NCBI GenBank assembly: GCA_040879605.1
Contig: JBBDKB010000027.1
Span: forward strand, 18,250-56,476
Length of the DNA stretch: 38,227 nt
Origin: Minisyncoccota bacterium
GTDB lineage: Bacteria > Patescibacteriota > Minisyncoccia > Phycocordibacterales > JBBDKB01
Reading direction: 5' to 3'
Both the position numbers and the translations under genes were made by a program. The notes under the pieces are model-generated. The model saw only the letters and a program-made list of their open reading frames with translations. It had not been told where the DNA came from and ran no database searches. Below are positions 1-38,227 of this stretch, piece after piece; positions within the stretch are counted from its first letter, which is position 1; the number at the start of each line of letters is the position of its first letter.

Positions 1-2
1 TC

Positions 3-95
3 TCCGATAGCAAGCTGAAGGACCTCGCATGGAGCCTCGATATTAAAGAGAGCATCTATCGGGACACCGACAGAAGACGGACTGACGAAGCATAA
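3..95 (+). CDS. 3' end of a CDS truncated by the window edge (product unknown)
   Basis: Frame 3 is open from the window edge to TAA at 93-95 (SDSKLKDLAWSLDIKESIYRDTDRRRTDEA*). No start codon lies in the window. Confidence 0.25.
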   Translation, partial: SDSKLKDLAWSLDIKESIYRDTDRRRTDEA

Positions 96-126
96 TGAAA
101 CCCTCCTAAATTTTTAATCATGAATT

Positions 127-381
127 ATGCAGTACATATATGTGTTACGGAGCAAGAAAGATGGTGAATTGTATGTGGGGTGCACCAATAATTTGAGAAA
201 TCGGCTTCGACTGCATAATTCCGGTAGTGTACAGTCCACAAGATACAGACTCCCATTCCAACTGATATACTACGAAGCATATACAAATAGGAAAGATGCA
301 ATCGAGAGGGAGCAGTCTTTCAAGACAGGTTGGGGGAAGCGATATGTTAAGAAAATTTTACAAAATGCGCTACGTGATTAA
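127..381 (+). CDS. GIY-YIG nuclease family protein (small stand-alone domain)
   Basis: 84 aa. N-terminal YIYVLRS...GELYVGCTNNLRNRLRLHN matches the GIY...YIG...R...N core of GIY-YIG domains. Confidence 0.8.
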   Translation: MQYIYVLRSKKDGELYVGCTNNLRNRLRLHNSGSVQSTRYRLPFQLIYYEAYTNRKDAIEREQSFKTGWGKRYVKKILQNALRD

Positions 382-398
382 AAACTTAGAGAAGGTAA

Positions 399-1064
399 AT
401 GCCTGACGCAAAACCAACACAAGATTTTGTCCCAATAAAAGAAGTCCGAGACGGATTTGTGATATTAAGAGACGGCTCTCTTCGGGCCGTATTGATGGCC
501 TCTTCCGTGAACCTTGCGCTTAAATCGGGAGACGAGCAAACCTCTATCATTCTCCAGTTTCAAAACTTTCTCAACTCGCTTGATTTCCAGGTACAAATTT
601 TCATACAATCAAGAGAGCTGGATATTCGCCCTTATATTGCGCTCCTCGAGGAGCGCTACACAGAACAACAAAGCGATCTTATGAAAATCCAGGTACGAGA
701 GTATATAGATTTTGTTAAAACGTTCACTGAAAATGCAAACATAATGACAAAAAACTTTTTTGTCATCGTTCCATATTCTCCTCCAACTATTTCAACCAAA
801 AGGAGAAACATCGGGAACCTCGGAGGAATTTTGGGAAAGAAAAAAACAGGTGAGGAAGCAAAAACAGCACAGAGTGAGGATTTTGAAGAGTACCGCTCTC
901 AACTTGAGCAGAGAATTTCCGTAGTCGAACAAGGCTTGGTGCGCACCGGAGTTCGTGTGGTTCAACTCGGCACAGAGGAAGTGATTGAACTTTTCTACAA
1001 AATGTTTAACCCAGGAGAACTCGAGCGACCAATGCCCCTTACAAAGGACTACCAAAGACAGTAA
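399..1064 (+). CDS. Hypothetical protein, first gene of the T4SS-like operon; resembles the N-terminal domain of VirB4/TraC ATPases
   Basis: 221 aa ORF. The pattern VPIKEVRDGFVILRDGSLRAVLMASSVNLALKSGDEQ...FLNSLDFQVQIFIQSR parallels the N-terminal part of the VirB4-like protein at 1356. The similarity is judged by eye only. Confidence 0.55.
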   Translation: MPDAKPTQDFVPIKEVRDGFVILRDGSLRAVLMASSVNLALKSGDEQTSIILQFQNFLNSLDFQVQIFIQSRELDIRPYIALLEERYTEQQSDLMKIQVREYIDFVKTFTENANIMTKNFFVIVPYSPPTISTKRRNIGNLGGILGKKKTGEEAKTAQSEDFEEYRSQLEQRISVVEQGLVRTGVRVVQLGTEEVIELFYKMFNPGELERPMPLTKDYQRQ

Positions 1065-1355
1065 AGATGCTAACCCCCCCAGCCCTAGTTTTACAAAATG
1101 TATATGACAAAAGAGATAGCACAGACACAAACAAGTAAATTGAGGCGGCACGCTTCCCGTACCGCAATGCTCCGCATTGGATACGGGACAGGGCGCCCTC
1201 CACTTTCAGAATATGGAAGTGCTATTTGTCCCGTTGCTCGAAGAGTGTCTGGGGTTCGCGCCCGCGCACCGCAAGAAGAAAGGGAGGTAAAACTAGAGAG
1301 GGGTCTAAGATTTTCTAACTCATTCGCAACGCTCATTCATAAGTACATCTAAGAC

Positions 1356-3224
1356 ATGGGATTATTTGATTTTTTAAAGCAGAATAAGGACGAAGGGATT
1401 GATATTGCTCCCGTATTGCCTCGAGAAATTTATGAGGCGGGGGTTCTTGAATTGAAAGACGTAATCGCTCCTTCAGCACTTCAAATCACTCCCCGCGAGC
1501 TGAATTTGGGAGACAAATTTGTGCGAACTTTTTTTGTTATCTCCTATCCGCGCTACCTCAATGACAACTGGTTCTCCCCGATCATCAACCTTGATAAAGT
1601 ATTTGATATTTCCATCTTTATCCACCCAATAGACACCGCGACTGTCTTGAGAAAATTCCAAAAGAAGGTTGCGGAAGTACAAAGTCAGATTCATGAACGT
1701 GAACGCAAAGGATTAGTGCGCGACCCAAAGCTTGACGCTGCCTACCAAAACCTTGAAATGCTCCGCGACAGACTCCAGCAGGCCGAGGAGAGACTTTTTG
1801 ACGTCGGTCTTTATATATCAGTGTACGGGGACTCAAAAGAAGAGCTGAATAAAGCCGAGTCGGAAATTAAATCAATACTTGAATCAAAGCTTGTCTATTT
1901 AAAACCGGCACTTTTCCAGCAAGAGCAAGGATACAGAAGTGTTCTCCCAATAGGGAAGGATGAGATTGCAGTTCATTCAAAACTTAACTCCTCTCCACTT
2001 TCAAGTCTTTTTCCTTTTATTTCTTTTGACCTCACCGCCGACAAAGGGATCCTTTATGGAATCAACAGACACAACTCAAGCTTGATTCTTTTTGATCGAT
2101 TCTCTCTCCCAAACTACAATTCCGTTATGTTTGCGACTTCCGGTGCCGGAAAATCGTACGCCGCGAAACTTGAAATCTTGAGATCTTTGATGTTTGACAG
2201 CGATGTAATCGTAATTGACCCGGAGCGCGAATATGAATATCTCGCAAACGCAACGGGAGGAAGACACTTCAACATCTCTCTCACGTCAGAGCACCACATT
2301 AATCCTTTTGATCTTCCGGTTCCACGGGAAGATGAATCTCCCGCAGATGTGCTTCGCTCCAACATCGTGAACTTGGTTGGTCTATTCCGCATCATGCTTG
2401 GCGGCCTCTCCCCTGAGGAAGATGCAGTCATCGATAGAGCAATCACTGAAACCTATGCCCTGAAAGATATTACAGGAGAGAGCGACTATTCTGGAATTGA
2501 ACCACCTCTTCTCTCTGATTTTGAGCTTGTGCTTGCGGGAATGGAAGGAAGTGAATCCCTTGTGCAGAGACTTTCAAAATATACAAAAGGAACTTGGTCA
2601 GGATTCATTAATCGGCCAACAAACGTTGATATCAATAAGAAATTTATTGTCTTTTCCGTGCGCGATATGGAGGATGAATTAAAACCGGTCGCGATGTATA
2701 TCGTCACTCACTTTATTTGGACTGCGGTACGAAGAGAACTGAAAAAGCGAATGCTTGTCGTTGATGAAGCCCACTGGATGATGCGGTCGGAAGACACCGC
2801 CTCCTTCCTCTATTCCATCGCGAAGCGCGGACGAAAATATTATCTCGGTCTTTCAACCCTCACTCAAGATGTTGATGATTTCTTAAACTCTCCTTATGGT
2901 CTTCCAATGATCACAAACTCATCGATGCAAATGCTCCTCAAACAATCGCCAACGGCGATTGATAGGCTGCAAGATACATTTAACCTCACAGACGAAGAAA
3001 AATACTTGCTTCTTGAATCAGATGTCGGAGAGGGAATTTTCTTTGCCGGACTGAAGCACGTTGCGATTAAAATTATTGCTTCTTATACGGAAGATCAAAT
3101 CATCACCTCAGACCCTTCTCAACTTCTTGCAATCAAAAAAGCTAAGAGCGAAAAATATGTGGAAGAGGGAAGCAACACCGAAGAGCCTCCGCCACAGAAG
3201 CTAGCAGACACTTTCAAGCAATGA
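1356..3224 (+). CDS. VirB4/TraC/TrbE-type type IV secretion ATPase
   Basis: 622 aa. Walker A is ATSGAGKSY and Walker B is MLVVDEAHWMM. The VirB4-like N-domain and the C-terminal LSTLTQD motif region are present. Confidence 0.85.
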   Translation: MGLFDFLKQNKDEGIDIAPVLPREIYEAGVLELKDVIAPSALQITPRELNLGDKFVRTFFVISYPRYLNDNWFSPIINLDKVFDISIFIHPIDTATVLRKFQKKVAEVQSQIHERERKGLVRDPKLDAAYQNLEMLRDRLQQAEERLFDVGLYISVYGDSKEELNKAESEIKSILESKLVYLKPALFQQEQGYRSVLPIGKDEIAVHSKLNSSPLSSLFPFISFDLTADKGILYGINRHNSSLILFDRFSLPNYNSVMFATSGAGKSYAAKLEILRSLMFDSDVIVIDPEREYEYLANATGGRHFNISLTSEHHINPFDLPVPREDESPADVLRSNIVNLVGLFRIMLGGLSPEEDAVIDRAITETYALKDITGESDYSGIEPPLLSDFELVLAGMEGSESLVQRLSKYTKGTWSGFINRPTNVDINKKFIVFSVRDMEDELKPVAMYIVTHFIWTAVRRELKKRMLVVDEAHWMMRSEDTASFLYSIAKRGRKYYLGLSTLTQDVDDFLNSPYGLPMITNSSMQMLLKQSPTAIDRLQDTFNLTDEEKYLLLESDVGEGIFFAGLKHVAIKIIASYTEDQIITSDPSQLLAIKKAKSEKYVEEGSNTEEPPPQKLADTFKQ

Positions 3225-3670
3225 AGAATGTTGAGTATAGAATAGGCGGGGCACGGAAAACTCTCATGGTCTCCGTCGCAATATTCTTTGACTCCGTCCA
3301 ACTTCTTACAAAGGCATTCCATGTGATTCCTGGAGTAGGAACATTCGCGGCTATTCTTATCGGATGGACGATGAGTATTCTCGCATGGCTCACTTTTTTT
3401 CTCTGGTTTAGCCTTGCTGGAGTAAAGCCCTTCTCTGGAAGAAAGCAAATAAAAAAGTTCATCTTAAACTTTGGAAGTGGGCTCATTGAAGCAATCCCTA
3501 TCCTCAACGCGCTCCCTATGTGGAGTGTGTACGTGTGGTGGATAATACGCATATCGCGTGAGGAAGACAAAGAAAATCAGAAAGAACGCCTAGAAAGCCA
3601 AACAAGGTATACACAACCACAGGAAGCGGCGAATGATAACAGCGAAGAACGTGGTAAAATGGCAGCATGA
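3221..3670 (+). CDS. Small integral membrane protein (3-4 predicted TM helices), T4SS-like operon
   Basis: 149 aa. Hydrophobic stretches include VSVAIFFDSVQLL, GTFAAILIGWTMSILAWLTFFLWFSLAG and IPILNALPMWSVYVWWII. There is a 4-nt ATGA-type overlap with both neighbours. Confidence 0.6.
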   Translation: MKNVEYRIGGARKTLMVSVAIFFDSVQLLTKAFHVIPGVGTFAAILIGWTMSILAWLTFFLWFSLAGVKPFSGRKQIKKFILNFGSGLIEAIPILNALPMWSVYVWWIIRISREEDKENQKERLESQTRYTQPQEAANDNSEERGKMAA

Positions 3671-4659
3671 GAGGAAAAATTCTATTCGCTTCTTTTTTAC
3701 TCTTTTCTCTTCCCATTTTCCTCAATGCGCAAGGGTTTGGGACTGGAATTGAAGTCACCGTAAGCCCGTCAAGCCCTCGCCCACAAGAAGCAGTAACACT
3801 CAGGGTGCAGGGCTTCTCATTTGATTTAAATAGAGCTCCTATACGCTGGTTTGTAAATGGAGAACTAAGAAAAAGTGGCGTGGGGGAACGTGAGTTCTCA
3901 ACTACGGCGCCTTCACTTGGGTCTTCCTTGAGAGTTGAGGTACTCGCTGAAAATCCAAATGGAGATATTGTAAGCGCCTCAACAGTTATACAACCCTCAG
4001 AAATCACCCTCCTCTGGGAGGCCGAGACATACACCCCGCCTTTCTATAGAGGAAAGGCACTCCCAAGCCACAGCTCAACAATAAAAGTCACCGCATTCCC
4101 AAATTTTGGAGCAGGAACAAATCCAAACACACTCATCTACACATGGAGACAAGATGGAGTGGTGTTGGGGAGCAAGTCTGGAACAGGAAAGCAAACCCTC
4201 ATATTGAGAGGGACACGGCCGTTTTCTGATACGAGCATCTCCGTTGATGTTTCCAATCAAAGCGGCTCCCTCTCCGGGAGAGGATTCTTAACTCTCTCTC
4301 CAAAAAACCCTGAAATTATTCTCTACGAAGAGCATCCGACTCTCGGTGTTTTGCTTGAAAGAGCGCTTCAAGGAGAGTTTGAATTACCGCGAAGCGAAAC
4401 AACTCTTGTCGCATACCCCTACTTCTTCTCAGGGGATGTAAGATCTAATCCTTCCCTTGAATACAAATGGAGTCTCAATGGAAGTGAAACGAATACCGAC
4501 GCAAGTGATGCCTCTTCAATTACACTGCGTCACACAGGGGAAGGAGGCGGTACTTCATCCTTAAGACTCACAATTCAAAACGCGCAAGAGATTCTTCAAT
4601 CTGCCCAGAGGCAACTTCAAATTTCTTTTGGAAATCAAGGAGAACAAAGTAGATTTTAA
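3667..4659 (+). CDS. Secreted hypothetical protein (N-terminal signal peptide)
   Basis: 330 aa. The signal-like N-terminus is MRGKILFASFLLFSLPIFLNAQG. The start overlaps the previous stop (ATGA). Confidence 0.6.
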   Translation: MRGKILFASFLLFSLPIFLNAQGFGTGIEVTVSPSSPRPQEAVTLRVQGFSFDLNRAPIRWFVNGELRKSGVGEREFSTTAPSLGSSLRVEVLAENPNGDIVSASTVIQPSEITLLWEAETYTPPFYRGKALPSHSSTIKVTAFPNFGAGTNPNTLIYTWRQDGVVLGSKSGTGKQTLILRGTRPFSDTSISVDVSNQSGSLSGRGFLTLSPKNPEIILYEEHPTLGVLLERALQGEFELPRSETTLVAYPYFFSGDVRSNPSLEYKWSLNGSETNTDASDASSITLRHTGEGGGTSSLRLTIQNAQEILQSAQRQLQISFGNQGEQSRF

Positions 4660-4661
4660 TT

Positions 4662-5351
4662 ATGAGAATTTTTCTTTTTGCACTACTTTTTTTTGGAATC
4701 CCGCTTGCGCTCTTTGCACAAGGCTTTACCCCTCTTACCACTGATTTCCCAATACTGAGCACGGAGAATGCTTCTTTTTCAAGCGTACTCAACATTTTTC
4801 TTAATGTGGTCATTGGTATTGCCGCCGTGCTTGCGGTTATTAAAATTGCAATCGGAGGGTTTAAATATATGGGCACGGAGTCCTTTTCGAGCAAGGGGGA
4901 GGCGAAAGAGGATATTACAAACGCGGTGATTGGTTTGATTATTGTCCTTGCCGCGGTATTTATCCTCAACATCATAAACCCGGATCTCATTAAGTTAGAT
5001 GTTTTTAGAAATACGGAATCAGTTCAGGTAGAAACGGGAGGGAATGCACCCGATTATGAAAACGAGGCGTCGCTCGGCACCGACTGGTGTTACGGGAGGC
5101 TTCTTGATGGACCTTTCTGTGAGGAAACGCGAGCGGAATGTGAAGCAAGAAGAGATGCCGCAACGAGTGTGTACGAGACTCCATGTGAAGAAAGAGACGA
5201 CCCAACCGAACAGCTTGGTATTGGTTGGTGTTATACGGAGACGCAAACCAGAACTAGAACCTCCTCAGGAGGAGAAACTATATTCTGTTTCCAAAACAGA
5301 GACGCGTGTGAGGCAGAGGCCGGAGAAAAAACCTGTACTCGCCAAGAATGA
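4662..5351 (+). CDS. TrbC/VirB2-like pilin candidate with Cys-rich duplicated C-terminal extension
   Basis: 229 aa. It has a signal peptide (LALFAQG), then two hydrophobic helices (VLNIFLNVVIGIAAVLAVIKIAIGG and AVIGLIIVLAAVFILNII) separated by a charged loop, as in VirB2/TrbC pilins. The C-terminus carries two WCY...FC...CEA...C modules. Confidence 0.5.
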   Translation: MRIFLFALLFFGIPLALFAQGFTPLTTDFPILSTENASFSSVLNIFLNVVIGIAAVLAVIKIAIGGFKYMGTESFSSKGEAKEDITNAVIGLIIVLAAVFILNIINPDLIKLDVFRNTESVQVETGGNAPDYENEASLGTDWCYGRLLDGPFCEETRAECEARRDAATSVYETPCEERDDPTEQLGIGWCYTETQTRTRTSSGGETIFCFQNRDACEAEAGEKTCTRQE

Positions 5352-6634
5352 TGAATAAAACAATACTTATCAGCATAATAGCAACTTTTGTTCTCCTCCT
5401 CGCGGGAATGTTTGGCTTTTTCTATTTTTATACCGATACATTTGTGGATCGGGGAGGCGAGCAAAGAGAAGGGGCAGGAGGTTTTTTTAGCAATCTCTTT
5501 CCGTTTGGAGACTCGGGAGGAGCTGATATCCAAAGAGATGACACTCGCCTTGATTCAAACGAGGAAGATCTCTCTGGTATTCCTGCGCCAGCACTCAGAA
5601 AAGTAACCAGTGCACACACAAGTGGCGCAGTGATTTTTGTTGAAGAGGGAGAGGAGACAATTCGTTATGTTGAGCGCGGCACAGGACACATTTATGAAGC
5701 ATCAACCAATTCTCTCCGGAATGAGCGAATCTTAAATACAACAATCCCTCGAGTGAGAGAAGTGCTCTGGCTTCCTGATGGAAGTGGTCTTTATTTCCGA
5801 TACCTCGAGGAAGGGGAGACAATTACTACTTTCTTTGCCCGGATTGAGGAAACAGAGGAGGGAGAGAACGAGCTTGTTGGTTCTTTCCTTCCTCAAGATA
5901 TTGTTGAACTTTCATTGGCCCCCGATGGAGAAGAGATTTTTTATATGACAAGAAATGAGAGTGGCGCGCGTGGGGTTATTGCTGATGTTGATGGGAGGAA
6001 TGGAAGAGAAATATTTGAAAGCCCACTTCGCGAATGGCATGCGTTTTGGAGCAGTCCAACTTCTATTTTTCTTGTTTCCAGGCCAAGTTATTTAGGAACT
6101 GGAATTTATGCTTCCCTTAATAGTGGGAACGGATCCTTCTCCTCGCTTGGTGGTGGAGGTTCCGGCTTCTCTATTCTGCCAAACACCGAGGCAACCTCTG
6201 AAGAGAGACTCTTCCTTGCATCCCAAAACAGAGGAGAGAGAGTCTCGCTCTCAGTGCTTGGGGAAGACGGAGAGAGGGCCCTTCCCCTAAGAACACTCGC
6301 AGAAAAGTGTGTGTGGAGTGAGATTGAAAAAAGCGTAGCCTACTGTGGAGTTCCTACGTCTTTCCCAGAAGGGAACTACCCCGACGATTGGTACCAAGGT
6401 GAAATTTCTTTTATTGACAGCATCTGGAAAGTGAACACTGAAGCACAAAGCGCAGAGCTCATATCGCTTGTCTCCAACGAGGCGGGGGAGAGTCTTGATG
6501 CAATCAATCTCACACTCTCGCCAAGTGAGAAGTACCTCCTATTTAAAAACAAACAAAATGGCTCTCTCTGGAGCCTCCGTTTGGTAGAAGAGGATACTCC
6601 TCAAATAGAAAACCTGGAAGAGGAGGACGAGTAA
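5348..6634 (+). CDS. Membrane-anchored protein with TolB-like beta-propeller repeats
   Basis: 428 aa. It has an N-terminal TM segment (ILISIIATFVLLLAGMFGFFYF). Repeats of the type LSLAPDGEEIFYMTRNESG...ADVDGRNGREIF and WLPDGSGLYFRY are typical of TolB/WD40-like propellers. Confidence 0.55.
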   Translation: MMNKTILISIIATFVLLLAGMFGFFYFYTDTFVDRGGEQREGAGGFFSNLFPFGDSGGADIQRDDTRLDSNEEDLSGIPAPALRKVTSAHTSGAVIFVEEGEETIRYVERGTGHIYEASTNSLRNERILNTTIPRVREVLWLPDGSGLYFRYLEEGETITTFFARIEETEEGENELVGSFLPQDIVELSLAPDGEEIFYMTRNESGARGVIADVDGRNGREIFESPLREWHAFWSSPTSIFLVSRPSYLGTGIYASLNSGNGSFSSLGGGGSGFSILPNTEATSEERLFLASQNRGERVSLSVLGEDGERALPLRTLAEKCVWSEIEKSVAYCGVPTSFPEGNYPDDWYQGEISFIDSIWKVNTEAQSAELISLVSNEAGESLDAINLTLSPSEKYLLFKNKQNGSLWSLRLVEEDTPQIENLEEEDE

Positions 6635-7110
6635 TCTTTCTTTTCTCCTTCATCTCCGGAAGCTCCTTCTATATATTTAAACACCACGTGCCGAAACTTT
6701 CCTTCTCCTTCTGATTCAGTGGTGATACTCGGATCATCGCTGAATGCGGCGTGTACTATCATGCGCTCATATGCACTCATCGGTTCCATCTCTACATCAT
6801 GCTTAAACGCGCGCGCCCTCTCAGCGAGGAGTTTAGCCTTTCCAGCAATAGATTCAATTCTTCTTTTGTGATAACCATTTACATCAATAATAAAGTTGGC
6901 TGGATCGGCAAGTTTTTTCTCCGCCAGTCGCTTCACGATAAAGTTGAGTGCCTTTAAATGCTCTCCGCGGGCGCCAATAAGTAGTGCTGAGTGTTCGGTT
7001 TCAATTGAAAAAAGAGAGTGAGCTCCGAGCTCTTCAATGGTAATTTTTTTATATGGAATGGAAAGCCTATCAAGTACTTCCTTCGTAATGTTTAGAATGC
7101 TTTCACCCAT
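6601..7110 (-). CDS. jag: Jag/KhpB RNA-binding protein (KH + R3H domains)
   Basis: R3H-like MEPMSAYERMIVHAAFSDDP...RHVVFK and the conserved position downstream of yidC support the call. The start is chosen at ATG 7110 (MGESILN), which overlaps the yidC stop as ATGGGTGA. The ORF track extends to 7131. Confidence 0.8.
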   Translation of the reverse strand: MGESILNITKEVLDRLSIPYKKITIEELGAHSLFSIETEHSALLIGARGEHLKALNFIVKRLAEKKLADPANFIIDVNGYHKRRIESIAGKAKLLAERARAFKHDVEMEPMSAYERMIVHAAFSDDPSITTESEGEGKFRHVVFKYIEGASGDEGEKKDYSSSSSRFSI

Positions 7111-7834
7111 GTTTCTCTTCTTTCTTTTCAAGGCGTCTCTTTATCAAGAGCTCCTGCCCGATTGCAAAGAGGTTACTAGTCGTCCAATAAAGTGCGACCG
7201 CCGCTGAGATGGTATAGGCAATCACGGCGACAATCACAGGAAGCACATAGCGCATCTGCAAGTGAAAGCTCCGCGCGAGGTCGTTTTTAAAGGAGGGCTC
7301 TTTTGTTTTTTCAGGAGGGAGCGGTAAAGAAAGCTTCGCTTGGAAAAATTGAGACACGCCAGCAAGAAGCGCAAGAACAATACTTCTTTGAGACACGTCA
7401 ACAAGCCCGAGAAATTCCATATCCACTGAACTTGGGGCCCTGATGAATGAGTAGAGAAGGTCCATATTAATATCAGGGAGCCCCCCTTTAAAGAACACCC
7501 AGTACAAAGCAAAGATAATTGGGAGTTGAATAAAAAGGAGGAGAATGCTTGAAAAAGGATTCACTCCCTTTTCTTTGTAGAGTGCCATTATTTTTTTTGC
7601 CTGCTCCTTTTTGTCTTTATATTCTTCTCGTATTGCTTTCAATGGTTCCTCCAACTTTCTCATTAAAAGCTGTGTCCTGATTGCTTTTACCGAAAGAGGA
7701 AGCAAAATAAATTTCACCGCAATCGTAAGGAGTACAACAGCAATACCCGCGTCAATAAGCGGATGGATGTTGAGAATAAAAACGAGAGCATTGTAGAGAG
7801 GGTCAAATAAAAGAAGGTGGAAGAGCTCAATCAT
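7103..7834 (-). CDS. yidC: Membrane protein insertase YidC (short form)
   Basis: 243 aa, multi-TM protein. The motifs PLSVKAIRTQLLMRKLEEPLKAIREEYKDKKEQAKKIMALYKEKGVNP and the C-terminal basic tail are characteristic. Synteny is rnpA-yidC-jag. Confidence 0.9.
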   Translation of the reverse strand: MIELFHLLLFDPLYNALVFILNIHPLIDAGIAVVLLTIAVKFILLPLSVKAIRTQLLMRKLEEPLKAIREEYKDKKEQAKKIMALYKEKGVNPFSSILLLFIQLPIIFALYWVFFKGGLPDINMDLLYSFIRAPSSVDMEFLGLVDVSQRSIVLALLAGVSQFFQAKLSLPLPPEKTKEPSFKNDLARSFHLQMRYVLPVIVAVIAYTISAAVALYWTTSNLFAIGQELLIKRRLEKKEEKHG

Positions 7835-7870
7835 TCCACCATTCTAGCGAAAAGGGCGCTTCCTTTCAAC

Positions 7871-8182
7871 TTATTTCTGTTGCCTGAGAAGGAACTCTAT
7901 TTCTTTTTTTATTTCAAGGAAAGAGAGGTCGCCGGCCCCCTTCTTTGCAAACAATATGAGCGAATAGGGAAGATCTAACCCACGAATAAGCTCATATACT
8001 TGGCGTCGTAGATGATTTCGCTTTACCGCACCTCCTGAGACTTTTTTTGATACTACAAAGGAAAATCGGAGATCCTTTTCTTCTTTCAGAGAAGCAGAAA
8101 AAAATCTGCTATGGAGTTTTCTTCCTCCCTTACTTACTTTCTCAAATTGGGCTCTGTTGAGCCGTTTTTCTCTAGGAAGCAT
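7871..8182 (-). CDS. rnpA: Ribonuclease P protein component
   Basis: 103 aa basic protein (RLNRAQFEKV...VSKKVSGGAVKRNHLRRQVYE) located directly downstream of rpmH. Confidence 0.85.
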   Translation of the reverse strand: MLPREKRLNRAQFEKVSKGGRKLHSRFFSASLKEEKDLRFSFVVSKKVSGGAVKRNHLRRQVYELIRGLDLPYSLILFAKKGAGDLSFLEIKKEIEFLLRQQK

Positions 8183-8198
8183 GTGCTTTGGGCCATAC

Positions 8199-8342
8199 CT
8201 AAGAGGAGGTGCTCAAACGAGCCCTTCCTTTCTGCCTTCGGCGGGCAAGTGTCGCTCGCCCACCCACTGTCTTTGTGCGAGAAAGAAACCCGTGGGTTTT
8301 GCTTCTCTTCCTTTTTTTAGGTTGGTATGTTCGTTTAGGCAT
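8199..8342 (-). CDS. rpmH: 50S ribosomal protein L34
   Basis: Not in the ORF track (47 aa). Hand translation of the minus strand gives [47 protein letters not shown]. This is a clear L34 signature, 16 nt upstream of rnpA. Confidence 0.9.
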
Positions 8343-8431
8343 GTTTGTCAACAGTTTATAAACAATTTATTAACATAAGAGGCCCTTTTTAGCAAGTTTC
8401 GTAATTTCCGAAGACGTTTATAATAGTCTCT

Positions 8432-9772
8432 ATGATTACCGATAGCAAGCAACTCTGGGAAAATGTTTTAGTTGATATAGAACTCTCCATCTCTCCCGCA
8501 AATTTCACCACGTGGTTTAAAAATACACACATAGCAAAAGTAGAAGATGGTGTTGTATTTGTGGGAATTCCTAATCAATTTGTAAAAGACTGGCTTGAAA
8601 GTAAACACCACAAGCTTATTCTTAAAGCTCTCCGCACCGCAGAGCCAGGCGTTAGGGGAGTAGAATATACTGTTTCAAAAGAAAAACCAAAAGAAAGAAC
8701 AAAAAAAGATGAGCCTATTTTTGGCACACTCCCTCTCTCTGATCACTACATAAATAGAGTTGATAATCTCAACCCTCGTTATACATTTGACTCTTTTGTT
8801 GTGGGGCCCTTTAACGAACTCTCTTATGCCGCTTCCCAAGCAATTATTGCCAACCCCGGCATTACTTATAATCCTTTCTATGTATACGGGGATACGGGAC
8901 ATGGAAAAACACATCTAATCCAAGCGATAGGAAATTATTTAAAGAAAGGAAACTCCACCCGAAAAGTGTACTATGTCACCTCAGAAAAATTCACAAGTGA
9001 CCTTGTTAATTCTCTTCAAAATAACACCATCCAATCTTTCAAAGAGCGCTACCGTCAGTATGATGTCCTTATTATGGATGATGTTCAATTCCTTTCTGGA
9101 AGAGAAAAAACTCAAGAGGAACTCTTTCATCTCTTTAATACTCTCTATGACAACAACAAACAAATCATTTTTTCCTCTGATAAACCCCCTCAACAAATTC
9201 AAAATCTTGAGGATCGCTTAAAATCAAGATTTTCTCAAGGAATGACTGTTGATGTTTCCGCCCCCGACAGAGAATCAAGGGTGGCAATCCTGCAGAAGAA
9301 AGCTCAAGACAATAGCTTCATTCTTTCTGATGAACTTGCATACTTTCTTGCGGCAGAAATAGAGGGAAACATCCGTGACCTAGAAGGGGCTCTAAACGCT
9401 GTTATCTGCCAAACACAACTTAAGGGAGAAACTCCTTCAATTATTGATGTCAAACAAATAATTAAAAACACTTCACGCCCAAAGAGAGTTGTCTCGGCAA
9501 AGGAAGTGGTGAAAAAAATTGCTGAATTTTATGACTTAGAAGAAGAAATTATTTATGAGAAGACACGAAAGAAAGAAGTAGTGAAGCCGCGCCAAATTAT
9601 TATGTATATATTAAGAGAGGATTACAGTGCTTCTTACCCAAGCATCGGACAAAAACTTGGGGGGAGAGACCACACCACTGTTATCCATTCGTGTGAAAAA
9701 ATAAAAAGGGACTTAAAAGAAAATGAGATGCTCGGCCAAGAAATCCAGCAAATAAGGTTACTGTTGAAATGA
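8432..9772 (+). CDS. dnaA: Chromosomal replication initiator protein DnaA
   Basis: 446 aa. The AAA+ Walker A is GDTGHGKTHL. The box VII region and C-terminal DNA-binding signature IGQKLGGRDHTTVIHSCEKI are present. Confidence 0.95.
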   Translation: MITDSKQLWENVLVDIELSISPANFTTWFKNTHIAKVEDGVVFVGIPNQFVKDWLESKHHKLILKALRTAEPGVRGVEYTVSKEKPKERTKKDEPIFGTLPLSDHYINRVDNLNPRYTFDSFVVGPFNELSYAASQAIIANPGITYNPFYVYGDTGHGKTHLIQAIGNYLKKGNSTRKVYYVTSEKFTSDLVNSLQNNTIQSFKERYRQYDVLIMDDVQFLSGREKTQEELFHLFNTLYDNNKQIIFSSDKPPQQIQNLEDRLKSRFSQGMTVDVSAPDRESRVAILQKKAQDNSFILSDELAYFLAAEIEGNIRDLEGALNAVICQTQLKGETPSIIDVKQIIKNTSRPKRVVSAKEVVKKIAEFYDLEEEIIYEKTRKKEVVKPRQIIMYILREDYSASYPSIGQKLGGRDHTTVIHSCEKIKRDLKENEMLGQEIQQIRLLLK

Positions 9773-10004
9773 TGTGTACAACAAAACAAACTACAGTGGG
9801 TAACACTGTTCATAAAAGGAGGAATAACCCTGTGAACAACGATCACACTTTCTTTCCTAAGGTTTTTAATATTTCTTTTCCTCCAATAATCCCCACCCTC
9901 TTTTTCTTCCCCTTGTTTTTTTATCTCTCTACAGAGCCTTCATTTCACTTATGCACATATTCATACTCCTAATAATAATAAATTTAATAACTTAAAATAT
10001 ATTT
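9773..10004. other. Candidate oriC segment (dnaA-dnaN spacer)
   Basis: DnaA-box-like 9-mers are TTATGCACA (9949-9957, one mismatch to TTATCCACA), TGTGTACAA (9773-9781) and TGTGAACAA (9831-9839). An almost pure A/T stretch (9968-10004) follows and could act as an unwinding element. Confidence 0.45.
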
Positions 10005-11099
10005 ATGAAAACTACAATCACAAAAGAACATCTCCTTCCCGCATTAAATGCAGCAACAAGAATGAGTGGCAAAAATTTGTCACTCCCTTCTCTTAATGGA
10101 ATTTTAATTGAAGCAAAGAAAAATATTTTTTCTTTGAGGGCAACAAATCTGGATGTTGGTATTGACGTAAGATTACCTGCGAAAGTTGAGGAAGAGGGGA
10201 GTGCTGTTGTTTCTGGGAGTATATTAGGGACAACTATTCAAACCGCACGAGGAAATATTAATTTGACTCTTTCTTCTGGAAACCTAAAAGTAAGAAGTGA
10301 GGGAACAGAAACAATAATAAAAGCGCTTCCTTGTGAGGATTTTCCAACTCTTCCTAAAGTGGAAGACGGTGCTTCTCTCTTGATTGACCCAGAGACTCTT
10401 ATAAAAGGTTTTAGATCGGTGTGGTATGCAACTTCTTCTTCTACAATTAAACCGGAACTCGCGAGTATATTTCTTTTTTCTGAAGGGGGAAAACTGCACT
10501 TTGTTGCTACAGACTCTTTCCGCCTTGCAGAAAAAGTTATTCCTCTTAAAAAAGCAGAAACCATAGAATCTCTTTTAATTCCAAACAGAAACGTAGCAGA
10601 AATTCTTCACATACTGGAGCAAGCAAAAGGAACGGTAGAAGTGAAATACAACAAGAATCAAATAGCGTTCTCTTTTGAGGAAACTTACGTAACCTCTAGA
10701 CTTGTTGATGGTTCATTCCCAGATTATAAAGCTATCATTCCAAAAAACTTTTCAACTGAGGTAGTACTTCTTAAACAGGATTTTTTCGATATTTTGAAAA
10801 AGGCCGGAGTTTTTGCAAATAAATTTAATCAAGTGTATTTCAAAGTAAATCCTAAAAAACAAGAGTTTACTGTACAAGCTGAAAATCCTGATGTTGGAGA
10901 GACAACAGAACAACTCGGAGCGACCCTTACGGGGGAAGAATTGGAGATTAGTTTTAATCAGAAGTATCTCTTTGACGCACTCCAGTCCATTCATTCAGAC
11001 AGTGTTTCCCTTTCTTTTAGTGGATTAGGAAAACCTGTCATTGTGAAAGGTATATCAGATACCTCTTTTCTTTATCTTGTGATGCCCATGAACCGGTAA
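10005..11099 (+). CDS. dnaN: DNA polymerase III beta sliding clamp
   Basis: 364 aa. Position after dnaA supports the call. Typical clamp segments include ATDSFRLAEK, SRLVDGSFPDYKAIIP and the C-terminal LVMPMN. Confidence 0.95.
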   Translation: MKTTITKEHLLPALNAATRMSGKNLSLPSLNGILIEAKKNIFSLRATNLDVGIDVRLPAKVEEEGSAVVSGSILGTTIQTARGNINLTLSSGNLKVRSEGTETIIKALPCEDFPTLPKVEDGASLLIDPETLIKGFRSVWYATSSSTIKPELASIFLFSEGGKLHFVATDSFRLAEKVIPLKKAETIESLLIPNRNVAEILHILEQAKGTVEVKYNKNQIAFSFEETYVTSRLVDGSFPDYKAIIPKNFSTEVVLLKQDFFDILKKAGVFANKFNQVYFKVNPKKQEFTVQAENPDVGETTEQLGATLTGEELEISFNQKYLFDALQSIHSDSVSLSFSGLGKPVIVKGISDTSFLYLVMPMNR

Positions 11100-11103
11100 G
11101 AGT

Positions 11104-11367
11104 ATGGTATATGATATAAGGACACTTCTGAAACGTTTTGAGCACCTACAGCCTCCTGAGAGGTCTGTGAAAGAAGATGTAAAGAAAGCAGTCCTTCTAG
11201 TTCTTGGAATACATTTAAAAGATGTGGAAATGAGCGTGAATGGAAAACAAGTTTTTATCACCACCTCTCCATCCGCAAAAAGTGAAATTATGCTCCATAA
11301 AGCAGACATCCTAAAGGCTATGAGAAATCTCCACCAAACGGGCTCACTTGTCAAAGATATTCGTTAG
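11104..11367 (+). CDS. Small DUF721/DciA-like protein
   Basis: 87 aa ORF immediately after dnaN. Its size, position and the pattern ...VKEDVKKAVLLVLGIHLKDVEMSVNGKQVFITTSPSAKSEIMLHKADIL resemble DUF721 proteins. Assignment is by eye. Confidence 0.45.
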   Translation: MVYDIRTLLKRFEHLQPPERSVKEDVKKAVLLVLGIHLKDVEMSVNGKQVFITTSPSAKSEIMLHKADILKAMRNLHQTGSLVKDIR

Positions 11368-11370
11368 TCT

Positions 11371-13866
11371 TTAGAAAGATATACGAAGAGGAACAGAGGT
11401 CTCGCCTTTATTAAATACAGCATCTTTCACCACTACGGTGAGGGTATTTTCATCTCGTATTCCCTCCACGGAAGAAGGAATAAAAGAAACTGAAAAAGGT
11501 GTGCGCTGTGAGGAACCGACAAAAGTTCCGTTTAGGTAATAGGTTGCCTCAATCACAGAGTAGCGTCCTGACGCCTCAATTTGTATATTTACTCTACTAT
11601 CTCTCTCTACCTCACTATTTGAAGAAGGAGAAAGGAAGGAAACTCGGGGAAAGAATTGAGGGAGATGTATATCGTCGATCTCATTTGGGATAGAAGAACT
11701 GTCAGTTCCAGTAATATTATTTCTCTCCTTCCACAACGATATAGGATACTCCCAAAGGAAATATTGGGAGTCTCTCTCCGGATTGGATGGAATAGGACCT
11801 CTTGGATCGTTTTTATCCACCCAGTGAAGGATTGAATGCACTTCCCCAACAACCCTCTCCTCCCGCGTTTCTTCGGGAGTATATTCTGTCGCAAGCTTTC
11901 CACTTAGTGTGTCGATAATATAAGAGTTTCCGCCTCTCCAAAGCCCCTTTAGAATCGGCTTATTAATACTAGAGTATTCATAGTTAGGCTCTCTAAAAAA
12001 ACCACGATCACGAGTGGGAAGTGCAACGTCCATAAACTCTCTCCACATAGGAGTTACGATAAGGCCAGATATTTGAGTCATTGATTCTGGGGTATTGTTT
12101 CCTGCCCATACCCCCACGGCAAGTGTGGGGGAGTATCCGACAATCCACGCGTCAAAGAGGTCGTTCGTCGTTCCTGTTTTTGCCGCGACATCATAGTTGT
12201 TAAAGAGAAGGGGTGAGTTTGATCCGTAGAGTGGCGCGCGCGCCTCATTATCTGAGAGCACGTCACTAATCATGCGAGTAATATTTGCCTCAAGTACTCT
12301 TATGGGACCTGCTGAGGATTCTTCTACCACATTTCCATCTGCGTCCTCGATTCGGAGAACGCTTGTAGGGGAGTTTCTTACGCCTTCGTTTGCAAACACG
12401 CCGTATGCGCTTGTCATATCAAGAAGGGAAACTTCTCCTCCTCCAAGAACAAGAGTAAGACCGTAGCGAGAGATGTCAGCCAGGCTCTTAATTCCCATGC
12501 TCTGAGCGAGACGCACGGCGTCTCTCATGCCGGTTAGGTAGAGAACTTTCACTGAAGGAATATTAATTGATTGGGCGAGTGCCTCTCTTAGAGTGACTGG
12601 CCCTCTGAAATCATTATCGTAATTTCCAGGCGAGTAGCATTCTCCGTCACTTGTGAAATTAGTGGAGGAGCATGCGGTTGAAAATTGTGTTTTGAGGTCA
12701 AATACTACAGTCTCTGGCGTATATCCTTCTTTGAAGGCCTGGGCGTATACAAATGGTTTGAAAGCAGACCCTGGTTGCCTGTTGGGGTCGATGGCCGCAT
12801 TGAAGTTCCCATCAATCTCAGGGTCAAAGTAGTCTCTTGACCCCACCATACTAAGAATTTCCCCGGTTTGGGGGTCTATCGCAACAAGCGCCGCGTTCTC
12901 CGCGTTGAAGCGATCTTTGTTTGAAAGTGCGTTTCTCTTTACAATTTCTTCCGCTTTCTCTTGAAGGATGTAGTCAAGCGTGGTGGTAACACGGAAGCCT
13001 CTCTCTTCAACTGCGCGTCTTCCGTATTTTTCCTCCAAATATTCTCGTACAAAAAAGACAAAATGAGGTGCCTTGATTCCTGTATCCTGTTGTGGGAGGA
13101 ACCCTACTTCCTCTTCTTTTGATTCGTTGTACTCAGTTTTAGTAATGAAATTGTTTTTGAGCATTTGAGAGAGCACAAGATTCTTGCGCGCTTCAAGCGC
13201 GTCCCTTCGATTTCCGTAGGGGGAGTAGTATGTTGGAGCCTGGGGGAGGGCCGCGAGGTATGCCGATTCTGCGATGGAAAGCTCATTTGAACCCTTACCA
13301 AAATACGCACGGCTTGCCTCCTCTATTCCATAGATGACTCCTCCGTAAGGAACCTCGTTTAAGTAGAGCTCAAGGATCTCCTCCTTGGAGATAGCCCGCT
13401 CAAGCTTCACTGCGAGGACCCATTCTTTAAGTTTGCGTGCAATCGTTTTGTCGCGCACAAGAACTGAATTTTTAATCACCTGCTGGGTTATTGTAGAGCC
13501 TCCTTGCTCAAACCCAAGAGAAAGAATATTTGCGATAACTGCTCTTAGGATGGCAGTTGGTTTTATTCCTCTGTGCTCATAAAACTCCTCATCTTCTATT
13601 GCGACTGTCGCATTTTTAATATTTCTCGACATCTCCTCAAGGGGAATGATGGTGCGAGAAATGTTTTCTTGAAGGTCAAAAAGAAGAATTTCTCCTGTGC
13701 GGTCATAAATTCTTGTTGATTGTTCCACCTTCCTTGTCTCAAGGGAGGAAAGATCCGGAGTTTTTAGACTCGCGGCCCAGAGCAAAAAAACTCCCGTTCC
13801 AAAGAAGCCGGCAATTAAAAAAATAAGGAAAGCTGTGCGGAAAAAATGTGCCTTTTTTTTCTTCAT
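11371..13866 (-). CDS. Class A penicillin-binding protein (PBP1A family; glycosyltransferase + transpeptidase) with C-terminal Ig-like extension
   Basis: GT51 motifs are EDEEFYEHRGI, GGSTITQQ and RKLKEW. Transpeptidase motifs are SAFKP, SIN and KTGTT. The start is set at ATG 13866 (MKKKKAHFF) because the TTG at 13884 lies inside the putative -10 box. Confidence 0.9.
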   Translation of the reverse strand: MKKKKAHFFRTAFLIFLIAGFFGTGVFLLWAASLKTPDLSSLETRKVEQSTRIYDRTGEILLFDLQENISRTIIPLEEMSRNIKNATVAIEDEEFYEHRGIKPTAILRAVIANILSLGFEQGGSTITQQVIKNSVLVRDKTIARKLKEWVLAVKLERAISKEEILELYLNEVPYGGVIYGIEEASRAYFGKGSNELSIAESAYLAALPQAPTYYSPYGNRRDALEARKNLVLSQMLKNNFITKTEYNESKEEEVGFLPQQDTGIKAPHFVFFVREYLEEKYGRRAVEERGFRVTTTLDYILQEKAEEIVKRNALSNKDRFNAENAALVAIDPQTGEILSMVGSRDYFDPEIDGNFNAAIDPNRQPGSAFKPFVYAQAFKEGYTPETVVFDLKTQFSTACSSTNFTSDGECYSPGNYDNDFRGPVTLREALAQSINIPSVKVLYLTGMRDAVRLAQSMGIKSLADISRYGLTLVLGGGEVSLLDMTSAYGVFANEGVRNSPTSVLRIEDADGNVVEESSAGPIRVLEANITRMISDVLSDNEARAPLYGSNSPLLFNNYDVAAKTGTTNDLFDAWIVGYSPTLAVGVWAGNNTPESMTQISGLIVTPMWREFMDVALPTRDRGFFREPNYEYSSINKPILKGLWRGGNSYIIDTLSGKLATEYTPEETREERVVGEVHSILHWVDKNDPRGPIPSNPERDSQYFLWEYPISLWKERNNITGTDSSSIPNEIDDIHLPQFFPRVSFLSPSSNSEVERDSRVNIQIEASGRYSVIEATYYLNGTFVGSSQRTPFSVSFIPSSVEGIRDENTLTVVVKDAVFNKGETSVPLRISF

Positions 13867-13874
13867 GTTTCTCA

Positions 13875-13883
13875 AGTATAGCA
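13875..13883 (-). promoter_or_regulatory. Extended -10 box (TGCTATACT) 8 nt upstream of the PBP1A ATG
   Basis: The minus strand reads TGCTATACT-tgagaaac-ATG. Confidence 0.4.
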
Positions 13884-13909
13884 AAGGAATACCACAGAAG
13901 GGGAGCTCA

Positions 13910-13918
13910 TGCTAGAGT
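13910..13918 (+). promoter_or_regulatory. Extended -10 box (TGCTAGAGT) 6 nt upstream of the tyrS ATG
   Basis: The plus strand reads TGCTAGAGT-agaggc-ATG. Confidence 0.4.
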
Positions 13919-13924
13919 AGAGGC

Positions 13925-15130
13925 ATGTTTGGTTTTAAGGGAAGATCTACTGATACTTCGGAAGAAAAAATAGACGAACTTCTTACCAGAGGAGTGTCTG
14001 AAGTCATTGAGAAGGATTCCCTCAAGAGAGAACTACTCTCCGGGAAACAGTTGCGTATCAAGCTTGGCATCGACCCCACAAGCCCCAATATCCATTTAGG
14101 AAGATCTATTACACTTCTAAAGCTTCGCGATTTTCAAATGCTCGGGCACAAAATCATTTTCATCGTTGGCGATGCGACAGGTATTATTGGTGATACCTCA
14201 GACAAAGAGAGCGAGAGGCCAATGCTTACTCGCGAAGAGGTGGAGGCAAATGCAAAAACATATCTTGAACAAGCGGGGAAAATTCTTGATATGGCTTTGG
14301 TAGAGAAAAAATATAACTCGGGGTGGCTTGACGCTCTTACTTATAAAGAAATTGGGGATCAGGCAAATATTTTTTCAGTTTCTGATTTTACAGCGCGCGA
14401 AAATATAAAAAAGCGCCTCGATGAGGGTAAGAGGGTCTCCCTTAGAGAAATGCTCTACCCGCTTATGCAAGGTTACGATAGTGTCATGGTAAGAGCTGAT
14501 GTTGAGATTGGGGGGACGGATCAGCGATTCAATATGCTTGCAGGGAGGAAATTGCAACCTCTCTACAAACAAAAACCTCAAAATATACTCACGACAGAAC
14601 TAGTGGAAGGCCTTGATGGAAGAAAGATGAGCTCAAGCTGGGGGAATACAATTAACCTCACTGCCTCGCCGGCCGATATGTATGGGAAAGTGATGCGCCT
14701 CAAAGATGAGTTAATCGTTAAATACTTGACTCTTGCCACAAGAGTTTCACTCAAGAAAATATCAGAGGTAGAGAAGAAGCTCAAAGATGGAGTAAACCCA
14801 AAGGAAGTAAAAATGCTACTTGCGCGCGAGATTGTAACTTTTTACTACAACGAAAAAGAAGCAGAGAAAGCAGAGAAAGAATTTCAGAAAATTTTTAGTG
14901 AGGGAGGAGTTCCTGAGGAGATTTCGCGTGTGAAAGTAAAAAAAGATAGTCTCCTTTCCGACATTCTAATTGAAAATAAAATACTTGATTCAAAATCAGA
15001 ATTCAGAAGACTTGTTGATCAGGGAGGAGTTGAACTTGGAGGAGAGAAGATAACAAGCCACAAAGAAGGAGTGAGGGCGGGAGTGCTCAAGCTAGGAAAA
15101 CACAGATTCTTTGAAATCGAAGTTAGCTAA
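13925..15130 (+). CDS. tyrS: Tyrosine--tRNA ligase
   Basis: 401 aa. The HIGH-type motif is PTSPNIHLGR and the KMSKS-type motif is KMSSS. A C-terminal S4-like domain is present (EFRRLVDQGGVELGGEKI). Confidence 0.95.
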   Translation: MFGFKGRSTDTSEEKIDELLTRGVSEVIEKDSLKRELLSGKQLRIKLGIDPTSPNIHLGRSITLLKLRDFQMLGHKIIFIVGDATGIIGDTSDKESERPMLTREEVEANAKTYLEQAGKILDMALVEKKYNSGWLDALTYKEIGDQANIFSVSDFTARENIKKRLDEGKRVSLREMLYPLMQGYDSVMVRADVEIGGTDQRFNMLAGRKLQPLYKQKPQNILTTELVEGLDGRKMSSSWGNTINLTASPADMYGKVMRLKDELIVKYLTLATRVSLKKISEVEKKLKDGVNPKEVKMLLAREIVTFYYNEKEAEKAEKEFQKIFSEGGVPEEISRVKVKKDSLLSDILIENKILDSKSEFRRLVDQGGVELGGEKITSHKEGVRAGVLKLGKHRFFEIEVS

Positions 15131-15170
15131 AATCAAAAACCCGCGATTTTGCGGGTTTTTGATTTTAGCT
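15125..15170. terminator. Bidirectional intrinsic terminator (perfect 20-bp inverted repeat, 6-nt loop)
   Basis: AGCTAAAATCAAAAACCCGC-gatttt-GCGGGTTTTTGATTTTAGCT has a GC core flanked by A- and T-tracts. It sits between convergent tyrS and the ruvC-side operon. Confidence 0.8.
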
Positions 15171-15366
15171 ACTCTTCTTCATCGTCATCCCAACTTCCTT
15201 CCTCCTCCTTTTCAGCGTCTGTCTCTACATCCTCAGCTTCCTCATCTTCAAGAAGGATTTCGTCAAGCATGTCCAATTCTTCAATCATCATTTTAGTGTT
15301 GCTAGAACAAGATTTAATAGCACGACCCTGCTTCTCCCGTAGGATTTTGCCCCTATGTTGTATCAA
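15169..15366 (-). CDS. Possible small, extremely acidic protein downstream of ruvC
   Basis: 65 aa ORF from a TTG start, or 40 aa from ATG 15291. The C-terminus is DEILLEDEEAEDVETDAEKEEEGSWDDDEEE. The stop codon lies in the terminator stem. No obvious SD is present. Confidence 0.3.
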   Translation of the reverse strand: MIQHRGKILREKQGRAIKSCSSNTKMMIEELDMLDEILLEDEEAEDVETDAEKEEEGSWDDDEEE

Positions 15367-15410
15367 ATGTTTTTACTTTTGCAAGATGGGGACATCCCTG
15401 GTGGGGATAA

Positions 15411-15893
15411 TTACCATTTTTCGCTTGCAAGGGAGGTAAGGGCAATGGCAATCGCATCAAACTCATCGTCATATTTTATTTCTTTTTTGATGCGAATGAG
15501 CCGAGGCACCATGTCAATGACACTTTCTTTGTCGCTCCTTCCATACCCAGTCACCGCGACTTTTATTTGCTGGGGAGTGTATTCAAACACAGAGAGGTTG
15601 TGTGATTCTGCAAGGAAAAGCAACATTCCTCTCACTTCCGAAACAGAAGTTGCTGTTTTTTGGTTGTTTCCAAAATAAAGTTTTTCAAGAGCGCAGGCAT
15701 CAGGTCTGTATTTCTTAATGAGTTCCTCTACTCTCTTTCCTACGTGGTGGAGCCGCGAAGAAAGGGAGTTACTTTTTTCTGTTTCTATGCACTCAGAGTG
15801 GAGAAGCACTTCCTCCTTATCTTTTTCTATAATAGCAACGCCGCACCTGTCGTACCCTGGGTCAATACCAAGTACGCGCGTACTATTACTCAT
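15411..15893 (-). CDS. ruvC: Holliday junction resolvase RuvC
   Basis: VLGIDPGYDRCGVAII, GYGRSDKESV and DEFDAIAIALT are RuvC motifs. The start is chosen at ATG 15893 (MSNSTRVLGIDPG), which overlaps the yebC stop as ATGAGTAA. Confidence 0.9.
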   Translation of the reverse strand: MSNSTRVLGIDPGYDRCGVAIIEKDKEEVLLHSECIETEKSNSLSSRLHHVGKRVEELIKKYRPDACALEKLYFGNNQKTATSVSEVRGMLLFLAESHNLSVFEYTPQQIKVAVTGYGRSDKESVIDMVPRLIRIKKEIKYDDEFDAIAIALTSLASEKW

Positions 15894-16419
15894 TTGCGTT
15901 TGTGAAGACATCCTCAACATCTTCAAGTTCAAGAAGCACGTCAACCAAAACATCCAGTTTCTCTTTATCTTCTGGAGTTATGCCCATAGTTGTTGTGGGT
16001 CTCCATCCGTCTCCCGCTTTTTCAAATGCCCAACTCGCCGCGCCTTGTTCTGCAAGTGCAAATCCTTGCTTTGTGAGTGCATGGCGAACTTCTCCTCCCG
16101 TTCTGTTTCGGTTGTCTGTGTACCCCTCAATAATGAGTGCAACACTTCCTGGGCCATATGCTTCGTAGACCACTTGCTCTAAATTATCCGCCTCTCCGGA
16201 TTTTCCTTTTGCGATGGCTCTCGCAATATTTCCCTTAGGCATATTTGCCGTACGCGCTTTTTCTATTGCAAGGCGTAGCGCAGGAGAATTCTCATCGCCA
16301 CCAACCTTTTTTGATTCTATTGAAATGAGTTGTGCAAGACGAGAAAATTCCTTGCTTTTCTTCTCATCCGTCGCTGCCTTCTTATGCTTTATTTTTGACC
16401 ACTTGTTGTGTCCTGACAT
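15886..16419 (-). CDS. yebC: YebC/PmpR family transcriptional/translational regulator (short, 177 aa)
   Basis: N-terminal MSGHNKWSKIKHKKAA, plus NMPKGNIARAI and YEAYGPGSVALIIEGYTDNRNRT, are diagnostic. It is about 60 aa shorter than typical family members. Confidence 0.85.
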   Translation of the reverse strand: MSGHNKWSKIKHKKAATDEKKSKEFSRLAQLISIESKKVGGDENSPALRLAIEKARTANMPKGNIARAIAKGKSGEADNLEQVVYEAYGPGSVALIIEGYTDNRNRTGGEVRHALTKQGFALAEQGAASWAFEKAGDGWRPTTTMGITPEDKEKLDVLVDVLLELEDVEDVFTNANE

Positions 16420-16845
16420 AGTTATATGATTACTTTTCTTGAGTAAGTGGTCAAAAATGCAAGAGGGGTCGGGAGACCAGCTGATCTCCCGTGGAGGAGA
16501 GCAGTGACCCCGAGCTTGTCGGGGGGGAGCGTTGAGAACCGTGGGTTCTCAAAAAAGCTGTAAGCTTTTGTTTTTGACCACTTGTTATGCCCACTCATGT
16601 TTGTAGTATAAAGCATCTTGCCCCAGTGGACCCAATTTCGTGGGCAAAAATGAAAGAGAGGTCGAGAGACCAGCTGGTCTCTCGAGGAGGAGAGCAGCGA
16701 CCCCGTGAGATAGTGGGCTTGAGAGCTCTATCTTGCGGGCGAGCGTTGAGAACCGAGCCTGCCCTTCCGTAGTCGACAGGCGAAGGCGGGGGTTCTCAAA
16801 AAAGCTGTAAGCTTTTGTTTTTAACCATTTGTTATGTCCTGTCAT
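16420..16845 (-). repeat. Two tandem structured elements, each beginning with a diverged copy of the yebC start (unit B 16420-16598, unit A 16599-16845)
   Basis: On the minus strand, ATGACAGGACATAACAAATGGTTAAAAAC (from 16845) and ATGAGTGGGCATAACAAGTGGTCAAAAAC (from 16598) parallel the real start ATGTCAGGACACAACAAGTGGTCAAAAAT (from 16419). A 32-nt block is identical between units (16544-16575 = 16791-16822). Hairpin modules are shared. Confidence 0.8.
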
Positions 16846-16882
16846 ACTTGTAGTGCGATACTATCTTATAGAAATGTGCTAG

Positions 16883-16906
16883 TACACTACGATTAATCGT
16901 AGTGTA
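16883..16906 (-). terminator. Perfect 24-nt palindrome downstream of ruvB (terminator-like)
   Basis: TACACTACGATT|AATCGTAGTGTA lies 20 nt after the ruvB stop. The T-tract is weak. Confidence 0.45.
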
Positions 16907-16925
16907 GGGAGTTTGTCTTTTGCGT

Positions 16926-17939
16926 TTAAAGAAGCTTGCTCTGTTCTTCCGGAGGATCAAACCCGAGGTGCTCATACGCTTTTTTTGTCGCGACACGACC
17001 TCGAGGGGTTCTCTCTAAGAGCCCGCATTGAATCAAGTATGGTTCGTGCACTTCCTCAATTGTTGATTGCTCCTCTGCTGTCGCAGCAGCAAGCGTGTTT
17101 AACCCTACAGGACCTCCGCTAAATTTCTCAATAATTGTTTCAAGAATTTTTCTGTCAGTTGAGGCGAGACCAAGCTCATCAATTTCAAGAAGGGAAAGCG
17201 CATCATCAACAAGTTTTTTAGAAATCTGTTTTTTATGTACCTGCCCGAAATCCCGCACGCGCTTCAGAAGATAGTTTGCCATGCGAGGTGTTTTGCGGCT
17301 TCTTTTTGAGATTTCTTCAATCGCGTCTTCTTCTATATTTATTCCAAGAATGCTTGAAGACCTCTTTACGATCTCTCCGATCTCTGTTTCTGAGTAAAAA
17401 TCAAGGCGGAATGTTCCTCCTGAAAAGCGGGAGCGCAGTGGGGCGGAGAGAAGGGCAACTCTTGTTGTTGCGGCAACGAGCGTGAAAGGAGGGAGTTCAA
17501 GTTGGATGGTGCGCGCTGAAGGCCCTTTTCCGATAATGATATCGAGCACTCCAGACTCAAGGGCGGGGTAGAGTACTTCTTCAATCGTTTTGTTTAAGCG
17601 ATGGATTTCATCAATAAAAAGAATGTCTCCTTCGCCCAAATTTGTGAGAATTGCCGCAAGATCCCCAACCCGCTCTATTGCAGGGCCGGATGTTATCTTC
17701 ATTTGCGCACCAATTTCAGTAGAAATAAGGTGGGCAAGAGTTGTTTTTCCTAAACCAGGAGGACCGTAGAAGAGGAGATGTTCAGGGGAGTGAGAGCGCT
17801 CTTTTGCCGCAGTAAGAAGGATACGCAGATTCTCTTTAATCGCGCTCTGGCCAATATACTCTTCCCATTTTTGAGGACGAAGCGTTCGGTCGAGTGCTCT
17901 GTCGAACTCTCTTCCACTTAACTTCTCACTACTTGACAT
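16926..17939 (-). CDS. ruvB: Holliday junction branch migration ATPase RuvB
   Basis: 337 aa. Walker A is GPPGLGKTT and Walker B is ILFIDEIHRL. The sensor and winged-helix C-terminus are typical. Confidence 0.95.
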   Translation of the reverse strand: MSSSEKLSGREFDRALDRTLRPQKWEEYIGQSAIKENLRILLTAAKERSHSPEHLLFYGPPGLGKTTLAHLISTEIGAQMKITSGPAIERVGDLAAILTNLGEGDILFIDEIHRLNKTIEEVLYPALESGVLDIIIGKGPSARTIQLELPPFTLVAATTRVALLSAPLRSRFSGGTFRLDFYSETEIGEIVKRSSSILGINIEEDAIEEISKRSRKTPRMANYLLKRVRDFGQVHKKQISKKLVDDALSLLEIDELGLASTDRKILETIIEKFSGGPVGLNTLAAATAEEQSTIEEVHEPYLIQCGLLERTPRGRVATKKAYEHLGFDPPEEQSKLL

Positions 17940-18005
17940 AGATATAATTTTGTGCTAACGTTTCTATGAACCTAGCACTTATTAAGGCGGGTTGTTTTTT
18001 ATACA

Positions 18006-18146
18006 TTTGAACCCCGCACTCCCCAAACAAGCTACTGCGCAAGCAGTTGGACCTTCTTCGAGGCTCACCTGGTTTCGACTGGGTGCTCCCTTAGGGATAG
18101 GTCCTTTAAGTATTCACAAATTTGTTTGGGGAGTGCGGGGTTTAAA
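18006..18146 (+). other. 141-nt structured element closed by 25-nt inverted arms (candidate small RNA or MITE-like element)
   Basis: The arms at 18006-18030 and 18122-18146 are complementary with one mismatch. The interior has hairpins ACTGC-GCAA-GCAGT (18034-18047) and a UUCG-loop hairpin. G-U wobbles are valid only on the plus strand. Confidence 0.4.
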
Positions 18147-18168
18147 CGTATTTGTAATGAACAGCGCG

Positions 18169-19836
18169 TTATATTCCTATATCGAGTACGCGATCAAGCT
18201 CCGATAAGGACGTTATACCACGAAGCGCCTTCAAAACTCCATCTTGCTTCATCGTGAGTATTCCTTGCGCTTTTGATGCCTCAGCAATTTCTTCTTCGCT
18301 CGCTGATTGCTCGGCGAGTTTTCCAATTTCAGTGTCCATCACGATTGCTTCAAAAAGTCCTATTCGTCCCTCGTATCCACTTTCGCAGTTCTCATTCACT
18401 ACCGGCTCCCATACCTTGGTGCGGTTTTCCGGAATGAGGGCAGGATCAGGAATTGTCGCGAGTGTCTCGTCAACAAACTTTTTTGCCTCTCCTCCAAGTT
18501 CAACTTCTTTCGTACAACCTTTTTTCAATTTCCGCACAAGTCTTTGCGCAATAATGACATTAATACTTGAACTTAAAACACGAGGGTTTGCCCCGAGGTC
18601 AATTAAGCGGGGGATTGCACCGGCCGCATTGTTTGTATGGAGTGTTGAGAATACGAGGTGGCCTGTCAGAGAAGCATCAACTGCAGTCTCCACAACTTCA
18701 CTGTCTCTAATTTCACCAACCATGATGATGTCGGGATCTTGGCGGAGCGAGGAGCGTAGCCCTTTTGCAAATGTATAGTTTTTTGAATCGGTCTGTGTCT
18801 GAACAATTCCCTGTAGATGGTATTCGACAGGATCTTCAATAGTAATAATTTTAATTTCCGGCTGATGCACCTGCTTTAAAAACGCGTAGAGCGTTGTTGT
18901 TTTTCCTGATCCGGTCGGTCCTGTGGTGAGGATCATGCCATTTGGTTTTTTTATCTCTCGCTCAAGAATATCAAGGAGTCTCCTTTCAATTCCCAACTCT
19001 TCCATAGGAACGGCAAGTGTCTCAGGGTGAAGCAAGCGAAGTACAATTGATTCTCCGTAGGAGCCCGGGAGAATTGAGGTGCGGACTTCTATCTCTTCAT
19101 TGGCGATTTCAACACTGAAGCGTCCATCTTGGGCTTCGTCTTTCACATTTAGTTTCAATCCAGAAAGGAGTTTAATTCGCGACAGAAGAAGTCGATACGT
19201 TTCGTGGTCGAAATTGATAACATCTGTAAGTACGCCATCAAGGCGGTAGCGAAGGCGCGTCTCATTTTCCTCTGGCTCTATATGAACGTCGGATGCTTTT
19301 TTTGCGAGCGCTCCAGCGAGGACTGTTTCAAGAATGCGCGAGATGCGATGCGCTTTTTTCATTCCGAGTACCTCCTCAACTTCAATTCGGGCGTCGTTGA
19401 GTGTTTTTATGTTCTTTAGAATACGGTCAATTTCATCTCCTGAAATCTCGAGCACTCCTTCTCTTGTTTCAACGGCAAATGAAAGATCTTTATAAAGCTC
19501 CCACGCGCGCTTGAGGCTTGCGCGCGATGCCATATAGAGAGTGAGGGAATACCCCTTTCTCTCGAGCTCGTCTTTGAGGCTTTGGATATTGGGATTGTTT
19601 GGCGTACGTACGGCGACTGCGAGCTTTTTGCCTACCTTACTAAAGGCGGCGACTTCAGCTTTCCGCGCCTCCTCTTCAGATATTACCCGCAAGGCGTCGG
19701 TATTAATTGACACGGTAGAGAGATCGATGTACTCGAGGTTATATTTCCTTGAGAGCATTGATGCCAATTGCTCCTCCTCTTTTTTCCGGAGTTCTGCAAG
19801 TTTTTTTTCTTGCTCTTTCTCATCAAACACAGCCAT
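18169..19836 (-). CDS. Type II/IV secretion / type IV pilus assembly ATPase (GspE/PilB family)
   Basis: 555 aa. Walker A is TGPTGSGKTTT. The Asp box, Walker B (IIMVGEIRD) and His box (GHLVFSTLHTN) are present. Confidence 0.9.
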   Translation of the reverse strand: MAVFDEKEQEKKLAELRKKEEEQLASMLSRKYNLEYIDLSTVSINTDALRVISEEEARKAEVAAFSKVGKKLAVAVRTPNNPNIQSLKDELERKGYSLTLYMASRASLKRAWELYKDLSFAVETREGVLEISGDEIDRILKNIKTLNDARIEVEEVLGMKKAHRISRILETVLAGALAKKASDVHIEPEENETRLRYRLDGVLTDVINFDHETYRLLLSRIKLLSGLKLNVKDEAQDGRFSVEIANEEIEVRTSILPGSYGESIVLRLLHPETLAVPMEELGIERRLLDILEREIKKPNGMILTTGPTGSGKTTTLYAFLKQVHQPEIKIITIEDPVEYHLQGIVQTQTDSKNYTFAKGLRSSLRQDPDIIMVGEIRDSEVVETAVDASLTGHLVFSTLHTNNAAGAIPRLIDLGANPRVLSSSINVIIAQRLVRKLKKGCTKEVELGGEAKKFVDETLATIPDPALIPENRTKVWEPVVNENCESGYEGRIGLFEAIVMDTEIGKLAEQSASEEEIAEASKAQGILTMKQDGVLKALRGITSLSELDRVLDIGI

Positions 19837-19917
19837 TTGAGGAAAATAATAGCGCGTTTTAGCTCTTAAAACAACGAAGAAGGAAGAAATGTTTTGGGCA
19901 CTAGGTGCAGTTTGTGA

Positions 19918-19961
19918 AAGAGAGAAAAACCTTACGATATATCGTAAGGTTTTTCTCTCTT
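19918..19961. terminator. Perfect 44-nt palindrome with A-tract/T-tract flanks (bidirectional terminator-like) in a divergent intergenic region
   Basis: AAGAGAGAAAAACCTTACGATA|TATCGTAAGGTTTTTCTCTCTT has every position paired from 19918 to 19961. Confidence 0.45.
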
Positions 19962-20078
19962 CTCTATTCCAGTGAGAGCATCCACAAATCGTTGGGATAT
20001 TACGGAAACATTGACTTTCTGATGTATTTGTGATATAGGTAGTTCAGCTTTGACAACTTATGGCCAAGGGAGGCCAGC

Positions 20079-20426
20079 ATGATCAGGATTTTCACAGGGA
20101 CGGTTGTTGTTTTCGCTGGACTCGCGCTCGCTGGATGTTTCGAAGGTGTCCGGCTTGCAGGGGGCGGCGGACATTCCCTCCAGCTCACGACCAATTTGGA
20201 AGCTCCTGTCGTGGACTGTCCGTATAGTGCGGACTGTACTGCCAGGACAACAACCAAATATTCGACAGGACAGTACTCGTCGAGTTCGTCGGTGTATGGG
20301 AATTTCGGCGAGGAGTGGGAAACTTATGACGAGCGTACGGACGTCATCGTCCGGACGCCTTCACGGCGGCTGAACTCCCCCTACGTGCCACAGAGGTATC
20401 AAGGGGGTCTCTACGGCGGGTACTGA
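20079..20426 (+). CDS. Putative lipoprotein (GC-rich islet)
   Basis: 115 aa. The signal peptide carries the lipobox FAGLALAGC. An SD GGGAGG lies 5 nt upstream. The sequence is strongly GC-rich relative to its neighbours. Confidence 0.5.
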   Translation: MIRIFTGTVVVFAGLALAGCFEGVRLAGGGGHSLQLTTNLEAPVVDCPYSADCTARTTTKYSTGQYSSSSSVYGNFGEEWETYDERTDVIVRTPSRRLNSPYVPQRYQGGLYGGY

Positions 20427-20545
20427 GTTTCCTTGACGCGAGACGGCAATGCGGCCGTCTCGCGAGGGCGCGTGGATAATTTCCTCGCGCTCGTTTGTTT
20501 TTCAGGGATACTTGAATGAGAATGTCCGCAGTTAAGGAGAAAAAC

Positions 20546-20713
20546 ATGCGCACAACATTTCTTCTTGTACTCCTCATGTTCTCTGCCTGTACCTCGCATA
20601 ATATGTGTGTGGTGGATACTGCAGCGAATGTGGGAACAGCGCAGTTCTTTGGCGTTTACCCCACGCAAGCGGAGGTGTTTTTCCACTACTACAAATGCTG
20701 CACTGGCTACTAG
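20546..20713 (+). CDS. Putative small lipoprotein (GC-rich islet)
   Basis: 55 aa from ATG 20546, preceded by AAGGAG (20534-20539). The N-terminus is MRTTFLLVLLMFSAC (lipobox-like). A GC hairpin at 20714-20745 follows the stop. Confidence 0.4.
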   Translation: MRTTFLLVLLMFSACTSHNMCVVDTAANVGTAQFFGVYPTQAEVFFHYYKCCTGY

Positions 20714-20760
20714 GGCGCCCCATGGGTTTCATCTCACGGGGCGCCTCAGCGTTTCCGAAA

Positions 20761-20769
20761 TGCTACAAT
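20761..20769 (+). promoter_or_regulatory. Extended -10 box (TGCTACAAT) 6 nt upstream of the tsaE ATG
   Basis: The plus strand reads TGCTACAAT-ggagat-ATG. Confidence 0.4.
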
Positions 20770-20775
20770 GGAGAT

Positions 20776-21201
20776 ATGCAGGTCTCACTTACTGGATTAC
20801 ACGCTGAAGCTCGGTGTCTCTTAGAAACCCTTATTCCGAAGGAGAATGAAGCAGTTATCGTCGGTCTTTCGGGTGAATTAGGAGCGGGGAAAACAACGTT
20901 TGTAAAAGAAATTGCCGATCTACTTGGAATTGAGGAAATAGTCACCAGTCCGACTTTTGTAATTCAAAAAGTGTATAAGCTTAAAAATCAAAAGTTTAGT
21001 CGCCTCATTCACATTGACGCATATCGATTAGGCGGAGGAGGTGGGCTTCAAGTGCTTGGATTTGAGGAGCTCCTTAAAGATCCGAAGAATTTAATTTTTG
21101 TTGAGTGGCCTGAGAAAGTAAAAGATATCCTTCCGAATTCGACGCAAATAATTTCTTTCTCTGTTCTTGATGGAGAGAGGAGAGAACTTTCTTATGCCTA
21201 A
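20776..21201 (+). CDS. tsaE: tRNA threonylcarbamoyladenosine biosynthesis protein TsaE
   Basis: P-loop LSGELGAGKTTFVK and SPTF...HIDAYRL...EWPE are TsaE hallmarks. The start is chosen at ATG 20776. The longer track ORF (from 20605) runs through the GC-rich islet. Confidence 0.85.
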   Translation: MQVSLTGLHAEARCLLETLIPKENEAVIVGLSGELGAGKTTFVKEIADLLGIEEIVTSPTFVIQKVYKLKNQKFSRLIHIDAYRLGGGGGLQVLGFEELLKDPKNLIFVEWPEKVKDILPNSTQIISFSVLDGERRELSYA

Positions 21202-23578
21202 AAAAACTATAGAAAGAAAGAAGCGACTCGTTCTTCTTGATGCGCATGCAATTTTGCATAGGGCGTATCATGCGCTTCCTGATTTCACCTCTCATTCAGG
21301 GGAACCAACCGGAGCGCTCTATGGTCTTTCTGCGATGTTGATGAAAATCATCACCGACCTAAAGCCTGATTACATTGCCGCGTGTTTTGACTTACCCGAG
21401 CCAACATACAGGCATGAAGCATATGAGAATTACAAAGCAGGACGCGCGAAAACGGATGAAGTCTTGGTGAGGCAAATAAATCGCTCGCGCGATGTCTTTG
21501 AAGCATTCTCAATTCCAATTTATGAGAAGCCTGGATTTGAGGCTGACGATATGCTTGGCACTATTGTCGAGCAGACAAAAGACAATAAAGAGCTTGAGAT
21601 TGTTATTGCATCTGGAGATATGGATACACTTCAGCTTGTGGAGAAGAAAAAAGTGCAGGTATATACACTGCGAAAAGGATTGAACGATACGATTCTTTAT
21701 GATGAAAATGCGGTAAAGGAGCGCTTCGGTTTTTCTCCTGAACGTTTGCCTGATTATAAGGGCCTTAGGGGGGATCCTTCCGACAATATTATTGGTATTT
21801 CTGGTATTGGGGACAAAACGGCAACCGAGCTCATCACTACATTTGGAAGCATCGAAAATATTTATAAAAAGCTCAAAAAAGAGAAAGAGGCTTTCGAAAG
21901 AGAGGGATTCAAGCCTCGTATTATAAAACTTCTTGAGGAGGGTGAAGAGGAAGCATATTTTTCAAAAGAGCTTGCGACAATACGGAAAGACGCGAAGATC
22001 AATTTTTCTTTACCCAAGAAAGAATGGAGAGATGAGATTAAGGTTGATTCCATTCTCACACTTTTTAGTGAACTTTCTTTTAGGACGCTCTCGGAGCGCG
22101 CAAAACAACTCTTTGGAAAAGAATCCGGAGAGGATGGGGGATCAGATAAAGAAGAAGAAGGGGAGGAGGAATATGACGAAGAACTTCTTGGGAAGGTTTC
22201 AGTTGGTGTGTGGCTTCTTGATTCTGAGATGACAAATCCGAATTATGACGATGTGATGTCTTTTACCAAAGCAAAAGATCTAAAAGAAGCAGAGAAGAAA
22301 GTATGTGAAATGCTCGAAAAAGAAAAACTCCTCTCGCTTTATAAAGAGATTGAACTTCCTCTTATCCCGGTAATTCAAAAAATGGAGAAACGCGGAGTGT
22401 TTATAGACAGTAAGTATCTAAAAGAACTCTCAAAGGAATATCATAAAGAGCTTGAGGAAATAGAGAAGAAGATTTATAAAGAGGCGAAAGAAGAATTCAA
22501 CATCAATTCTCCACGTCAACTGGGGGTGATTCTCTACGAGAAACTTGGTCTAAAAACACAAAAAAAGACAGCGACGGGACAGAAATCGACACGAGAATCA
22601 GAACTTGAGAAGCTAAAGGATGAGCATGCAATTATTGAGCAGATACTTCAGTATAGGGAATTACAAAAACTACTTTCCACTTATATCGATACGATACCAG
22701 AATCAGTGAACGTGGACGGGAGACTCCATGCAACGTTTGTGCAAACCGGTACGACCACGGGGCGTATGGCATCCATCAATCCGAACCTCCAAAACATCCC
22801 TATTCGCTCAGAGCACGGAAAGAAAATAAGGAATGCATTTGTAGCACCTCCTGGGTTTGTAATTGTTGCATTTGATTACTCTCAAATTGAGCTTCGTGTC
22901 GCTGCATTTCTCTCAGGAGACAAGAAGCTTATAAATATTTTCAAAGAAAAAGGCGATGTGCACACAGCAGTTGCAGCCGAGGTGTTTGGAGTGCCACCTG
23001 AGCAAGTTGATAAAGAGATGCGAAGGAGGGCAAAAGTGATTAACTTCGGCATTCTTTATGGAATGGGGGTGAATGCGCTCCGAGTGAATTTAGGGACAGA
23101 TAGAAAAGAGGCGCAGGAGTTTCTAAATGAATATTTCAAAAATTTCTCGGGGCTTGCGAGATATCTGGATCATGTAAAATCAGAAACCGCTCGGAAGAAA
23201 TATACGGAAACATTTTTCGGCAGGAAGAGATACTTTGAAGGAATTTCTTCTTCTCTTCCGTATGTTCGAGCGCAGGCAGAAAGGATGGCGATTAATGCAC
23301 CAATTCAAGGCACATCGGCCGATATTATTCGGATAGCGATGGTGCGAATTGATGAGATGCTCAAGAAAAAGAAATATGAGGGGGACGCGCACTTGGTGCT
23401 CCAGATTCACGATGAGCTTGTCTATGAAATAAAGGAAGAGAAGGAAAAAGAAATTGCAGAGGAAATAGAAACTATCATGGAAAATATAATAGATGTAAAG
23501 GAAACGTCGGGAGTGCCGATTATTGTGGATGCGCATGTGGGCAAGAATTGGGGCGAGATGAAAAAATTAAATGGCTAA
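21194..23578 (+). CDS. polA: DNA polymerase I
   Basis: The 5'-nuclease domain has LLDAHAILHRAYHA and GDPSDNIIGISGIGDKTA. Polymerase motifs are A (DYSQIELRV), B (RRRAKVINFGILYG) and C (QIHDELV). The start at ATG 21194 overlaps the tsaE stop (ATGCCTAA). Confidence 0.95.
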   Translation: MPKKTIERKKRLVLLDAHAILHRAYHALPDFTSHSGEPTGALYGLSAMLMKIITDLKPDYIAACFDLPEPTYRHEAYENYKAGRAKTDEVLVRQINRSRDVFEAFSIPIYEKPGFEADDMLGTIVEQTKDNKELEIVIASGDMDTLQLVEKKKVQVYTLRKGLNDTILYDENAVKERFGFSPERLPDYKGLRGDPSDNIIGISGIGDKTATELITTFGSIENIYKKLKKEKEAFEREGFKPRIIKLLEEGEEEAYFSKELATIRKDAKINFSLPKKEWRDEIKVDSILTLFSELSFRTLSERAKQLFGKESGEDGGSDKEEEGEEEYDEELLGKVSVGVWLLDSEMTNPNYDDVMSFTKAKDLKEAEKKVCEMLEKEKLLSLYKEIELPLIPVIQKMEKRGVFIDSKYLKELSKEYHKELEEIEKKIYKEAKEEFNINSPRQLGVILYEKLGLKTQKKTATGQKSTRESELEKLKDEHAIIEQILQYRELQKLLSTYIDTIPESVNVDGRLHATFVQTGTTTGRMASINPNLQNIPIRSEHGKKIRNAFVAPPGFVIVAFDYSQIELRVAAFLSGDKKLINIFKEKGDVHTAVAAEVFGVPPEQVDKEMRRRAKVINFGILYGMGVNALRVNLGTDRKEAQEFLNEYFKNFSGLARYLDHVKSETARKKYTETFFGRKRYFEGISSSLPYVRAQAERMAINAPIQGTSADIIRIAMVRIDEMLKKKKYEGDAHLVLQIHDELVYEIKEEKEKEIAEEIETIMENIIDVKETSGVPIIVDAHVGKNWGEMKKLNG

Positions 23579-23674
23579 TTTCCAATTCCTAATTTCTAAA
23601 TGACCTCGTTAAAACGTCTAGTAATTAGAGCTTAGATTATTTTTTAGAAATTAGAACTTAGAAATTTCCACCCT

Positions 23675-24388
23675 ATGTTGTATCTTTTCCACGGCTCCGA
23701 TACGCAGGCTTCAAGAAAAAAGCTCCACAAGAAACTGGATGTGGCACTTTCTAAGAATCCAGATTCTCCGCTTATGTGGATTGATGAGGAAAATTTTGAT
23801 GGAGCTTCGTTTCCTGAATTGCTTGGTGGACAGAGCTTGTTTGGGGGGGTTCTGAATGTGGCAGTAGACGCTTCCGGGGGAGAAGGCATTCTCACTGATT
23901 TTATTTCAGAAAAAGTAAGAGATATTAAGGAGTCTGAAAATGTTTTTTATATCCTCTTTGGGAAAGAAACTAAGAAGACACTTGAGCCTTTCTTAAAATA
24001 CGCCCAATCTTCCGAGGAGTCAGCACTCAAGGAAGTGGCGGCTCAAAAATTCAATGTCTTCTCTCTTACCGATGCGCTCGGGAAAAGAGACCGGAAAGGT
24101 CTCTGGGTGCTCTATCAAAAGGCAAAGCGAAACAATATTGCCGATGAAGAAGTGCACGGGATTCTTTTTTGGCAGTTGAAGTGCATGCTCTTTGCGGCTT
24201 CATCGGCAAGCGCGAATGACGCGGGGATTAAAGAGTTCCCCTTCAAAAAAGCAAAAAGTTTTTTGCGAAACTTTAGAGAAGGGGAGGTTGAAGAAAAAGC
24301 GCACGAGCTTCTTTTGGTGACATATGATGCGCGTAGAGGAAAATCTGATTTCGGGGGTGCGCTCGAGCGGTTCATTTTGAGCGTATAA
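23675..24388 (+). CDS. holA: DNA polymerase III delta subunit-like protein (short)
   Basis: 237 aa. The N-terminal MLYLFHGSDTQASRKKL...GGQSLFGG resembles HolA. The assignment is weaker than for the other replication genes. Confidence 0.55.
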   Translation: MLYLFHGSDTQASRKKLHKKLDVALSKNPDSPLMWIDEENFDGASFPELLGGQSLFGGVLNVAVDASGGEGILTDFISEKVRDIKESENVFYILFGKETKKTLEPFLKYAQSSEESALKEVAAQKFNVFSLTDALGKRDRKGLWVLYQKAKRNNIADEEVHGILFWQLKCMLFAASSASANDAGIKEFPFKKAKSFLRNFREGEVEEKAHELLLVTYDARRGKSDFGGALERFILSV

Positions 24389-24488
24389 TGGAAAGTAGCG
24401 TACGCGTGTGGTATTGTTGGTGCCACAGTTAAGTATCCTCCCATAGCTTCCGCCAGTTGGCGGATTGGTAGGCTCACGGGGAAAATCA

Positions 24489-24561
24489 CCGCCTATAGCT
24501 CAATTGGCAGAGCAGTCCCCTTTTAAGGGAAAGGTTCCAGGTTCGATTCCTGGTGGGCGGA
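24489..24561 (+). tRNA. tRNA-Lys (anticodon UUU), CCA not encoded
   Basis: Hand-folded cloverleaf: acceptor CCGCCTA/TGGGCGG, D arm GCTC-AATTGGCA-GAGC, anticodon arm GTCCC-CTTTTAA-GGGAA, variable AGGTT, T arm CCAGG-TTCGATT-CCTGG, discriminator A. The 1-72 pair is an unusual C-G. Confidence 0.8.
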
Positions 24562-24562
24562 C

Positions 24563-25393
24563 ATGAATGCATTTAAGGAACAGTGTATTGCACTTCGTAA
24601 AAAAGACTATTCTCTTGCTCAAATTACGGAAGTCACAGGCAGACCGAAAACGTCTGTGTTCTTCCATATCCGGGACATCCCGTTGAGTAAAAAGAAACAA
24701 CAGCTCATAAGGCAAGGATATGCCGAGCATATACGGAAGTTTGCACTTGAGAGAAAAGGGAAAAGCTTGCGCTCGTTTCGGAAATTTCAAGACTGGAATC
24801 CTGAAACGGTCCTTTTAGTATCTCATCTGCTCTTTGATGGAGAAATAACCTCCTCAAGTTGTGTGTATCACAATCGAAGTAGAGCGCTTCTTGAAAGAGT
24901 TGAAAGATTAATGAAAAATATCTATGAATTTGAACCGGCGAGGCATGCTAACAAAAAAACAGGCGTCTTGAGGATCAGCTATTTCAATGTCGCTTTGAGC
25001 GCGTTTTTTAGGGAAAAAGCGAATGAACTTAAGAAGACGATTACCACCCAGCCTCTCAATTGTAAGAGAGAATTCCTCCGAGCCTTCTTCGATGATGAGG
25101 GATGCATTGACTTTCAGCTCGTGCAAAGAAAAAAGAGAATCAGGGGATATCAAAAGGATGTTGCGGTTCTGAAAATTGTACAACGCCTTCTCTTGAGCTT
25201 TGGTATTAGTTCCTATTTGTCGGTTCCTAACGAGGTGGTCATTTCCGGAAAAGAAAACCTCCTAAAGTTTCAGAAAGAAGTCAACTTCTCACCAGGTGTG
25301 CGAGTTAATGGAAAGCGCGCAAACAGCAGATGGAAGAAAAACCTAGAAAAGCGCAAACTCTTGGAACTTGCGATACACTCGTTTCGTACTTGA
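24563..25393 (+). CDS. Free-standing double-motif LAGLIDADG homing endonuclease with N-terminal HTH
   Basis: 276 aa. The two LAGLIDADG-type motifs are SHLLFDGEIT and LRAFFDDEGCI. The N-terminal YSLAQITEVTGRPKTSVFFHI is HTH-like. The ATG starts 2 nt after the tRNA-Lys 3' end. Confidence 0.8.
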   Translation: MNAFKEQCIALRKKDYSLAQITEVTGRPKTSVFFHIRDIPLSKKKQQLIRQGYAEHIRKFALERKGKSLRSFRKFQDWNPETVLLVSHLLFDGEITSSSCVYHNRSRALLERVERLMKNIYEFEPARHANKKTGVLRISYFNVALSAFFREKANELKKTITTQPLNCKREFLRAFFDDEGCIDFQLVQRKKRIRGYQKDVAVLKIVQRLLLSFGISSYLSVPNEVVISGKENLLKFQKEVNFSPGVRVNGKRANSRWKKNLEKRKLLELAIHSFRT

Positions 25394-25397
25394 GAAA

Positions 25398-25799
25398 CTA
25401 GAGAGGTATATCAAACGCGAATGCTCCGGCTCCTGTTATGAGGAGAGAGATAGCAATGACAAGTGCAAAAACGTAAGCCCACACGCTTTGGTATGCGATA
25501 AGAGGATAGGTGCGCTTGAAGAAAAGCATTTTTGCAATAACTATGATTGCAAGAAGTGCTGCGTATTGGGTATAAAAACCGGCGAGCAAAAGTATAGCGA
25601 TAATAAACTCAACAAGCGAGCCTACTCGGGCGCTTGCTTTGCCAAGTGAGCCCCACTTTTTTGCAATTTCATCTGAAATTTTCTTTCTGTTATCAAAATG
25701 GAATTGCGCGGCGCTCAAAAAGAAAACTGCAAGAGCAAGACGCAAAAGAAAAGGGGCAAAAAAACTAAATGTGAGGAGTTCTGGAAAAGGATTTAACAT
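25398..25799 (-). CDS. DoxX family membrane protein
   Basis: Four hydrophobic helices are present. The N-terminus MLNPFPELLTFSFFAPFLLRLALAVFFL is typical of DoxX. The start is chosen at ATG 25799; the track ORF extends to 25883. Confidence 0.65.
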   Translation of the reverse strand: MLNPFPELLTFSFFAPFLLRLALAVFFLSAAQFHFDNRKKISDEIAKKWGSLGKASARVGSLVEFIIAILLLAGFYTQYAALLAIIVIAKMLFFKRTYPLIAYQSVWAYVFALVIAISLLITGAGAFAFDIPL

Positions 25800-25816
25800 G
25801 GTTGTATTGTAGCACG

Positions 25817-26320
25817 ATGAGTAAAGAGGCAGAAAAAGTATTGCTTCTCCACAATATACGGAGTTCTGAGAATGTCGGGGCACTCTTTCGAACGGCCGAC
25901 GCGATTGGTATTGATGCGGTATATCTTATAGGATACACGCCGGCGCCGATTGATCGCTTTGGGAGGAAAGAACCAAAAATTGCAAAGGCGGCGCTCGGCT
26001 CGGAGAAGTCGCTTGTGTGGGAACAGAGAGAAAATATTTTTGAGCTTATCAAAATGCTCAAAGAAAAAGGATTTGAAATTGTTGCACTTGAACAAGACAA
26101 ACACGCGATAGATTATAAAAAATATATTCCCGGAAAGAAGCTTGCGCTCATCGTTGGGAATGAAGTGGTGGGAATTGAGGAGGAGGTACTCAATCTATGC
26201 GATCACATACTTGAGATTCCAATGCGAGGAGAAAAAGAATCACTCAATGTGTCTGTTGCCACGGGCATCGCGTTGTTTCGAATACTCGACCACCCCAACT
26301 ACTTCAATCGATCGAAGTAG
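25817..26320 (+). CDS. SpoU/TrmH family RNA 2'-O-methyltransferase
   Basis: The motifs NVGALFRTADAIGI, LIVGNEVVGI and IPMRGEKESLNVSVATGIALF are present. The start is chosen at ATG 25817; the track uses TTG 25802. Confidence 0.85.
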   Translation: MSKEAEKVLLLHNIRSSENVGALFRTADAIGIDAVYLIGYTPAPIDRFGRKEPKIAKAALGSEKSLVWEQRENIFELIKMLKEKGFEIVALEQDKHAIDYKKYIPGKKLALIVGNEVVGIEEEVLNLCDHILEIPMRGEKESLNVSVATGIALFRILDHPNYFNRSK

Positions 26321-26395
26321 TTGAAGGATAGCCAATCAAAAACAGTTTTTTACGAAGGTTAAGCCTTCGATGGAGCTTTGGTGTCTATTGCAGTG

Positions 26396-27271
26396 TTAGT
26401 AGGTGAGCGCGTCAACCACCTTTCCCTCCCTATCAAGAAGTCTGATAATCTCGCGCTTCTCTCTCCAGAGCTCCTCGTTTCGCCCCAAATACACTCTCCA
26501 TTCGTCGACATTGAAGTCGCTGTCGCTTCTGTGATTTTCTACACATCCTGCATAGGTAAGATCATTTGCAATAAATTGACGACACGCGTTTGTGTAACCG
26601 AGCGGTAGTTGTCCAAGGAAAGTTTCGCAACGTGGAAGGCGCTCTATGAAATCAATACACTCATTGTTGAATTCCTGAACAACGTTTTGTTTCGCAAAAA
26701 GCTCTTCTTCAGGGCGCGGACATGAGCGTGGAAGATCGGGGGTGAAATTCTGAAAATTCTCAAGATAGCCGGTGCATTTATTAAGTCTGAAGGATACGCC
26801 AATTGGCGATTGTCCTGATACTATGACTGCGCTTTCCCCTGGGTTTAGCGAGATGGGATTTTCAGAGCTAACGACATTTGAATTCGGGGTTATCACGCCA
26901 TCTGGTATGGGGTAATTTTTTCCCGAAATAGGGCTTGAGAGGCGCATGCCAGAGATGACAACAGGATTCGTGTTACTTCTTGAGGCTTCAATTATTACAT
27001 ATTCGTCTTTCGGGTCGATTTCCCTTGCTCCTGTTGTTCTCTTTGAAAAGAAGAGTTTTTCTTGGAGTGGAGAAGCTTCGCCGAGACTTGCAAAAAATTG
27101 CCCCTCAGTGTCAGAGAGCGCTCTTTCTGATCGCTCGAGAGTTAAGATGCGGGGGGCGTTCGGAGAACTTAAGAAAAAGCCTTTGTTTGAGAATCGCTCT
27201 GGTCCTCCTGCCGCCGCCCATACGATAAATAGGAGGATAAGAAAGCCAATTACTATGAGTATGTTTTTCAT
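26396..27271 (-). CDS. Membrane-anchored secreted protein, possible lamin-tail-domain (LTD) fold plus Cys-containing C-terminal domain
   Basis: 291 aa. The N-terminal TM is ILIVIGFLILLFIVWAAA. EYVIIEASRSNTNPVVISGMRLSS...LNPGESAVIVSG resembles LTD domains, judged by eye. Confidence 0.45.
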   Translation of the reverse strand: MKNILIVIGFLILLFIVWAAAGGPERFSNKGFFLSSPNAPRILTLERSERALSDTEGQFFASLGEASPLQEKLFFSKRTTGAREIDPKDEYVIIEASRSNTNPVVISGMRLSSPISGKNYPIPDGVITPNSNVVSSENPISLNPGESAVIVSGQSPIGVSFRLNKCTGYLENFQNFTPDLPRSCPRPEEELFAKQNVVQEFNNECIDFIERLPRCETFLGQLPLGYTNACRQFIANDLTYAGCVENHRSDSDFNVDEWRVYLGRNEELWREKREIIRLLDREGKVVDALTY

Positions 27272-27277
27272 CCCTTA

Positions 27278-28537
27278 TTACTTCAAAAGTTTTGTAAGCT
27301 CCTCTCGCGCGACACTTGCATCGCTCCAGGGTGTTTTCTTCCCCTTCTCTTCCATAATGTAGGGGTCGGTTCCTTTTCCAGTGATGAGCACAACATCTTT
27401 TTCTTTTGCAAGCGCGAGCGCTCTTTTAATAGCTTCGCGTCTATCCATTATAATTTCCGGTTCTTTCTTCATGCCTTGTGCCATATCTTCGACAATGGAA
27501 CGAGGGGCTTCATCATAAGGGTCTTCATTGGTAAGAATAACATGCGAGCAATTCTCTTCGGCAATTCTTCCCATCTCAGGGCGTTTCCATTTATCGCGTC
27601 CTCCTCCCGTGTTTCCAAGCACACAGATTTTGTTTTTCTCACCAAAAGCGCCGTAGAGCTTCAAAAGCGAATCACTGGTATGAGCGTAATCAACAATGAC
27701 TTCAAATTTCTGCCCCTCATCAATTTTTTCAACTCGTCCAGGAACATGAGAGAATTTCTCAATTGCTTTTTTGATTGTGTTGAGGTCTATTCCTATATGT
27801 CGAGCAACATGTATTGCGGCGAGAATATTGTAGAGATTAAATGTGCCGATAAGAGGCGAGTGAATGCTCAAACCCTCTCGAGTGAAGAGAATCCCTCGCT
27901 GGTTTTCTGAATGTGGCTCCGCATCTCTCAGTGAATAGGGAAGCTTATAAGGTACGTTTGCTTCAAGAAAGAGGTGCGCGTGCTCATCATCTTTATTTGC
28001 AACGATTGCGCGATTTTCTTTTGAGGACTGAGAGAGTAAGTCGCGCAATTGAAGTTTTGCTTCCAAATAATTTTTAAAAGAACCATGGGCCTCGATGTGT
28101 TCAGGTGTAATGTTTGTAAAAACAAGCTGATTAAGCTCAATATATTTGTGGCGAGATTGTTTTACCCCTTCGCTTGTCATTTCGAGGATCACGTAGTCAC
28201 ATTGTGCACTCTTTGCGTCATGAAGAAACTTTTGTATGAAGAAGCGTCCTGGCATTGTCATCTTAAAGAGGTTTGGGCGCGTTTCATCTCCAATTTTAAA
28301 ACGTATTGTTCCTGCAAGCGCGGTTCTAAACCCAGCTTCTTCAAGAATCGCGTTAATAATTTCTGCAGTTGTTGATTTTCCTTTTGTGCCGGTAACTCCG
28401 ATGACATAGAGATCGCGGGAAGGGAAGCCATATATAAATGCGCTAAGAAAAGCAAACGTACGGTGGTAGCTTGGTTGGAGTGTCTTGAAAATTCGCTCCG
28501 GGATGATCTTTTTGAGGATTAAAAATAAAGTATCCAT
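27278..28537 (-). CDS. Mur ligase family protein (MurE-like, lacking the usual N-terminal domain)
   Basis: 419 aa. The ATP-binding loop is GVTGTKGKSTT. DYAHTSDSL and TNEDPYDE resemble the MurE DYAHTPDAL and TSDNPR motifs. Confidence 0.8.
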   Translation of the reverse strand: MDTLFLILKKIIPERIFKTLQPSYHRTFAFLSAFIYGFPSRDLYVIGVTGTKGKSTTAEIINAILEEAGFRTALAGTIRFKIGDETRPNLFKMTMPGRFFIQKFLHDAKSAQCDYVILEMTSEGVKQSRHKYIELNQLVFTNITPEHIEAHGSFKNYLEAKLQLRDLLSQSSKENRAIVANKDDEHAHLFLEANVPYKLPYSLRDAEPHSENQRGILFTREGLSIHSPLIGTFNLYNILAAIHVARHIGIDLNTIKKAIEKFSHVPGRVEKIDEGQKFEVIVDYAHTSDSLLKLYGAFGEKNKICVLGNTGGGRDKWKRPEMGRIAEENCSHVILTNEDPYDEAPRSIVEDMAQGMKKEPEIIMDRREAIKRALALAKEKDVVLITGKGTDPYIMEEKGKKTPWSDASVAREELTKLLK

Positions 28538-28546
28538 GATGCTATG

Positions 28547-29119
28547 CTAGCGTCCAAGAATTTTAAGCGCTTCGCGCACGCGTTCGTTTGTCGTTTCCGC
28601 TCCCTCGGGGATTTGCTTTAGTGCTTCACGAATTTCAGAGAGAGAATAGCCGAGGGAGCGAAGCGCTTCAAATGCGTCTGCTTCTTCTTTTTGGAGATGT
28701 TGGATACTGTCTGTCTCGAGTGCTCCAATTTTGTCACGCAATTCAAGTACAATTTTCTCTGCATTTTTCTTTCCAATGCCAGACACTTTTGTGAGGTATG
28801 CAGTGTCGCCGGAAGAAGCCGCAGAGCGAAGCGTTTCCACATCGGCAAGGTTTAAAATCGCAAGTGCTGAGCGTGGCCCAATTCCTGAGATTCCGATTAA
28901 AAGCTCAAAGAAGTTTCGCTCTTCCTCACTTCGAAATCCGTAGAGGTCATGAGCGTGCTCTCGTATGGCAAGATGGGTGAAAAGATGAGTCACCTCGCTT
29001 TCTTTGAGGGGGGCTACGACGTCAAGCGGTGTATGGACGAGATACCCGACACCTCCCACAGAGAGCACGACGCTATCCTTGTATTTTCTTAGGACTACTC
29101 CCTCAAGTTCAGCAATCAT
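28547..29119 (-). CDS. ruvA: Holliday junction DNA helicase subunit RuvA
   Basis: 190 aa. It has an OB-like N-terminus (MIAELEGVV...), two HhH motifs (ISGIGPRSALAIL and VSGIGKKNAEKIV) and a C-terminal domain III. Confidence 0.9.
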   Translation of the reverse strand: MIAELEGVVLRKYKDSVVLSVGGVGYLVHTPLDVVAPLKESEVTHLFTHLAIREHAHDLYGFRSEEERNFFELLIGISGIGPRSALAILNLADVETLRSAASSGDTAYLTKVSGIGKKNAEKIVLELRDKIGALETDSIQHLQKEEADAFEALRSLGYSLSEIREALKQIPEGAETTNERVREALKILGR

Positions 29120-29175
29120 GAGTCCATCATACTAAGATGCGCTTTCTCCCACAACGTATAGTATATACTCGCGTG

Positions 29176-29204
29176 TTGCATTTTCATGGCCTTTCGGCTA
29201 CTAT
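29176..29204 (+). promoter_or_regulatory. Candidate promoter TTGCAT-17-TACTAT, 7 nt upstream of the rpsT ATG
   Basis: The -35-like hexamer is at 29176-29181, the spacer is 17 nt and the -10-like hexamer is at 29199-29204. The ATG is at 29212. Confidence 0.4.
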
Positions 29205-29211
29205 AGCGCTC

Positions 29212-29484
29212 ATGCCAATTATCAAAGCAGCAAAGAAAGATCTCCGAAGTTCCGCAAAAAAGCGGCTTTTTAACCTGCGTCGCAAACGAGCGATGACTGA
29301 ATCAGTGAAGGAGATCAAGACTCTTGCTGTTTCAGGAAAGACGGATGAAGGGAAAGCGCTTCTTTCAAAGGCCTATAAAGCAATTGATAAAGCACAAAAA
29401 CGCGGTGTCATTAAAAAGAACACTGCCGCCCGCAAAAAATCCCGCCTCTCCTCACTCCTCAAAAAGACAACTGCTGTCAAATAA
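29212..29484 (+). CDS. rpsT: 30S ribosomal protein S20
   Basis: MPIIKAAKKDLRSSAKKRLFNLRRK... is a typical S20 N-terminus. The start is chosen at ATG 29212 within the longer track ORF. Confidence 0.9.
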   Translation: MPIIKAAKKDLRSSAKKRLFNLRRKRAMTESVKEIKTLAVSGKTDEGKALLSKAYKAIDKAQKRGVIKKNTAARKKSRLSSLLKKTTAVK

Positions 29485-29515
29485 CAAAACTCCCCAATCG
29501 GGGAGTTTTGTTGGA
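29484..29515 (+). terminator. Intrinsic terminator after rpsT
   Basis: ACAAAACTCCCC-aatc-GGGGAGTTTTGT is followed by TGG and a T-rich context. Confidence 0.7.
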
Positions 29516-29540
29516 TAATACTAAGTGAAGCAATCTGTCT

Positions 29541-30446
29541 ATGCATAAAATTTTTATCAAAGAATGTTCTTATATAGAAAAGTGTTTTGAAATTGACCTC
29601 AAAAAAAATCTCAACTTAGTTAAGAGCAGGGAAAGGAGAGGGGAAATATCAAAGGCACTTGAGGGCGTCCAAGTTTTTAAAATTATATATACAATCCGGA
29701 GGGATTTTAAAGTCGCTGGTTTTATTGTTGTTCCCAAAGAAGGGAAAAAGCTTCCCTCTGTAATTCACTTGCGAGGTGGTTCAGGGGATTTTGGAATGAT
29801 AAAAGCCTTGCACCTATTAAATCTTGTATCTCTTGCCTCTGAGGGTTTTGTTGTGATTACGACACAATATCCTGGAGTTGACGGTGGAGACGGAAAAGAC
29901 ACATTTGGTGGATCTGATGATATAGCTTCTATAAAAAGACTTAGAGATATTCTTAAATATATCAAGAATGCTAATCCGGATTGGATTGGAATGAGTGGTC
30001 ACTCGCGGGGAGGACTTATGACCTATATGATGTTGAGAGAAGTGTCTTGGGTTAAGGCAGCTGTTATCGGGGGTGCATCTACCGATGAAGTGAAGGCGGG
30101 TAAAGAGCGAAAGGGGTGGCGGGAACATCAGATTTCACTCTATGGGAAGAGCAAAAAAGAGCTCATCAAAAGGTCCCCGATTCTTTGGGCGAATGAATTG
30201 CCAAAGAAGGTGCCTATTCTTCTCGCCCATGGTTCTGCAGATTGGAGAGTCAGTGCTGATCACAGTATCCTGATGTCAAATGAGCTTTATAAAAATAAAA
30301 TTCCTCATAGATTTGTGCTTTTTGAGGGTGCGGACCATGGGATTTCTGAATTTAGAAAGGAGTATAGAGAACTCACCATCGAGTGGTTTAAAAGATTTCT
30401 AAAAGAGGATAGAAAACTCCCTGATATGAGACTCCACGGGATCTAG
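29541..30446 (+). CDS. Alpha/beta hydrolase (S9 prolyl-oligopeptidase / dienelactone-hydrolase-like)
   Basis: 301 aa. The nucleophile elbow is GMSGHSRGG, followed by the AHGSADWRV and GADHG acid/His regions. Confidence 0.75.
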   Translation: MHKIFIKECSYIEKCFEIDLKKNLNLVKSRERRGEISKALEGVQVFKIIYTIRRDFKVAGFIVVPKEGKKLPSVIHLRGGSGDFGMIKALHLLNLVSLASEGFVVITTQYPGVDGGDGKDTFGGSDDIASIKRLRDILKYIKNANPDWIGMSGHSRGGLMTYMMLREVSWVKAAVIGGASTDEVKAGKERKGWREHQISLYGKSKKELIKRSPILWANELPKKVPILLAHGSADWRVSADHSILMSNELYKNKIPHRFVLFEGADHGISEFRKEYRELTIEWFKRFLKEDRKLPDMRLHGI

Positions 30447-30480
30447 TGACACCACTGAGATCGGGCAGGGTGTTTTGTTG

Positions 30481-31428
30481 CTACAGGATTCTCTTTTTTG
30501 GGCATGTCGTAAGAAAAGCAACCTCTTCAGTGAGTTCCTTTCTGTTTTTTGGAGTTGTTTTTAAGATAACACAGCCATCAAACGGCATCGAAATGGAATT
30601 ATCCCCTCCGTCGGTGGCGATAACTGTCCCTTTCGAAATTTTTTTAAAATCCTCTATTCCTGGGGCGAAGTTGTATGAGAAGTTTGGGAATAATATTGAA
30701 TCCCTTACTTTGTACTCCGTGTACTCTTTTTTAGGCGTCCGGTGCGTTTTTTTAAGCATGTCTAGATTTTCTAGCATGATAGTAGACGCGGCAGTCGCTC
30801 TCTCAAAGGATGTTGGGGATTCATGAGAACCGGCTTCAATTGCAAAAACTTGATCACTCGGTTTTTGACCATAGAAGAAAAAAGCAGGTTTGTTGATCTG
30901 GATCTTATCAATATTTGAAATCAAAGTGTCGATAGGTATTCCTTCGATTAAACCAGAATGAAAGGTATTTTCTCTACCAATAATCATCGGCTTCATTTCC
31001 GATCGGGTACTGTGAATATCAAGACCATGTGTGAACTTCTTCCAAATTGGGAGAAGTTCACGTGCGCGAGCTATCTCGTAATTCTCTGAGGTGTGAGCTT
31101 CTTGAATGTCTATCGGAAGACGATTCATGTTTATATCGATAAAACGAGACAAACTGTCGCCCTCAAAATATTTTTCTGCTGCTCTGATATTATTAACAAT
31201 TAAGTAAAGTTCACCACGAAGTAAATTTTTTTCTACATCAACTTCATGGAGTAGATAGCTAAAAGCAGCCAATCCCGCAGGTTCGTTGCCGTGTGTACAA
31301 GCGGTTATTCCAACAATTGGACCCGGTTTGCTTGATGAAATGTGAAAAACCCCCTGAACATTTTTGTTGCTTTGCTCAAGGAAAAAGGAAAAAATTTCTC
31401 GATCTGAATGTTTCTTGAAGTTGGACAT
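30481..31428 (-). CDS. Succinylglutamate desuccinylase/aspartoacylase (AstE/AspA) family zinc hydrolase
   Basis: 315 aa. The metal-binding GITACTHGNEPAG (HxxE) and later LDIHST motifs are typical of the family. Confidence 0.75.
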   Translation of the reverse strand: MSNFKKHSDREIFSFFLEQSNKNVQGVFHISSSKPGPIVGITACTHGNEPAGLAAFSYLLHEVDVEKNLLRGELYLIVNNIRAAEKYFEGDSLSRFIDINMNRLPIDIQEAHTSENYEIARARELLPIWKKFTHGLDIHSTRSEMKPMIIGRENTFHSGLIEGIPIDTLISNIDKIQINKPAFFFYGQKPSDQVFAIEAGSHESPTSFERATAASTIMLENLDMLKKTHRTPKKEYTEYKVRDSILFPNFSYNFAPGIEDFKKISKGTVIATDGGDNSISMPFDGCVILKTTPKNRKELTEEVAFLTTCPKKRIL

Positions 31429-31440
31429 TTTTTAAGTTTA

Positions 31441-31475
31441 CCAAAAAAGAAGGAGCACATTCGTTGACGTGCTCC
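31441..31475 (-). terminator. Intrinsic terminator after the GNAT-like gene
   Basis: The minus strand reads GGAGCAC-gtcaacgaat-GTGCTCC followed by TTCTTTTTTGG. Confidence 0.65.
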
Positions 31476-31496
31476 CTTAGTGTGATGGCGCCGTCA

Positions 31497-32207
31497 TTAC
31501 CTGGAGCCAATAAAGAGAAAACCGTTGCGGGTTTTGCTGTCCTGAATCCCGAGGGCCTCTGCAAACCAGGTGTTTACGTCCGGGTTGTTTGATAGAGGAA
31601 TTTGAGGATACAAGCATCTGCCGTATAGGTTTGACACCACGCCGCTTTCAGGGCAGAAACCTTCATCACGGCCCCCTAAGAGTTTTTTTGCATCTTTCTG
31701 AAGGCTTGAGGGAATCCCGGTGGTTGTATTTGGGAAGATCTCAGTAACTAGCGACCTTCCCAGACAGAACATGACAGGACTTTGCGTGGTAAAACACATT
31801 TGTGGAAGATTGCTATTTCCCCACAAATGCTGGACGAGAAGTTTCGCCACCCCTTTGTTTTTTGTTGAGTGTCGCACAGCAACACCGTGGAGGTGGAAAA
31901 AACTTTTGTCGAGAAATTTTCCAGCGGCAAAACCTTGAATTTGTCCTCGCGAGCTCGCGATCGCAAACGCATCTATGTTTTGTATGTGCGCTCGGATCCC
32001 ATCGGCTGAAGCCTCATCAAGCTCGCCTCCGAAACTTTCGACTGTGAACTCGGTTATTTCGCGCACCATTTTTTGGACAAAAGGTACAGCGGTATCCCAT
32101 ACGAGACTCTGGTCCGGGGCTGTTACAAGATGTACCGCAAACTCACCATGTGGTGTTGTTGCGAAAACAAAGAGGTCATCAAGCGAACGTGGCCTTAGCG
32201 GGTTCAT
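31497..32207 (-). CDS. GNAT-fold acyltransferase-like protein (T-box-controlled)
   Basis: The motif-A-like segment is FHLHGVAVRHSTKNKGVAKLLVQHL. The start is set at ATG 32207 (MNPLRP), preceded by AAGGAG 7 nt upstream. The longer track ORF would begin inside the terminator stem. Confidence 0.5.
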   Translation of the reverse strand: MNPLRPRSLDDLFVFATTPHGEFAVHLVTAPDQSLVWDTAVPFVQKMVREITEFTVESFGGELDEASADGIRAHIQNIDAFAIASSRGQIQGFAAGKFLDKSFFHLHGVAVRHSTKNKGVAKLLVQHLWGNSNLPQMCFTTQSPVMFCLGRSLVTEIFPNTTTGIPSSLQKDAKKLLGGRDEGFCPESGVVSNLYGRCLYPQIPLSNNPDVNTWFAEALGIQDSKTRNGFLFIGSR

Positions 32208-32257
32208 GGGCTGTCTCCTTATTTGTGTGAAAGAACGTTTGGATTTCACTAAATGCA

Positions 32258-32494
32258 AAATCCGCCCTCGCGATACAAATAAAAAATACTTGTATCGTAA
32301 GGGCGGATTTCCGCGGTGCCACCTTACTTCACTCTATTGAGTCTCTCACCGACTCATGCACTCCAAAGAGTAGATATCGGTTATCCCATGGTTACGGGGG
32401 AGTCCGGATTCTCACTCACGCAAGAATCTCCCTGCCTTTCGGCGACCGTAGCCCAACCCCCTGAGATCCAGGGGACTACAGTCAAAAGATTTAA
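32258..32494 (-). promoter_or_regulatory. T-box riboswitch-like leader (antiterminator/terminator switch)
   Basis: The minus strand AAGGUGGCACCGCG (complement of 32312-32325) matches the T-box core AGGGUGGNACCGCG at 13 of 14 positions. The antiterminator AAGG-[UGGCACC bulge]-GCGG-AAAU-CCGC-CCUU spans 32325 down to 32299. It overlaps the 5' arm of a 19-bp terminator (32310 down to 32258) followed by UUUUGCAUUU. A possible promoter is TTGACA (32532-32527), 18 nt, then TAGCCT. Confidence 0.7.
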
Positions 32495-32537
32495 CTGATC
32501 TGAGGCTAACATATGCCTCAAGACTTTGTCAACTGGT

Positions 32538-32772
32538 TCTTTTTTTAGGTATGGTGATGGCGAGGCGAGGTCGGGTTTCTCCTTGAGGGAGAAACCGGCG
32601 GAATTCAAATGCGGACTCGGTTTTGCCAAAACTATTTTCTGGGGATTTGGATTTGGCAAAACCTCTGCTCTGATTTCCTGCCCGCATTCATTCCCCCAGA
32701 CCCCCTTCTGCGGGCGGGATTCGCTTTGAATTTTGACCGACAGGGTTTATAAAAAGCGGAATTGGTGGTATG
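32538..32772 (+). repeat. Copy L of a ~235-nt structured leader element (sense to the downstream operon)
   Basis: It is ~95% identical to the reverse complement of 36538-36776. Helices are 32574-32582/32588-32596, 32601-32613/32722-32732, 32620-32630/32652-32662 and 32677-32685/32710-32718. It ends ...GCGGAATTGGTGGTATG, with the ATG at 32770. Confidence 0.85.
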
Positions 32773-32832
32773 TTGAATCGAATCTTGAACGATCGAAGAT
32801 TACGCTCTTTCACAACCAGAAAGGAGGACGCG

Positions 32833-33405
32833 ATGATTATTGCTCTCAGCGGGCCCTCCGGAATCGGCAAGGGCTTCATTAAGGAATGTCTACTGCAGAC
32901 TTATCCGCACATTCAGGAATTGGCATGGTTCACAACTCGTCCTCTGCGTTCAAATGAACAACAGGGCGGAAACAGAATCAATGTCTCGTTTCCCGAATTC
33001 GATCAGATGGCTGGGTTCGGCGAGCTTGTTTTGGTTCAAGACCTCTTTGGTCATCGCTATGGCCTCAGAAAAAAAGACTTACTCCCGAGTTCACACACAA
33101 AGTTAACCGAGTTACATCCGGATAATTTGCCGGAAGCGCTTGGAATAAACCCGGAGATTTTCGCTATCGGACTTGTGACTTTTGATCTTTCTCTGCTCCA
33201 TAAAAGACTTTCTATTGTGAGAAAAACGGAAAGTTCGGCAGAGATAAAAAAGAGAGTTGCGACAGCCAAAAGCGAGAGTGAAACAATCCTACAACGAAGG
33301 TCTTTGTTCACTTCAGTGATTGAAATTACTGAAGCCGGAGAATCTTCGGTGTTGGATAAGATACTTGCAGTTCTGAAACCACATCTAACCAAGAAAGGAG
33401 GGTAG
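32833..33405 (+). CDS. Guanylate-kinase-fold P-loop kinase with atypical GKG P-loop
   Basis: MIIALSGPSGIGKGF...WFTTRPLRSNEQQGGNRINVSFPEFDQM...GHRYGL follows the Gmk pattern GPSGxGK[ST]...TTRxxRxxE..G..Y.F. The start is chosen at ATG 32833 behind AAGGAGG (32821-32827). An in-frame ATG at 32770 is the last triplet of the leader element. Confidence 0.7.
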   Translation: MIIALSGPSGIGKGFIKECLLQTYPHIQELAWFTTRPLRSNEQQGGNRINVSFPEFDQMAGFGELVLVQDLFGHRYGLRKKDLLPSSHTKLTELHPDNLPEALGINPEIFAIGLVTFDLSLLHKRLSIVRKTESSAEIKKRVATAKSESETILQRRSLFTSVIEITEAGESSVLDKILAVLKPHLTKKGG

Positions 33406-33407
33406 TC

Positions 33408-34556
33408 ATGTCTCTCAAGACACAAGTCGGCCCACTGAAACTACAAACGCCGTTGTTGCTGGCTTCAGGGTACATTACCGAGACGCCAGAGTTCTTTCTA
33501 CGAGCCCTACCGTATGGCTGTTCGGGCATGGTCACCCGGTCGCTCAAACAACATGTTCCACCGGAACGTTCAAGGATTACCGTCCCGCGCTACGCAGTTT
33601 TTGGTCAGGACAATATGCTCAACTGCGAGTGGGGCAACGAAAATCCGTGGACAGATTGGCGAGATCACGGCATCCGCCAAGTCAAGGAAACAGGCTATCC
33701 CGTCATTATCTCGATCTCGGGACGAGATTTGGATAGCTGTTGTTATTTGATCCGTGCTTTTGACGAGATTGGTGTTGATGCTTATGAGATCAACATCTCC
33801 TGCTCCCATTCCGGGGCACTGCACGGGAATCTGAACGTTAATGCACTTCATCTGGAGCAGCTGATGAAAAAGGTGCGTGGTGTTACAACAACACCAATCT
33901 GGATCAAATTGTCGTACTCGAACTTGCTGTTCTCGATGGCAAGACGAGCGGAAGAACTGGGGGCCAATGCTATCGTCTGTACGAACAGCATAGGTCCTGG
34001 AATGTTGATCGACACCAAAACTGCCAAACCGAAACTTGGAATCAAGGGCGGTGGCGGTGGAGTAACGGGAAAAGCAATTTTCCCAATCGCTCTGTGGTGC
34101 GTACATCAGCTTTCGGAGACGCTTAGCATCCCAGTCGTCGGCTGTGGTGGAATTTTCACCGCTGACGATGTAGTCCAGATGCTTATGGCAGGTGCAAGTG
34201 CGGTTCAGATTTACACCGCGCCAGCACTTAAGGGTCCGAGGGTCTTCAGGCGGATCGCAACCGGCTTACAGAGGTTTCTCGATGAGAACCCGAAGTACAG
34301 TTCGATCAAAGATCTCATTGGACTCACGCTCGAAAAAACTGGCGAACACCAATTCTCGTCGCTTCGTCCGGTCGTGATTGAGGAGAGATGTACAGGTTGC
34401 GGAATCTGTATTCACTCCTGCGCATTCGATGCTCTTTCAATGGTTCGTCGAACAGACAAAAAACCACTCGCGGTTATTGCTGATAACTGCATTTCGTGCA
34501 ACGCATGCGTTGGAGTATGTCCTCTGAAGTTCGACGCGATCAAGGCGTCATTTTAG
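33408..34556 (+). CDS. Dihydroorotate/dihydropyrimidine dehydrogenase-family flavoprotein with C-terminal 2x[4Fe-4S] ferredoxin domain (PreA-like architecture)
   Basis: 382 aa. The TIM-barrel motifs are LLLASG, EINISCSHSG, GGGGGVTGKAIFPIAL and VGCGGI. The C-terminal cluster motifs are CTGCGICIHSC and CISCNACVGVCP. A strong SD (AAAGGAGGG) is present. Confidence 0.8.
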   Translation: MSLKTQVGPLKLQTPLLLASGYITETPEFFLRALPYGCSGMVTRSLKQHVPPERSRITVPRYAVFGQDNMLNCEWGNENPWTDWRDHGIRQVKETGYPVIISISGRDLDSCCYLIRAFDEIGVDAYEINISCSHSGALHGNLNVNALHLEQLMKKVRGVTTTPIWIKLSYSNLLFSMARRAEELGANAIVCTNSIGPGMLIDTKTAKPKLGIKGGGGGVTGKAIFPIALWCVHQLSETLSIPVVGCGGIFTADDVVQMLMAGASAVQIYTAPALKGPRVFRRIATGLQRFLDENPKYSSIKDLIGLTLEKTGEHQFSSLRPVVIEERCTGCGICIHSCAFDALSMVRRTDKKPLAVIADNCISCNACVGVCPLKFDAIKASF

Positions 34557-34565
34557 GAGGTTATC

Positions 34566-34811
34566 ATGGGAAAAACATACACAATCGCAGTGCATTGCGC
34601 TAAATGTACAACACAGCTCTACCGCTATAAAAAGGAGGGTGGAGGAACGCTCATAAAGTGTTACGCTGACATGATTGTGTCGGATTACACCAAAGGCGAT
34701 CTAAGATGCCATTCCTGTGGCCAGAAGTTTGCTCGACACGCCATCATCCACAACAGACCAGCACATAAGATTATCCGCGGGAAAGTCTTTGTGAGAGGTC
34801 ATCATGGATAA
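34566..34811 (+). CDS. Small zinc-ribbon protein (CxxC...CxxC)
   Basis: 81 aa. The motifs are CAKC...CHSC. An AGGAGG SD lies 5 nt upstream. Confidence 0.55.
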   Translation: MGKTYTIAVHCAKCTTQLYRYKKEGGGTLIKCYADMIVSDYTKGDLRCHSCGQKFARHAIIHNRPAHKIIRGKVFVRGHHG

Positions 34812-34824
34812 AAACAATCACAAA

Positions 34825-34862
34825 CGAGTGGCAGACTAAAACCCTGTCGCTCGTTTTTCTTT
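34825..34862. terminator. Intrinsic terminator between the convergent operons
   Basis: CGAGTGGCAG-actaaaacc-CTGTCGCTCG is a 10-bp stem with two G-U pairs, followed by TTTTTCTTTT. Confidence 0.6.
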
Positions 34863-34867
34863 TCACA

Positions 34868-35482
34868 CTACAAATTGAACCTATTTTTGAAATAATTTGA
34901 GGTATGGTTTTTGTACTCAAAAATTTCATTAGATTCTTTGTTAAGAGTATCTATATATTCAAAAAATTGTTGCTTATTAAATACCTCAAGACCAAGGCTT
35001 TTACAAACATCCGTTATTTCTTTAATTATTTTATCGGCGTCTTCATTTTCGTGCGCCATTTTCTCTGCTTCATAGTAATAACTATGTCCCGGTACTTCTA
35101 CGAGCGCGAATTCAATGTCCCTGTATTCATAGACTTTACTTTTTCTTACGCATAGCATTCCTTTACAGAATCCAAGTGCACCGAAAATCTCAACAAGGGT
35201 ATCGAACTCTCCCTCTTTTGTAAAAACTGAAAGTTCTTTTCTTTGCTCAGCCTCTCCCCATTCGCCAATTTTAACGATAATCTCAGGAATACCATTTGTT
35301 ACTCGCAATCGTATATCTTTATTCCTATTCTTAACGCCGCCTTCTAAAAAGGTTGAGTAATCAATCAAAACTCTATTTTTCTCTGTTATCTTTTTTGCTT
35401 TCGTTTCAAATAGATTAACTAAATCGCCAAATTTTTCTTTGGACAATGGGCCTCGTATTTCTATTTCAATATTTTTACTCAT
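34868..35482 (-). CDS. CYTH domain protein (CyaB/ThTPase-type triphosphate tunnel enzyme)
   Basis: 204 aa. The N-terminal EIEIRG is ExExK-like. RLRV, KELSVF, EFALVEVPG and YYYEAEK strands fit a CYTH tunnel. There is an ATGA overlap with the upstream TruD-like gene. Confidence 0.75.
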   Translation of the reverse strand: MSKNIEIEIRGPLSKEKFGDLVNLFETKAKKITEKNRVLIDYSTFLEGGVKNRNKDIRLRVTNGIPEIIVKIGEWGEAEQRKELSVFTKEGEFDTLVEIFGALGFCKGMLCVRKSKVYEYRDIEFALVEVPGHSYYYEAEKMAHENEDADKIIKEITDVCKSLGLEVFNKQQFFEYIDTLNKESNEIFEYKNHTSNYFKNRFNL

Positions 35483-36540
35483 AATTTACTAATTTTTAGA
35501 AAAATTTGTTTAATGATCATGGTGGCATAACTGCCGGTAGGCAGAAAAAACAAAATGGTTAGTTTTTTCTTGTTCTTGTGCAACTCGTCTTTTTCTAAGT
35601 TGTCAGCATATATTGTAGTCGCAACCACGACATTCCTGTTTTTAACTTTTCGTTTGGTTGTAAATTTCTCGTCCTTGAATTCATACCCGTTTACCTCACA
35701 AATATAAGGACACTGAAATGAGCGCGTTGTTGGCAAATACAAATCTCCAACATTTTCAAAATGAAATTTTTTGCTTTTAGTATTGTCTTTGATCAGTAAA
35801 GAAGTCCGATTATTCCAAAGAAAGCTATTATATGAAGAAACAAAGAAAGAAACTTTTTTGGGGTTGATTTTTTTAAAAACTTCTTTACAAGAAATAACAT
35901 TTTCCAATTTTGGGAAAAAGCTAGGCAGAATGTTGTTTGTAGCTTTCATATGACTATAGGCCTCTATCCAATCTCTTTTTACTATTGCCTCACCAATCAA
36001 GTAAGTATTGTAAGGTCCGCCCGGCATTCCAAATCTTTGATTGTCGTAATAATTTACGAACTGATGGTGTCTGTGAGTTGAAAGATAATCTAAAAGATTC
36101 TTCGCAACATTGCTTTCCAGATTTCTAACTACAATTCTAAACGAATTCCCGTGCAACATTCGCTCTTTTATTGGCTTATCTCCATAACCAATAACATGTT
36201 TGATTAGGGCGTACTGATTTCCTTCTCCATACTTTTTATTGAAAGCCGTAATATCCTTTTTACTCAAGATTTTTTTAACAGAAATAAGTTGTTCTGTAAT
36301 TGCATCCTCGTCCTTTAATCCTTGATTGGCAACATCTTCAAATTTGAGATTGAAAAATGACTTAATATAATCCAGGACATCAAAGGTCGTAAGTCCGGAT
36401 TTTTGAAGCCAAAAATACGTAAATTGAGAAGGTTTTTTAGATGCAAGAGGAGGCATTAAAGAAACCTCCGTCACCTGGAAGTCTTCGTTTTTACATTTTA
36501 TTTTGTACCCTTCAGGCTTGTTCATAATGTATAAGAACAT
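35479..36540 (-). CDS. TruD/Pus7-family pseudouridine synthase-like protein
   Basis: 353 aa. Motifs are EDFQVTEV, the catalytic-type GLKDEDAITEQ and NYYDNQRFG. The first ATG (36540) is the last triplet of leader copy R. An alternative ATG is at 36525. Confidence 0.8.
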   Translation of the reverse strand: MFLYIMNKPEGYKIKCKNEDFQVTEVSLMPPLASKKPSQFTYFWLQKSGLTTFDVLDYIKSFFNLKFEDVANQGLKDEDAITEQLISVKKILSKKDITAFNKKYGEGNQYALIKHVIGYGDKPIKERMLHGNSFRIVVRNLESNVAKNLLDYLSTHRHHQFVNYYDNQRFGMPGGPYNTYLIGEAIVKRDWIEAYSHMKATNNILPSFFPKLENVISCKEVFKKINPKKVSFFVSSYNSFLWNNRTSLLIKDNTKSKKFHFENVGDLYLPTTRSFQCPYICEVNGYEFKDEKFTTKRKVKNRNVVVATTIYADNLEKDELHKNKKKLTILFFLPTGSYATMIIKQIFLKISKL

Positions 36541-36776
36541 ACCACCAATTCCGCTTTTTATAAACCCTATCGGTCAAAATTCAAAGCGAATCCCGCCCGC
36601 ATTCATTCCCCAGACCCCTTTCTGCGGGCGGGAAACCAGAGCAGAGGTTTTGCCAAATCCAAATCCCCAGAAAAATAGTTTGGCAAAACCGAGTCCGCAT
36701 TTGAATTCCGCCAGTTTCTCCCCCCAAGGAGAAACCCGACCTCGCCTCGCCATCACCATACCGAAAAAAAGAAATC
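36538..36776 (-). repeat. Copy R of the ~235-nt structured leader element (sense to the TruD-like/CYTH operon)
   Basis: It is the reverse complement of copy L apart from a few substitutions or indels and an inverted 23-nt hairpin loop (36601-36623). Confidence 0.85.
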
Positions 36777-36936
36777 AGAATCGCGCGAAAACAAAATTTA
36801 TAGTGCGTGGTGGCGAGCGAGGGTAGATGCGACACAGCAGAAGCGAAGCCGAGCATATTCTTTGTGCTTGGCGGAGCGGAGGCTGTGGCGTGGCGGAATT
36901 CATTACCTCACGTGATTTTGGAAATAGGTTCTAGCT

Positions 36937-36945
36937 TGGTACAAT
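36937..36945 (+). promoter_or_regulatory. Extended -10 box (TGGTACAAT) with TTGGAA -35-like hexamer (36918-36923), 9 nt upstream of the M16 peptidase ATG
   Basis: The plus strand reads TTGGAA-16 nt-TACAAT-agagacact-ATG. Confidence 0.45.
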
Positions 36946-36954
36946 AGAGACACT

Positions 36955-38193
36955 ATGAGAGATCGCCAAATATTTGAAACAATAAGGTTGAAGAATGGCA
37001 TTACGGTACACCATTATCCAACCGACCAACCGTTCGCATTTTTTAACGTGAAAATACCAATTGGCAACGTGCATAACACCGGTGACATCCTCCCCGGTAC
37101 TGCACACTTTTTCGAACATCTCGCGTTACTACGTTCCGAACAATACCCGGAAAGAAGCGCTTTCCCGAGATGGGTGGGGCTTCACGGTGGCACCTTCAAT
37201 GCCGCCACCAATATTTTCGATACCGATTATACTATGGCTATTCCTGCTGAAAGGACAACTGAGGCGTGGAATGGATTTTATTCTCATATTTTTGAACCCG
37301 TTATCCTGCAGGAGGATTTGGAGCGTGAACGTGCAATTGTCTCAAACGAGCGTAAACAACGGCGGTGGTATCCGGGAATGACGGAACTTTCCCACTACCT
37401 TTGGGCTTTGTGGATACATGCTGAAGGCGTAAGTAAACGACAGTTATTCGGAGACGATGAAGACCTTGCGAAACTTTCAACCGAAGCGCTCTTAGATTTT
37501 CACGGGCACTATTTTACCCCCGATATCCACGTCCTTGTCGGTGGGACTCTCCAAGTCGAACAAATCATATCATCTCTCTCCGTGTTAAACCTCGCGACTC
37601 ACAAACATGCCGAAACGTATACTCCTTTCAACTGGGAGCGTAAAGAGTATCACGAATGTACCTTCTCCGACATTGATATGCCTATCTATTTCACGGGAGC
37701 GTATTATGCACTGCCTCCGTATGCGGAGCGCGTTGCGTTGCGTTTTCTTCTCGAATTTCTCACAAATATTCATCACGGCCCCCTATATCAATGGCTCCGC
37801 GATGAGAAAGGATGGGCGTATAGCGTGAGCTACGATGCCATCACATCAGGGAAAGATGAGGCGCTCATGTTGGAGATCCCTCTCCATGATATCTCGCAAG
37901 TGACGGCAGTTCGAAAGGAAATCGATGAGCGCATACAGGGGGCAATCTCAAACGAGTCGCTCCTCGCTGCTGAAGTGAAGCGTCAACTTGGTGCCGAAGT
38001 ATTCGACTTTCAAACTCTTGAAAATCTAGTGGAGGAAGCGGGTTATGATATCAGCTATTATGGACGTGTTGTTAGCGAAACTGAATACCGTGAGTATAAA
38101 AAGCGTTGCGCAAACGCTTCCTACTTGCACCTAATATATGAGAAGTATCTTTCTCCGTCTTTGCGTGGAGAATTTTGTGCACTACCTCAATAG
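36955..38193 (+). CDS. M16 (pitrilysin/insulinase) family zinc peptidase
   Basis: 412 aa. The inverted zinc motif is HFFEHLAL (HxxEH), with a downstream E (ERAIVSNE). Confidence 0.85.
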   Translation: MRDRQIFETIRLKNGITVHHYPTDQPFAFFNVKIPIGNVHNTGDILPGTAHFFEHLALLRSEQYPERSAFPRWVGLHGGTFNAATNIFDTDYTMAIPAERTTEAWNGFYSHIFEPVILQEDLERERAIVSNERKQRRWYPGMTELSHYLWALWIHAEGVSKRQLFGDDEDLAKLSTEALLDFHGHYFTPDIHVLVGGTLQVEQIISSLSVLNLATHKHAETYTPFNWERKEYHECTFSDIDMPIYFTGAYYALPPYAERVALRFLLEFLTNIHHGPLYQWLRDEKGWAYSVSYDAITSGKDEALMLEIPLHDISQVTAVRKEIDERIQGAISNESLLAAEVKRQLGAEVFDFQTLENLVEEAGYDISYYGRVVSETEYREYKKRCANASYLHLIYEKYLSPSLRGEFCALPQ

Positions 38194-38199
38194 AGCGGC

Positions 38200-38227
38200 G
38201 GGGGGGGGGGGGGGGGGGGGGGGGGGG
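38200..38227. other. Terminal homopolymer G run (probable sequencing/assembly artefact)
   Basis: There are 28 consecutive G at the very end of the window, immediately after the last CDS. Confidence 0.7.

What the first reader, a model, noticed from the sequence alone, without database searches (positions are those of the whole stretch)
16420..16845. Two tandem structured elements upstream of yebC, each carrying its own diverged copy of the yebC start codon region
**Seen, read on the minus strand.** The layout is [copy A of the yebC 5' end][element A][copy B][element B][real yebC].

The three 5' ends are:

| Copy | Sequence |
|---|---|
| A | ATG ACA GGA CAT AAC AAA TGG TTA AAA AC |
| B | ATG AGT GGG CAT AAC AAG TGG TCA AAA AC |
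| Gene | ATG TCA GGA CAC AAC AAG TGG TCA AAA AT |

Most differences are third-position or Ser-synonymous, as if the copies diverged while coding.

After codon 9 both copies switch to an identical module, AAAACAAAAGCTTACAGCTTTTTTGAGAACC. The hairpins that follow are:
- AAAAGCT-tac-AGCTTTT.
- TTGAGAACC-cac-GGTTCTCAA. In element A the same arms are split by a 36-nt insert (16755-16790).
- CCCCGA-caagc-TCGGGG.
- GGGAGATCAGCTGGTCTCCC, or the perfect CGAGAGACCAGCTGGTCTCTCG in element A. The U-G pair in element B is valid only on the minus strand.

Element B ends with TTTTTGACCACTT (plus-strand 16445-16457). This is the exact complement of AAGTGGTCAAAAA in both copy B and the real yebC (16392-16404). 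It can therefore pair either upstream, closing the element, or downstream, enclosing the real start codon in a 40-nt loop.

**Inference, three alternatives.**
- (a) These are remnants of small mobile or integrative elements that target the yebC 5' end and bring a replacement 5' end (att-like direct repeats).
- (b) This is a MITE-like element whose inverted termini mimic the yebC coding sequence.
- (c) This is a duplicated regulatory leader with alternative pairing.

I know of no described element with this organisation.
Basis: partly seen in the sequence, partly recalled or inferred. Interest (0 to 1): 0.7.

Follow-up and report, generated by a model that had tools for sequence, protein, structure and literature searches.

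The report
Tandem mini-insertions carrying spare yebC starts
Between ruvB and yebC of a Patescibacteria genome sit two diverged copies of a small hairpin-rich insertion, each carrying its own promoter and its own version of the first nine yebC codons, which looks most like stacked miniature integrative elements but has no known relatives.

Summary
On the minus strand the order is ruvB, head A, body A, head B, body B, yebC. The two units are about 88% identical in their shared blocks. Each has four hairpins. A 14-nt inverted copy of yebC codons 6-10 lies 40 nt upstream of the real copy.

Six of seven relatives whose ruvB-yebC junction is visible have a 2-46 nt spacer. The seventh has 187 unrelated bases. 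So this is a lineage-specific insertion, not a conserved leader.

The bodies are not protein-coding and match no Rfam family. No other copy turned up in the window, genomes, metagenomes, viral contigs, phages, plasmids or 5.8 billion proteins.

Two new facts shape the reading:
- This genome uses leaderless promoters, and the tail of each unit supplies one to the next head.
- Head B differs from the real head at five bases, all synonymous (chance about 4e-5), and is one base from another lineage's yebC. Head A has two amino-acid changes and a dead -10 box.

Best reading (0.45): two miniature integrase-less integrative units added one after the other, each bringing a promoter and a replacement 5' end. 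The rivals are a duplicated regulatory leader and a local rearrangement.

The parts
16926..17939 (-). ruvB, the upstream neighbour. In relatives it ends 2-46 nt before yebC.
   Evidence: Pfam RuvB_N, AAA_lid_4 and RuvB_C. Relatives' junctions.
16883..16906 (.). 24-nt perfect palindrome TACACTACGATTAATCGTAGTGTA in the 80 nt between the ruvB stop and head A. Its role is unknown; it may be a ruvB terminator.
   Evidence: the repeat finder I7.
16817..16845 (-). Head A: ATGACAGGACATAACAAATGGTTAAAAAC, a decayed copy of yebC codons 1-9 (MTGHNKWLK). It opens an 86-codon ORF (16585-16845) through body A.
   Evidence: It is 2 nt from the L001-type head, and both changes are non-synonymous. The hexamer at the -10 position is CGCACT.
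16651..16816 (-). Body A: H1 16800-16816; H2 arms 16791-16799 and 16746-16754 with an inserted tip at 16755-16790; H3 about 16702-16739; H4 16662-16685.
16640..16650 (-). X'A: TTTTTGCCCAC, a degenerate inverted copy of the head. It pairs poorly with head A (-4.9 kcal/mol) and better with head B codons 2-4 (-14.0).
   Evidence: (I4, I9).
16599..16639 (-). Tail A. It holds a -10 box, TATACT (16605-16610), ending exactly 6 nt before the head B ATG. That is the leaderless-promoter geometry of this genome.
16570..16598 (-). Head B: ATGAGTGGGCATAACAAGTGGTCAAAAAC (MSGHNKWSK). It opens a 58-codon ORF (16422-16598) that stops 2 nt before the yebC ATG. X_B is 16571-16583.
   Evidence: It has 5 synonymous differences from the real head and is 1 nt from L022's yebC head.
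16459..16569 (-). Body B: H1 16553-16569; H2 16532-16552; H3 16508-16524; H4 16470-16491. The linkers between hairpins are C/U-rich.
16445..16458 (-). X'B: ATTTTTGACCACTT, the exact reverse complement of yebC codons 6-10. It contains the -35-like hexamer TTGACC (16449-16454).
   Evidence: (I2, I5).
16420..16444 (-). Tail B. It holds AATCAT (16426-16431), which lies 17 nt after TTGACC and 6 nt before the yebC ATG.
15886..16419 (-). yebC (177 aa, TACO1/YebC family). X_G, at 16391-16404, is the partner of X'B.
15411..15893 (-). ruvC. Its likely ATG (15891-15893) overlaps the yebC stop.
   Evidence: plus RuvC lengths of 157-162 aa in relatives.

Best explanation
**What it is.** The 425 bases are two stacked copies of a miniature, gene-less integrative unit that targets the first about 28 nt of yebC.

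**What each unit contains.** Read on the minus strand, each unit holds:
- a GC-rich four-hairpin body;
- an inverted copy (X') of yebC codons 6-10;
- a short tail with a leaderless promoter;
- its own ATG and nine yebC codons.

**How insertion works (inferred).** Recombination between the unit's head and the chromosomal head, by an enzyme supplied in trans, splits the gene's 5' end in two. The resident head is left upstream, fused to the body as a dead start. The unit's head and promoter then take over yebC. A second, related unit later did the same at the then-functional head. Head A would therefore be the oldest displaced start, head B the next, and the present head came with unit B.

**Effect today.** yebC-ruvC is uncoupled from ruvB. 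It is probably transcribed as a leaderless mRNA from TTGACC-17-AATCAT-6-ATG, whose -35 box lies inside X'B. In RNAs that read through from upstream, X'B can fold back on codons 6-10.

**Shown.** The anatomy, the empty sites in relatives, the allele pattern of the heads and the promoter geometry.

**Inferred.** Mobility, the order of events, the enzyme involved and every expression effect.
For: 1. **Head and body count.** Two homologous bodies are bounded by three direct copies of the target's 5' end. This n+1 pattern is what tandem site-specific accretion produces (PMC5704250).
2. **Empty sites.** Six of seven relatives with a visible ruvB-yebC junction have spacers of 2-46 nt. One has 187 unrelated nt. 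None has X'.
3. **The heads are different functional-type alleles, not decayed copies of one another.**
   - Head B and the real head differ at 5 of 27 nt with no amino-acid change, including TCA versus AGT for Ser2. Five random substitutions leave the peptide intact with probability about 4e-5.
   - Head B is 1 nt from L022's yebC head.
   - AGT at codon 2 occurs in 2 of 9 relatives.
   - Head divergence at synonymous sites exceeds body divergence (about 12%), which does not fit an in-place duplication.
4. **Decay increases with distance from the gene.** Head A has S2T and S8L, its -10 position reads CGCACT, and its closing helix has collapsed to -4.9 kcal/mol. Unit B has a 13/13 closing helix and a 14/14 match to the gene.
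5. **Each tail supplies a leaderless promoter to the next head.** Nine of 27 genes in the window have TAnnnT ending exactly 6 nt before the ATG (P about 5e-11). Head B has TATACT-6-ATG. The real head has TTGACC-17-AATCAT-6-ATG.
6. **The bodies are not coding.** pN is 0.15 against pS 0.06. Protein and Pfam searches found nothing.
Against: - There is no integrase, transposase or HUH gene in the 38-kb window. The units encode nothing, so an unseen trans-acting enzyme has to be assumed.
- No second copy of the body was found anywhere:
  - the window and relatives' loci, by BLAST and by a covariance model;
  - exact-pattern scans of genome, metagenome and viral collections, which gave only chance hits;
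  - phage and plasmid collections;
  - six-frame peptide searches.
- An element that moves between lineages should leave more traces. However, the large scans required 19 exactly matching bases, and the nearest sampled YebC is only 69% identical.
- Known decayed integrative elements (CIMEs) are kilobases long, not 180-250 nt.
- The multi-hairpin body and the inverted copy X' are not features of canonical att sites.
- The two tails align poorly, at about 50% over the last 24 nt.
- All head arguments rest on 27-29 nt.
Confidence: 0.45

Rival explanations
1. A duplicated cis-regulatory RNA leader. Each unit would be a structured 5' leader in which X' pairs either with a decoy start region upstream or with codons 6-10 of the next ORF. 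The upstream ORFs relay ribosomes or sense translation, and the stop of the ORF opened by head B lies 2 nt before the yebC ATG. YebC is a translation factor for proline-rich stretches (PMC11990639, PMC12234827), and that ORF contains a Pro-Pro-Asp motif (PPD).
For: - The 14/14 complement encloses the start codon in a 40-nt loop and is the longest such fold-back among 27 genes, where others reach at most 11 nt.
- Pairing of X'B with the real head (-16.9 kcal/mol) and with head B (-16.4) is nearly equal.
- X'A pairs with head B at -14.0 kcal/mol.
- The hairpins are intact in both units despite about 12% divergence.
- The frame that starts at each ATG is open through both bodies, and both indels are multiples of 3.
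- The retention of 500 nt in a compact genome also points this way.
Against: - It is absent from every relative examined.
- There is no Rfam match, even at E <= 10.
- PPD is present only in the head B ORF, not in the head A ORF.
- If yebC is transcribed from the promoter whose -35 lies in X'B, then X'B is not in that mRNA.
- This reading does not explain why heads B and G differ only synonymously.
- Two sequences give no covariation power.
Confidence: 0.17
2. A purely local rearrangement with no mobility. Replication template switching produced a direct-inverted-direct copy of the yebC 5' end around filler DNA. Unequal crossing-over between the direct repeats then duplicated it. The hairpins were kept or perfected by templated correction within DNA palindromes.
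For: - The order X (direct), X' (inverted), X (direct) is what two template switches produce.
- Perfect palindromes such as 16662-16685, and clustered changes that create GTGGGC/GCCCAC between head B and X'A, look like templated mutation.
- No other copies and no mobility genes were found.
- Strand-neutral hairpins suit a DNA-level process.
Against: - The bodies show no similarity to neighbouring sequence.
- Copies made in place should start identical. Five synonymous-only differences between heads B and G (P about 4e-5) and the near-identity of head B to another lineage's allele do not fit.
- Equal-age units should be equally decayed, and they are not.
Confidence: 0.18
3. Plus-strand small RNA genes. 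The antisense of each yebC head would act as a promoter (TTGACC-16-CATAGT for the real head), driving a structured RNA of about 140-190 nt. This RNA would end at the H1 hairpin plus the T-run that lies in the next head.
For: - There is a promoter-like site on the plus strand at 16395-16422 with a TG extension.
- Read on the plus strand, H1 is followed by GTTTTTG.
- The plus-strand folds are at least as stable as the minus-strand folds, and H3 of unit A is better on the plus strand.
Against: - H4 of unit B and the closing helices favour the minus strand.
- H1 is a weak hairpin, at -5 kcal/mol.
- The antisense -10 of head B, CATGTT, is poor.
- There is no Rfam match on either strand.
- This reading does not explain the head allele pattern.
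Confidence: 0.05
4. A metagenome assembly artefact in which two strain variants of one locus were joined in tandem.
For: - The source is a metagenome-type contig from a lineage with no close relative in any collection.
- Reads are not available.
Against: - The units differ by about 12% plus indels, so this is not a collapsed or duplicated identical repeat.
- The only sequence shared at the A/B join is ACTACAA, too short to mislead an assembler.
- The three heads and two tails are all distinct.
Confidence: 0.05

Closest known systems
SXT/R391 integrative conjugative elements at the 5' end of prfC
   Same: [quoted passage not shown]
- From my own recollection of Hochhut and Waldor 1999, the element supplies a new promoter and 5' coding end so that the gene stays expressed. 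That is the logic inferred here.
   Different: - SXT is about 100 kb and encodes its own tyrosine integrase and Xis.
- Its core is about 17 bp.
- The units here are 180-250 nt, encode nothing, are built of hairpins, and carry an inverted copy of the target.
CIMEs (cis-mobilizable elements) and tandem accretion at att sites
   Same: - These are decayed integrative elements that keep attL and attR but have lost their integration genes.
[quoted passage not shown]
- The array here has n+1 target-end repeats and greater decay farther from the gene.
   Different: - Described CIMEs are kilobases long, lie mostly at tRNA or gene 3' ends, and sit beside an ICE or IME with a matching integrase.
- No integrase and no partner element are visible here.
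Prophages that carry a replacement gene end (phage 21 and e14 in icd of E. coli; recalled, not checked here)
   Same: [quoted passage not shown] Head B relates to the real head in the same way.
   Different: Those replace the 3' end of the gene, are full prophages or remnants with an integrase, and are not structured miniature units.
MITEs and palindromic repeat elements with outward promoters (Correia, ERIC, Rickettsia palindromic elements; recalled)
   Same: They are small (100-250 nt), gene-less and hairpin-rich, they have inverted termini, and they can bring promoters to adjacent genes.
   Different: - Those are multi-copy with short target-site duplications.
- Here there is one locus, no target-site duplication, 29-39 nt direct repeats that copy the target gene, and termini that equal the target sequence.
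Fold-back inhibition of read-through transcripts in IS10 and IS50 (recalled)
   Same: - A promoter sits at the end of the element.
- Transcripts entering from outside also carry an upstream complement that sequesters the start region.
- This matches the -35 box lying inside X'B.
   Different: In IS10 and IS50 this protects a transposase gene within the element. Here the start region belongs to a host gene. The effect is inferred only.
Putative mobile promoters (PMC3575422)
   Same: Highly similar upstream regions are reused in front of genes.
   Different: Those are defined by reuse in front of different genes. Here the same gene's start is repeated at one locus.

Membership tests
Site-specific integrative element array (ICE/IME/CIME accretion) | [quoted passage not shown] | tested here: met
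   Three heads of 29-39 nt bound two homologous bodies.
Site-specific integrative element array (ICE/IME/CIME accretion) | Empty target site in related genomes | tested here: met
   Six of seven visible ruvB-yebC junctions have 2-46 nt spacers, and one has 187 unrelated nt.
Site-specific integrative element array (ICE/IME/CIME accretion) | A recombinase of matching specificity, either in the element or elsewhere in the genome | tested here: not met
   No integrase, transposase or HUH domain was found among 35 window ORFs scanned against Pfam. The rest of the genome is not available, so an enzyme acting in trans cannot be excluded.
Site-specific integrative element array (ICE/IME/CIME accretion) | Related elements at the same target in other genomes, or evidence of excision | tested here: not met
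   - No true match to a 19-base exact pattern from block 1 in the genome or metagenome collections. That pattern and a second one from the 3' block also found nothing in viral contigs.
- No match in phage or plasmid collections.
- These searches tolerate little divergence.
- Excision cannot be tested without reads.
Site-specific integrative element array (ICE/IME/CIME accretion) | The replacement gene end is of foreign origin (an allele different from the resident one) | tested here: met
   Heads B and G differ at five synonymous positions only (P about 4e-5). Head B is 1 nt from L022's allele.
MITE | Terminal inverted repeats | tested here: inconclusive
   Unit B has a 13-bp perfect inverted pair. 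Unit A has 8 Watson-Crick pairs and one G-U wobble out of 13. The left arm is part of the gene-derived head, so it is not clearly an element terminus.
MITE | Short target-site duplication and many copies per genome | tested here: not met
   There is no duplication beyond a possible 2-nt AC, and no other copy in the 38 kb. Genome-wide copy number cannot be tested.
Conserved cis-regulatory RNA (riboswitch or leader) | Present upstream of orthologous genes in related genomes | tested here: not met
   Absent from all relatives examined.
Conserved cis-regulatory RNA (riboswitch or leader) | Match to a curated RNA family | tested here: not met
   Rfam 15 gave no match at the gathering threshold. At E <= 10 it gave only hairpin-level noise.
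Conserved cis-regulatory RNA (riboswitch or leader) | Covariation that supports the helices | tested here: inconclusive
   With two sequences there is one compensatory pair, and 247 of 500 shuffles do as well.
Small protein genes (the ORFs opened by heads A and B) | Purifying selection and homologues | tested here: not met
   In the bodies pN is 0.15 against pS 0.06. There were no hits among 5.8 billion proteins or in Pfam.
Integron cassette / attC | R''/R' core sites (RYYYAAC ... GTTRRRY) and a nearby integron integrase | tested here: not met
   Reading the sequence shows no GTTRRRY core at the unit boundaries. No integrase is present in the window.

The most novel reading that the evidence does not exclude
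These are members of an undescribed class of miniature homing elements in Patescibacteria, 140-250 nt long, gene-less and structured.
- Their folded single strand rebuilds, as the closing helix X:X', a double-stranded copy of the chromosomal target, which is the first codons of yebC.
- They insert there by a recombinase supplied in trans, or by a single-strand mechanism of the kind used by CTX phage or integron attC sites.
- They carry a leaderless promoter plus a replacement 5' end, so the host translation-factor gene survives each insertion.
Probability: 0.15. Interest if true: 0.8.

Novelty: new variant of a known kind. Interest (0 to 1): 0.48.

Why it matters
**If the accretion reading is right.** Gene-end-replacing integration would also exist in a miniature, gene-less form, in the reduced genomes of Patescibacteria, where mobile elements are poorly known. 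In a genome that relies on leaderless promoters, a mobile promoter has to carry the start codon and some codons with it. The locus would also be a natural record of successive replacements of a gene's 5' end.

**If the leader reading is right.** This would be the first cis-regulatory device reported for yebC, a recently recognised translation factor.

**Present status.** Either way, the evidence comes from a single locus in an unsampled lineage. It is a lead, not a result.

Tried and rejected
**Known RNA families**
- Rfam 15 on the whole window at the gathering threshold found only tRNA-Lys. Positions 16300-17000 at E <= 10 gave only hairpin noise.
- ARAGORN found nothing at the locus.

**Other copies of the element**
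- Pattern searches, sensitive BLAST and a purpose-built covariance model over the window and five relatives' loci found only the two units. The other matches were generic hairpins.
- The exact pattern GCTNNNAGCTTTTTTGAGAACC gave 10 hits in genome contigs and 6 in metagenome contigs. All are confined to the pattern itself, so they are chance hits.
- Two patterns in viral contigs gave nothing.
- blastn against phages and plasmids gave no match.

**Protein-level searches**
- The ORFs opened by heads A and B, searched as an alignment, gave no hits. The other five frames, searched as one concatenated query, also gave no hits.
- Pfam found nothing for these ORFs.
- The window's own YebC is not on record, so the rest of the source genome could not be reached.

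**Ideas tested and dropped**
- A helix extending beyond the 14 nt: it is no better than shuffled sequence.
- Start-region fold-back as a general habit of this genome: it is not.
- Canonical intrinsic terminators in the bodies. H1 is too weak. The T-run after H4 of unit B is 13 nt away. Only H4 of unit A was flagged as terminator-like, and the region has no more such sites than its shuffles.
- A polyproline-sensing upstream ORF: PPD occurs in one unit only.
- Retron, integron attC, IS110 bridge RNA, IS200/IS605 and group I or II intron readings. All were dropped for lack of the defining partner gene or motifs in the window.

Full report
**Context.** The window comes from a Patescibacteria (candidate phyla radiation) genome. 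The named homologues of its YebC are from Kaiserbacteria, Paceibacterota and the Patescibacteria group. The closest is only 69% identical. The locus reads on the minus strand as pilB-like ATPase, ruvB (16926-17939), a 506-nt spacer, yebC (15886-16419, 177 aa) and ruvC, whose start overlaps the yebC stop.

**Checking the observation.** All the described features are present.
- The repeat finder gives three copies of the yebC 5' end, at 16388-16426, 16567-16605 and 16814-16852, 77-82% identical. It also gives two long direct-repeat blocks that are 88% identical.
- The pairwise alignment shows a 32-nt block identical in both units. Two indels, of 33 and 21 nt, fall at the tips of hairpins H2 and H3.
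- Each module occurs exactly twice in the window and nowhere else.
- Unit B folds into four hairpins closed by a 13-bp helix, at -63.4 kcal/mol with z = -6.5. Unit A has the same hairpins, with longer H2 and H3.
- The inverted segment X'B (16445-16458) is complementary to the real gene over 14/14 nt (16391-16404) and to head B over 13/14 nt. The duplex energies are -16.9 and -16.4 kcal/mol.
- Complementarity does not extend significantly beyond 14 nt.
- No other gene in the window has a comparable fold-back; 14 nt compares with at most 11.

**What it is not.**
- It matches no Rfam family, at the gathering threshold or at E <= 10.
- It is not a tRNA or tmRNA.
- It is not protein-coding.
  - ORFs of 86 and 58 codons run from the two upstream ATGs through the bodies.
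  - In the bodies, however, pN (0.15) exceeds pS (0.06).
  - Neither these peptides nor the other five frames hit anything among 5.8 billion proteins or in Pfam.
- With only two sequences, covariation says nothing. There is one compensatory pair in H4, and 247 of 500 shuffles do as well.
- Strand evidence is mixed. H4 of unit B is better on the minus strand, and H3 of unit A is better on the plus strand.

**Relatives.** I fetched nine yebC loci from relatives with 60-69% identical YebC.
- The ruvB-yebC junction is visible in seven. The spacers are 2, 12, 37, 43, 45 and 46 nt, and in one case 187 nt of unrelated sequence.
- None contains the body or an inverted copy of the head.
- The 425 nt are therefore an insertion in this lineage, not a conserved leader.

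**Searches elsewhere.**
- An exact pattern from the invariant block gave only chance hits in 596 Gb of species-representative genomes and in the JGI metagenome contigs. It gave none in viral contigs.
- blastn against phages and plasmids gave nothing.
- A covariance model built from the two units found no further copy in the window or in five relatives' loci.
- These scans tolerate little divergence, and the lineage is unsampled. Absence is therefore weak evidence.
- No integrase, transposase or HUH enzyme is encoded in the window.

**New fact 1: leaderless promoters.**
- In 9 of 27 genes in the window, a TAnnnT hexamer ends exactly 6 nt before the ATG. The background frequency is 0.013 per position, giving P about 5e-11. 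Shine-Dalgarno motifs are rare, in 2 of 27 genes.
- Head B has TATACT at exactly that place.
- The real yebC has TTGACC-17-AATCAT-6-ATG, and the TTGACC lies inside X'B. That hexamer is simply the reverse complement of the codons TGG TCA A.
- Head A has CGCACT at the -10 position.
- So the tail of each unit supplies a leaderless promoter to the head that follows. In such a genome a promoter cannot be moved without its ATG.

**New fact 2: the heads are three different alleles.**
- Head B (ATG AGT GGG CAT AAC AAG TGG TCA AAA) and the real head (ATG TCA GGA CAC AAC AAG TGG TCA AAA) differ at five bases and no amino acid, including a TCA/AGT serine switch.
- Five random substitutions preserve the peptide with probability about 4e-5.
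- Head B is one base from the yebC head of relative L022. AGT at codon 2 occurs in 2 of 9 relatives.
- Head A equals the L001-type allele plus two non-synonymous changes, S2T and S8L.
- Heads B and G therefore diverged while each was a working yebC start. Their synonymous divergence is far above the roughly 12% divergence of the bodies.
- A duplication in place followed by neutral decay does not produce this pattern. Units that arrive carrying a head from another lineage do.

**Decay gradient.** The unit farther from the gene is the more decayed.
- In unit A the head carries amino-acid changes, the -10 box is lost, and the closing helix has fallen to -4.9 kcal/mol.
- Unit B has perfect 13-bp and 14-bp matches.
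- This is the order expected if a second unit integrated at the functional head, which is how accretion at attR is described for decayed integrative elements (PMC5704250).

**Best reading (0.45).** The locus holds two miniature, gene-less integrative units added in tandem at the yebC 5' end. Each brought a leaderless promoter and a replacement 5' end.
- The logic is that of SXT/R391 at the 5' end of prfC (PMC2791158). That the element provides the new promoter and N-terminus is my recollection of Hochhut and Waldor 1999.
- It is also the logic of phage 21 and e14 in icd (recalled).
- Unexplained: which enzyme acts, why the body is a four-hairpin module, and what X' is for beyond supplying a -35 box.
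- Against: no recombinase is in view, no other copies were found, and the size is far below that of known CIMEs.

**Rivals.**
1. **A duplicated regulatory leader with a decoy start (0.17).** The 14-bp fold-back, the near-equal alternative pairings, the open frames and the 3n indels speak for it. Its absence from relatives and the head alleles speak against it. YebC is a translation factor for proline-rich stretches (PMC11990639, PMC12234827). The ORF opened by head B contains PPD, but the ORF opened by head A does not. A proline-sensing leader is therefore only a remote possibility.
2. **A local template-switch rearrangement followed by unequal crossing-over (0.18).** This explains the direct-inverted-direct order and the perfect palindromes. 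It does not explain the head alleles or the unequal decay.
3. **Plus-strand small RNAs driven by the antisense of the heads (0.05).**
4. **An assembly artefact (0.05).** This cannot be tested without reads, and the divergence of the copies argues against it.

Regulatory side-effects are compatible with the best reading. One example is fold-back of read-through RNA, as in IS10 and IS50.

**Verdict.** The feature is real and lineage-specific, and it has no sequence relatives. Its organisation is best matched by known gene-end-replacing integration, in an unusually small and structured form. I rate it a new variant of a known kind, of moderate interest. The limits are that everything rests on one locus and on heads of 27-29 nt.

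Noticed in passing
window 32550-32775 and 36535-36760: - An inverted repeat of about 220 nt flanks a 3.8-kb segment holding a gmk-like gene, a dihydroorotate dehydrogenase gene, a CYTH-domain gene and truD.
- Each copy lies directly upstream of a divergent gene and runs through its ATG (GGTGGTATGTT).
- Inside each copy is a GC hairpin (TCCYGCCCGCA...TGCGGGCGGGA). Its 22-nt loop has the same orientation in both copies, so it is flipped relative to the surrounding inverted repeat.
   Followed up: partly
window, 27 gene starts (for example 7103-, 10005+, 13925+, 28547-): Nine of 27 genes have a TAnnnT hexamer ending exactly 6 nt before the ATG (P about 5e-11), and only 2 of 27 have a Shine-Dalgarno motif. 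This genome appears to rely heavily on leaderless mRNAs.
   Followed up: yes
window 24489-25393: A LAGLIDADG-domain ORF (24563-25393) starts one base after tRNA-Lys(ttt) at 24489-24562. It may be a homing-endonuclease remnant at the tRNA 3' end.
   Followed up: no
window 16883-16906: A 24-nt perfect palindrome, TACACTACGATTAATCGTAGTGTA, lies between the ruvB stop and head A. Nothing like it was seen in the relatives' short spacers that were read.
   Followed up: no
window 1356-5351: There is a type IV secretion-like cluster (a VirB4/TraG-like ATPase at 1356-3224 and a T4SS pilin at 4662-5351) next to yidC and dnaA-dnaN. Whether it belongs to a conjugative element was not examined.
   Followed up: no
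window 16395-16422 (+ strand): The antisense of the yebC head forms a promoter-like site, TTGACC-16-CATAGT with a TG extension. Because the head is conserved, the -35-like half (TTGACC, from codons TGG TCA A) is present in most relatives read. The -10-like half depends on the bases just upstream of the ATG.
   Followed up: partly
L021 (yebC at 45) and L024 (yebC at 29): Two of the nine relatives' contigs end 44 and 28 nt upstream of yebC. Assembly breaks at this junction could reflect variable or repeated sequence there in other populations.
   Followed up: no
L003 1352-1538: One relative has a 187-nt ruvB-yebC spacer that is unrelated to the units. It contains a hairpin (GCTTGGTAAAGCCAAGC) followed by a T-rich run.
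   Followed up: partly

What the first reader, a model, noticed from the sequence alone, without database searches (positions are those of the whole stretch)
32258..32494. T-box-type riboswitch leader controlling a GNAT-like gene rather than an aminoacyl-tRNA synthetase
**Seen on the minus strand.**
- AAGGUGGCACCGCG matches the conserved T-box core AGGGUGGNACCGCG at 13 of 14 positions.
- It folds into the canonical antiterminator: helix A1 AAGG/CCUU, a 7-nt bulge UGGCACC, and helix A2 GCGG-AAAU-CCGC.
- The 3' half of that structure (AAAUCCGCCCU) is also the 5' arm of a long terminator hairpin. The outer stem is 11 bp, AAAUCCGCCCU/AGGGCGGAUUU, and the inner stem is 8 bp, CGAUACAA/UUGUAUCG.
- The terminator is followed by UUUUGCAUUU. 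Then come AAGGAG and the ATG at 32207.
- Upstream lie about 170 nt with several helices, including a GCC-GAAA-GGC hairpin, and a TTGACA -35 hexamer.

**Established.** The UGGN bulge pairs with the tRNA NCCA end. N = C here predicts a tRNA with discriminator G73, which in bacteria means Asn, Asp, Gln, Glu, Ser or Trp.

**Not resolved.** I could not assign Stem I or the specifier codon by eye.

**Inference.** The downstream 236-aa GNAT-fold protein is probably an amino-acid-linked or tRNA-linked acyltransferase. That is an unusual T-box target, and T-boxes themselves are not typical of this kind of reduced genome. The whole block looks G+C-enriched and possibly acquired.
Basis: partly seen in the sequence, partly recalled or inferred. 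Interest (0 to 1): 0.7.

Follow-up and report, generated by a model that had tools for sequence, protein, structure and literature searches.

The report
Tryptophan-sensing T-box variant in ultrasmall bacteria
The leader is a real but atypical T-box riboswitch, one of at least 38 related leaders found almost only in Patescibacteria (CPR) genomes; it most likely senses uncharged tRNA-Trp and switches on an uncharacterised acyltransferase, and standard annotation misses it.

Summary
On the minus strand at 32494-32251 lie a T-box antiterminator (A1 GUAAGG/CCUUAC, bulge UGGCACC, A2 GCGG/CCGC) and an overlapping terminator with a U-tract, then an SD and the ATG of a 236-aa GNAT-fold protein. Rfam's T-box model scores only 32.6 bits (gathering score 93), so by that criterion the call fails. 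Comparative evidence rescues it. I found 47 homologous leaders (38 distinct), nearly all in Patescibacteria/CPR MAGs and metagenomes, all below Rfam's threshold. On 28 of them, 96% of cells pair and 28 of 49 pairs show compensatory changes. A family-specific model scores the window at 183.5 bits. An invariant 3'-strand bulge, UUGGG, sits where a specifier belongs. UGG (Trp) is the only triplet shared by all three Stem I variants. The bulge base is only C or U, as in known Trp T-boxes, and linked tRNA-Trp genes all have G73. Targets are not Trp-tRNA ligase or trp-operon genes but GNAT-like or GCS2-like ligases, usually followed by an AstE/AspA-like hydrolase, plus TrpD-like and other enzymes. 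I rate it a new variant of a known kind. Enzyme function remains unknown.

The parts
32527..32532 (-). TTGACA, a possible -35 hexamer upstream of the leader
   Evidence: Read directly from the sequence. The promoter scan found no matching -10 at standard spacing, so the transcription start is not established.
32296..32493 (-). T-box leader core, from Stem I through the antiterminator
   Evidence: Family-specific covariance model R1: 183.5 bits, E about 1e-53, full length. Rfam RF00230: 32.6 bits, full model length, below the gathering score of 93.
32428..32490 (-). Remodelled Stem I domain. It comprises weak basal helix P1 (AUCUU 32490-32486 with GGGAG 32432-32428), a K-turn-like UGA (32484-32482), Stem Ia (CUGUAG 32481-32476 with CUACGG 32451-32446), and Stem Ib (UCCCCUG 32475-32469 with CAGGGGG 32463-32457).
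   Evidence: Covariation counts: all 6 Stem Ia pairs and 3 of 6 Stem Ib pairs show changes on both sides. RNAalifold recovers Stem Ia and Ib without my input. P1 forms only 4 of 5 pairs in the window.
32452..32456 (-). Invariant 5-nt bulge UUGGG on the 3' strand of Stem I. The proposed specifier is UGG (32455-32453, Trp), followed by purine G32452.
   Evidence: UUGGG in 37 distinct leaders and AUGGG in 1, while both flanking helices vary. Rfam's model places UGG-A of the canonical-Stem-I member L056 at its specifier-plus-purine position. The bulge is left unpaired in the window's MFE fold and in RNAalifold.
32434..32443 (-). Extra hairpin P3 (GCC-GAAA-GGC), inserted between Stem I and the 3' strand of P1
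   Evidence: The stem covaries across the family (GCC/GGC, GUUC/GAAC, GCCCC/GGGGC and others). The loop is usually a GNRA tetraloop, and P3 is absent in L034. It is therefore a real hairpin and not a specifier loop.
32408..32427 (-). Stem II (AUUCU/AGAAU) with the conserved loop UGCGnnAGUG
   Evidence: 4 of 5 pairs show changes on both sides and 99.3% of cells pair. Rfam aligns the AGU to the Stem II AGUA element.
32381..32407 (-). Stem IIA/B pseudoknot with an F-box-like CCGUAA (IIA CGG/CCG; IIB UCCC/GGGA)
   Evidence: Aligned to the Rfam IIA/F-box positions with high posterior probability. All pairs are compatible but invariant. Most of this stretch lay inside my search patterns (21 of its 27 bases were fixed by the metagenome pattern), so its invariance cannot be counted as independent evidence.
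32348..32381 (-). Additional stem (ACCGAU/GUCGGU) with an inner hairpin, between the pseudoknot and Stem III
   Evidence: 3 of 6 pairs show changes on both sides and 98.8% of cells pair. Recovered by RNAalifold.
32328..32347 (-). Stem III (ACUC-AAUA-GAGU) flanked by the purine string GAGAG ... GAA
   Evidence: [quoted passage not shown] The 3 nt immediately 5' of A1 end in AA in 35 of 41 distinct aligned rows.
32297..32327 (-). Antiterminator: A1 GUAAGG/CCUUAC, bulge UGGCACC (32321-32315, variable base C32318), A2 GCGG-AAAU-CCGC
   Evidence: A1 and A2 covary across the family. The bulge base is C in 29 and U in 9 distinct leaders with an aligned Stem I bulge (2 further U via L004 and L056), never A or G.
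32251..32310 (-). Intrinsic terminator (stems of 11 and 8 bp) plus U-rich tail. Its 5' arm overlaps the 3' strands of A2 and A1.
   Evidence: The same overlap and U-tract occur in essentially all family members.
32211..32246 (-). Post-terminator segment: AAAUCC, complementary to the terminator's 3' arm; the pyrimidine motif GUUCUUUC (32236-32229), which can pair with the SD; and the SD AAGGAG (32220-32215)
   Evidence: Both features recur and covary across the family. Their role is not resolved.
31497..32207 (-). Regulated gene: 236-aa GNAT-fold acyltransferase of an uncharacterised family
   Evidence: Pfam PF00583 24.3 bits against a cut-off of 20.7. AF2 model with pLDDT 80.7 and pTM 0.81. 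Foldseek top hits are generic GNATs with TM 0.4-0.6. 432 representative relatives, mostly about 235 aa. The same family sits behind the same leader in L003 and L036.
31450..31477 (-). Terminator-like hairpin with a U-run between the GNAT gene and the next gene
   Evidence: A comparable hairpin lies in the same intergenic position in 8 sister loci.
30481..31428 (-). Conserved downstream partner: AstE/AspA-like zinc amidohydrolase (315 aa, THGNEP motif)
   Evidence: Pfam PF24827 42.1 bits. It is the second gene behind 14 family leaders and is 46-49% identical to those in the Kaiserbacteria and Parcubacteria loci.

Best explanation
The leader is a transcription-attenuation T-box riboswitch of a divergent clade found in Patescibacteria/CPR. 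It most likely monitors charging of tRNA-Trp(CCA).

Shown:
- The RNA can adopt either an antiterminator or a terminator that share a strand.
- The architecture (Stem I, Stem II, IIA/B pseudoknot, Stem III, discriminator) is conserved and covaries in at least 38 distinct leaders.

Inferred mechanism:
1. The tRNA-Trp anticodon CCA pairs with UGG in the invariant Stem I bulge (32455-32453). Stem II and the pseudoknot buttress this pairing, because Stem I lacks the elbow-binding platform.
2. The uncharged 3' end G73-C-C-A pairs with UGGC of the T-box bulge. This stabilises the antiterminator, so RNA polymerase reads through into the GNAT gene.
3. Charged tRNA-Trp cannot stabilise the antiterminator. 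The terminator forms and transcription stops at about 32255.

Physiological reading (inferred): Trp limitation induces the GNAT-like enzyme. Probably by partial read-through of a second hairpin, it also induces the AstE/AspA-like amidohydrolase. Both belong to a CPR-specific tRNA-Trp regulon of amide-forming and amide-cleaving enzymes whose substrates are unknown.
For: Switch anatomy is in the sequence.

Family:
- 13 genome and 32 metagenome loci were retrieved with a pseudoknot pattern. Every true hit has GGUGG[C/U]ACC (GGUGACACC in L027) 51-156 nt downstream.
- Covariation: 96.3% of cells pair, against 39-54% with slid partners. 28 of 49 pairs change on both sides, and 0 of 500 shuffles reach the observed values.
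- RNAalifold recovers the main helices on its own.
- Covariance model R1 scores the window at 183.5 bits and ignores the chance-hit loci.

Trp specificity:
- UUGGG or AUGGG is invariant between variable helices.
- L056, from the same clade, has a canonical Stem I reading GAA-UGG-A at Rfam's specifier position.
- L062 and L051 have an ultrashort Stem I with UGG in the terminal loop.
- The bulge base is only C or U. TBDB reports that 46% of Trp T-boxes have U opposite G73.
- 6 of 16 tRNA genes in the loci are tRNA-Trp(CCA). All have G73, and the 5 that share a locus with a leader sit beside UGGC leaders; L001 has no leader. Counted as 4 of 13 independent genes, P is about 1.5e-4.
- Aromatic-linked genes occur in the regulon: TrpD-like in 4 loci and CM_2 in 3.
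Against: - Rfam's T-box model is far below threshold (32.6 against 93).
- Stem I lacks the AG bulge and distal-loop platform.
- The base pair at the base of A2 is canonically a G.U wobble that senses the aminoacyl group (PMC7583486). In the window it is G-C. Across the family it is G-C in 26 of 41, G.U in 8 and A-U in 5.
- The triplet is followed by G rather than the usual A and is not preceded by GAA.
- No Trp-tRNA ligase or trp operon was found among the targets.
- TyrRS follows leaders with the same UGG bulge in two lineages.
- P1 is weak in the window.
- No transcription start site, tRNA-binding data or read-through data exist.
- All members were retrieved with patterns derived from this leader, so the family's uniformity is partly by ascertainment.
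Confidence: 0.7

Rival explanations
1. It is a T-box for another G73 tRNA (Asp or Glu), with the specifier elsewhere. Candidates are GAC in the junction UGAC (32484-32481) and GAA in the P3 loop GAAA (32440-32437). The aspartoacylase-like neighbour would then suggest Asp.
For: GAC or GAU occurs at the junction in many members, and a GAAA loop occurs in many P3 hairpins. The neighbouring gene belongs to the AstE/AspA family. UGGC fits any G73 tRNA.
Against: The junction varies between members (UUGA, AUGA, AU-A, AA-G, CAUA, or absent) and coincides with the K-turn GA motif that Rfam aligns there. P3 loops vary (AGAU, GUAU, longer hairpins) and P3 is missing in L034. Neither triplet survives in L056, L062 or L051, whereas UGG does. 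The linked tRNA genes are Trp, not Asp or Glu.
Confidence: 0.07
2. The leader keeps a T-box-like discriminator but no longer reads a codon. It senses the charging of any tRNA with a purine at position 73, or is regulated by a protein or another ligand. The UUGGG bulge would then be a structural element.
For: There is no elbow platform, the steric-sensor pair is non-canonical, the bulge is identical in front of functionally unrelated genes including TyrRS, and the Rfam score is low.
Against: Stem II and the IIA/B pseudoknot are retained. According to PMC7583486, these exist to support the specifier-anticodon duplex in short-Stem-I T-boxes. The canonical relative L056 has UGG at the specifier position. 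tRNA-Trp genes are linked to the loci.
Confidence: 0.1
3. It is a decaying or non-functional T-box relic. The intact terminator would act constitutively or merely as the terminator of an upstream gene.
For: The Rfam score is below threshold, P1 is weak in the window, and one relative (L027) has a mutated bulge, UGACACC.
Against: Conservation with compensatory changes across at least 38 distinct leaders and several candidate phyla indicates purifying selection on the whole fold. The leader always lies immediately 5' of a gene on the same strand.
Confidence: 0.04
4. Regulation is mainly translational, or dual. The conserved pyrimidine motif GUUCUUUC sequesters the SD, and the hairpin formed by the terminator's 3' arm with the downstream AAAUCC couples the T-box state to ribosome access.
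For: Both post-terminator features recur and covary in the family. Translational T-boxes are known in Actinobacteria (PMC7583486).
Against: Every member has a strong hairpin followed by a U-tract, the signature of transcription termination. I could not derive a consistent switching logic for the SD hairpin.
Confidence: 0.15

Closest known systems
Canonical transcriptional T-box leaders of Firmicutes (Rfam RF00230), e.g. Bacillus subtilis tyrS and Trp-specific T-boxes
   Same: A 7-nt UGGNACC bulge between helices A1 and A2. A terminator that competes for the same strand, followed by a U-tract. Stem II, a IIA/B pseudoknot with an F-box-like CCGUAA, and Stem III with flanking purines. C or U opposite G73, as TBDB reports for Trp T-boxes (PMC7778990).
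   Different: No AG bulge or distal-loop platform in Stem I. An extra hairpin is inserted at the K-turn. The specifier sits in a 5-nt bulge and is followed by G. There is an extra stem between the pseudoknot and Stem III. The base of A2 is G-C instead of the G.U wobble. Scores are 27-73 bits against a gathering score of 93. The targets are not synthetase, biosynthesis or transporter genes of known function.
Actinobacterial ileS T-boxes with short or ultrashort Stem I (Mycobacterium tuberculosis, Nocardia farcinica; described in PMC7583486)
   Same: Stem I is truncated and has no elbow-binding platform. [quoted passage not shown] Two clade members, L062 and L051, have the triplet in a terminal loop, like the ultrashort class.
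   Different: The actinobacterial T-boxes act on translation by sequestering the SD, are Ile-specific and control ileS. The window's leader has an intrinsic terminator, a UGG triplet, the extra hairpin P3 and non-synthetase targets.
Trp T-boxes of Chloroflexi (Dehalococcoides trpE and trpB-like; PMC2494555)
   Same: They are Trp-specific T-boxes outside Firmicutes and Actinobacteria, in small-genome bacteria.
   Different: They precede recognisable Trp-biosynthesis genes. Their structure was not compared here.
GNAT amino-acid N-acetyltransferases such as EctA (PDB 6sjy), paired with AstE/AspA-family deacylases
   Same: GNAT fold with an acyl-CoA-binding motif region. EctA is the best sequence match, though weak (E = 0.0018). 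A GNAT next to an AstE/AspA-type amidohydrolase recalls acylate-then-deacylate pairs; this last point is from my own knowledge and was not tested.
   Different: Only about 12% identity to any solved GNAT. There are about 80 extra residues with the family-specific motifs FTTQNPxMFC, LYGRCLYP and TRNGFLF. No substrate can be assigned.

Membership tests
T-box leader (RF00230) | T-box sequence forming a 7-nt bulge UGGNACC between helices A1 and A2 | tested here: met
   GUAAGG-UGGCACC-GCGG...CCGC-CCUUAC at 32327-32297. A1 and A2 covary.
T-box leader (RF00230) | A mutually exclusive intrinsic terminator that uses the 3' strands of A2 and A1, followed by a U-tract | tested here: met
   Terminator at 32310-32258 plus a U-rich tail. 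In the window's fold, 9 of 10 overlapping positions pair in the terminator. The same arrangement occurs across the family.
T-box leader (RF00230) | Stem I presenting a specifier triplet on its 3' strand, followed by a purine, that matches a tRNA whose discriminator matches the bulge base | tested here: met
   UGG then G in the invariant bulge at 32456-32452. tRNA-Trp(CCA) genes linked to the loci have G73 opposite UGGC. The assignment is comparative, not experimental.
T-box leader (RF00230) | K-turn (GA motif) at the base of Stem I | tested here: inconclusive
   UGA lies on the 5' strand and GA on the 3' strand (GGGAGAU) in the window, and Rfam aligns them to the GA motif. However, hairpin P3 is inserted on the 3' side, and some members lack the GA.
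T-box leader (RF00230) | Stem I distal platform (AG bulge plus distal loop, interdigitated T-loops) that stacks on the tRNA elbow | tested here: not met
   Above the bulge there is only a 7-bp hairpin with a variable loop. The Rfam alignment deletes this part of the model. Within the clade only L056 has the platform.
T-box leader (RF00230) | Stem II, and a Stem IIA/B pseudoknot containing the F-box | tested here: met
   Stem II covaries, with 4 of 5 pairs changing on both sides. IIA and IIB pairs are 100% compatible. CCGUAA matches the F-box CCGUUA at 5 of 6 positions. Most of the pseudoknot stretch was fixed by my search patterns, so the absence of covariation there carries no information.
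T-box leader (RF00230) | Stem III flanked by the purine string 5'-RRRxG ... AA-3' | tested here: met
   GAGAG-ACUC/GAGU-GAA at 32347-32328. AA precedes A1 in most members. The motif definition comes from PMC7583486.
T-box leader (RF00230) | G.U wobble at the base of helix A2 (steric sensor of the 3'-aminoacyl group) | tested here: not met
   G32314-C32303 in the window. Across the family: G-C 26, G.U 8, A-U 5. The feature definition comes from PMC7583486.
T-box leader (RF00230) | Score at or above Rfam's gathering threshold | tested here: not met
   32.6 bits against 93. All relatives tested score 27-73 bits.
T-box leader (RF00230) | Binding of uncharged cognate tRNA increases read-through | not testable with these tools
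   This needs in vitro transcription or reporter assays.
GNAT acyltransferases (Pfam PF00583) | GNAT fold with an acyl-CoA-binding motif A | tested here: met
   PF00583 scores 24.3 bits against a cut-off of 20.7 over residues 76-128. The AF2 model (pLDDT 80.7) matches only GNAT structures. The motif reads KNKGVAK.
Aminoacyl-tRNA-dependent transferases (Fem, L/F-transferase) | Sequence or fold similarity to Fem or Leu/Phe-tRNA protein transferase families | tested here: not met
   No Pfam, NCBIfam, PDB-sequence or Foldseek match to these families.
AstE/AspA zinc amidohydrolases (Pfam PF24827), for the neighbouring gene | Catalytic-domain match with the HxxE zinc motif | tested here: met
   PF24827 scores 42.1 bits against a cut-off of 25. 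THGNEP is present. There is no close solved structure by sequence. NCBIfam AstE and AspA equivalogs are far below their cut-offs, so the substrate is unknown.

The most novel reading that the evidence does not exclude
Patescibacteria/CPR carry their own structurally remodelled class of T-box riboswitch. It has a short Stem I without the elbow platform, a junction hairpin at the K-turn, and usually no G.U sensor pair. Every member retrieved here reads tRNA-Trp. The class defines a previously unrecognised Trp-starvation regulon of uncharacterised enzymes: GNAT or GCS2-type ligases with an AstE/AspA-like amidohydrolase, TrpD-like and PEP-synthase-like enzymes, a chorismate-mutase-methyltransferase fusion, and even TyrRS. 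On this reading the regulon is a new aromatic-amino-acid salvage or conjugate-recycling pathway in ultrasmall symbionts that cannot make Trp.
Probability: 0.4. Interest if true: 0.8.

Novelty: new variant of a known kind. Interest (0 to 1): 0.68.

Why it matters
**Coverage of current annotation.** T-boxes are textbook regulators, thought to be largely confined to Firmicutes with outposts in Actinobacteria, Chloroflexi and a few other groups (PMC2494555). I found no open-access paper linking them to Patescibacteria. This clade falls below Rfam's threshold (27-73 bits), so genome annotation and threshold-based catalogues would skip it.

**For RNA biologists.** It offers a natural experiment. The clade has three Stem I designs around one specifier, an inserted hairpin at the K-turn, and a Watson-Crick pair where the aminoacyl sensor wobble normally sits.

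**For CPR biology.** Regulation and nutrient acquisition in these organisms are largely unknown. The leader flags genes that respond to Trp limitation. That gives a concrete handle on the function of several families of hypothetical enzymes, and a native RNA switch that might be adapted as a genetic tool.

Tried and rejected
- **Rfam at gathering threshold.** No T-box call on the window. Only the permissive scan found it.
- **GCC-GAAA-GGC as a Gly (GGC) or Glu (GAA) specifier loop.** Rejected: the stem covaries, and the loop and length vary or the hairpin is absent.
- **GAC or GAU in the junction as an Asp specifier.** Rejected: it is not conserved and coincides with the K-turn GA motif.
- **UUG (Leu) or GGG (Gly) as readings of the bulge.** Rejected: L062 has AUGGG and L056 has UGGA. 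Leu and Gly tRNAs (A73 and U73, from my own knowledge) would not fit UGGC.
- **The first protein search.** It found only 4 relatives of the GNAT, and three of those loci lack the leader. The exhaustive profile search showed the family is larger, with 432 representatives.
- **P0006 locus.** It was too short to show an upstream region.
- **PDB sequence search with the AstE/AspA-like protein.** No hits.
- **Foldseek.** It gave only generic GNATs and no substrate clue.
- **Searching for a TrpRS target.** L022's second leader precedes a PEP-synthase-like gene instead.
- **A switching logic for the post-terminator hairpins.** A GUGAAA/UUUCAC pairing seen in the window is not conserved.
Full report
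**1. What is in the sequence**

All the features below are on the minus strand.

- T-box core AAGGUGGCACCGCG: 32324-32311.
- Helix A1: GUAAGG (32327-32322) pairs with CCUUAC (32302-32297).
- 7-nt bulge UGGCACC: 32321-32315.
- Helix A2: GCGG-AAAU-CCGC, 32314-32303.
- Terminator: 32310-32258. Its 5' arm, AAAUCCGCCCU, is the 3' half of the antiterminator.
- U-rich tail: 32260-32251.
- SD AAGGAG: 32220-32215.
- ATG: 32207. It opens a 236-codon ORF that ends at 31497.

The 261-nt leader folds much better than shuffled sequence (z = -6.1).

**2.

- Rfam's T-box model (RF00230) gives no hit at its gathering score on the whole window.
- In a 501-nt scan it aligns over its full length (model positions 1-219) at 32494-32296. 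The score is only 32.6 bits against a gathering score of 93 (E = 1.3e-5).
- The alignment places the K-turn UGA, the Stem II AGU, the F-box-like CCGUAA and the T-box with high posterior probability. It deletes most of Stem I.

**3. Comparative evidence**

*Finding the family.*
- The GNAT protein had only four relatives in the word-indexed search.
- One of them, L003, is about 41% identical. It carries a homologous leader with a perfect AAAUUGGGUGGUACCGCG and visibly compensated helices.
- I searched with the pseudoknot segment shared by the two leaders. This retrieved 21 genome loci. Thirteen were true leaders, all but one (L013, binned as Gammaproteobacteria) in MAGs labelled Patescibacteria, Saccharibacteria, Parcubacteria, Paceibacterota, Kaiserbacteria or Liptonbacteria. 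The rest were chance hits without a T-box.
- The same approach retrieved 32 metagenome loci, all with GGUGG[C/U]ACC 51-148 nt downstream.
- This gives 47 leaders, of which 38 are distinct.
- Essentially every one has an antiterminator whose 3' strands are also the 5' arm of a hairpin followed by a U-tract.

*Covariation.* I aligned 28 typical-length members (A1) and tested a structure written onto the alignment columns.
- 96.3% of cells form standard pairs, against 39-54% when the 3' partners are slid by 1-3 columns.
- 28 of 49 pairs show changes on both sides.
- 0 of 500 shuffles reach any observed measure.
- Stem Ia (6 of 6 pairs), Stem Ib, Stem II, the stem after the pseudoknot, A1 and A2 all covary.
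- RNAalifold recovers Stem Ia and Ib with the bulge, Stem II, that extra stem and A2 without my input.

*Family-specific model.* Covariance model R1 gave the following.
- It scores the window's leader at 183.5 bits.
- It finds no second copy in the window.
- It gives no significant hit in the chance loci (best 17.7 bits, in L026).
- It reveals a second copy in L022.

*Rfam scores of the relatives.* All relatives tested score 27-73 bits, below the gathering score of 93.

**4. Anatomy and how it differs from the canon**

Feature definitions come from review PMC7583486.

Present:
- A K-turn-like UGA/GA at the base.
- Stem II with a conserved UGCGnnAGUG loop.
- A IIA/B pseudoknot with CCGUAA.
- Stem III flanked by GAGAG ... 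GAA, which fits the RRRxG-Stem III-AA purine string.
- The discriminator.

Different:
- Stem I is short. Above the internal bulge there is only a simple hairpin, with no AG bulge or distal-loop platform.
- An extra hairpin, P3, is inserted between Stem I and the 3' strand of the basal helix. It covaries, usually has a GNRA loop, and is elaborated or absent in some members.
- An additional stem lies between the pseudoknot and Stem III.
- The pair at the base of A2 is canonically a G.U wobble described as the primary steric sensor of the 3'-aminoacyl group. In the window it is G32314-C32303. Across the family it is G-C in 26 of 41, G.U in 8 and A-U in 5.
- P1 is weak in the window, with 4 of 5 pairs, two of them G.U.

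**5. The specifier**

A specifier belongs on the 3' strand of Stem I, between Stem Ib and Stem Ia. At that position every member has a 5-nt bulge. It reads UUGGG in 37 distinct leaders and AUGGG in one, while both flanking helices vary freely.

Three clade members have other Stem I designs.
- L062 and L051 have an ultrashort stem with ...A-UGG-G or ...U-UGG-G in the terminal loop.
- L056 has a canonical Stem I with an AGCGA bulge and a GGGAUAGUGAAAGCC distal loop. Rfam aligns its GAA-UGG-A exactly to the consensus specifier plus purine.

UGG is the only triplet common to all of them. Independent support comes from several directions.
- The variable base of the T-box bulge is only C (29 distinct leaders) or U (9 with an aligned Stem I bulge, plus L004 and L056). 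TBDB reports that Trp T-boxes are the exception in which 46% carry U opposite G73 as a wobble pair (PMC7778990).
- Of the 16 tRNA genes that happen to lie in the fetched loci, 6 are tRNA-Trp(CCA). All have G73. Five of them share a locus with a leader, and those leaders read UGGC; the sixth is in L001, which has no leader.
- L032, L033 and L052 diverge exactly at their tRNA-Trp gene, possibly an assembly junction, so I count them as one observation. That gives 4 of 13 independent genes and P about 1.5e-4.
- L001 holds a GNAT homolog without a leader. It still has tRNA-Trp 1.4 kb away and a chorismate-mutase-methyltransferase gene next door.

I rejected four other readings: GGC or GAA in P3, GAY in the junction, and UUG or GGG in the bulge. 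The reasons are given under the things tried and rejected.

**6. What the leaders control**

No retrieved leader precedes a Trp-tRNA ligase, a recognisable trp operon or a transporter.

First genes behind the leaders:
- GCS2/YbdK-like carboxylate-amine ligases: 12 loci.
- The window's GNAT family: W, L003, L036.
- A remote GNAT-like relative: L018, L061.
- TrpD-like phosphoribosyltransferases: 4 loci (trpD model 99.8 bits, below its cut-off of 199).
- PEP-synthase-like enzymes: L040, L059 and the second copy in L022.
- Proteins of unknown function of 133 aa and 292 aa.
- LMW-phosphatase-like proteins.
- TyrRS, in two lineages (TIGR00234, 359 bits).

Second and nearby genes:
- An AstE/AspA-like amidohydrolase is the second gene in 14 loci, including the window (30481-31428). 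It is the third gene in L013.
- GGCT-like proteins, and CM_2 or CM_2-methyltransferase proteins, recur nearby.

In the window and in eight sister loci, a terminator-like hairpin with a U-run separates gene 1 from the AstE/AspA-like gene. In L003 and L056 the two genes overlap. The leader therefore certainly governs the GNAT gene, and co-transcription of the second gene may be only partial.

**7. The GNAT protein**

- Pfam PF00583 is just above its cut-off.
- The profile search against PDB sequences gives weak matches to EctA and other amino-acid N-acetyltransferases. These cover only the motif A region (E = 0.0018).
- The AF2 model (pLDDT 80.7, pTM 0.81) matches only generic GNATs, with TM 0.4-0.6 and about 12% identity.
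- An exhaustive profile search shows a family of 432 representative clusters, mostly about 235 aa. The family-specific motifs are FTTQNPxMFC, LYGRCLYP and TRNGFLF.
- Nothing resembles Fem or L/F-transferases.

So the protein is an acyl-CoA-type N-acyltransferase of unknown substrate. A link to aromatic amino acids is suggested only by the regulation and the gene neighbourhood.

**8.

- The G+C content of the two genes (0.42-0.44) is ordinary for the window (0.34-0.50). Only the structured leader is GC-rich, at 0.53. There is no sign of a recently acquired block.
- The window's AstE/AspA-like protein is 46-49% identical to those in the Kaiserbacteria and Parcubacteria loci. This fits vertical membership in this group. 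The window's own taxonomy was not determined directly.

**9. Mechanism**

- *Shown:* two mutually exclusive folds, conserved by selection.
- *Inferred:* uncharged tRNA-Trp binds through CCA:UGG and through G73-C-C-A:UGGC. This stabilises the antiterminator and allows read-through into the GNAT gene. Charged tRNA-Trp lets the terminator form.
- *Open:*
  - whether G-C at the base of A2 still senses the aminoacyl group;
  - whether the post-terminator hairpin and the anti-SD-like motif add a translational layer;
  - why TyrRS sits behind the same UGG leader;
  - what the enzymes do.

**10. Novelty**

- The regulatory principle is known. Trp T-boxes and non-synthetase targets are also known (PMC2494555, PMC7778990).
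- As far as I could check, three things are new: the clade's presence in Patescibacteria, its remodelled Stem I and sensor pair, and its target set.
- No paper in the searchable library combines T-box with CPR, Patescibacteria or Saccharibacteria. A 2024 perspective on Patescibacteria mentions riboswitches only as prospective tools.
- I cannot exclude that some members (L062, L056, L034, at 60-73 bits) were caught by earlier, laxer catalogues.
- All members were found with patterns derived from this leader, so I cannot claim that CPR T-boxes are exclusively Trp-specific.

Noticed in passing
window 32262-32211 (-); also L042, L048, L057, L058, L045, L010, L015: After the terminator, its 3' arm and U-tract can pair with a downstream A-rich complement to form a third hairpin (window GGAUUU...AAAUCC; elsewhere CGGUUUUU/AAAAACCG and GGGGAUUUUU/AAAAAUCCCC). 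A conserved pyrimidine motif, GUUCUUUC, can pair with the Shine-Dalgarno sequence. This may be a second, translational layer of control.
   Followed up: partly
window 31450-31477 (-); L036, L015, L023, L037, L039, L042, L049, L061 intergenic regions: A GC-rich hairpin, followed by a U-run in most loci, is conserved between the first regulated gene (GNAT or GCS2-like) and the AstE/AspA-like gene. This suggests an internal attenuator or terminator that sets different expression levels for the two genes.
   Followed up: partly
L034 and L041 (leader, then an 82-aa zinc-ribbon ORF, then TyrRS); L044: A bona fide tyrosyl-tRNA synthetase (TIGR00234, 359 bits) lies behind leaders that carry the same UGG bulge and no Tyr codon in any Stem I loop. 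This is unexplained if the family is Trp-specific.
   Followed up: partly
L001 1681-1755 and 1817-2980; L061 and L023 downstream genes: A chorismate mutase (CM_2) domain, often fused to a SAM methyltransferase, recurs next to the GNAT/GCS2 and AstE/AspA-like genes. In L001, which has no leader, a tRNA-Trp gene lies beside it.
   Followed up: partly
L033 4573-4644 and L052 4194-4265, compared with L032: A tRNA-Trp gene without an encoded CCA lies about 470 nt upstream of the leader on the same strand. The otherwise identical contig L032 diverges exactly there. This may be an assembly junction at a repeated tRNA gene or a real rearrangement.
   Followed up: partly
L027 (Saccharibacteria MAG), T-box bulge: One family member has UGACACC instead of UGGCACC. 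This breaks pairing with the tRNA CCA end, so the copy may be inactivated.
   Followed up: no
L048, L058, L040 and L025, hairpin P3: In some members P3 is elaborated into a longer hairpin with an internal loop, UGA opposite GAA or AAA, that resembles a GA or K-turn-type motif.
   Followed up: no
window 24489-24562 (+): tRNA-Lys(UUU) is the only tRNA gene in the window. There is no tRNA-Trp gene within these 38 kb.
   Followed up: yes
window 33408-34556 (+) and 35479-36540 (-): Neighbouring genes include a dihydroorotate-dehydrogenase-like protein fused to a 4Fe-4S dicluster domain, and a TruD-type pseudouridine synthase. Neither is related to the leader.
   Followed up: no

What the first reader, a model, noticed from the sequence alone, without database searches (positions are those of the whole stretch)
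32538..32772. Novel ~235-nt structured leader present twice, in front of two convergent nucleotide-enzyme operons (partner 36538-36776)
**Seen.**
- The reverse complement of 36538-36776 aligns with 32538-32772 with only about eight small differences outside one loop.
- Both copies end ...AAAAAGCGGAATTGGTGGT-ATG-TT. That ATG is the first in-frame ATG of the inward-facing ORF (32770 plus strand, 36540 minus strand). The element is therefore sense-oriented to both operons.
- The coding regions they precede are unrelated and differ strongly in composition. Spot counts give 32 of 60 G+C at 33421-33480 and 21 of 60 at 35641-35700.

**Fold of copy L.**
- A hairpin, GGTTTCTCC-ttgag-GGAGAAACC.
- A long-range helix, AATTCAAA(t)GCG/CGCTTTGAATT (32602-32613 with 32722-32732). 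It encloses two further hairpins, giving a three-way junction.
- The first enclosed hairpin is an 11-bp GTTTTGCCAAA/TTTGGCAAAAC stem with a 21-nt loop.
- The second is a 9-bp CYGCCCGC/GCGGGCGGG stem.
- The stem differences between copies preserve pairing only in the sense RNA. These are C to U giving G-U in the first hairpin of copy R, and C to U giving U-G in the GC hairpin of copy L.

**Other observations.**
- ORFs crossing the element are frame-shifted between the copies, so it is non-coding.
- I cannot match the element to any riboswitch or leader class I know.
- Together with the T-box leader it forms a 625-nt non-coding block in an otherwise compact genome.

**Inference.** This may be a shared cis-regulatory RNA (riboswitch-like or protein-binding) that co-regulates both operons. 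Alternatively it is a portable promoter/leader cassette that travels with accessory genes.
Basis: partly seen in the sequence, partly recalled or inferred. Interest (0 to 1): 0.85.

Follow-up and report, generated by a model that had tools for sequence, protein, structure and literature searches.

The report
Duplicated promoter region with conserved hairpins
The repeat is real, but it is not a riboswitch-like leader: each copy is part of a hairpin-rich non-coding module found in ultra-small (CPR) bacteria, and it ends in the promoter of the operon it faces, so two convergent operons share one promoter.

Summary
The inverted repeat is confirmed (32537-32774 versus 36536-36773, 93-98% identical). 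One hairpin loop is physically inverted between the copies.

The "structured leader" reading does not hold. The last 29 nt of each copy (TTTATA-N17-TGGTATGTT) align with a sigma-70-type promoter. That promoter lies in front of the orthologous genes in more than 25 related loci. For TruD the -10 ends 7-12 nt before the start codon and there is no Shine-Dalgarno, so the mRNA is effectively leaderless. The hairpins therefore lie upstream of the predicted transcription start. The ATG at the repeat's end sits inside the -10 box and is not a start codon.

Two hairpins (hp2, hp3) are conserved, with compensatory changes, and hp3 is more conserved than synonymous sites.

These hairpins belong to a discrete module of about 330-400 nt. 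The right copy is complete (to about 36950). The left copy is a 5'-truncated duplicate.

The module also occurs next to unrelated genes in other CPR metagenome contigs. It is missing or decayed in many orthologous cassettes. It matches no Rfam family. Within a genome the two copies evolve in concert.

The module's own function is unresolved. It could be an ncRNA gene or an intergenic repeat element.

The parts
32537..32774 (+). Copy L. It is a 5'-truncated copy of the module (hp1-hp3 plus T-rich tail) fused to the core promoter of the GMK-like operon.
   Evidence: nhmmer: window 32537-32686 matches module positions 199-355 only.
32574..32596 (+). hp1: GGTTTCTCC-ttgag-GGAGAAACC. It is variable across the family, and other members have a different hairpin at this position.
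32619..32663 (+). hp2: a 12-bp stem GGTTTTGCCAAA/TTTGGCAAAACC with a 21-nt loop. The loop starts with the conserved AACTATTTT and holds a G-rich motif.
   Evidence: 4 pairs with double changes between family types.
32677..32718 (+). hp3: a GC stem with a 24-nt loop (32686-32709). The loop is inverted relative to copy R and to all relatives.
   Evidence: (D1, D4).
32719..32735 (+). T-rich tail after hp3 (ATTCGCTTTGAATTTTG). It could be a terminator-like tail or an UP-like tract.
   Evidence: T-rich in all members except L063.
32746..32774 (+). Core promoter of the GMK-like operon. The -35 TTTATA is 32746-32751, the spacer is 17 nt, and the extended -10 TGGTATGTT is 32766-32774. The predicted start site is about 32781.
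32781..32801 (+). Conserved hairpin in the true 5' UTR of the GMK-like gene (AATCTTGA..TCGAAGATT). It lies outside the repeat.
   Evidence: It is conserved in L002, L004, L005, L034, L047, L055, L057, L058 and L061.
32833..34811 (+). Left operon: GMK-like kinase (32833-33405), PreA/DHODH-like flavoprotein with a 2x[4Fe-4S] domain (33408-34556) and a Zn-ribbon protein (34566-34811).
34822..34863 (.). Bidirectional terminator-like hairpin between the convergent operons. It has a 13-bp stem, with T-rich sequence after it on both strands.
   Evidence: Read from the sequence. Not tested with a tool.
34868..36525 (-). Right operon: TruD-like pseudouridine synthase (35479-36525) and a CYTH-domain protein (34868-35482).
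36536..36564 (-). Core promoter of the TruD operon. The -35 is 36559-36564 and the -10 is 36536-36541. The predicted start site is about 36529, 4 nt before the ATG, with no SD.
36536..36773 (-). Copy R, the part repeated at L. It contains hp3 (36592-36632), hp2 (36647-36690) and hp1 (36713-36737).
36774..36950 (-). Distal half of the complete module, present only at R. It includes the 5' arm (36807-36817) of a helix whose 3' arm (36746-36756) lies inside the repeat, and the conserved motif TATTGTACCAAGCTAGAACCTATTTCCAAAA.
   Evidence: (window 36964-36591 matches module positions 8-385, E 2e-82).
36918..36945 (+). Outward promoter TTGGAA-N16-TACAAT, preceded by TGG. It lies 9 nt before the ATG of the M16 peptidase gene (36955). 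Its mirror image on the minus strand is a -10-like TATTGT.

Best explanation
The two 238-nt arms are an inverted duplication of a promoter-bearing intergenic region. They are not an mRNA leader.

**1. Each arm ends in a promoter.** Each arm ends in the sigma-70-type core promoter of the operon it faces: -35 TTTATA, 17-bp spacer, extended -10 TGGTATGTT. Transcription is predicted to start just beyond the repeat. The TruD operon would be essentially leaderless. The GMK-like operon would have a 52-nt 5' UTR carrying its own small conserved hairpin and an AGGAGG. Both convergent operons of a conserved five-gene nucleotide-enzyme cluster are thus driven by the same promoter and spacer sequence. The promoter motif and its position are shown by comparison. 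The start sites are inferred.

**2. The hairpins belong to a separate module.** Upstream of the promoter lies part of a discrete, hairpin-rich non-coding module of about 330-400 nt.
- Copy R (36536 to about 36950) is a complete module. It fills the divergent intergenic region between the M16 peptidase gene and TruD.
- Copy L is only the promoter-proximal 200 nt. Its 5' edge cuts a helix in half, and its hp3 loop has since flipped.

**3. The copies evolve in concert.** The two copies stay alike through gene conversion or re-duplication. In every genome that has the repeat, the two copies resemble each other far more than they resemble their orthologues. The length of the repeat differs between genomes, from 29 to about 440 nt.

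**4. What the module itself does (inferred, unresolved).** It is a dispersed family in Paceibacteria-like CPR bacteria. Its hp2 and hp3 are selectively constrained, and it has an outward consensus promoter at its far end. My preferred reading, at about 40%, is a non-essential unit transcribed in the sense direction. Transcription would start at the mirror-image -10 (TATTGT) and end at hp3 with its T-rich tail. Nearly as likely is a BOX/Correia-like intergenic repeat element that supplies promoter and terminator signals.
For: **Promoter**
- The repeat's last 29 nt align with a promoter-like box in front of the orthologous genes in more than 25 loci, including ones with otherwise unalignable upstream DNA.
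- On the TruD side the -10 ends 7-12 nt before the start codon in 14 of 16 loci. It usually carries TGn, and there is never an SD.
- On the GMK side the box lies 42-64 nt upstream in most loci and is followed by AGGAGG.
- In L004, L058 and L061 this box is the only sequence shared between the two upstream regions (29-34 nt).
- Gene lengths in homologues fit the downstream start codons.

**Natural insertions**
- In L046/L055 a 1.5-kb IS lies between the hp3 tail and the -35. The promoter box stays attached to an intact TruD.

**Module**
- An nhmmer profile of full-length members matches window 36964-36591 over positions 8-385, but window 32537-32686 only over positions 199-355.
- In R, the helix CTCGCCACCAC/GTGATGGCGAG has its 5' arm outside the repeat.
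- Complete or partial modules lie next to other genes: a YbaK-like gene in L063, an unknown gene after tRNA-Ala in L064, and non-coding DNA in L066. Nine other distinct downstream sequences are inferred from antisense ORFs.

**Constraint**
- hp3 is 41/41 identical and the hp2 stem 17/17 identical between the window and L055/L034. Four-fold synonymous sites are only 0.69-0.78 identical, and linkers are 5/13.
- 97% of stem cells are paired, and 7 pairs show double changes.

**Concerted evolution**
- Paralogue identity is 0.88-0.90. Orthologue identity is 0.56-0.70.

**The cluster is conserved, not accessory**
- 24 genome loci across Patescibacteria carry it, with a clade-wide GC contrast between the halves.
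Against: - No transcript data exist. The start sites are inferred from consensus and comparison only.
- hp3 followed by a T-rich tail in the sense orientation is what a terminator-type expression platform would also look like.
- hp3 has an unusually large loop (19-24 nt) whose sequence is conserved. A plain terminator does not explain that.
- The sense promoter proposed for an ncRNA is weak, with a poorly conserved -35.
- In L063 the tail after hp3 is only TTT.
- Compensatory changes rest on only 2-3 evolutionary events (types A, B and C). Palindrome-correcting template switching at the DNA level could also produce them.
- Repeated independent duplication cannot be told apart from gene conversion.
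Confidence: 0.68

Rival explanations
1. The element is a sense-strand 5' leader, either riboswitch-like or protein-binding. It would be transcribed from a promoter upstream of hp1, with hp3 and the U-tract as its terminator platform, and it would co-regulate both operons.
For: - hp3 has a GC stem followed by a T-rich tail in the sense orientation in nearly all members.
- hp2 and hp3 are strongly conserved with compensatory changes.
- In copy L a promoter-like TTGTCA-N18-TATGGT lies at 32526-32555.
- The sense strand folds better than shuffles.
Against: - The box after hp3 is a conserved sigma-70-type promoter. It lies 7-12 nt from the SD-less TruD start codon.
- No conserved promoter lies upstream of hp1. 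The -35 in copy L is outside the repeat and has no counterpart in copy R.
- The closing helix is not conserved.
- The module is absent, decayed or separated by an IS element in many orthologous cassettes.
- The module also occurs next to unrelated genes.
- Copy L is an arbitrarily truncated half-module with an inverted loop.
- There is no Rfam match.
Confidence: 0.08
2. The module is an independent gene for a structured non-coding RNA of about 350 nt. It would be transcribed in the sense direction from the mirror-image -10 (TATTGT) of the outward promoter and would end at hp3. The window would then hold one functional copy (R) and one pseudo-copy (L). This is compatible with the promoter architecture above.
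For: - The block is discrete, with conserved ends in different genomic contexts.
- In L066 homology begins about where the sense transcript would start.
- The 3' end looks like a terminator.
- hp2 and hp3 are more conserved than synonymous sites.
- The element often sits next to tRNA genes.
Against: - The sense -35 is weak and variable.
- Stem wobble mismatches show no strand bias, 8 G.T against 4 A.C.
- The middle of the module is highly plastic and long-range helices are not conserved.
- The module has been lost in many lineages.
- The hp3 tail is nearly absent in L063.
Confidence: 0.3
3. The module is a selfish or neutral intergenic repeat element of the BOX/Correia/REP kind. It would spread or be copied by recombination and would incidentally carry promoter and terminator signals. 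The inverted pair in the window would be two insertions or copies of it.
For: - It has multiple contexts, truncated copies and a modular, hairpin-rich build.
- Many family contigs are short, as expected if assemblies break at a repeat.
- IS elements have inserted nearby.
- hp2 and hp3 share a genome-specific loop motif.
Against: - There are no terminal inverted repeats and no target-site duplications at the module's ends.
- There are no further copies in the 38-kb window, and in about 0.5 Mb of related loci outside these slots.
- Conservation within the module is uneven, which argues for constraint rather than recent spread.
Confidence: 0.25
4. The arms are the terminal inverted repeats of a transposon or an invertible (phase-variable) segment. 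The five genes would be its cargo.
For: 238-nt inverted repeats bracket a 3.8-kb segment whose two halves differ in GC content.
Against: - No transposase or recombinase lies between or beside the arms.
- The five-gene cluster is conserved across Patescibacteria, mostly without the repeat.
- The GC contrast is clade-wide.
- The arm length varies from 29 to 440 nt between genomes.
- No locus with the opposite orientation was seen.
- Inversion would change nothing, because each arm carries the same promoter.
Confidence: 0.04

Closest known systems
Sigma-70-type promoters with an extended -10 driving leaderless mRNAs. A mirror-symmetric -10 (TAnnnTA) can give divergent transcription (own knowledge: Warman et al. 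2021, Nat Microbiol).
   Same: - The motif is -35 TTTAYA, 17 bp, TGnTAnnnT.
- The -10 lies 7-12 nt from an SD-less ATG.
- The outward promoter's TACAATA is mirror-symmetric.
   Different: - The promoter, spacer included, is duplicated in front of two convergent operons.
- The spacer is unusually conserved (AAAAGCGGAATTGGTGG), which hints at an overlapping operator.
- No start sites have been mapped in this lineage. PMC12641261 lists experimentally mapped start sites for one CPR species, Nanosynbacter lyticus (188 sites, from RNA-seq).
Modular intergenic repeat elements that carry promoter or terminator signals: pneumococcal BOX, Neisseria Correia/NEMIS, ERIC and REP/BIME (own knowledge).
   Same: - It is non-coding, hairpin-rich and modular.
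- It is found in several intergenic contexts, close to gene starts.
- Truncated copies exist.
- No transposase lies inside it.
   Different: - It is much longer (330-400 nt).
- Its copy number looks low.
- It has no terminal inverted repeats or target duplications.
- It has strongly constrained large-loop hairpins.
Terminator-type riboswitches and leaders, including the T-box.
   Same: Conserved hairpins are followed by a GC stem and a T-rich tract upstream of genes.
   Different: - It lies upstream of the predicted promoter.
- It has no conserved multi-helix junction.
- It is not tied to one gene class.
- It is dispensable in orthologous loci.
- It has no Rfam match.
Concerted evolution of inverted duplicates by gene conversion, as in the tufA/tufB genes of Salmonella and chloroplast inverted repeats. 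Also small hairpin-loop inversions in chloroplast non-coding DNA (own knowledge: Abdulkarim and Hughes 1996; Kelchner and Wendel 1996).
   Same: - Copies within a genome stay near-identical while orthologues diverge.
- A loop flanked by a 9-bp inverted repeat has flipped in one copy.
   Different: The converted tract here is a promoter region with an adjacent non-coding module, and its length varies between genomes.

Membership tests
Riboswitch / cis-regulatory 5' leader | Lies between the transcription start and the start codon of the regulated gene. | tested here: not met
   A conserved promoter box forms the 3' end of the repeat. The hairpins are upstream of it. The start sites are inferred, not mapped.
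Riboswitch / cis-regulatory 5' leader | Conserved multi-helix architecture supported by covariation. | tested here: inconclusive
   hp2 and hp3 are kept, with 7 double-change pairs that rest on about 2-3 events. The closing helix is absent in 7 of 7 relatives. hp1 and the middle of the module are replaced between types.
Riboswitch / cis-regulatory 5' leader | Consistent association with the regulated gene class across genomes. | tested here: not met
   The module is absent from most orthologous cassettes. It is present next to a YbaK-like gene, an unknown gene and non-coding DNA.
Any described RNA family (Rfam 15) | Covariance-model match. | tested here: not met
   There are no hits on the element at the gathering threshold. 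At E up to 10 in the window and L002 there are only generic hairpin hits. At E up to 0.1 in L063, L064 and L066 there are none on the module.
Sigma-70-type core promoter | -35 and -10 hexamers with 16-18 bp spacing, conserved in position relative to the gene across orthologues. | tested here: met
   TTTAYA-N17-(TGn)TAnnnT is found in 14 of 16 TruD loci and most of 30 GMK loci. No experimental start sites exist.
Intrinsic terminator (hp3) | GC-rich stem, short loop and a U-tract directly after the stem. | tested here: inconclusive
   The GC stem and a T-rich tail are present in most members. However, the loop is 19-24 nt with conserved sequence. The tail is interrupted in the window and only TTT in L063. 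The scan tool did not call it.
Transposon / MITE terminal inverted repeats | A transposase (for autonomous elements), terminal inverted repeats at the element's ends and target-site duplications. | tested here: not met
   No transposase lies between the arms. The cargo is a conserved syntenic cluster. The module ends show no TIR or TSD. The IS elements seen in relatives are separate insertions.
Invertible promoter switch (inverton) | Short inverted repeats flanking a promoter, with a site-specific recombinase nearby and both orientations present. | tested here: not met
   The repeats contain the promoters and flank genes. None of the neighbouring genes scanned against Pfam (30481-38193) is a recombinase. 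Only one orientation was seen in all loci. Population-level inversion is not testable here.
Dispersed intergenic repeat element (BOX/Correia-like) | Many copies per genome in unrelated intergenic sites. | tested here: inconclusive
   Several distinct contexts are seen across metagenomes. Only two copies are in the 38-kb window, and none elsewhere in about 0.5 Mb of related loci. No complete genome was available.

The most novel reading that the evidence does not exclude
The module of about 330-400 nt would be a previously undescribed large structured non-coding RNA of Paceibacteria-like CPR bacteria. Its bounds would be the conserved 5' motif GAACCTATTTYCAAAA and hp3 with its T-rich tail. hp2 and hp3 would present a genome-specific G-rich loop motif to a co-evolving partner. 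The RNA would be positioned immediately upstream of promoters of nucleotide and tRNA-related genes. The window would hold one intact gene and one decaying partial copy.
Probability: 0.25. Interest if true: 0.65.

Novelty: new member of a known kind. Interest (0 to 1): 0.42.

Why it matters
- **Riboswitch candidate removed.** This takes an attractive but wrong riboswitch candidate off the list, and shows how the error arises. An inverted duplication that ends exactly at a -10 box, whose TATGTT contains an ATG, mimics a shared leader.
- **Co-regulation by promoter duplication.** It documents a tidy way of co-regulating two convergent operons in a streamlined genome. The promoter region is duplicated and then kept identical by concerted evolution.
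- **A conserved non-coding module.** It brings to light a conserved, hairpin-rich module in CPR bacteria that matches no Rfam family and has two selectively constrained large-loop hairpins. CPR genomes are compact and their non-coding RNAs are poorly catalogued. A conserved element of about 350-400 nt is therefore worth a targeted transcriptome check.
- **A conserved gene cluster.** The five-gene cluster (GMK-like, PreA-like, Zn-ribbon, CYTH or NUDIX, TruD-like) is conserved across Patescibacteria. I found no description of it in two full-text searches.

Tried and rejected
- **Rfam.** Searches at the gathering and E-value thresholds on the window, L002, L063, L064 and L066 gave nothing but generic hairpin hits.
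- **PADLOC.** The five proteins gave no hits, so this is not a known defence system.
- **NCBIfam.** All five proteins score below the equivalog cut-offs.
- **Coding potential of the element.**
  - Sense and antisense ORFs exist but differ in frame between copies and types.
  - The antisense frame that is open in the window reads a stop codon in the type-B sequence, by my own reading of the sequences.
  - A mini-ORF starting at the ATG at the end of the hp3 loop varies in length, and that ATG is ATC in L020, by my own reading.
  - I rejected both.
- **CsrA-sponge idea (GGA-rich loops).** No CsrA homologue occurs in any family locus. The only hit was in an unrelated chance-match locus, L051. Sampling is small, so this is not excluded.
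- **Phage or mobile origin.** The hp3 and distal motifs give 0 hits in the viral contig collection.
- **tRNA relation.**
  - L009 has a weak tRNA hit (32 bits), which I read as tRNA-Leu-like with a broken acceptor stem, next to the module.
  - ARAGORN calls nothing there.
  - The promoter spacer shares GCGGAATTGGT with the tRNA-Leu D-arm.
  - I did not pursue this, and it may be chance.
- **Strand test by wobble pairs.** The result was 8 G.T against 4 A.C, which is not informative.
- **Metagenome pattern scan.** 14 of 24 hits were chance matches inside coding DNA and were discarded.
- **Long-range helices in the full module.** They are predicted in single sequences but not conserved across types.
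Full report
**1. Observation**

The window holds an inverted repeat of about 238 nt, at 32537-32774 on the plus strand and 36536-36773 on the minus strand. It was found as three collinear blocks of 93-98% complementarity and was confirmed by pairwise alignment. These are the only two copies in the 38-kb window.

The single divergent stretch is not ordinary divergence. 32676-32719 and 36591-36633 are direct repeats on the plus strand (D1 and D4). The loop of the GC hairpin has therefore been physically inverted in one copy. All relatives carry the copy-R orientation, so the flip happened in copy L.

Both sense sequences fold better than shuffles (z -3.0 and -3.9). The antisense strand does too (z -2.6). 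No Rfam family matches.

**2. The genes between the arms**

Between the arms lie five genes in two convergent operons:
- a GMK-like kinase,
- a PreA/DHODH-like flavoprotein with a ferredoxin domain,
- an 81-aa Zn-ribbon protein,
- and, on the other strand, a CYTH protein and a TruD-like pseudouridine synthase.

Homologue names place the organism in Patescibacteria/Paceibacterota.

The same convergent cluster occurs in 24 species-representative genomes of Paceibacterota, Uhrbacteria, Saccharibacteria and Nanosyncoccaceae, and in many metagenome contigs. In some of these, CYTH is replaced by a NUDIX protein, with or without a methyltransferase. The cluster is therefore a conserved module, not accessory cargo.

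The GC contrast is stable across the clade. PreA-like is about 0.45-0.53 and TruD/CYTH about 0.27-0.34. It does not mark a recent transfer.

**3. Where transcription starts**

I aligned the upstream regions of GMK-like and TruD from all loci. Every one has a sigma-70-type promoter-like box. The last 29 nt of the window's repeat are that box: TTTATA-AAAAGCGGAATTGGTGG-TATGTT.

A scripted survey found the following:
- On the TruD side there is a -35, a 16-18-nt spacer and a -10, usually with TGn. The -10 ends 7-12 nt before the start codon in 14 of 16 loci. There is never a Shine-Dalgarno sequence, which is what leaderless mRNAs look like.
- On the GMK side the box lies 42-64 nt upstream in most loci, followed by AGGAGG.

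Homology between the two window copies stops exactly after the -10. In L004, L058 and L061 the box is the only sequence shared by the two upstream regions (29-34 nt).

The ATG that ends the repeat is part of TATGTT. The true starts are 32833 and 36525. Homologues of 189-190 aa and 344-349 aa fit those starts.

Hence the hairpins lie upstream of the predicted start sites (about 32781 and about 36529) and are not in the operon leaders. The real 5' UTR of the GMK-like gene has its own small conserved hairpin (32781-32801), which lies outside the repeat.

**4. What the hairpin region is**

By homology to L002, L055 and L063, the window's right copy extends to about 36950. It fills the whole divergent intergenic region between TruD and the M16 peptidase gene. 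Its far end carries an outward consensus promoter (TTGGAA-N16-TGGTACAAT, 36918-36945) that lies 9 nt before the M16 ATG.

The left copy matches only positions 199-355 of the family profile. Its 5' edge cuts through a helix whose other arm (36807-36817) exists only at R. Copy L is therefore a truncated duplicate.

Across the family, hp2 and hp3 are kept. 97% of stem cells are paired, and 7 pairs carry changes on both sides. These changes fall into three sequence types, A, B and C, so they represent few independent events.

hp1 and the middle of the module are replaced between types. In seven relatives it is no better than shuffles.

hp3, stem and loop together, is 41/41 identical and the hp2 stem 17/17 identical between the window and L055 or L034. 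Four-fold synonymous sites are only 0.69-0.78 identical, and linkers diverge. These two hairpins are therefore under constraint. Their loops share a genome-specific G-rich motif: TCTGGGGA in type A and TGCGGGAGGAA in type B.

**5. Distribution**

The module is not tied to this cluster:
- Most orthologous clusters lack it.
- L058 and L018 carry internal deletions of it.
- In L061, by my own reading of the sequence, only a decayed remnant of hp3 is left.
- In L046/L055 an IS element lies between the hp3 tail and the -35, while the promoter stays with an intact TruD.
- In L035 another IS follows the promoter.

Conversely, a translated search with the antisense ORF found 12 more instances. None of them has the TruD/GMK promoter box. 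Three were inspected:
- L063 has a complete module upstream of a YbaK-like gene, with a different promoter directly abutting hp3.
- L064 has it after tRNA-Ala and before an unknown gene.
- L066 has a copy truncated at both ends, followed by non-coding DNA.

The motifs are absent from viral contigs. In about 0.5 Mb of related loci the module occurs only at these slots.

**6. Concerted evolution**

Within a genome the two arms are 0.88-0.90 identical over the 200 nt ending at the -10. Orthologous arms of different genomes are 0.56-0.70 identical. Both arms of a genome always share the same type.

The arm length differs between genomes: 29, 34, 74, at least 141, 188, 238 and about 440 nt. This is the signature of gene conversion, or of repeated re-duplication, between inverted copies.

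**7. Strand and RNA tests**

The T-rich tail after hp3 fits sense-direction termination. However, the loop is too large and too conserved for a plain terminator, and L063 has almost no tail. A sense promoter can be proposed as the mirror image of the outward -10 (TATTGT), but its -35 is weak.

Whether the module is an ncRNA gene, a repeat element or a protein-binding upstream region cannot be settled without transcript data.

**8. Verdict**

The leader or riboswitch interpretation is not supported.

The finding is a duplicated promoter region joined to a member of a conserved, undescribed non-coding module family in CPR bacteria. Interest is moderate.

Noticed in passing
window 32296-32494 (-), with a 24-bp terminator hairpin at 32258-32310, upstream of gene 31497-32258 (-): A T-box-like leader precedes a 253-aa GNAT-like protein rather than an aminoacyl-tRNA synthetase. 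The Rfam score is 32.6 bits (E 1e-4), far below the gathering score, but the GGUGGCACCGCG box and a terminator are present.
   Followed up: partly
window 32781-32801 (+): A small hairpin (AATCTTGA..TCGAAGATT) lies in the true 5' UTR of the GMK-like gene. It is followed by the conserved TTATGYTCTTTCACAACCAAAAAAGGAGG. It is conserved in at least 9 relatives, with G.U variants in L005 and L055. It is a better candidate for a real leader element than the repeat.
   Followed up: partly
window 32833-34811 versus 34868-36525; loci L002-L030: The two halves of the conserved cluster keep a 12-20 point GC difference in nearly all Paceibacterota-type genomes, whatever the genome GC. PreA-like is about 0.5 and TruD/CYTH about 0.3. 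The difference is much smaller in Saccharibacteria-type loci.
   Followed up: partly
window 34822-34863: A 13-bp hairpin lies between the convergent operons, with T-rich runs on both strands. It is probably a bidirectional terminator. The only Rfam hit there is a noise-level Hatchet match.
   Followed up: no
L046 100-1620 and L055 1-86; L035 200-1840: Two independent IS insertions lie at the promoter of the TruD operon in relatives. One encodes a 438-aa DDE transposase and is flanked by a 16-bp duplication TATTTTGGCGAGATAT, between the hp3 tail and the -35. The other is an element with transposase-like ORFs (judged from their sequence; not scanned against Pfam), directly after the -10.
   Followed up: partly
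L009 3976-4057 (+); L061 G-side upstream region: A weak tRNA match (32 bits), which I read as a degenerate tRNA-Leu-like sequence with a broken acceptor stem, abuts the module in L009. A sequence I read as an intact tRNA-Leu lies about 95 nt upstream of the GMK promoter in L061. The promoter spacer GCGGAATTGGT equals the tRNA-Leu D-arm sequence. tRNA genes flank the module in L002, L005 and L064 as well.
   Followed up: partly
window 36918-36957 (+): The M16 peptidase gene (36955-38193) appears to be leaderless too. The -10 TACAAT ends 9 nt before the ATG and there is no SD.
   Followed up: no
L066 360-840 (read on the minus strand): About 480 nt of GC-rich DNA with no called gene follow a truncated module copy. 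There is no Rfam hit at E up to 0.1.
   Followed up: no
L005, L060, L061, L006: The cluster composition varies. CYTH is replaced by a NUDIX hydrolase, with or without a UbiE-like methyltransferase. In L006, TruD travels with NUDIX and thymidylate kinase. This suggests a nucleotide (pyro)phosphatase step is the conserved function of that slot.
   Followed up: no
L018 G side (about 44-111) and L058 9510-9576: Internal deletions join the hp2 loop directly to the hp3 loop (L018) or to the hp3 tail (L058). They look like recombination between the shared G-rich loop motifs.
   Followed up: no

What the first reader, a model, noticed from the sequence alone, without database searches (positions are those of the whole stretch)
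32677..32718. Flip-flop hairpin: the loop of the GC-rich stem is inverted between the two leader copies
**Seen.** On the plus strand both copies read the same way: (C/T)GCCCGC-ATTCATTCCCC(C)AGACCCC(C/T)TTCT-GCGGGCGGG, at 32677-32718 and 36592-32632's partner site 36592-36632. Everything flanking the hairpin, however, is reverse-complementary between the copies. For example, ATTCGCTTTGAATTTTGACCG follows the hairpin in copy L, and its complement precedes the hairpin in copy R.

Relative to the element and to the downstream gene, the 23-24-nt loop is therefore in opposite orientations:
- AUUCAUUCCCCCAGACCCCCUUCU in leader L.
- AGAAAGGGGUCUGGGGAAUGAAU in leader R.

**Established.** Loop inversions flanked by short inverted repeats arise by hairpin- or cruciform-mediated recombination or template switching, as in the small inversions seen in plastid spacers. 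Flip and flop forms also mark hairpin-primed replication ends and invertase switches.

**Inference.** Either the loop is functionally neutral and the stem recombines at the DNA level, or this is a genuine two-state (phase-variable) switch. In the second case the two operons would be set to opposite states.
Basis: partly seen in the sequence, partly recalled or inferred. Interest (0 to 1): 0.65.

Follow-up and report, generated by a model that had tools for sequence, protein, structure and literature searches.

The report
Flipped hairpin loop in mobile-cassette border
One of the two inverted repeats that bracket an acquired five-gene cassette in this ultra-small bacterium has the loop of a conserved GC-rich hairpin turned around, which is most likely a rare, one-off DNA inversion bounded by the hairpin stem and not a working genetic switch.

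Summary
Two 238-nt arms (32537-32774 and 36536-36773) are reverse complements, but the 22-24-nt loop of one GC-rich hairpin reads the same way on the + strand in both. So the loop is inverted relative to its flanks in one arm.

The hairpin is not an mRNA leader element: it ends about 27 nt upstream of the -35 box. It is the second hairpin ("hp2") of a two-hairpin module found across Patescibacteria. This module forms the inverted borders of cargo cassettes that sit beside a large serine recombinase and a tRNA gene.

Copy R has the canonical orientation:
- In an orientation-neutral genome sample, 64 of 64 copies were canonical.
- In 401 genomes of the same order there were 57 canonical matches.
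- Both arms are canonical in the closest relatives that carry the same cargo.

Copy L is therefore the derived, flipped copy. It also carries two extra loop mutations and a stem mismatch.

Clean flips recur rarely in other lineages. I favour a single stem-bounded inversion (template switch or intra-hairpin recombination).

One open point: in relatives the hp2 loop centre is a recombination breakpoint. The flip makes the two cores direct repeats, which could matter for cargo excision.

The parts
32537..32774 (+). Arm L (gmk side) of the inverted repeat: partial outer part A, hp1, linker, hp2 (flipped loop), inner part B with promoter
   Evidence: orthologous to the gmk-side arm of L205
32620..32662 (+). 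hp1 of arm L: 11-bp stem GTTTTGCCAAA/TTTGGCAAAAC, G-rich loop ..TTTTCTGGGGATTTGGA; canonical orientation
   Evidence: dG -8.9, z -3.3; stem covaries among relatives
32676..32719 (+). hp2 of arm L, the finding: stem with a T.G mismatch, loop 32687-32708 C-rich on the + strand, i.e. flipped relative to hp1 and flanks; two extra changes compared with R and G038
32746..32774 (+). Inferred promoter inside B of arm L: -35 TTTATA (32746-32751), 17-nt spacer with TG at -15/-14, -10 TATGTT (32769-32774, exactly the end of the repeat)
   Evidence: sequence reading; conserved in L205 as TTTACA-17-TAGTTT. Not listed by the strict consensus scan
32775..36535 (.). Cargo: gmk-like (32834-33405 +), PreA/DHOD-Fe-S (33408-34556 +), Zn ribbon (34566-34811 +), CYTH (34868-35482 -), TruD-like (35479-36525 -)
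   Evidence: absent from 80 other families of the order; same cassette elsewhere
36536..36773 (-). Arm R (truD side), canonical; homology with relatives continues outward to about 36950
36591..36633 (-). hp2 of arm R: perfect 11-bp stem; on the arm's own strand (-) the loop is AGAAAGGGGTCTGGGGAATGAAT, identical to G038, G186, G087 and L205-L207
36646..36690 (-). hp1 of arm R, canonical
36536..36564 (-). Mirror promoter of arm R (-10 at 36536-36541, -35 at 36559-36564) reading into truD; start codon at 36525, so an almost leaderless mRNA
   Evidence: sequence reading

Best explanation
**What the hairpin is.** It is 'hp2', the second hairpin of a conserved tandem-hairpin border module of Patescibacteria cargo cassettes. 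The module reads A - hp1 - linker - hp2 - B. The stems covary and the 19-nt loop core GGAGGGGTCTGGGGAGGAA is nearly invariant. Such modules normally occur as perfectly inverted pairs around 2-11 kb of cargo, next to a large serine recombinase gene and a tRNA gene.

**The situation in this genome.** An orphan pair brackets an acquired five-gene nucleotide cassette. Each arm supplies an inward-facing promoter. Arm R keeps the canonical state.

**What happened in arm L.** The 22-24-nt loop was inverted in place. The breakpoints lie somewhere inside the 10-11-bp stem. The likely mechanism is an inter-strand template switch during replication, or recombination within the hairpin or cruciform.

**What is shown and what is inferred.**
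- Shown: the inversion, its polarity (L is derived), its rarity and its recurrence elsewhere.
- Inferred: the molecular mechanism, and that it is a fixed historical event and not ongoing switching.

**Expected consequences.** The effect on the two operons is probably nil, because the hairpin sits upstream of the promoter. The effect on whatever reads hp2 (probably the element's recombination machinery) is probably loss or reversal of that site's polarity.
For: **Module identity.**
- Homologous modules occur in 12 of 61 relatives by blastn and phylum-wide by pattern search.
- In hp2, 11 of 12 stem pairs show compensatory changes and 90.8% of cells are paired, against 34-54% for slid controls. 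Loop columns 16-35 are invariant apart from one C/T position.

**Family architecture.**
- My own tblastn shows the layout [hp1+ hp2+ cargo hp2- hp1-], then about 350 nt, then the recombinase, then a tRNA gene, in many loci. In total 34 loci have the recombinase beside a module.
- This genome has one 508-aa large serine recombinase beside tRNA-Ser, on contig C15.
- The cargo gene truD is absent from 80 other families of the order.

**Polarity (R canonical, L derived).**
- All 64 distinct copies with a detectable hp1 were canonical in a search blind to orientation.
- The order sample gave 57 canonical matches, against one truncated flipped junction plus arm L of this genome.
- The closest relatives with the same cargo and the same arm subfamily (L205-L207, from three samples) have both arms canonical.
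- Their gmk-side arm aligns with arm L through hp1, the stems, the promoter and the gmk 5' UTR, and differs by the loop flip.

**Arm L looks degraded.**
- Its loop has two changes relative to the R/G038/L205 loop, and its stem has one mismatch.

**Recurrence.**
- Clean flips with intact complementary stems and normal flanks occur with three other stem types: L159 group and L189, L163, and L187.

**Known mechanism.**
- In-place loop inversions by inter-strand template switching are documented, including in bacterial rRNA (PMC8794818).
- Inversions of 5-50 bp bounded by 11-24-bp inverted repeats are widespread in plastomes (Kim & Lee 2005, as cited in PMC12928735).
Against: **Untested.** No read-level data could be examined, so coexistence of both orientations is untested.

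**Signs that hp2 is acted on by recombination, so flips may not be purely spontaneous.**
- In relatives the hp2 loop is a recombination breakpoint. The right end of L165 breaks exactly at the loop centre. G186:C18 breaks inside the loop.
- Junctions of the form A-hp2-A' with non-matching arms exist.
-.

**Where the partner arm is visible, the flipped or rearranged arm leaves the two cores as direct repeats.**
- This genome: clean flip with a complete canonical partner.
- L189: the same arrangement.
- L165: partner truncated at the loop centre.
- L090: rearranged arm with an extra linker, not a clean flip.
- Simple random flipping also predicts this outcome. So does an integration reaction.

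**Unexplained asymmetry.** hp1 has equal or longer stems, yet no hp1 flip was seen. Pure mutational flipping does not explain this without invoking selection.
Confidence: 0.6

Rival explanations
1. Recombination product. The flipped arm is the footprint of site-specific recombination at the hp2 core. Integration of a circular cassette carrying B'-hp2-B into a cargo-less A-hp2-A' junction necessarily gives one canonical and one 'flipped' arm, with the two cores as direct repeats.
For: - L165: the left arm is complete and flipped. The right end reads B'-S-ATTCCTCCCCAA and then unrelated DNA. This gives a 23-nt direct repeat that breaks at the loop centre, around 11 kb of cargo.
- Cargo-less junctions A1-hp2-A2' with heterologous arms exist. 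One sits beside a recombinase gene.
- L189 and L090 also have direct cores.
- B/B' would form a symmetric divergent promoter region in a circular form.
Against: - The same cargo between arms of the same subfamily exists as a canonical/canonical pair in L205-L207. Its gmk-side arm is collinear with arm L except for the loop.
- Canonical/canonical pairs outnumber direct-core pairs by about 20 to 1, and this reaction cannot make them.
- Solo clean flips (L187, L163) have no visible partner.
- No recombinase gene is adjacent here.
Confidence: 0.15
2. Short gene-conversion patch. The loop of arm L was overwritten from arm R, aligned in direct register, with the 10-11-nt stem halves acting as microhomologies on both sides. 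This gives the same end state as an in-place inversion.
For: On the + strand the two hairpins are direct repeats, 95-96% identical over 21-26 nt. The two arms lie only 3.9 kb apart.
Against: - The two loops differ at 2 of 24 positions, so any conversion is not recent.
- 10-nt homologies are very short for RecA-type conversion.
- Solo flips in relatives have no partner to copy from.
Confidence: 0.1
3. Active reversible flip-flop (phase variation). Both orientations interconvert in the population, and the assembly froze one state at each arm.
For: - Flips recur in independent lineages.
- Stem-loop 'flip-flop' heteroplasmy is known in plastids (PMC12928735).
Against: - Orientation is canonical in 64 of 64 and 57 of about 59 copies.
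- Arm L has accumulated private mutations and a stem mismatch.
- There is no adjacent invertase, and the segment is too short for synaptic inversion.
- Neither orientation creates a promoter-like or terminator-like site.
- The hairpin lies upstream of the promoter.
Confidence: 0.07
4. Assembly or amplification artefact, for example chimeric inverted reads at a hairpin.
For: This is a fragmented metagenome-assembled genome (31 contigs) with poly-G/N scaffolding artefacts at the window end. Hairpins can provoke chimeras in amplified libraries.
Against: - A de Bruijn graph with k of 21 or more cannot thread a flipped loop through a 10-11-bp stem unless such reads exist.
- Arm L's loop carries its own two substitutions or indels, so it is not a copy of R's k-mers.
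- Clean flips are seen in several unrelated assemblies.
Confidence: 0.03

Closest known systems
Small stem-bounded inversions of hairpin loops: plastid spacer 'minute inversions' (Kim & Lee 2005, cited in PMC12928735) and template-switch loop inversions in rRNA and miRNA hairpins (PMC8794818)
   Same: An asymmetric loop is inverted exactly between the two halves of a short inverted repeat. The flanks are untouched. The event recurs independently in different lineages.
   Different: The setting here is a bacterial mobile-element border hairpin with a 22-24-nt, sequence-conserved loop. The bacterial rRNA cases reported were mostly 4-8 nt. Orientation is otherwise almost invariant, so the flip is probably not neutral for the element.
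Invertase-driven phase-variation switches (Hin/hix, Gin/gix, FimB/E fimS)
   Same: A DNA segment between inverted repeats is found in two orientations. A serine recombinase exists in the genome.
   Different: The segment is 22-24 nt, against hundreds of bp or more. It carries no promoter or coding part. There is no adjacent invertase. Orientation is fixed in nearly all homologues.
Large-serine-recombinase integrative elements (phage-type integrases; SCC-type cassettes with Ccr recombinases)
   Same: A large serine recombinase next to a tRNA gene. Short dyad-symmetric sites whose centre is a crossover point. Accessory cargo.
   Different: The sites are true hairpins with covarying stems and conserved centres, arranged as long inverted pairs around the cargo. 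I found no description of this family. In this window the pair is orphaned from the recombinase.
Flip/flop terminal hairpins of hairpin-primed linear replicons (parvovirus ITRs, poxvirus telomeres)
   Same: Two hairpin forms that are inverted complements of each other.
   Different: Those sit at the ends of linear molecules and occur at about 1:1. This hairpin is internal to a chromosome and is at least 97% in one orientation.

Membership tests
Stem-bounded small (hairpin-loop) inversion | Inverted segment delimited exactly by the two halves of an inverted repeat; flanks collinear | tested here: met
Stem-bounded small (hairpin-loop) inversion | Ancestral orientation identifiable from outgroups | tested here: met
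   R-type orientation in G038, G186, G087 and L205-L207, and in 64 of 64 and 57 other copies
Stem-bounded small (hairpin-loop) inversion | Homoplasy: independent recurrence at homologous hairpins | tested here: met
   Clean flips with three other stem types
Stem-bounded small (hairpin-loop) inversion | Arises by template switching or intra-hairpin recombination | not testable with these tools
   Mechanism inferred only from the literature (PMC8794818, PMC12928735)
Invertase phase-variation switch | Both orientations coexist in one population | not testable with these tools
Invertase phase-variation switch | Dedicated invertase gene adjacent to or inside the invertible segment | tested here: not met
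   The only Resolvase-domain gene is on contig C15
Invertase phase-variation switch | Invertible segment carries a promoter, terminator or coding part whose orientation matters | tested here: not met
   No promoter-like or terminator-like site in the loop in either orientation. The loop lies upstream of the -35 box.
Patescibacteria serine-recombinase cargo-cassette border module (hp1-hp2; apparently undescribed) | Tandem hairpins with covarying stems and conserved loops (..TYTGGGGA..GGAT and GGAGGGGTYTGGGGAGGAA or a variant) | tested here: met
Patescibacteria serine-recombinase cargo-cassette border module (hp1-hp2; apparently undescribed) | Inward-facing inverted pair bracketing accessory cargo | tested here: met
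Patescibacteria serine-recombinase cargo-cassette border module (hp1-hp2; apparently undescribed) | Large serine recombinase and tRNA gene immediately outside one arm | tested here: not met
   The flanks here are a GNAT gene with its leader and an M16 peptidase gene. The recombinase and tRNA-Ser are on C15. This is an orphan pair.
Riboswitch or mRNA leader hairpin | Hairpin lies within the 5' UTR of the regulated gene | tested here: not met
   The promoter (-35 32746-32751, -10 32769-32774, conserved in L205) lies downstream of the hairpin. No Rfam family matched. The transcription start itself was not measured.
Flip/flop terminal hairpin of linear replicons | Both orientations at about equal frequency at molecule ends | tested here: not met
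   Internal chromosomal site; 64:0 and 57:2 orientation bias

The most novel reading that the evidence does not exclude
The hp2 loop may be the polar crossover core of the element's recombination system.
- Canonical pairs carry inverted cores, so the recombinase could only invert the cargo bay. The bay is effectively locked.
- A rare loop flip in one arm, as in this genome and L189, turns the two cores into direct repeats and makes the cargo excisable as a B'-hp2-B circle. L165 and L090 also have direct cores, but with a truncated or rearranged partner arm.
- Excision would leave the A-hp2-A' junctions that are seen in other genomes.
- Tiny hairpin-loop inversions would then gate cargo turnover in an integron-like platform built on a serine recombinase.
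Probability: 0.12. Interest if true: 0.75.

Novelty: new member of a known kind. Interest (0 to 1): 0.4.

Why it matters
On its own the flip is a textbook-type micro-inversion, and it corrects the idea of a regulatory 'leader switch'.

It matters mainly as a marker. It shows that the orientation of a 19-nt loop core is almost never allowed to change in a phylum-wide, apparently undescribed mobile-cassette border. It also identifies rare natural variants in which the two cores are direct rather than inverted.

Those variants are ready-made substrates for testing two things: whether the associated large serine recombinase reads the loop as a polar crossover site, and how cargo is exchanged in genomes that otherwise seem to lack conventional mobile elements.

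Tried and rejected
**Closed or empty searches.**
- Near-identical contigs from other samples: the metagenome scan with a 24-nt arm-specific word found nothing. The only Logan contig carrying the cargo ends inside the repeats, 30 nt short of the informative region. The exact TruD product was not on record.
- Rfam: no family matched at gathering score anywhere near the arms. rRNA-flank and ncRNA readings were dropped after Rfam scans of relatives' loci found only one tmRNA and one tRNA, neither overlapping the module.

**Readings considered and dropped.**
- Archaeal TATA-box reading of TTTATAAAAA: the lineage is bacterial, since a relative has a tmRNA and so does this genome on C15.
- RNA-specific structure: stem mismatches show no G.U bias (5 G.T/T.G against 9 others among 95 hairpins). 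The covariation therefore does not separate RNA from single-stranded DNA, cruciform or dyad-site models.
- Intrinsic terminator: there is no T-tract after the main stem. Only weak 5-6-bp chance-level matches appeared.
- Inversion of the whole 3.9-kb segment, or recombination between hp1 and hp2: worked through on paper, neither can produce a flipped loop with intact complementary stems.
- A divergent circular permutation of the cargo (truD <- B'-hp2-B -> gmk): not found. All five contexts examined keep the convergent order.

Full report
**1. The observation**

The window holds an inverted repeat with arms at 32537-32774 (L) and 36536-36773 (R), 3.76 kb apart.
- The repeat finder splits it into three inverted blocks of 93%, 98% and 96% complementarity.
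- The piece between them appears as two direct repeats: 32676-32696 = 36591-36611 and 32694-32719 = 36608-36633.
- When L is aligned with the reverse complement of R, everything matches except the loop.
- The two loops score +20 in direct register and -12 as reverse complement.

The hairpins are 32676-32719 (L) and 36591-36633 (R).
- As single-stranded DNA, R folds at -14.2 kcal/mol on both strands.
- L folds at -10.7 / -8.9 kcal/mol, because its stem has a T.G / C.A mismatch.
- A second hairpin 14 nt upstream (hp1: 32620-32662 and 36646-36690) is not flipped.
- Only these two copies exist in the 598-kb, 31-contig genome.

A stem of 10-11 bp cannot confuse an assembler that uses k of 21 or more. 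L's loop also has its own private changes. I therefore accept the flip as real sequence.

**2. What the hairpin belongs to**

The arms are not private to this genome.
- Blastn found pieces of them in 12 of 61 genomes from other families of the same order. Hits were often at contig ends, and the hairpin matched on the opposite strand to its flank.
- Reading those loci shows a shared module: AATGCGGACTCGG, then hp1, then CCTCGGCTGATTT, then hp2, then a short tail.
- A tmRNA in a relative and in this genome shows the lineage is bacterial. Record titles place the module across Patescibacteria, including Paceibacteria, Saccharibacteria, Microgenomates, Peribacteria and Dojkabacteria.

The structure of hp2 is well supported.
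- I found 28 different left-arm sequences, each matched by its right arm.
- On 29 distinct copies, 11 of 12 stem pairs show double (compensatory) changes.
- 90.8% of cells are paired, against 34-54% when the partner is slid.
- The loop columns GGAGGGGTYTGGGGAGGAAT are invariant except for the one C/T position.
- Stem mismatches show no G.U bias. The data therefore demand intramolecular pairing but do not say whether in RNA, single-stranded DNA or a cruciform.

**3. Family context, tested here**

Earlier notes of this scan called this module the border of serine-recombinase cargo cassettes. I checked that claim.
- This genome encodes one large serine recombinase (508 aa from the first Met of a 536-codon open frame) on contig C15. 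It is 60% identical over its N-terminal domain to the recombinase that sits beside a module in G026.
- Its 3' end overlaps tRNA-Ser(GCT).
- An hp2-like hairpin (GCGGC-GGAGGGGTCTGGGGAGGA-GCCGC) lies about 370 nt upstream of it.
- Tblastn with this protein against all fetched loci found it next to a module in 34 loci.
- The recurrent layout is [hp1+ hp2+ cargo hp2- hp1-], about 350 nt, the recombinase, then a tRNA gene.

Inward-facing inverted pairs 2-5 kb apart are the rule: at least 12 in the order sample, and 20 of 24 neighbouring core pairs in the genome sample.

The cargo varies between genomes.
- Here it is gmk-like, PreA-like Fe-S flavoprotein, Zn ribbon, CYTH and TruD-like.
- The TruD-like gene is absent from 80 other families of the order.
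- The same five-gene block occurs elsewhere in varied contexts.
- The segment between L and R is therefore acquired cargo.
- The pair in this window is an orphan: its outer neighbours are a GNAT gene with its own leader and an M16 peptidase gene.

**4. Not a leader**

The repeat ends exactly at a -10 hexamer.
- The inferred promoter is -35 TTTATA (32746-32751), a 17-nt spacer with TG at -15/-14, and -10 TATGTT (32769-32774).
- The same promoter (TTTACA-17-TAGTTT) and the downstream gmk 5' UTR with its AGGAGG are conserved in L205.
- The hairpin therefore lies at about -63 to -104, upstream of the promoter.
- The ATG inside TATGTT is not a start codon. The genes start at 32834 and 36525.
- The strict consensus scan lists no promoter-like or terminator-like site that depends on loop orientation.

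**5. Which copy is flipped, and how often this happens**

On the strand where the hp1 loop is G-rich, the hp2 loop is G-rich as well in every relative first inspected.

An orientation-blind scan of one genome per species, using the loop word, gave these results:
- It returned 120 stretches.
- Of 94 distinct hp2 copies with a stem, 64 had a detectable hp1, and all 64 were canonical.

In 401 genomes of the order:
- The canonical two-hairpin pattern matched 58 times, 57 of them real.
- The flipped pattern matched one real site (G164), which is a truncated junction and not a clean flip.
- Arm L of this genome escapes that pattern because of an extra C.

The sub-family with this window's loop variant (AGAAAGGGGTCTGGGGAATGAAT) is canonical in G038, G186 and G087.

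Most tellingly, three contigs from different samples (L205-L207) are informative:
- They carry the same cargo (TruD 85% identical) between arms of the same sub-family.
- Both of their arms are canonical.
- Their gmk-side arm is collinear with arm L except for the loop.

R is therefore ancestral and L is derived. L's loop also differs from the shared loop by an A-to-G change and one inserted G, and its stem has a mismatch.

**6. Recurrence**

A metagenome scan for 'hp1 G-loop followed by hp2 C-loop' returned 36 stretches. They fall into these classes:
- **Clean flips** with complementary stems and normal flanks, with three other stem types:
  - GCAAATGGAAA: one population seen in seven assemblies at more than 99.9% identity, plus L189.
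  - GCAAGCGGAGG: L163.
  - GCCCGCGCGG: L187.
  -.
- **L189** is an inverted pair with the left arm flipped and the right arm canonical. Its loops are exact reverse complements.
- **Junctions** A1-hp2-A2' with non-matching stem halves (L162/L176, and L188 beside a recombinase gene).
- **Truncated junctions**, where homology stops at a loop edge. G186:C18 stops inside the loop.
- **L165**: an 11-kb cargo has a complete flipped left arm and a right end that breaks exactly at the loop centre (ATTCCTCCCCAA then unrelated DNA). This gives a 23-nt direct repeat.
- **L166/L178**: a tRNA 3' end is joined to the middle of the hp1 loop.

Both loops are therefore recombination breakpoints in this family.

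**7. Mechanism**

Whole-segment inversion, or any crossover between the arms in their normal inverted register, leaves each arm unchanged because the arms are symmetric. A flipped loop needs one of three things:
- both breakpoints in the stem of one hairpin;
- a patch copied from the other arm in direct register;
- a site-specific reaction that joins halves of different sites.

The first is a documented class of mutation.
- Inter-strand template switching can turn a loop in place. 69 'loop inversion only' events were reported, including in bacterial rRNA (PMC8794818).
- Inversions of 5-50 bp bounded by 11-24-bp repeats are common in plastomes (Kim & Lee 2005, via PMC12928735).

Three facts point to an in-place, stem-bounded inversion: the canonical orthologous arm in L205-L207, the intact stems, and the solo flips elsewhere. 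I give this 0.6.

The integration model (a B'-hp2-B circle entering an A-hp2-A' junction) predicts exactly one canonical and one flipped arm, and L165 and the junctions favour it. However, it cannot make the dominant canonical pairs, and the L205-type pair with the same cargo contradicts it here (0.15).

The remaining weights are 0.1 for a conversion patch, 0.07 for active switching and 0.03 for an artefact.

**8. Comparison and novelty**

The flip is a new instance of a known kind of event. It is not an invertase switch: the length, the gene neighbourhood and the content tests all fail. It is not a flip/flop replication end.

The element it sits in seems undescribed. A full-text search for Patescibacteria with 'serine recombinase', 'inverted repeat' and 'tRNA-Ser' found no paper mentioning Patescibacteria and nothing describing such an element. 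That element is the subject of other findings.

The new points here are:
- the near-absolute conservation of loop orientation;
- the identification of L as the derived copy;
- the rare recurrence of clean flips;
- the fact that flipped or rearranged arms leave the two cores as direct repeats wherever a partner is visible (this genome and L189 with complete arms; L165 with a truncated partner; L090 with a rearranged arm).

If the loop core is a polar crossover site, the flip changes the predicted outcome of recombination from inversion to excision. That remains speculative (0.12).

Noticed in passing
L159/L192/L194 versus L166/L178 (metagenome loci): Within one population (flanks more than 99.9% identical), some contigs lack a 224-nt piece lying between a tRNA 3' end and the middle of the hp1 loop. 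The junction reads ...CCACCAgaacagaacttaacga|TTTTTTGGGG. This suggests the hp1 loop holds the crossover core used with the tRNA-end attachment site.
   Followed up: partly
G000 contig C15:3600-5920 (locus L157): The layout is an HTH gene (- strand), then an hp2-like hairpin nested inside a 15-bp stem (CACAAAAATTTCCTT...AAGGAAATTTTTGTG), then a large serine recombinase gene (508 aa) whose 3' end overlaps tRNA-Ser(GCT) on the opposite strand. No hp1 and no module pair lie beside it.
   Followed up: partly
L205:150-1740 (ENA contig, same cargo): A 1.6-kb insert with a 438-aa ORF of unknown function sits inside the B part of one arm. It is flanked by a direct repeat, ATTTTGGCGAGATAT, and by tandem copies of TATGACATTTCTATTTTGCCCGCTGG.
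   Followed up: no
hp2 loop, e.g. window 36602-36622 and all relatives: The conserved loop AGGAGGGG-TCT-GGGGAGGA is a homopurine mirror repeat, which is a triplex (H-DNA) forming type of sequence. It shares the word TYTGGGGA with the hp1 loop.
   Followed up: no
window 38200-38227 (C27:56449 onward): A run of more than 25 G followed by N in the contig. This is a sequencing or scaffolding artefact, not biology.
   Followed up: no
homologues of the TruD-like protein: Many contigs that carry close homologues are 3.4-3.9 kb long, about the size of the cassette. This suggests assemblies break at flanking inverted arms in many genomes.
   Followed up: no
L090:4958 and 7468 (complete 623-kb Patescibacteria genome): A pair whose two hp2 cores are direct repeats. 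The right site reads B'-(extra copy of the hp1-hp2 linker GCCTCGGCTGATT)-degenerate stem-loop-stem-A'. This is a rearranged arm and not a clean flip.
   Followed up: partly
window 32781-32833: The gmk-like gene has a conserved 5' UTR of about 55 nt containing a small hairpin (GAATCTTGAACGATCGAAGATT) before its AGGAGG. It is also present in L205.
   Followed up: no
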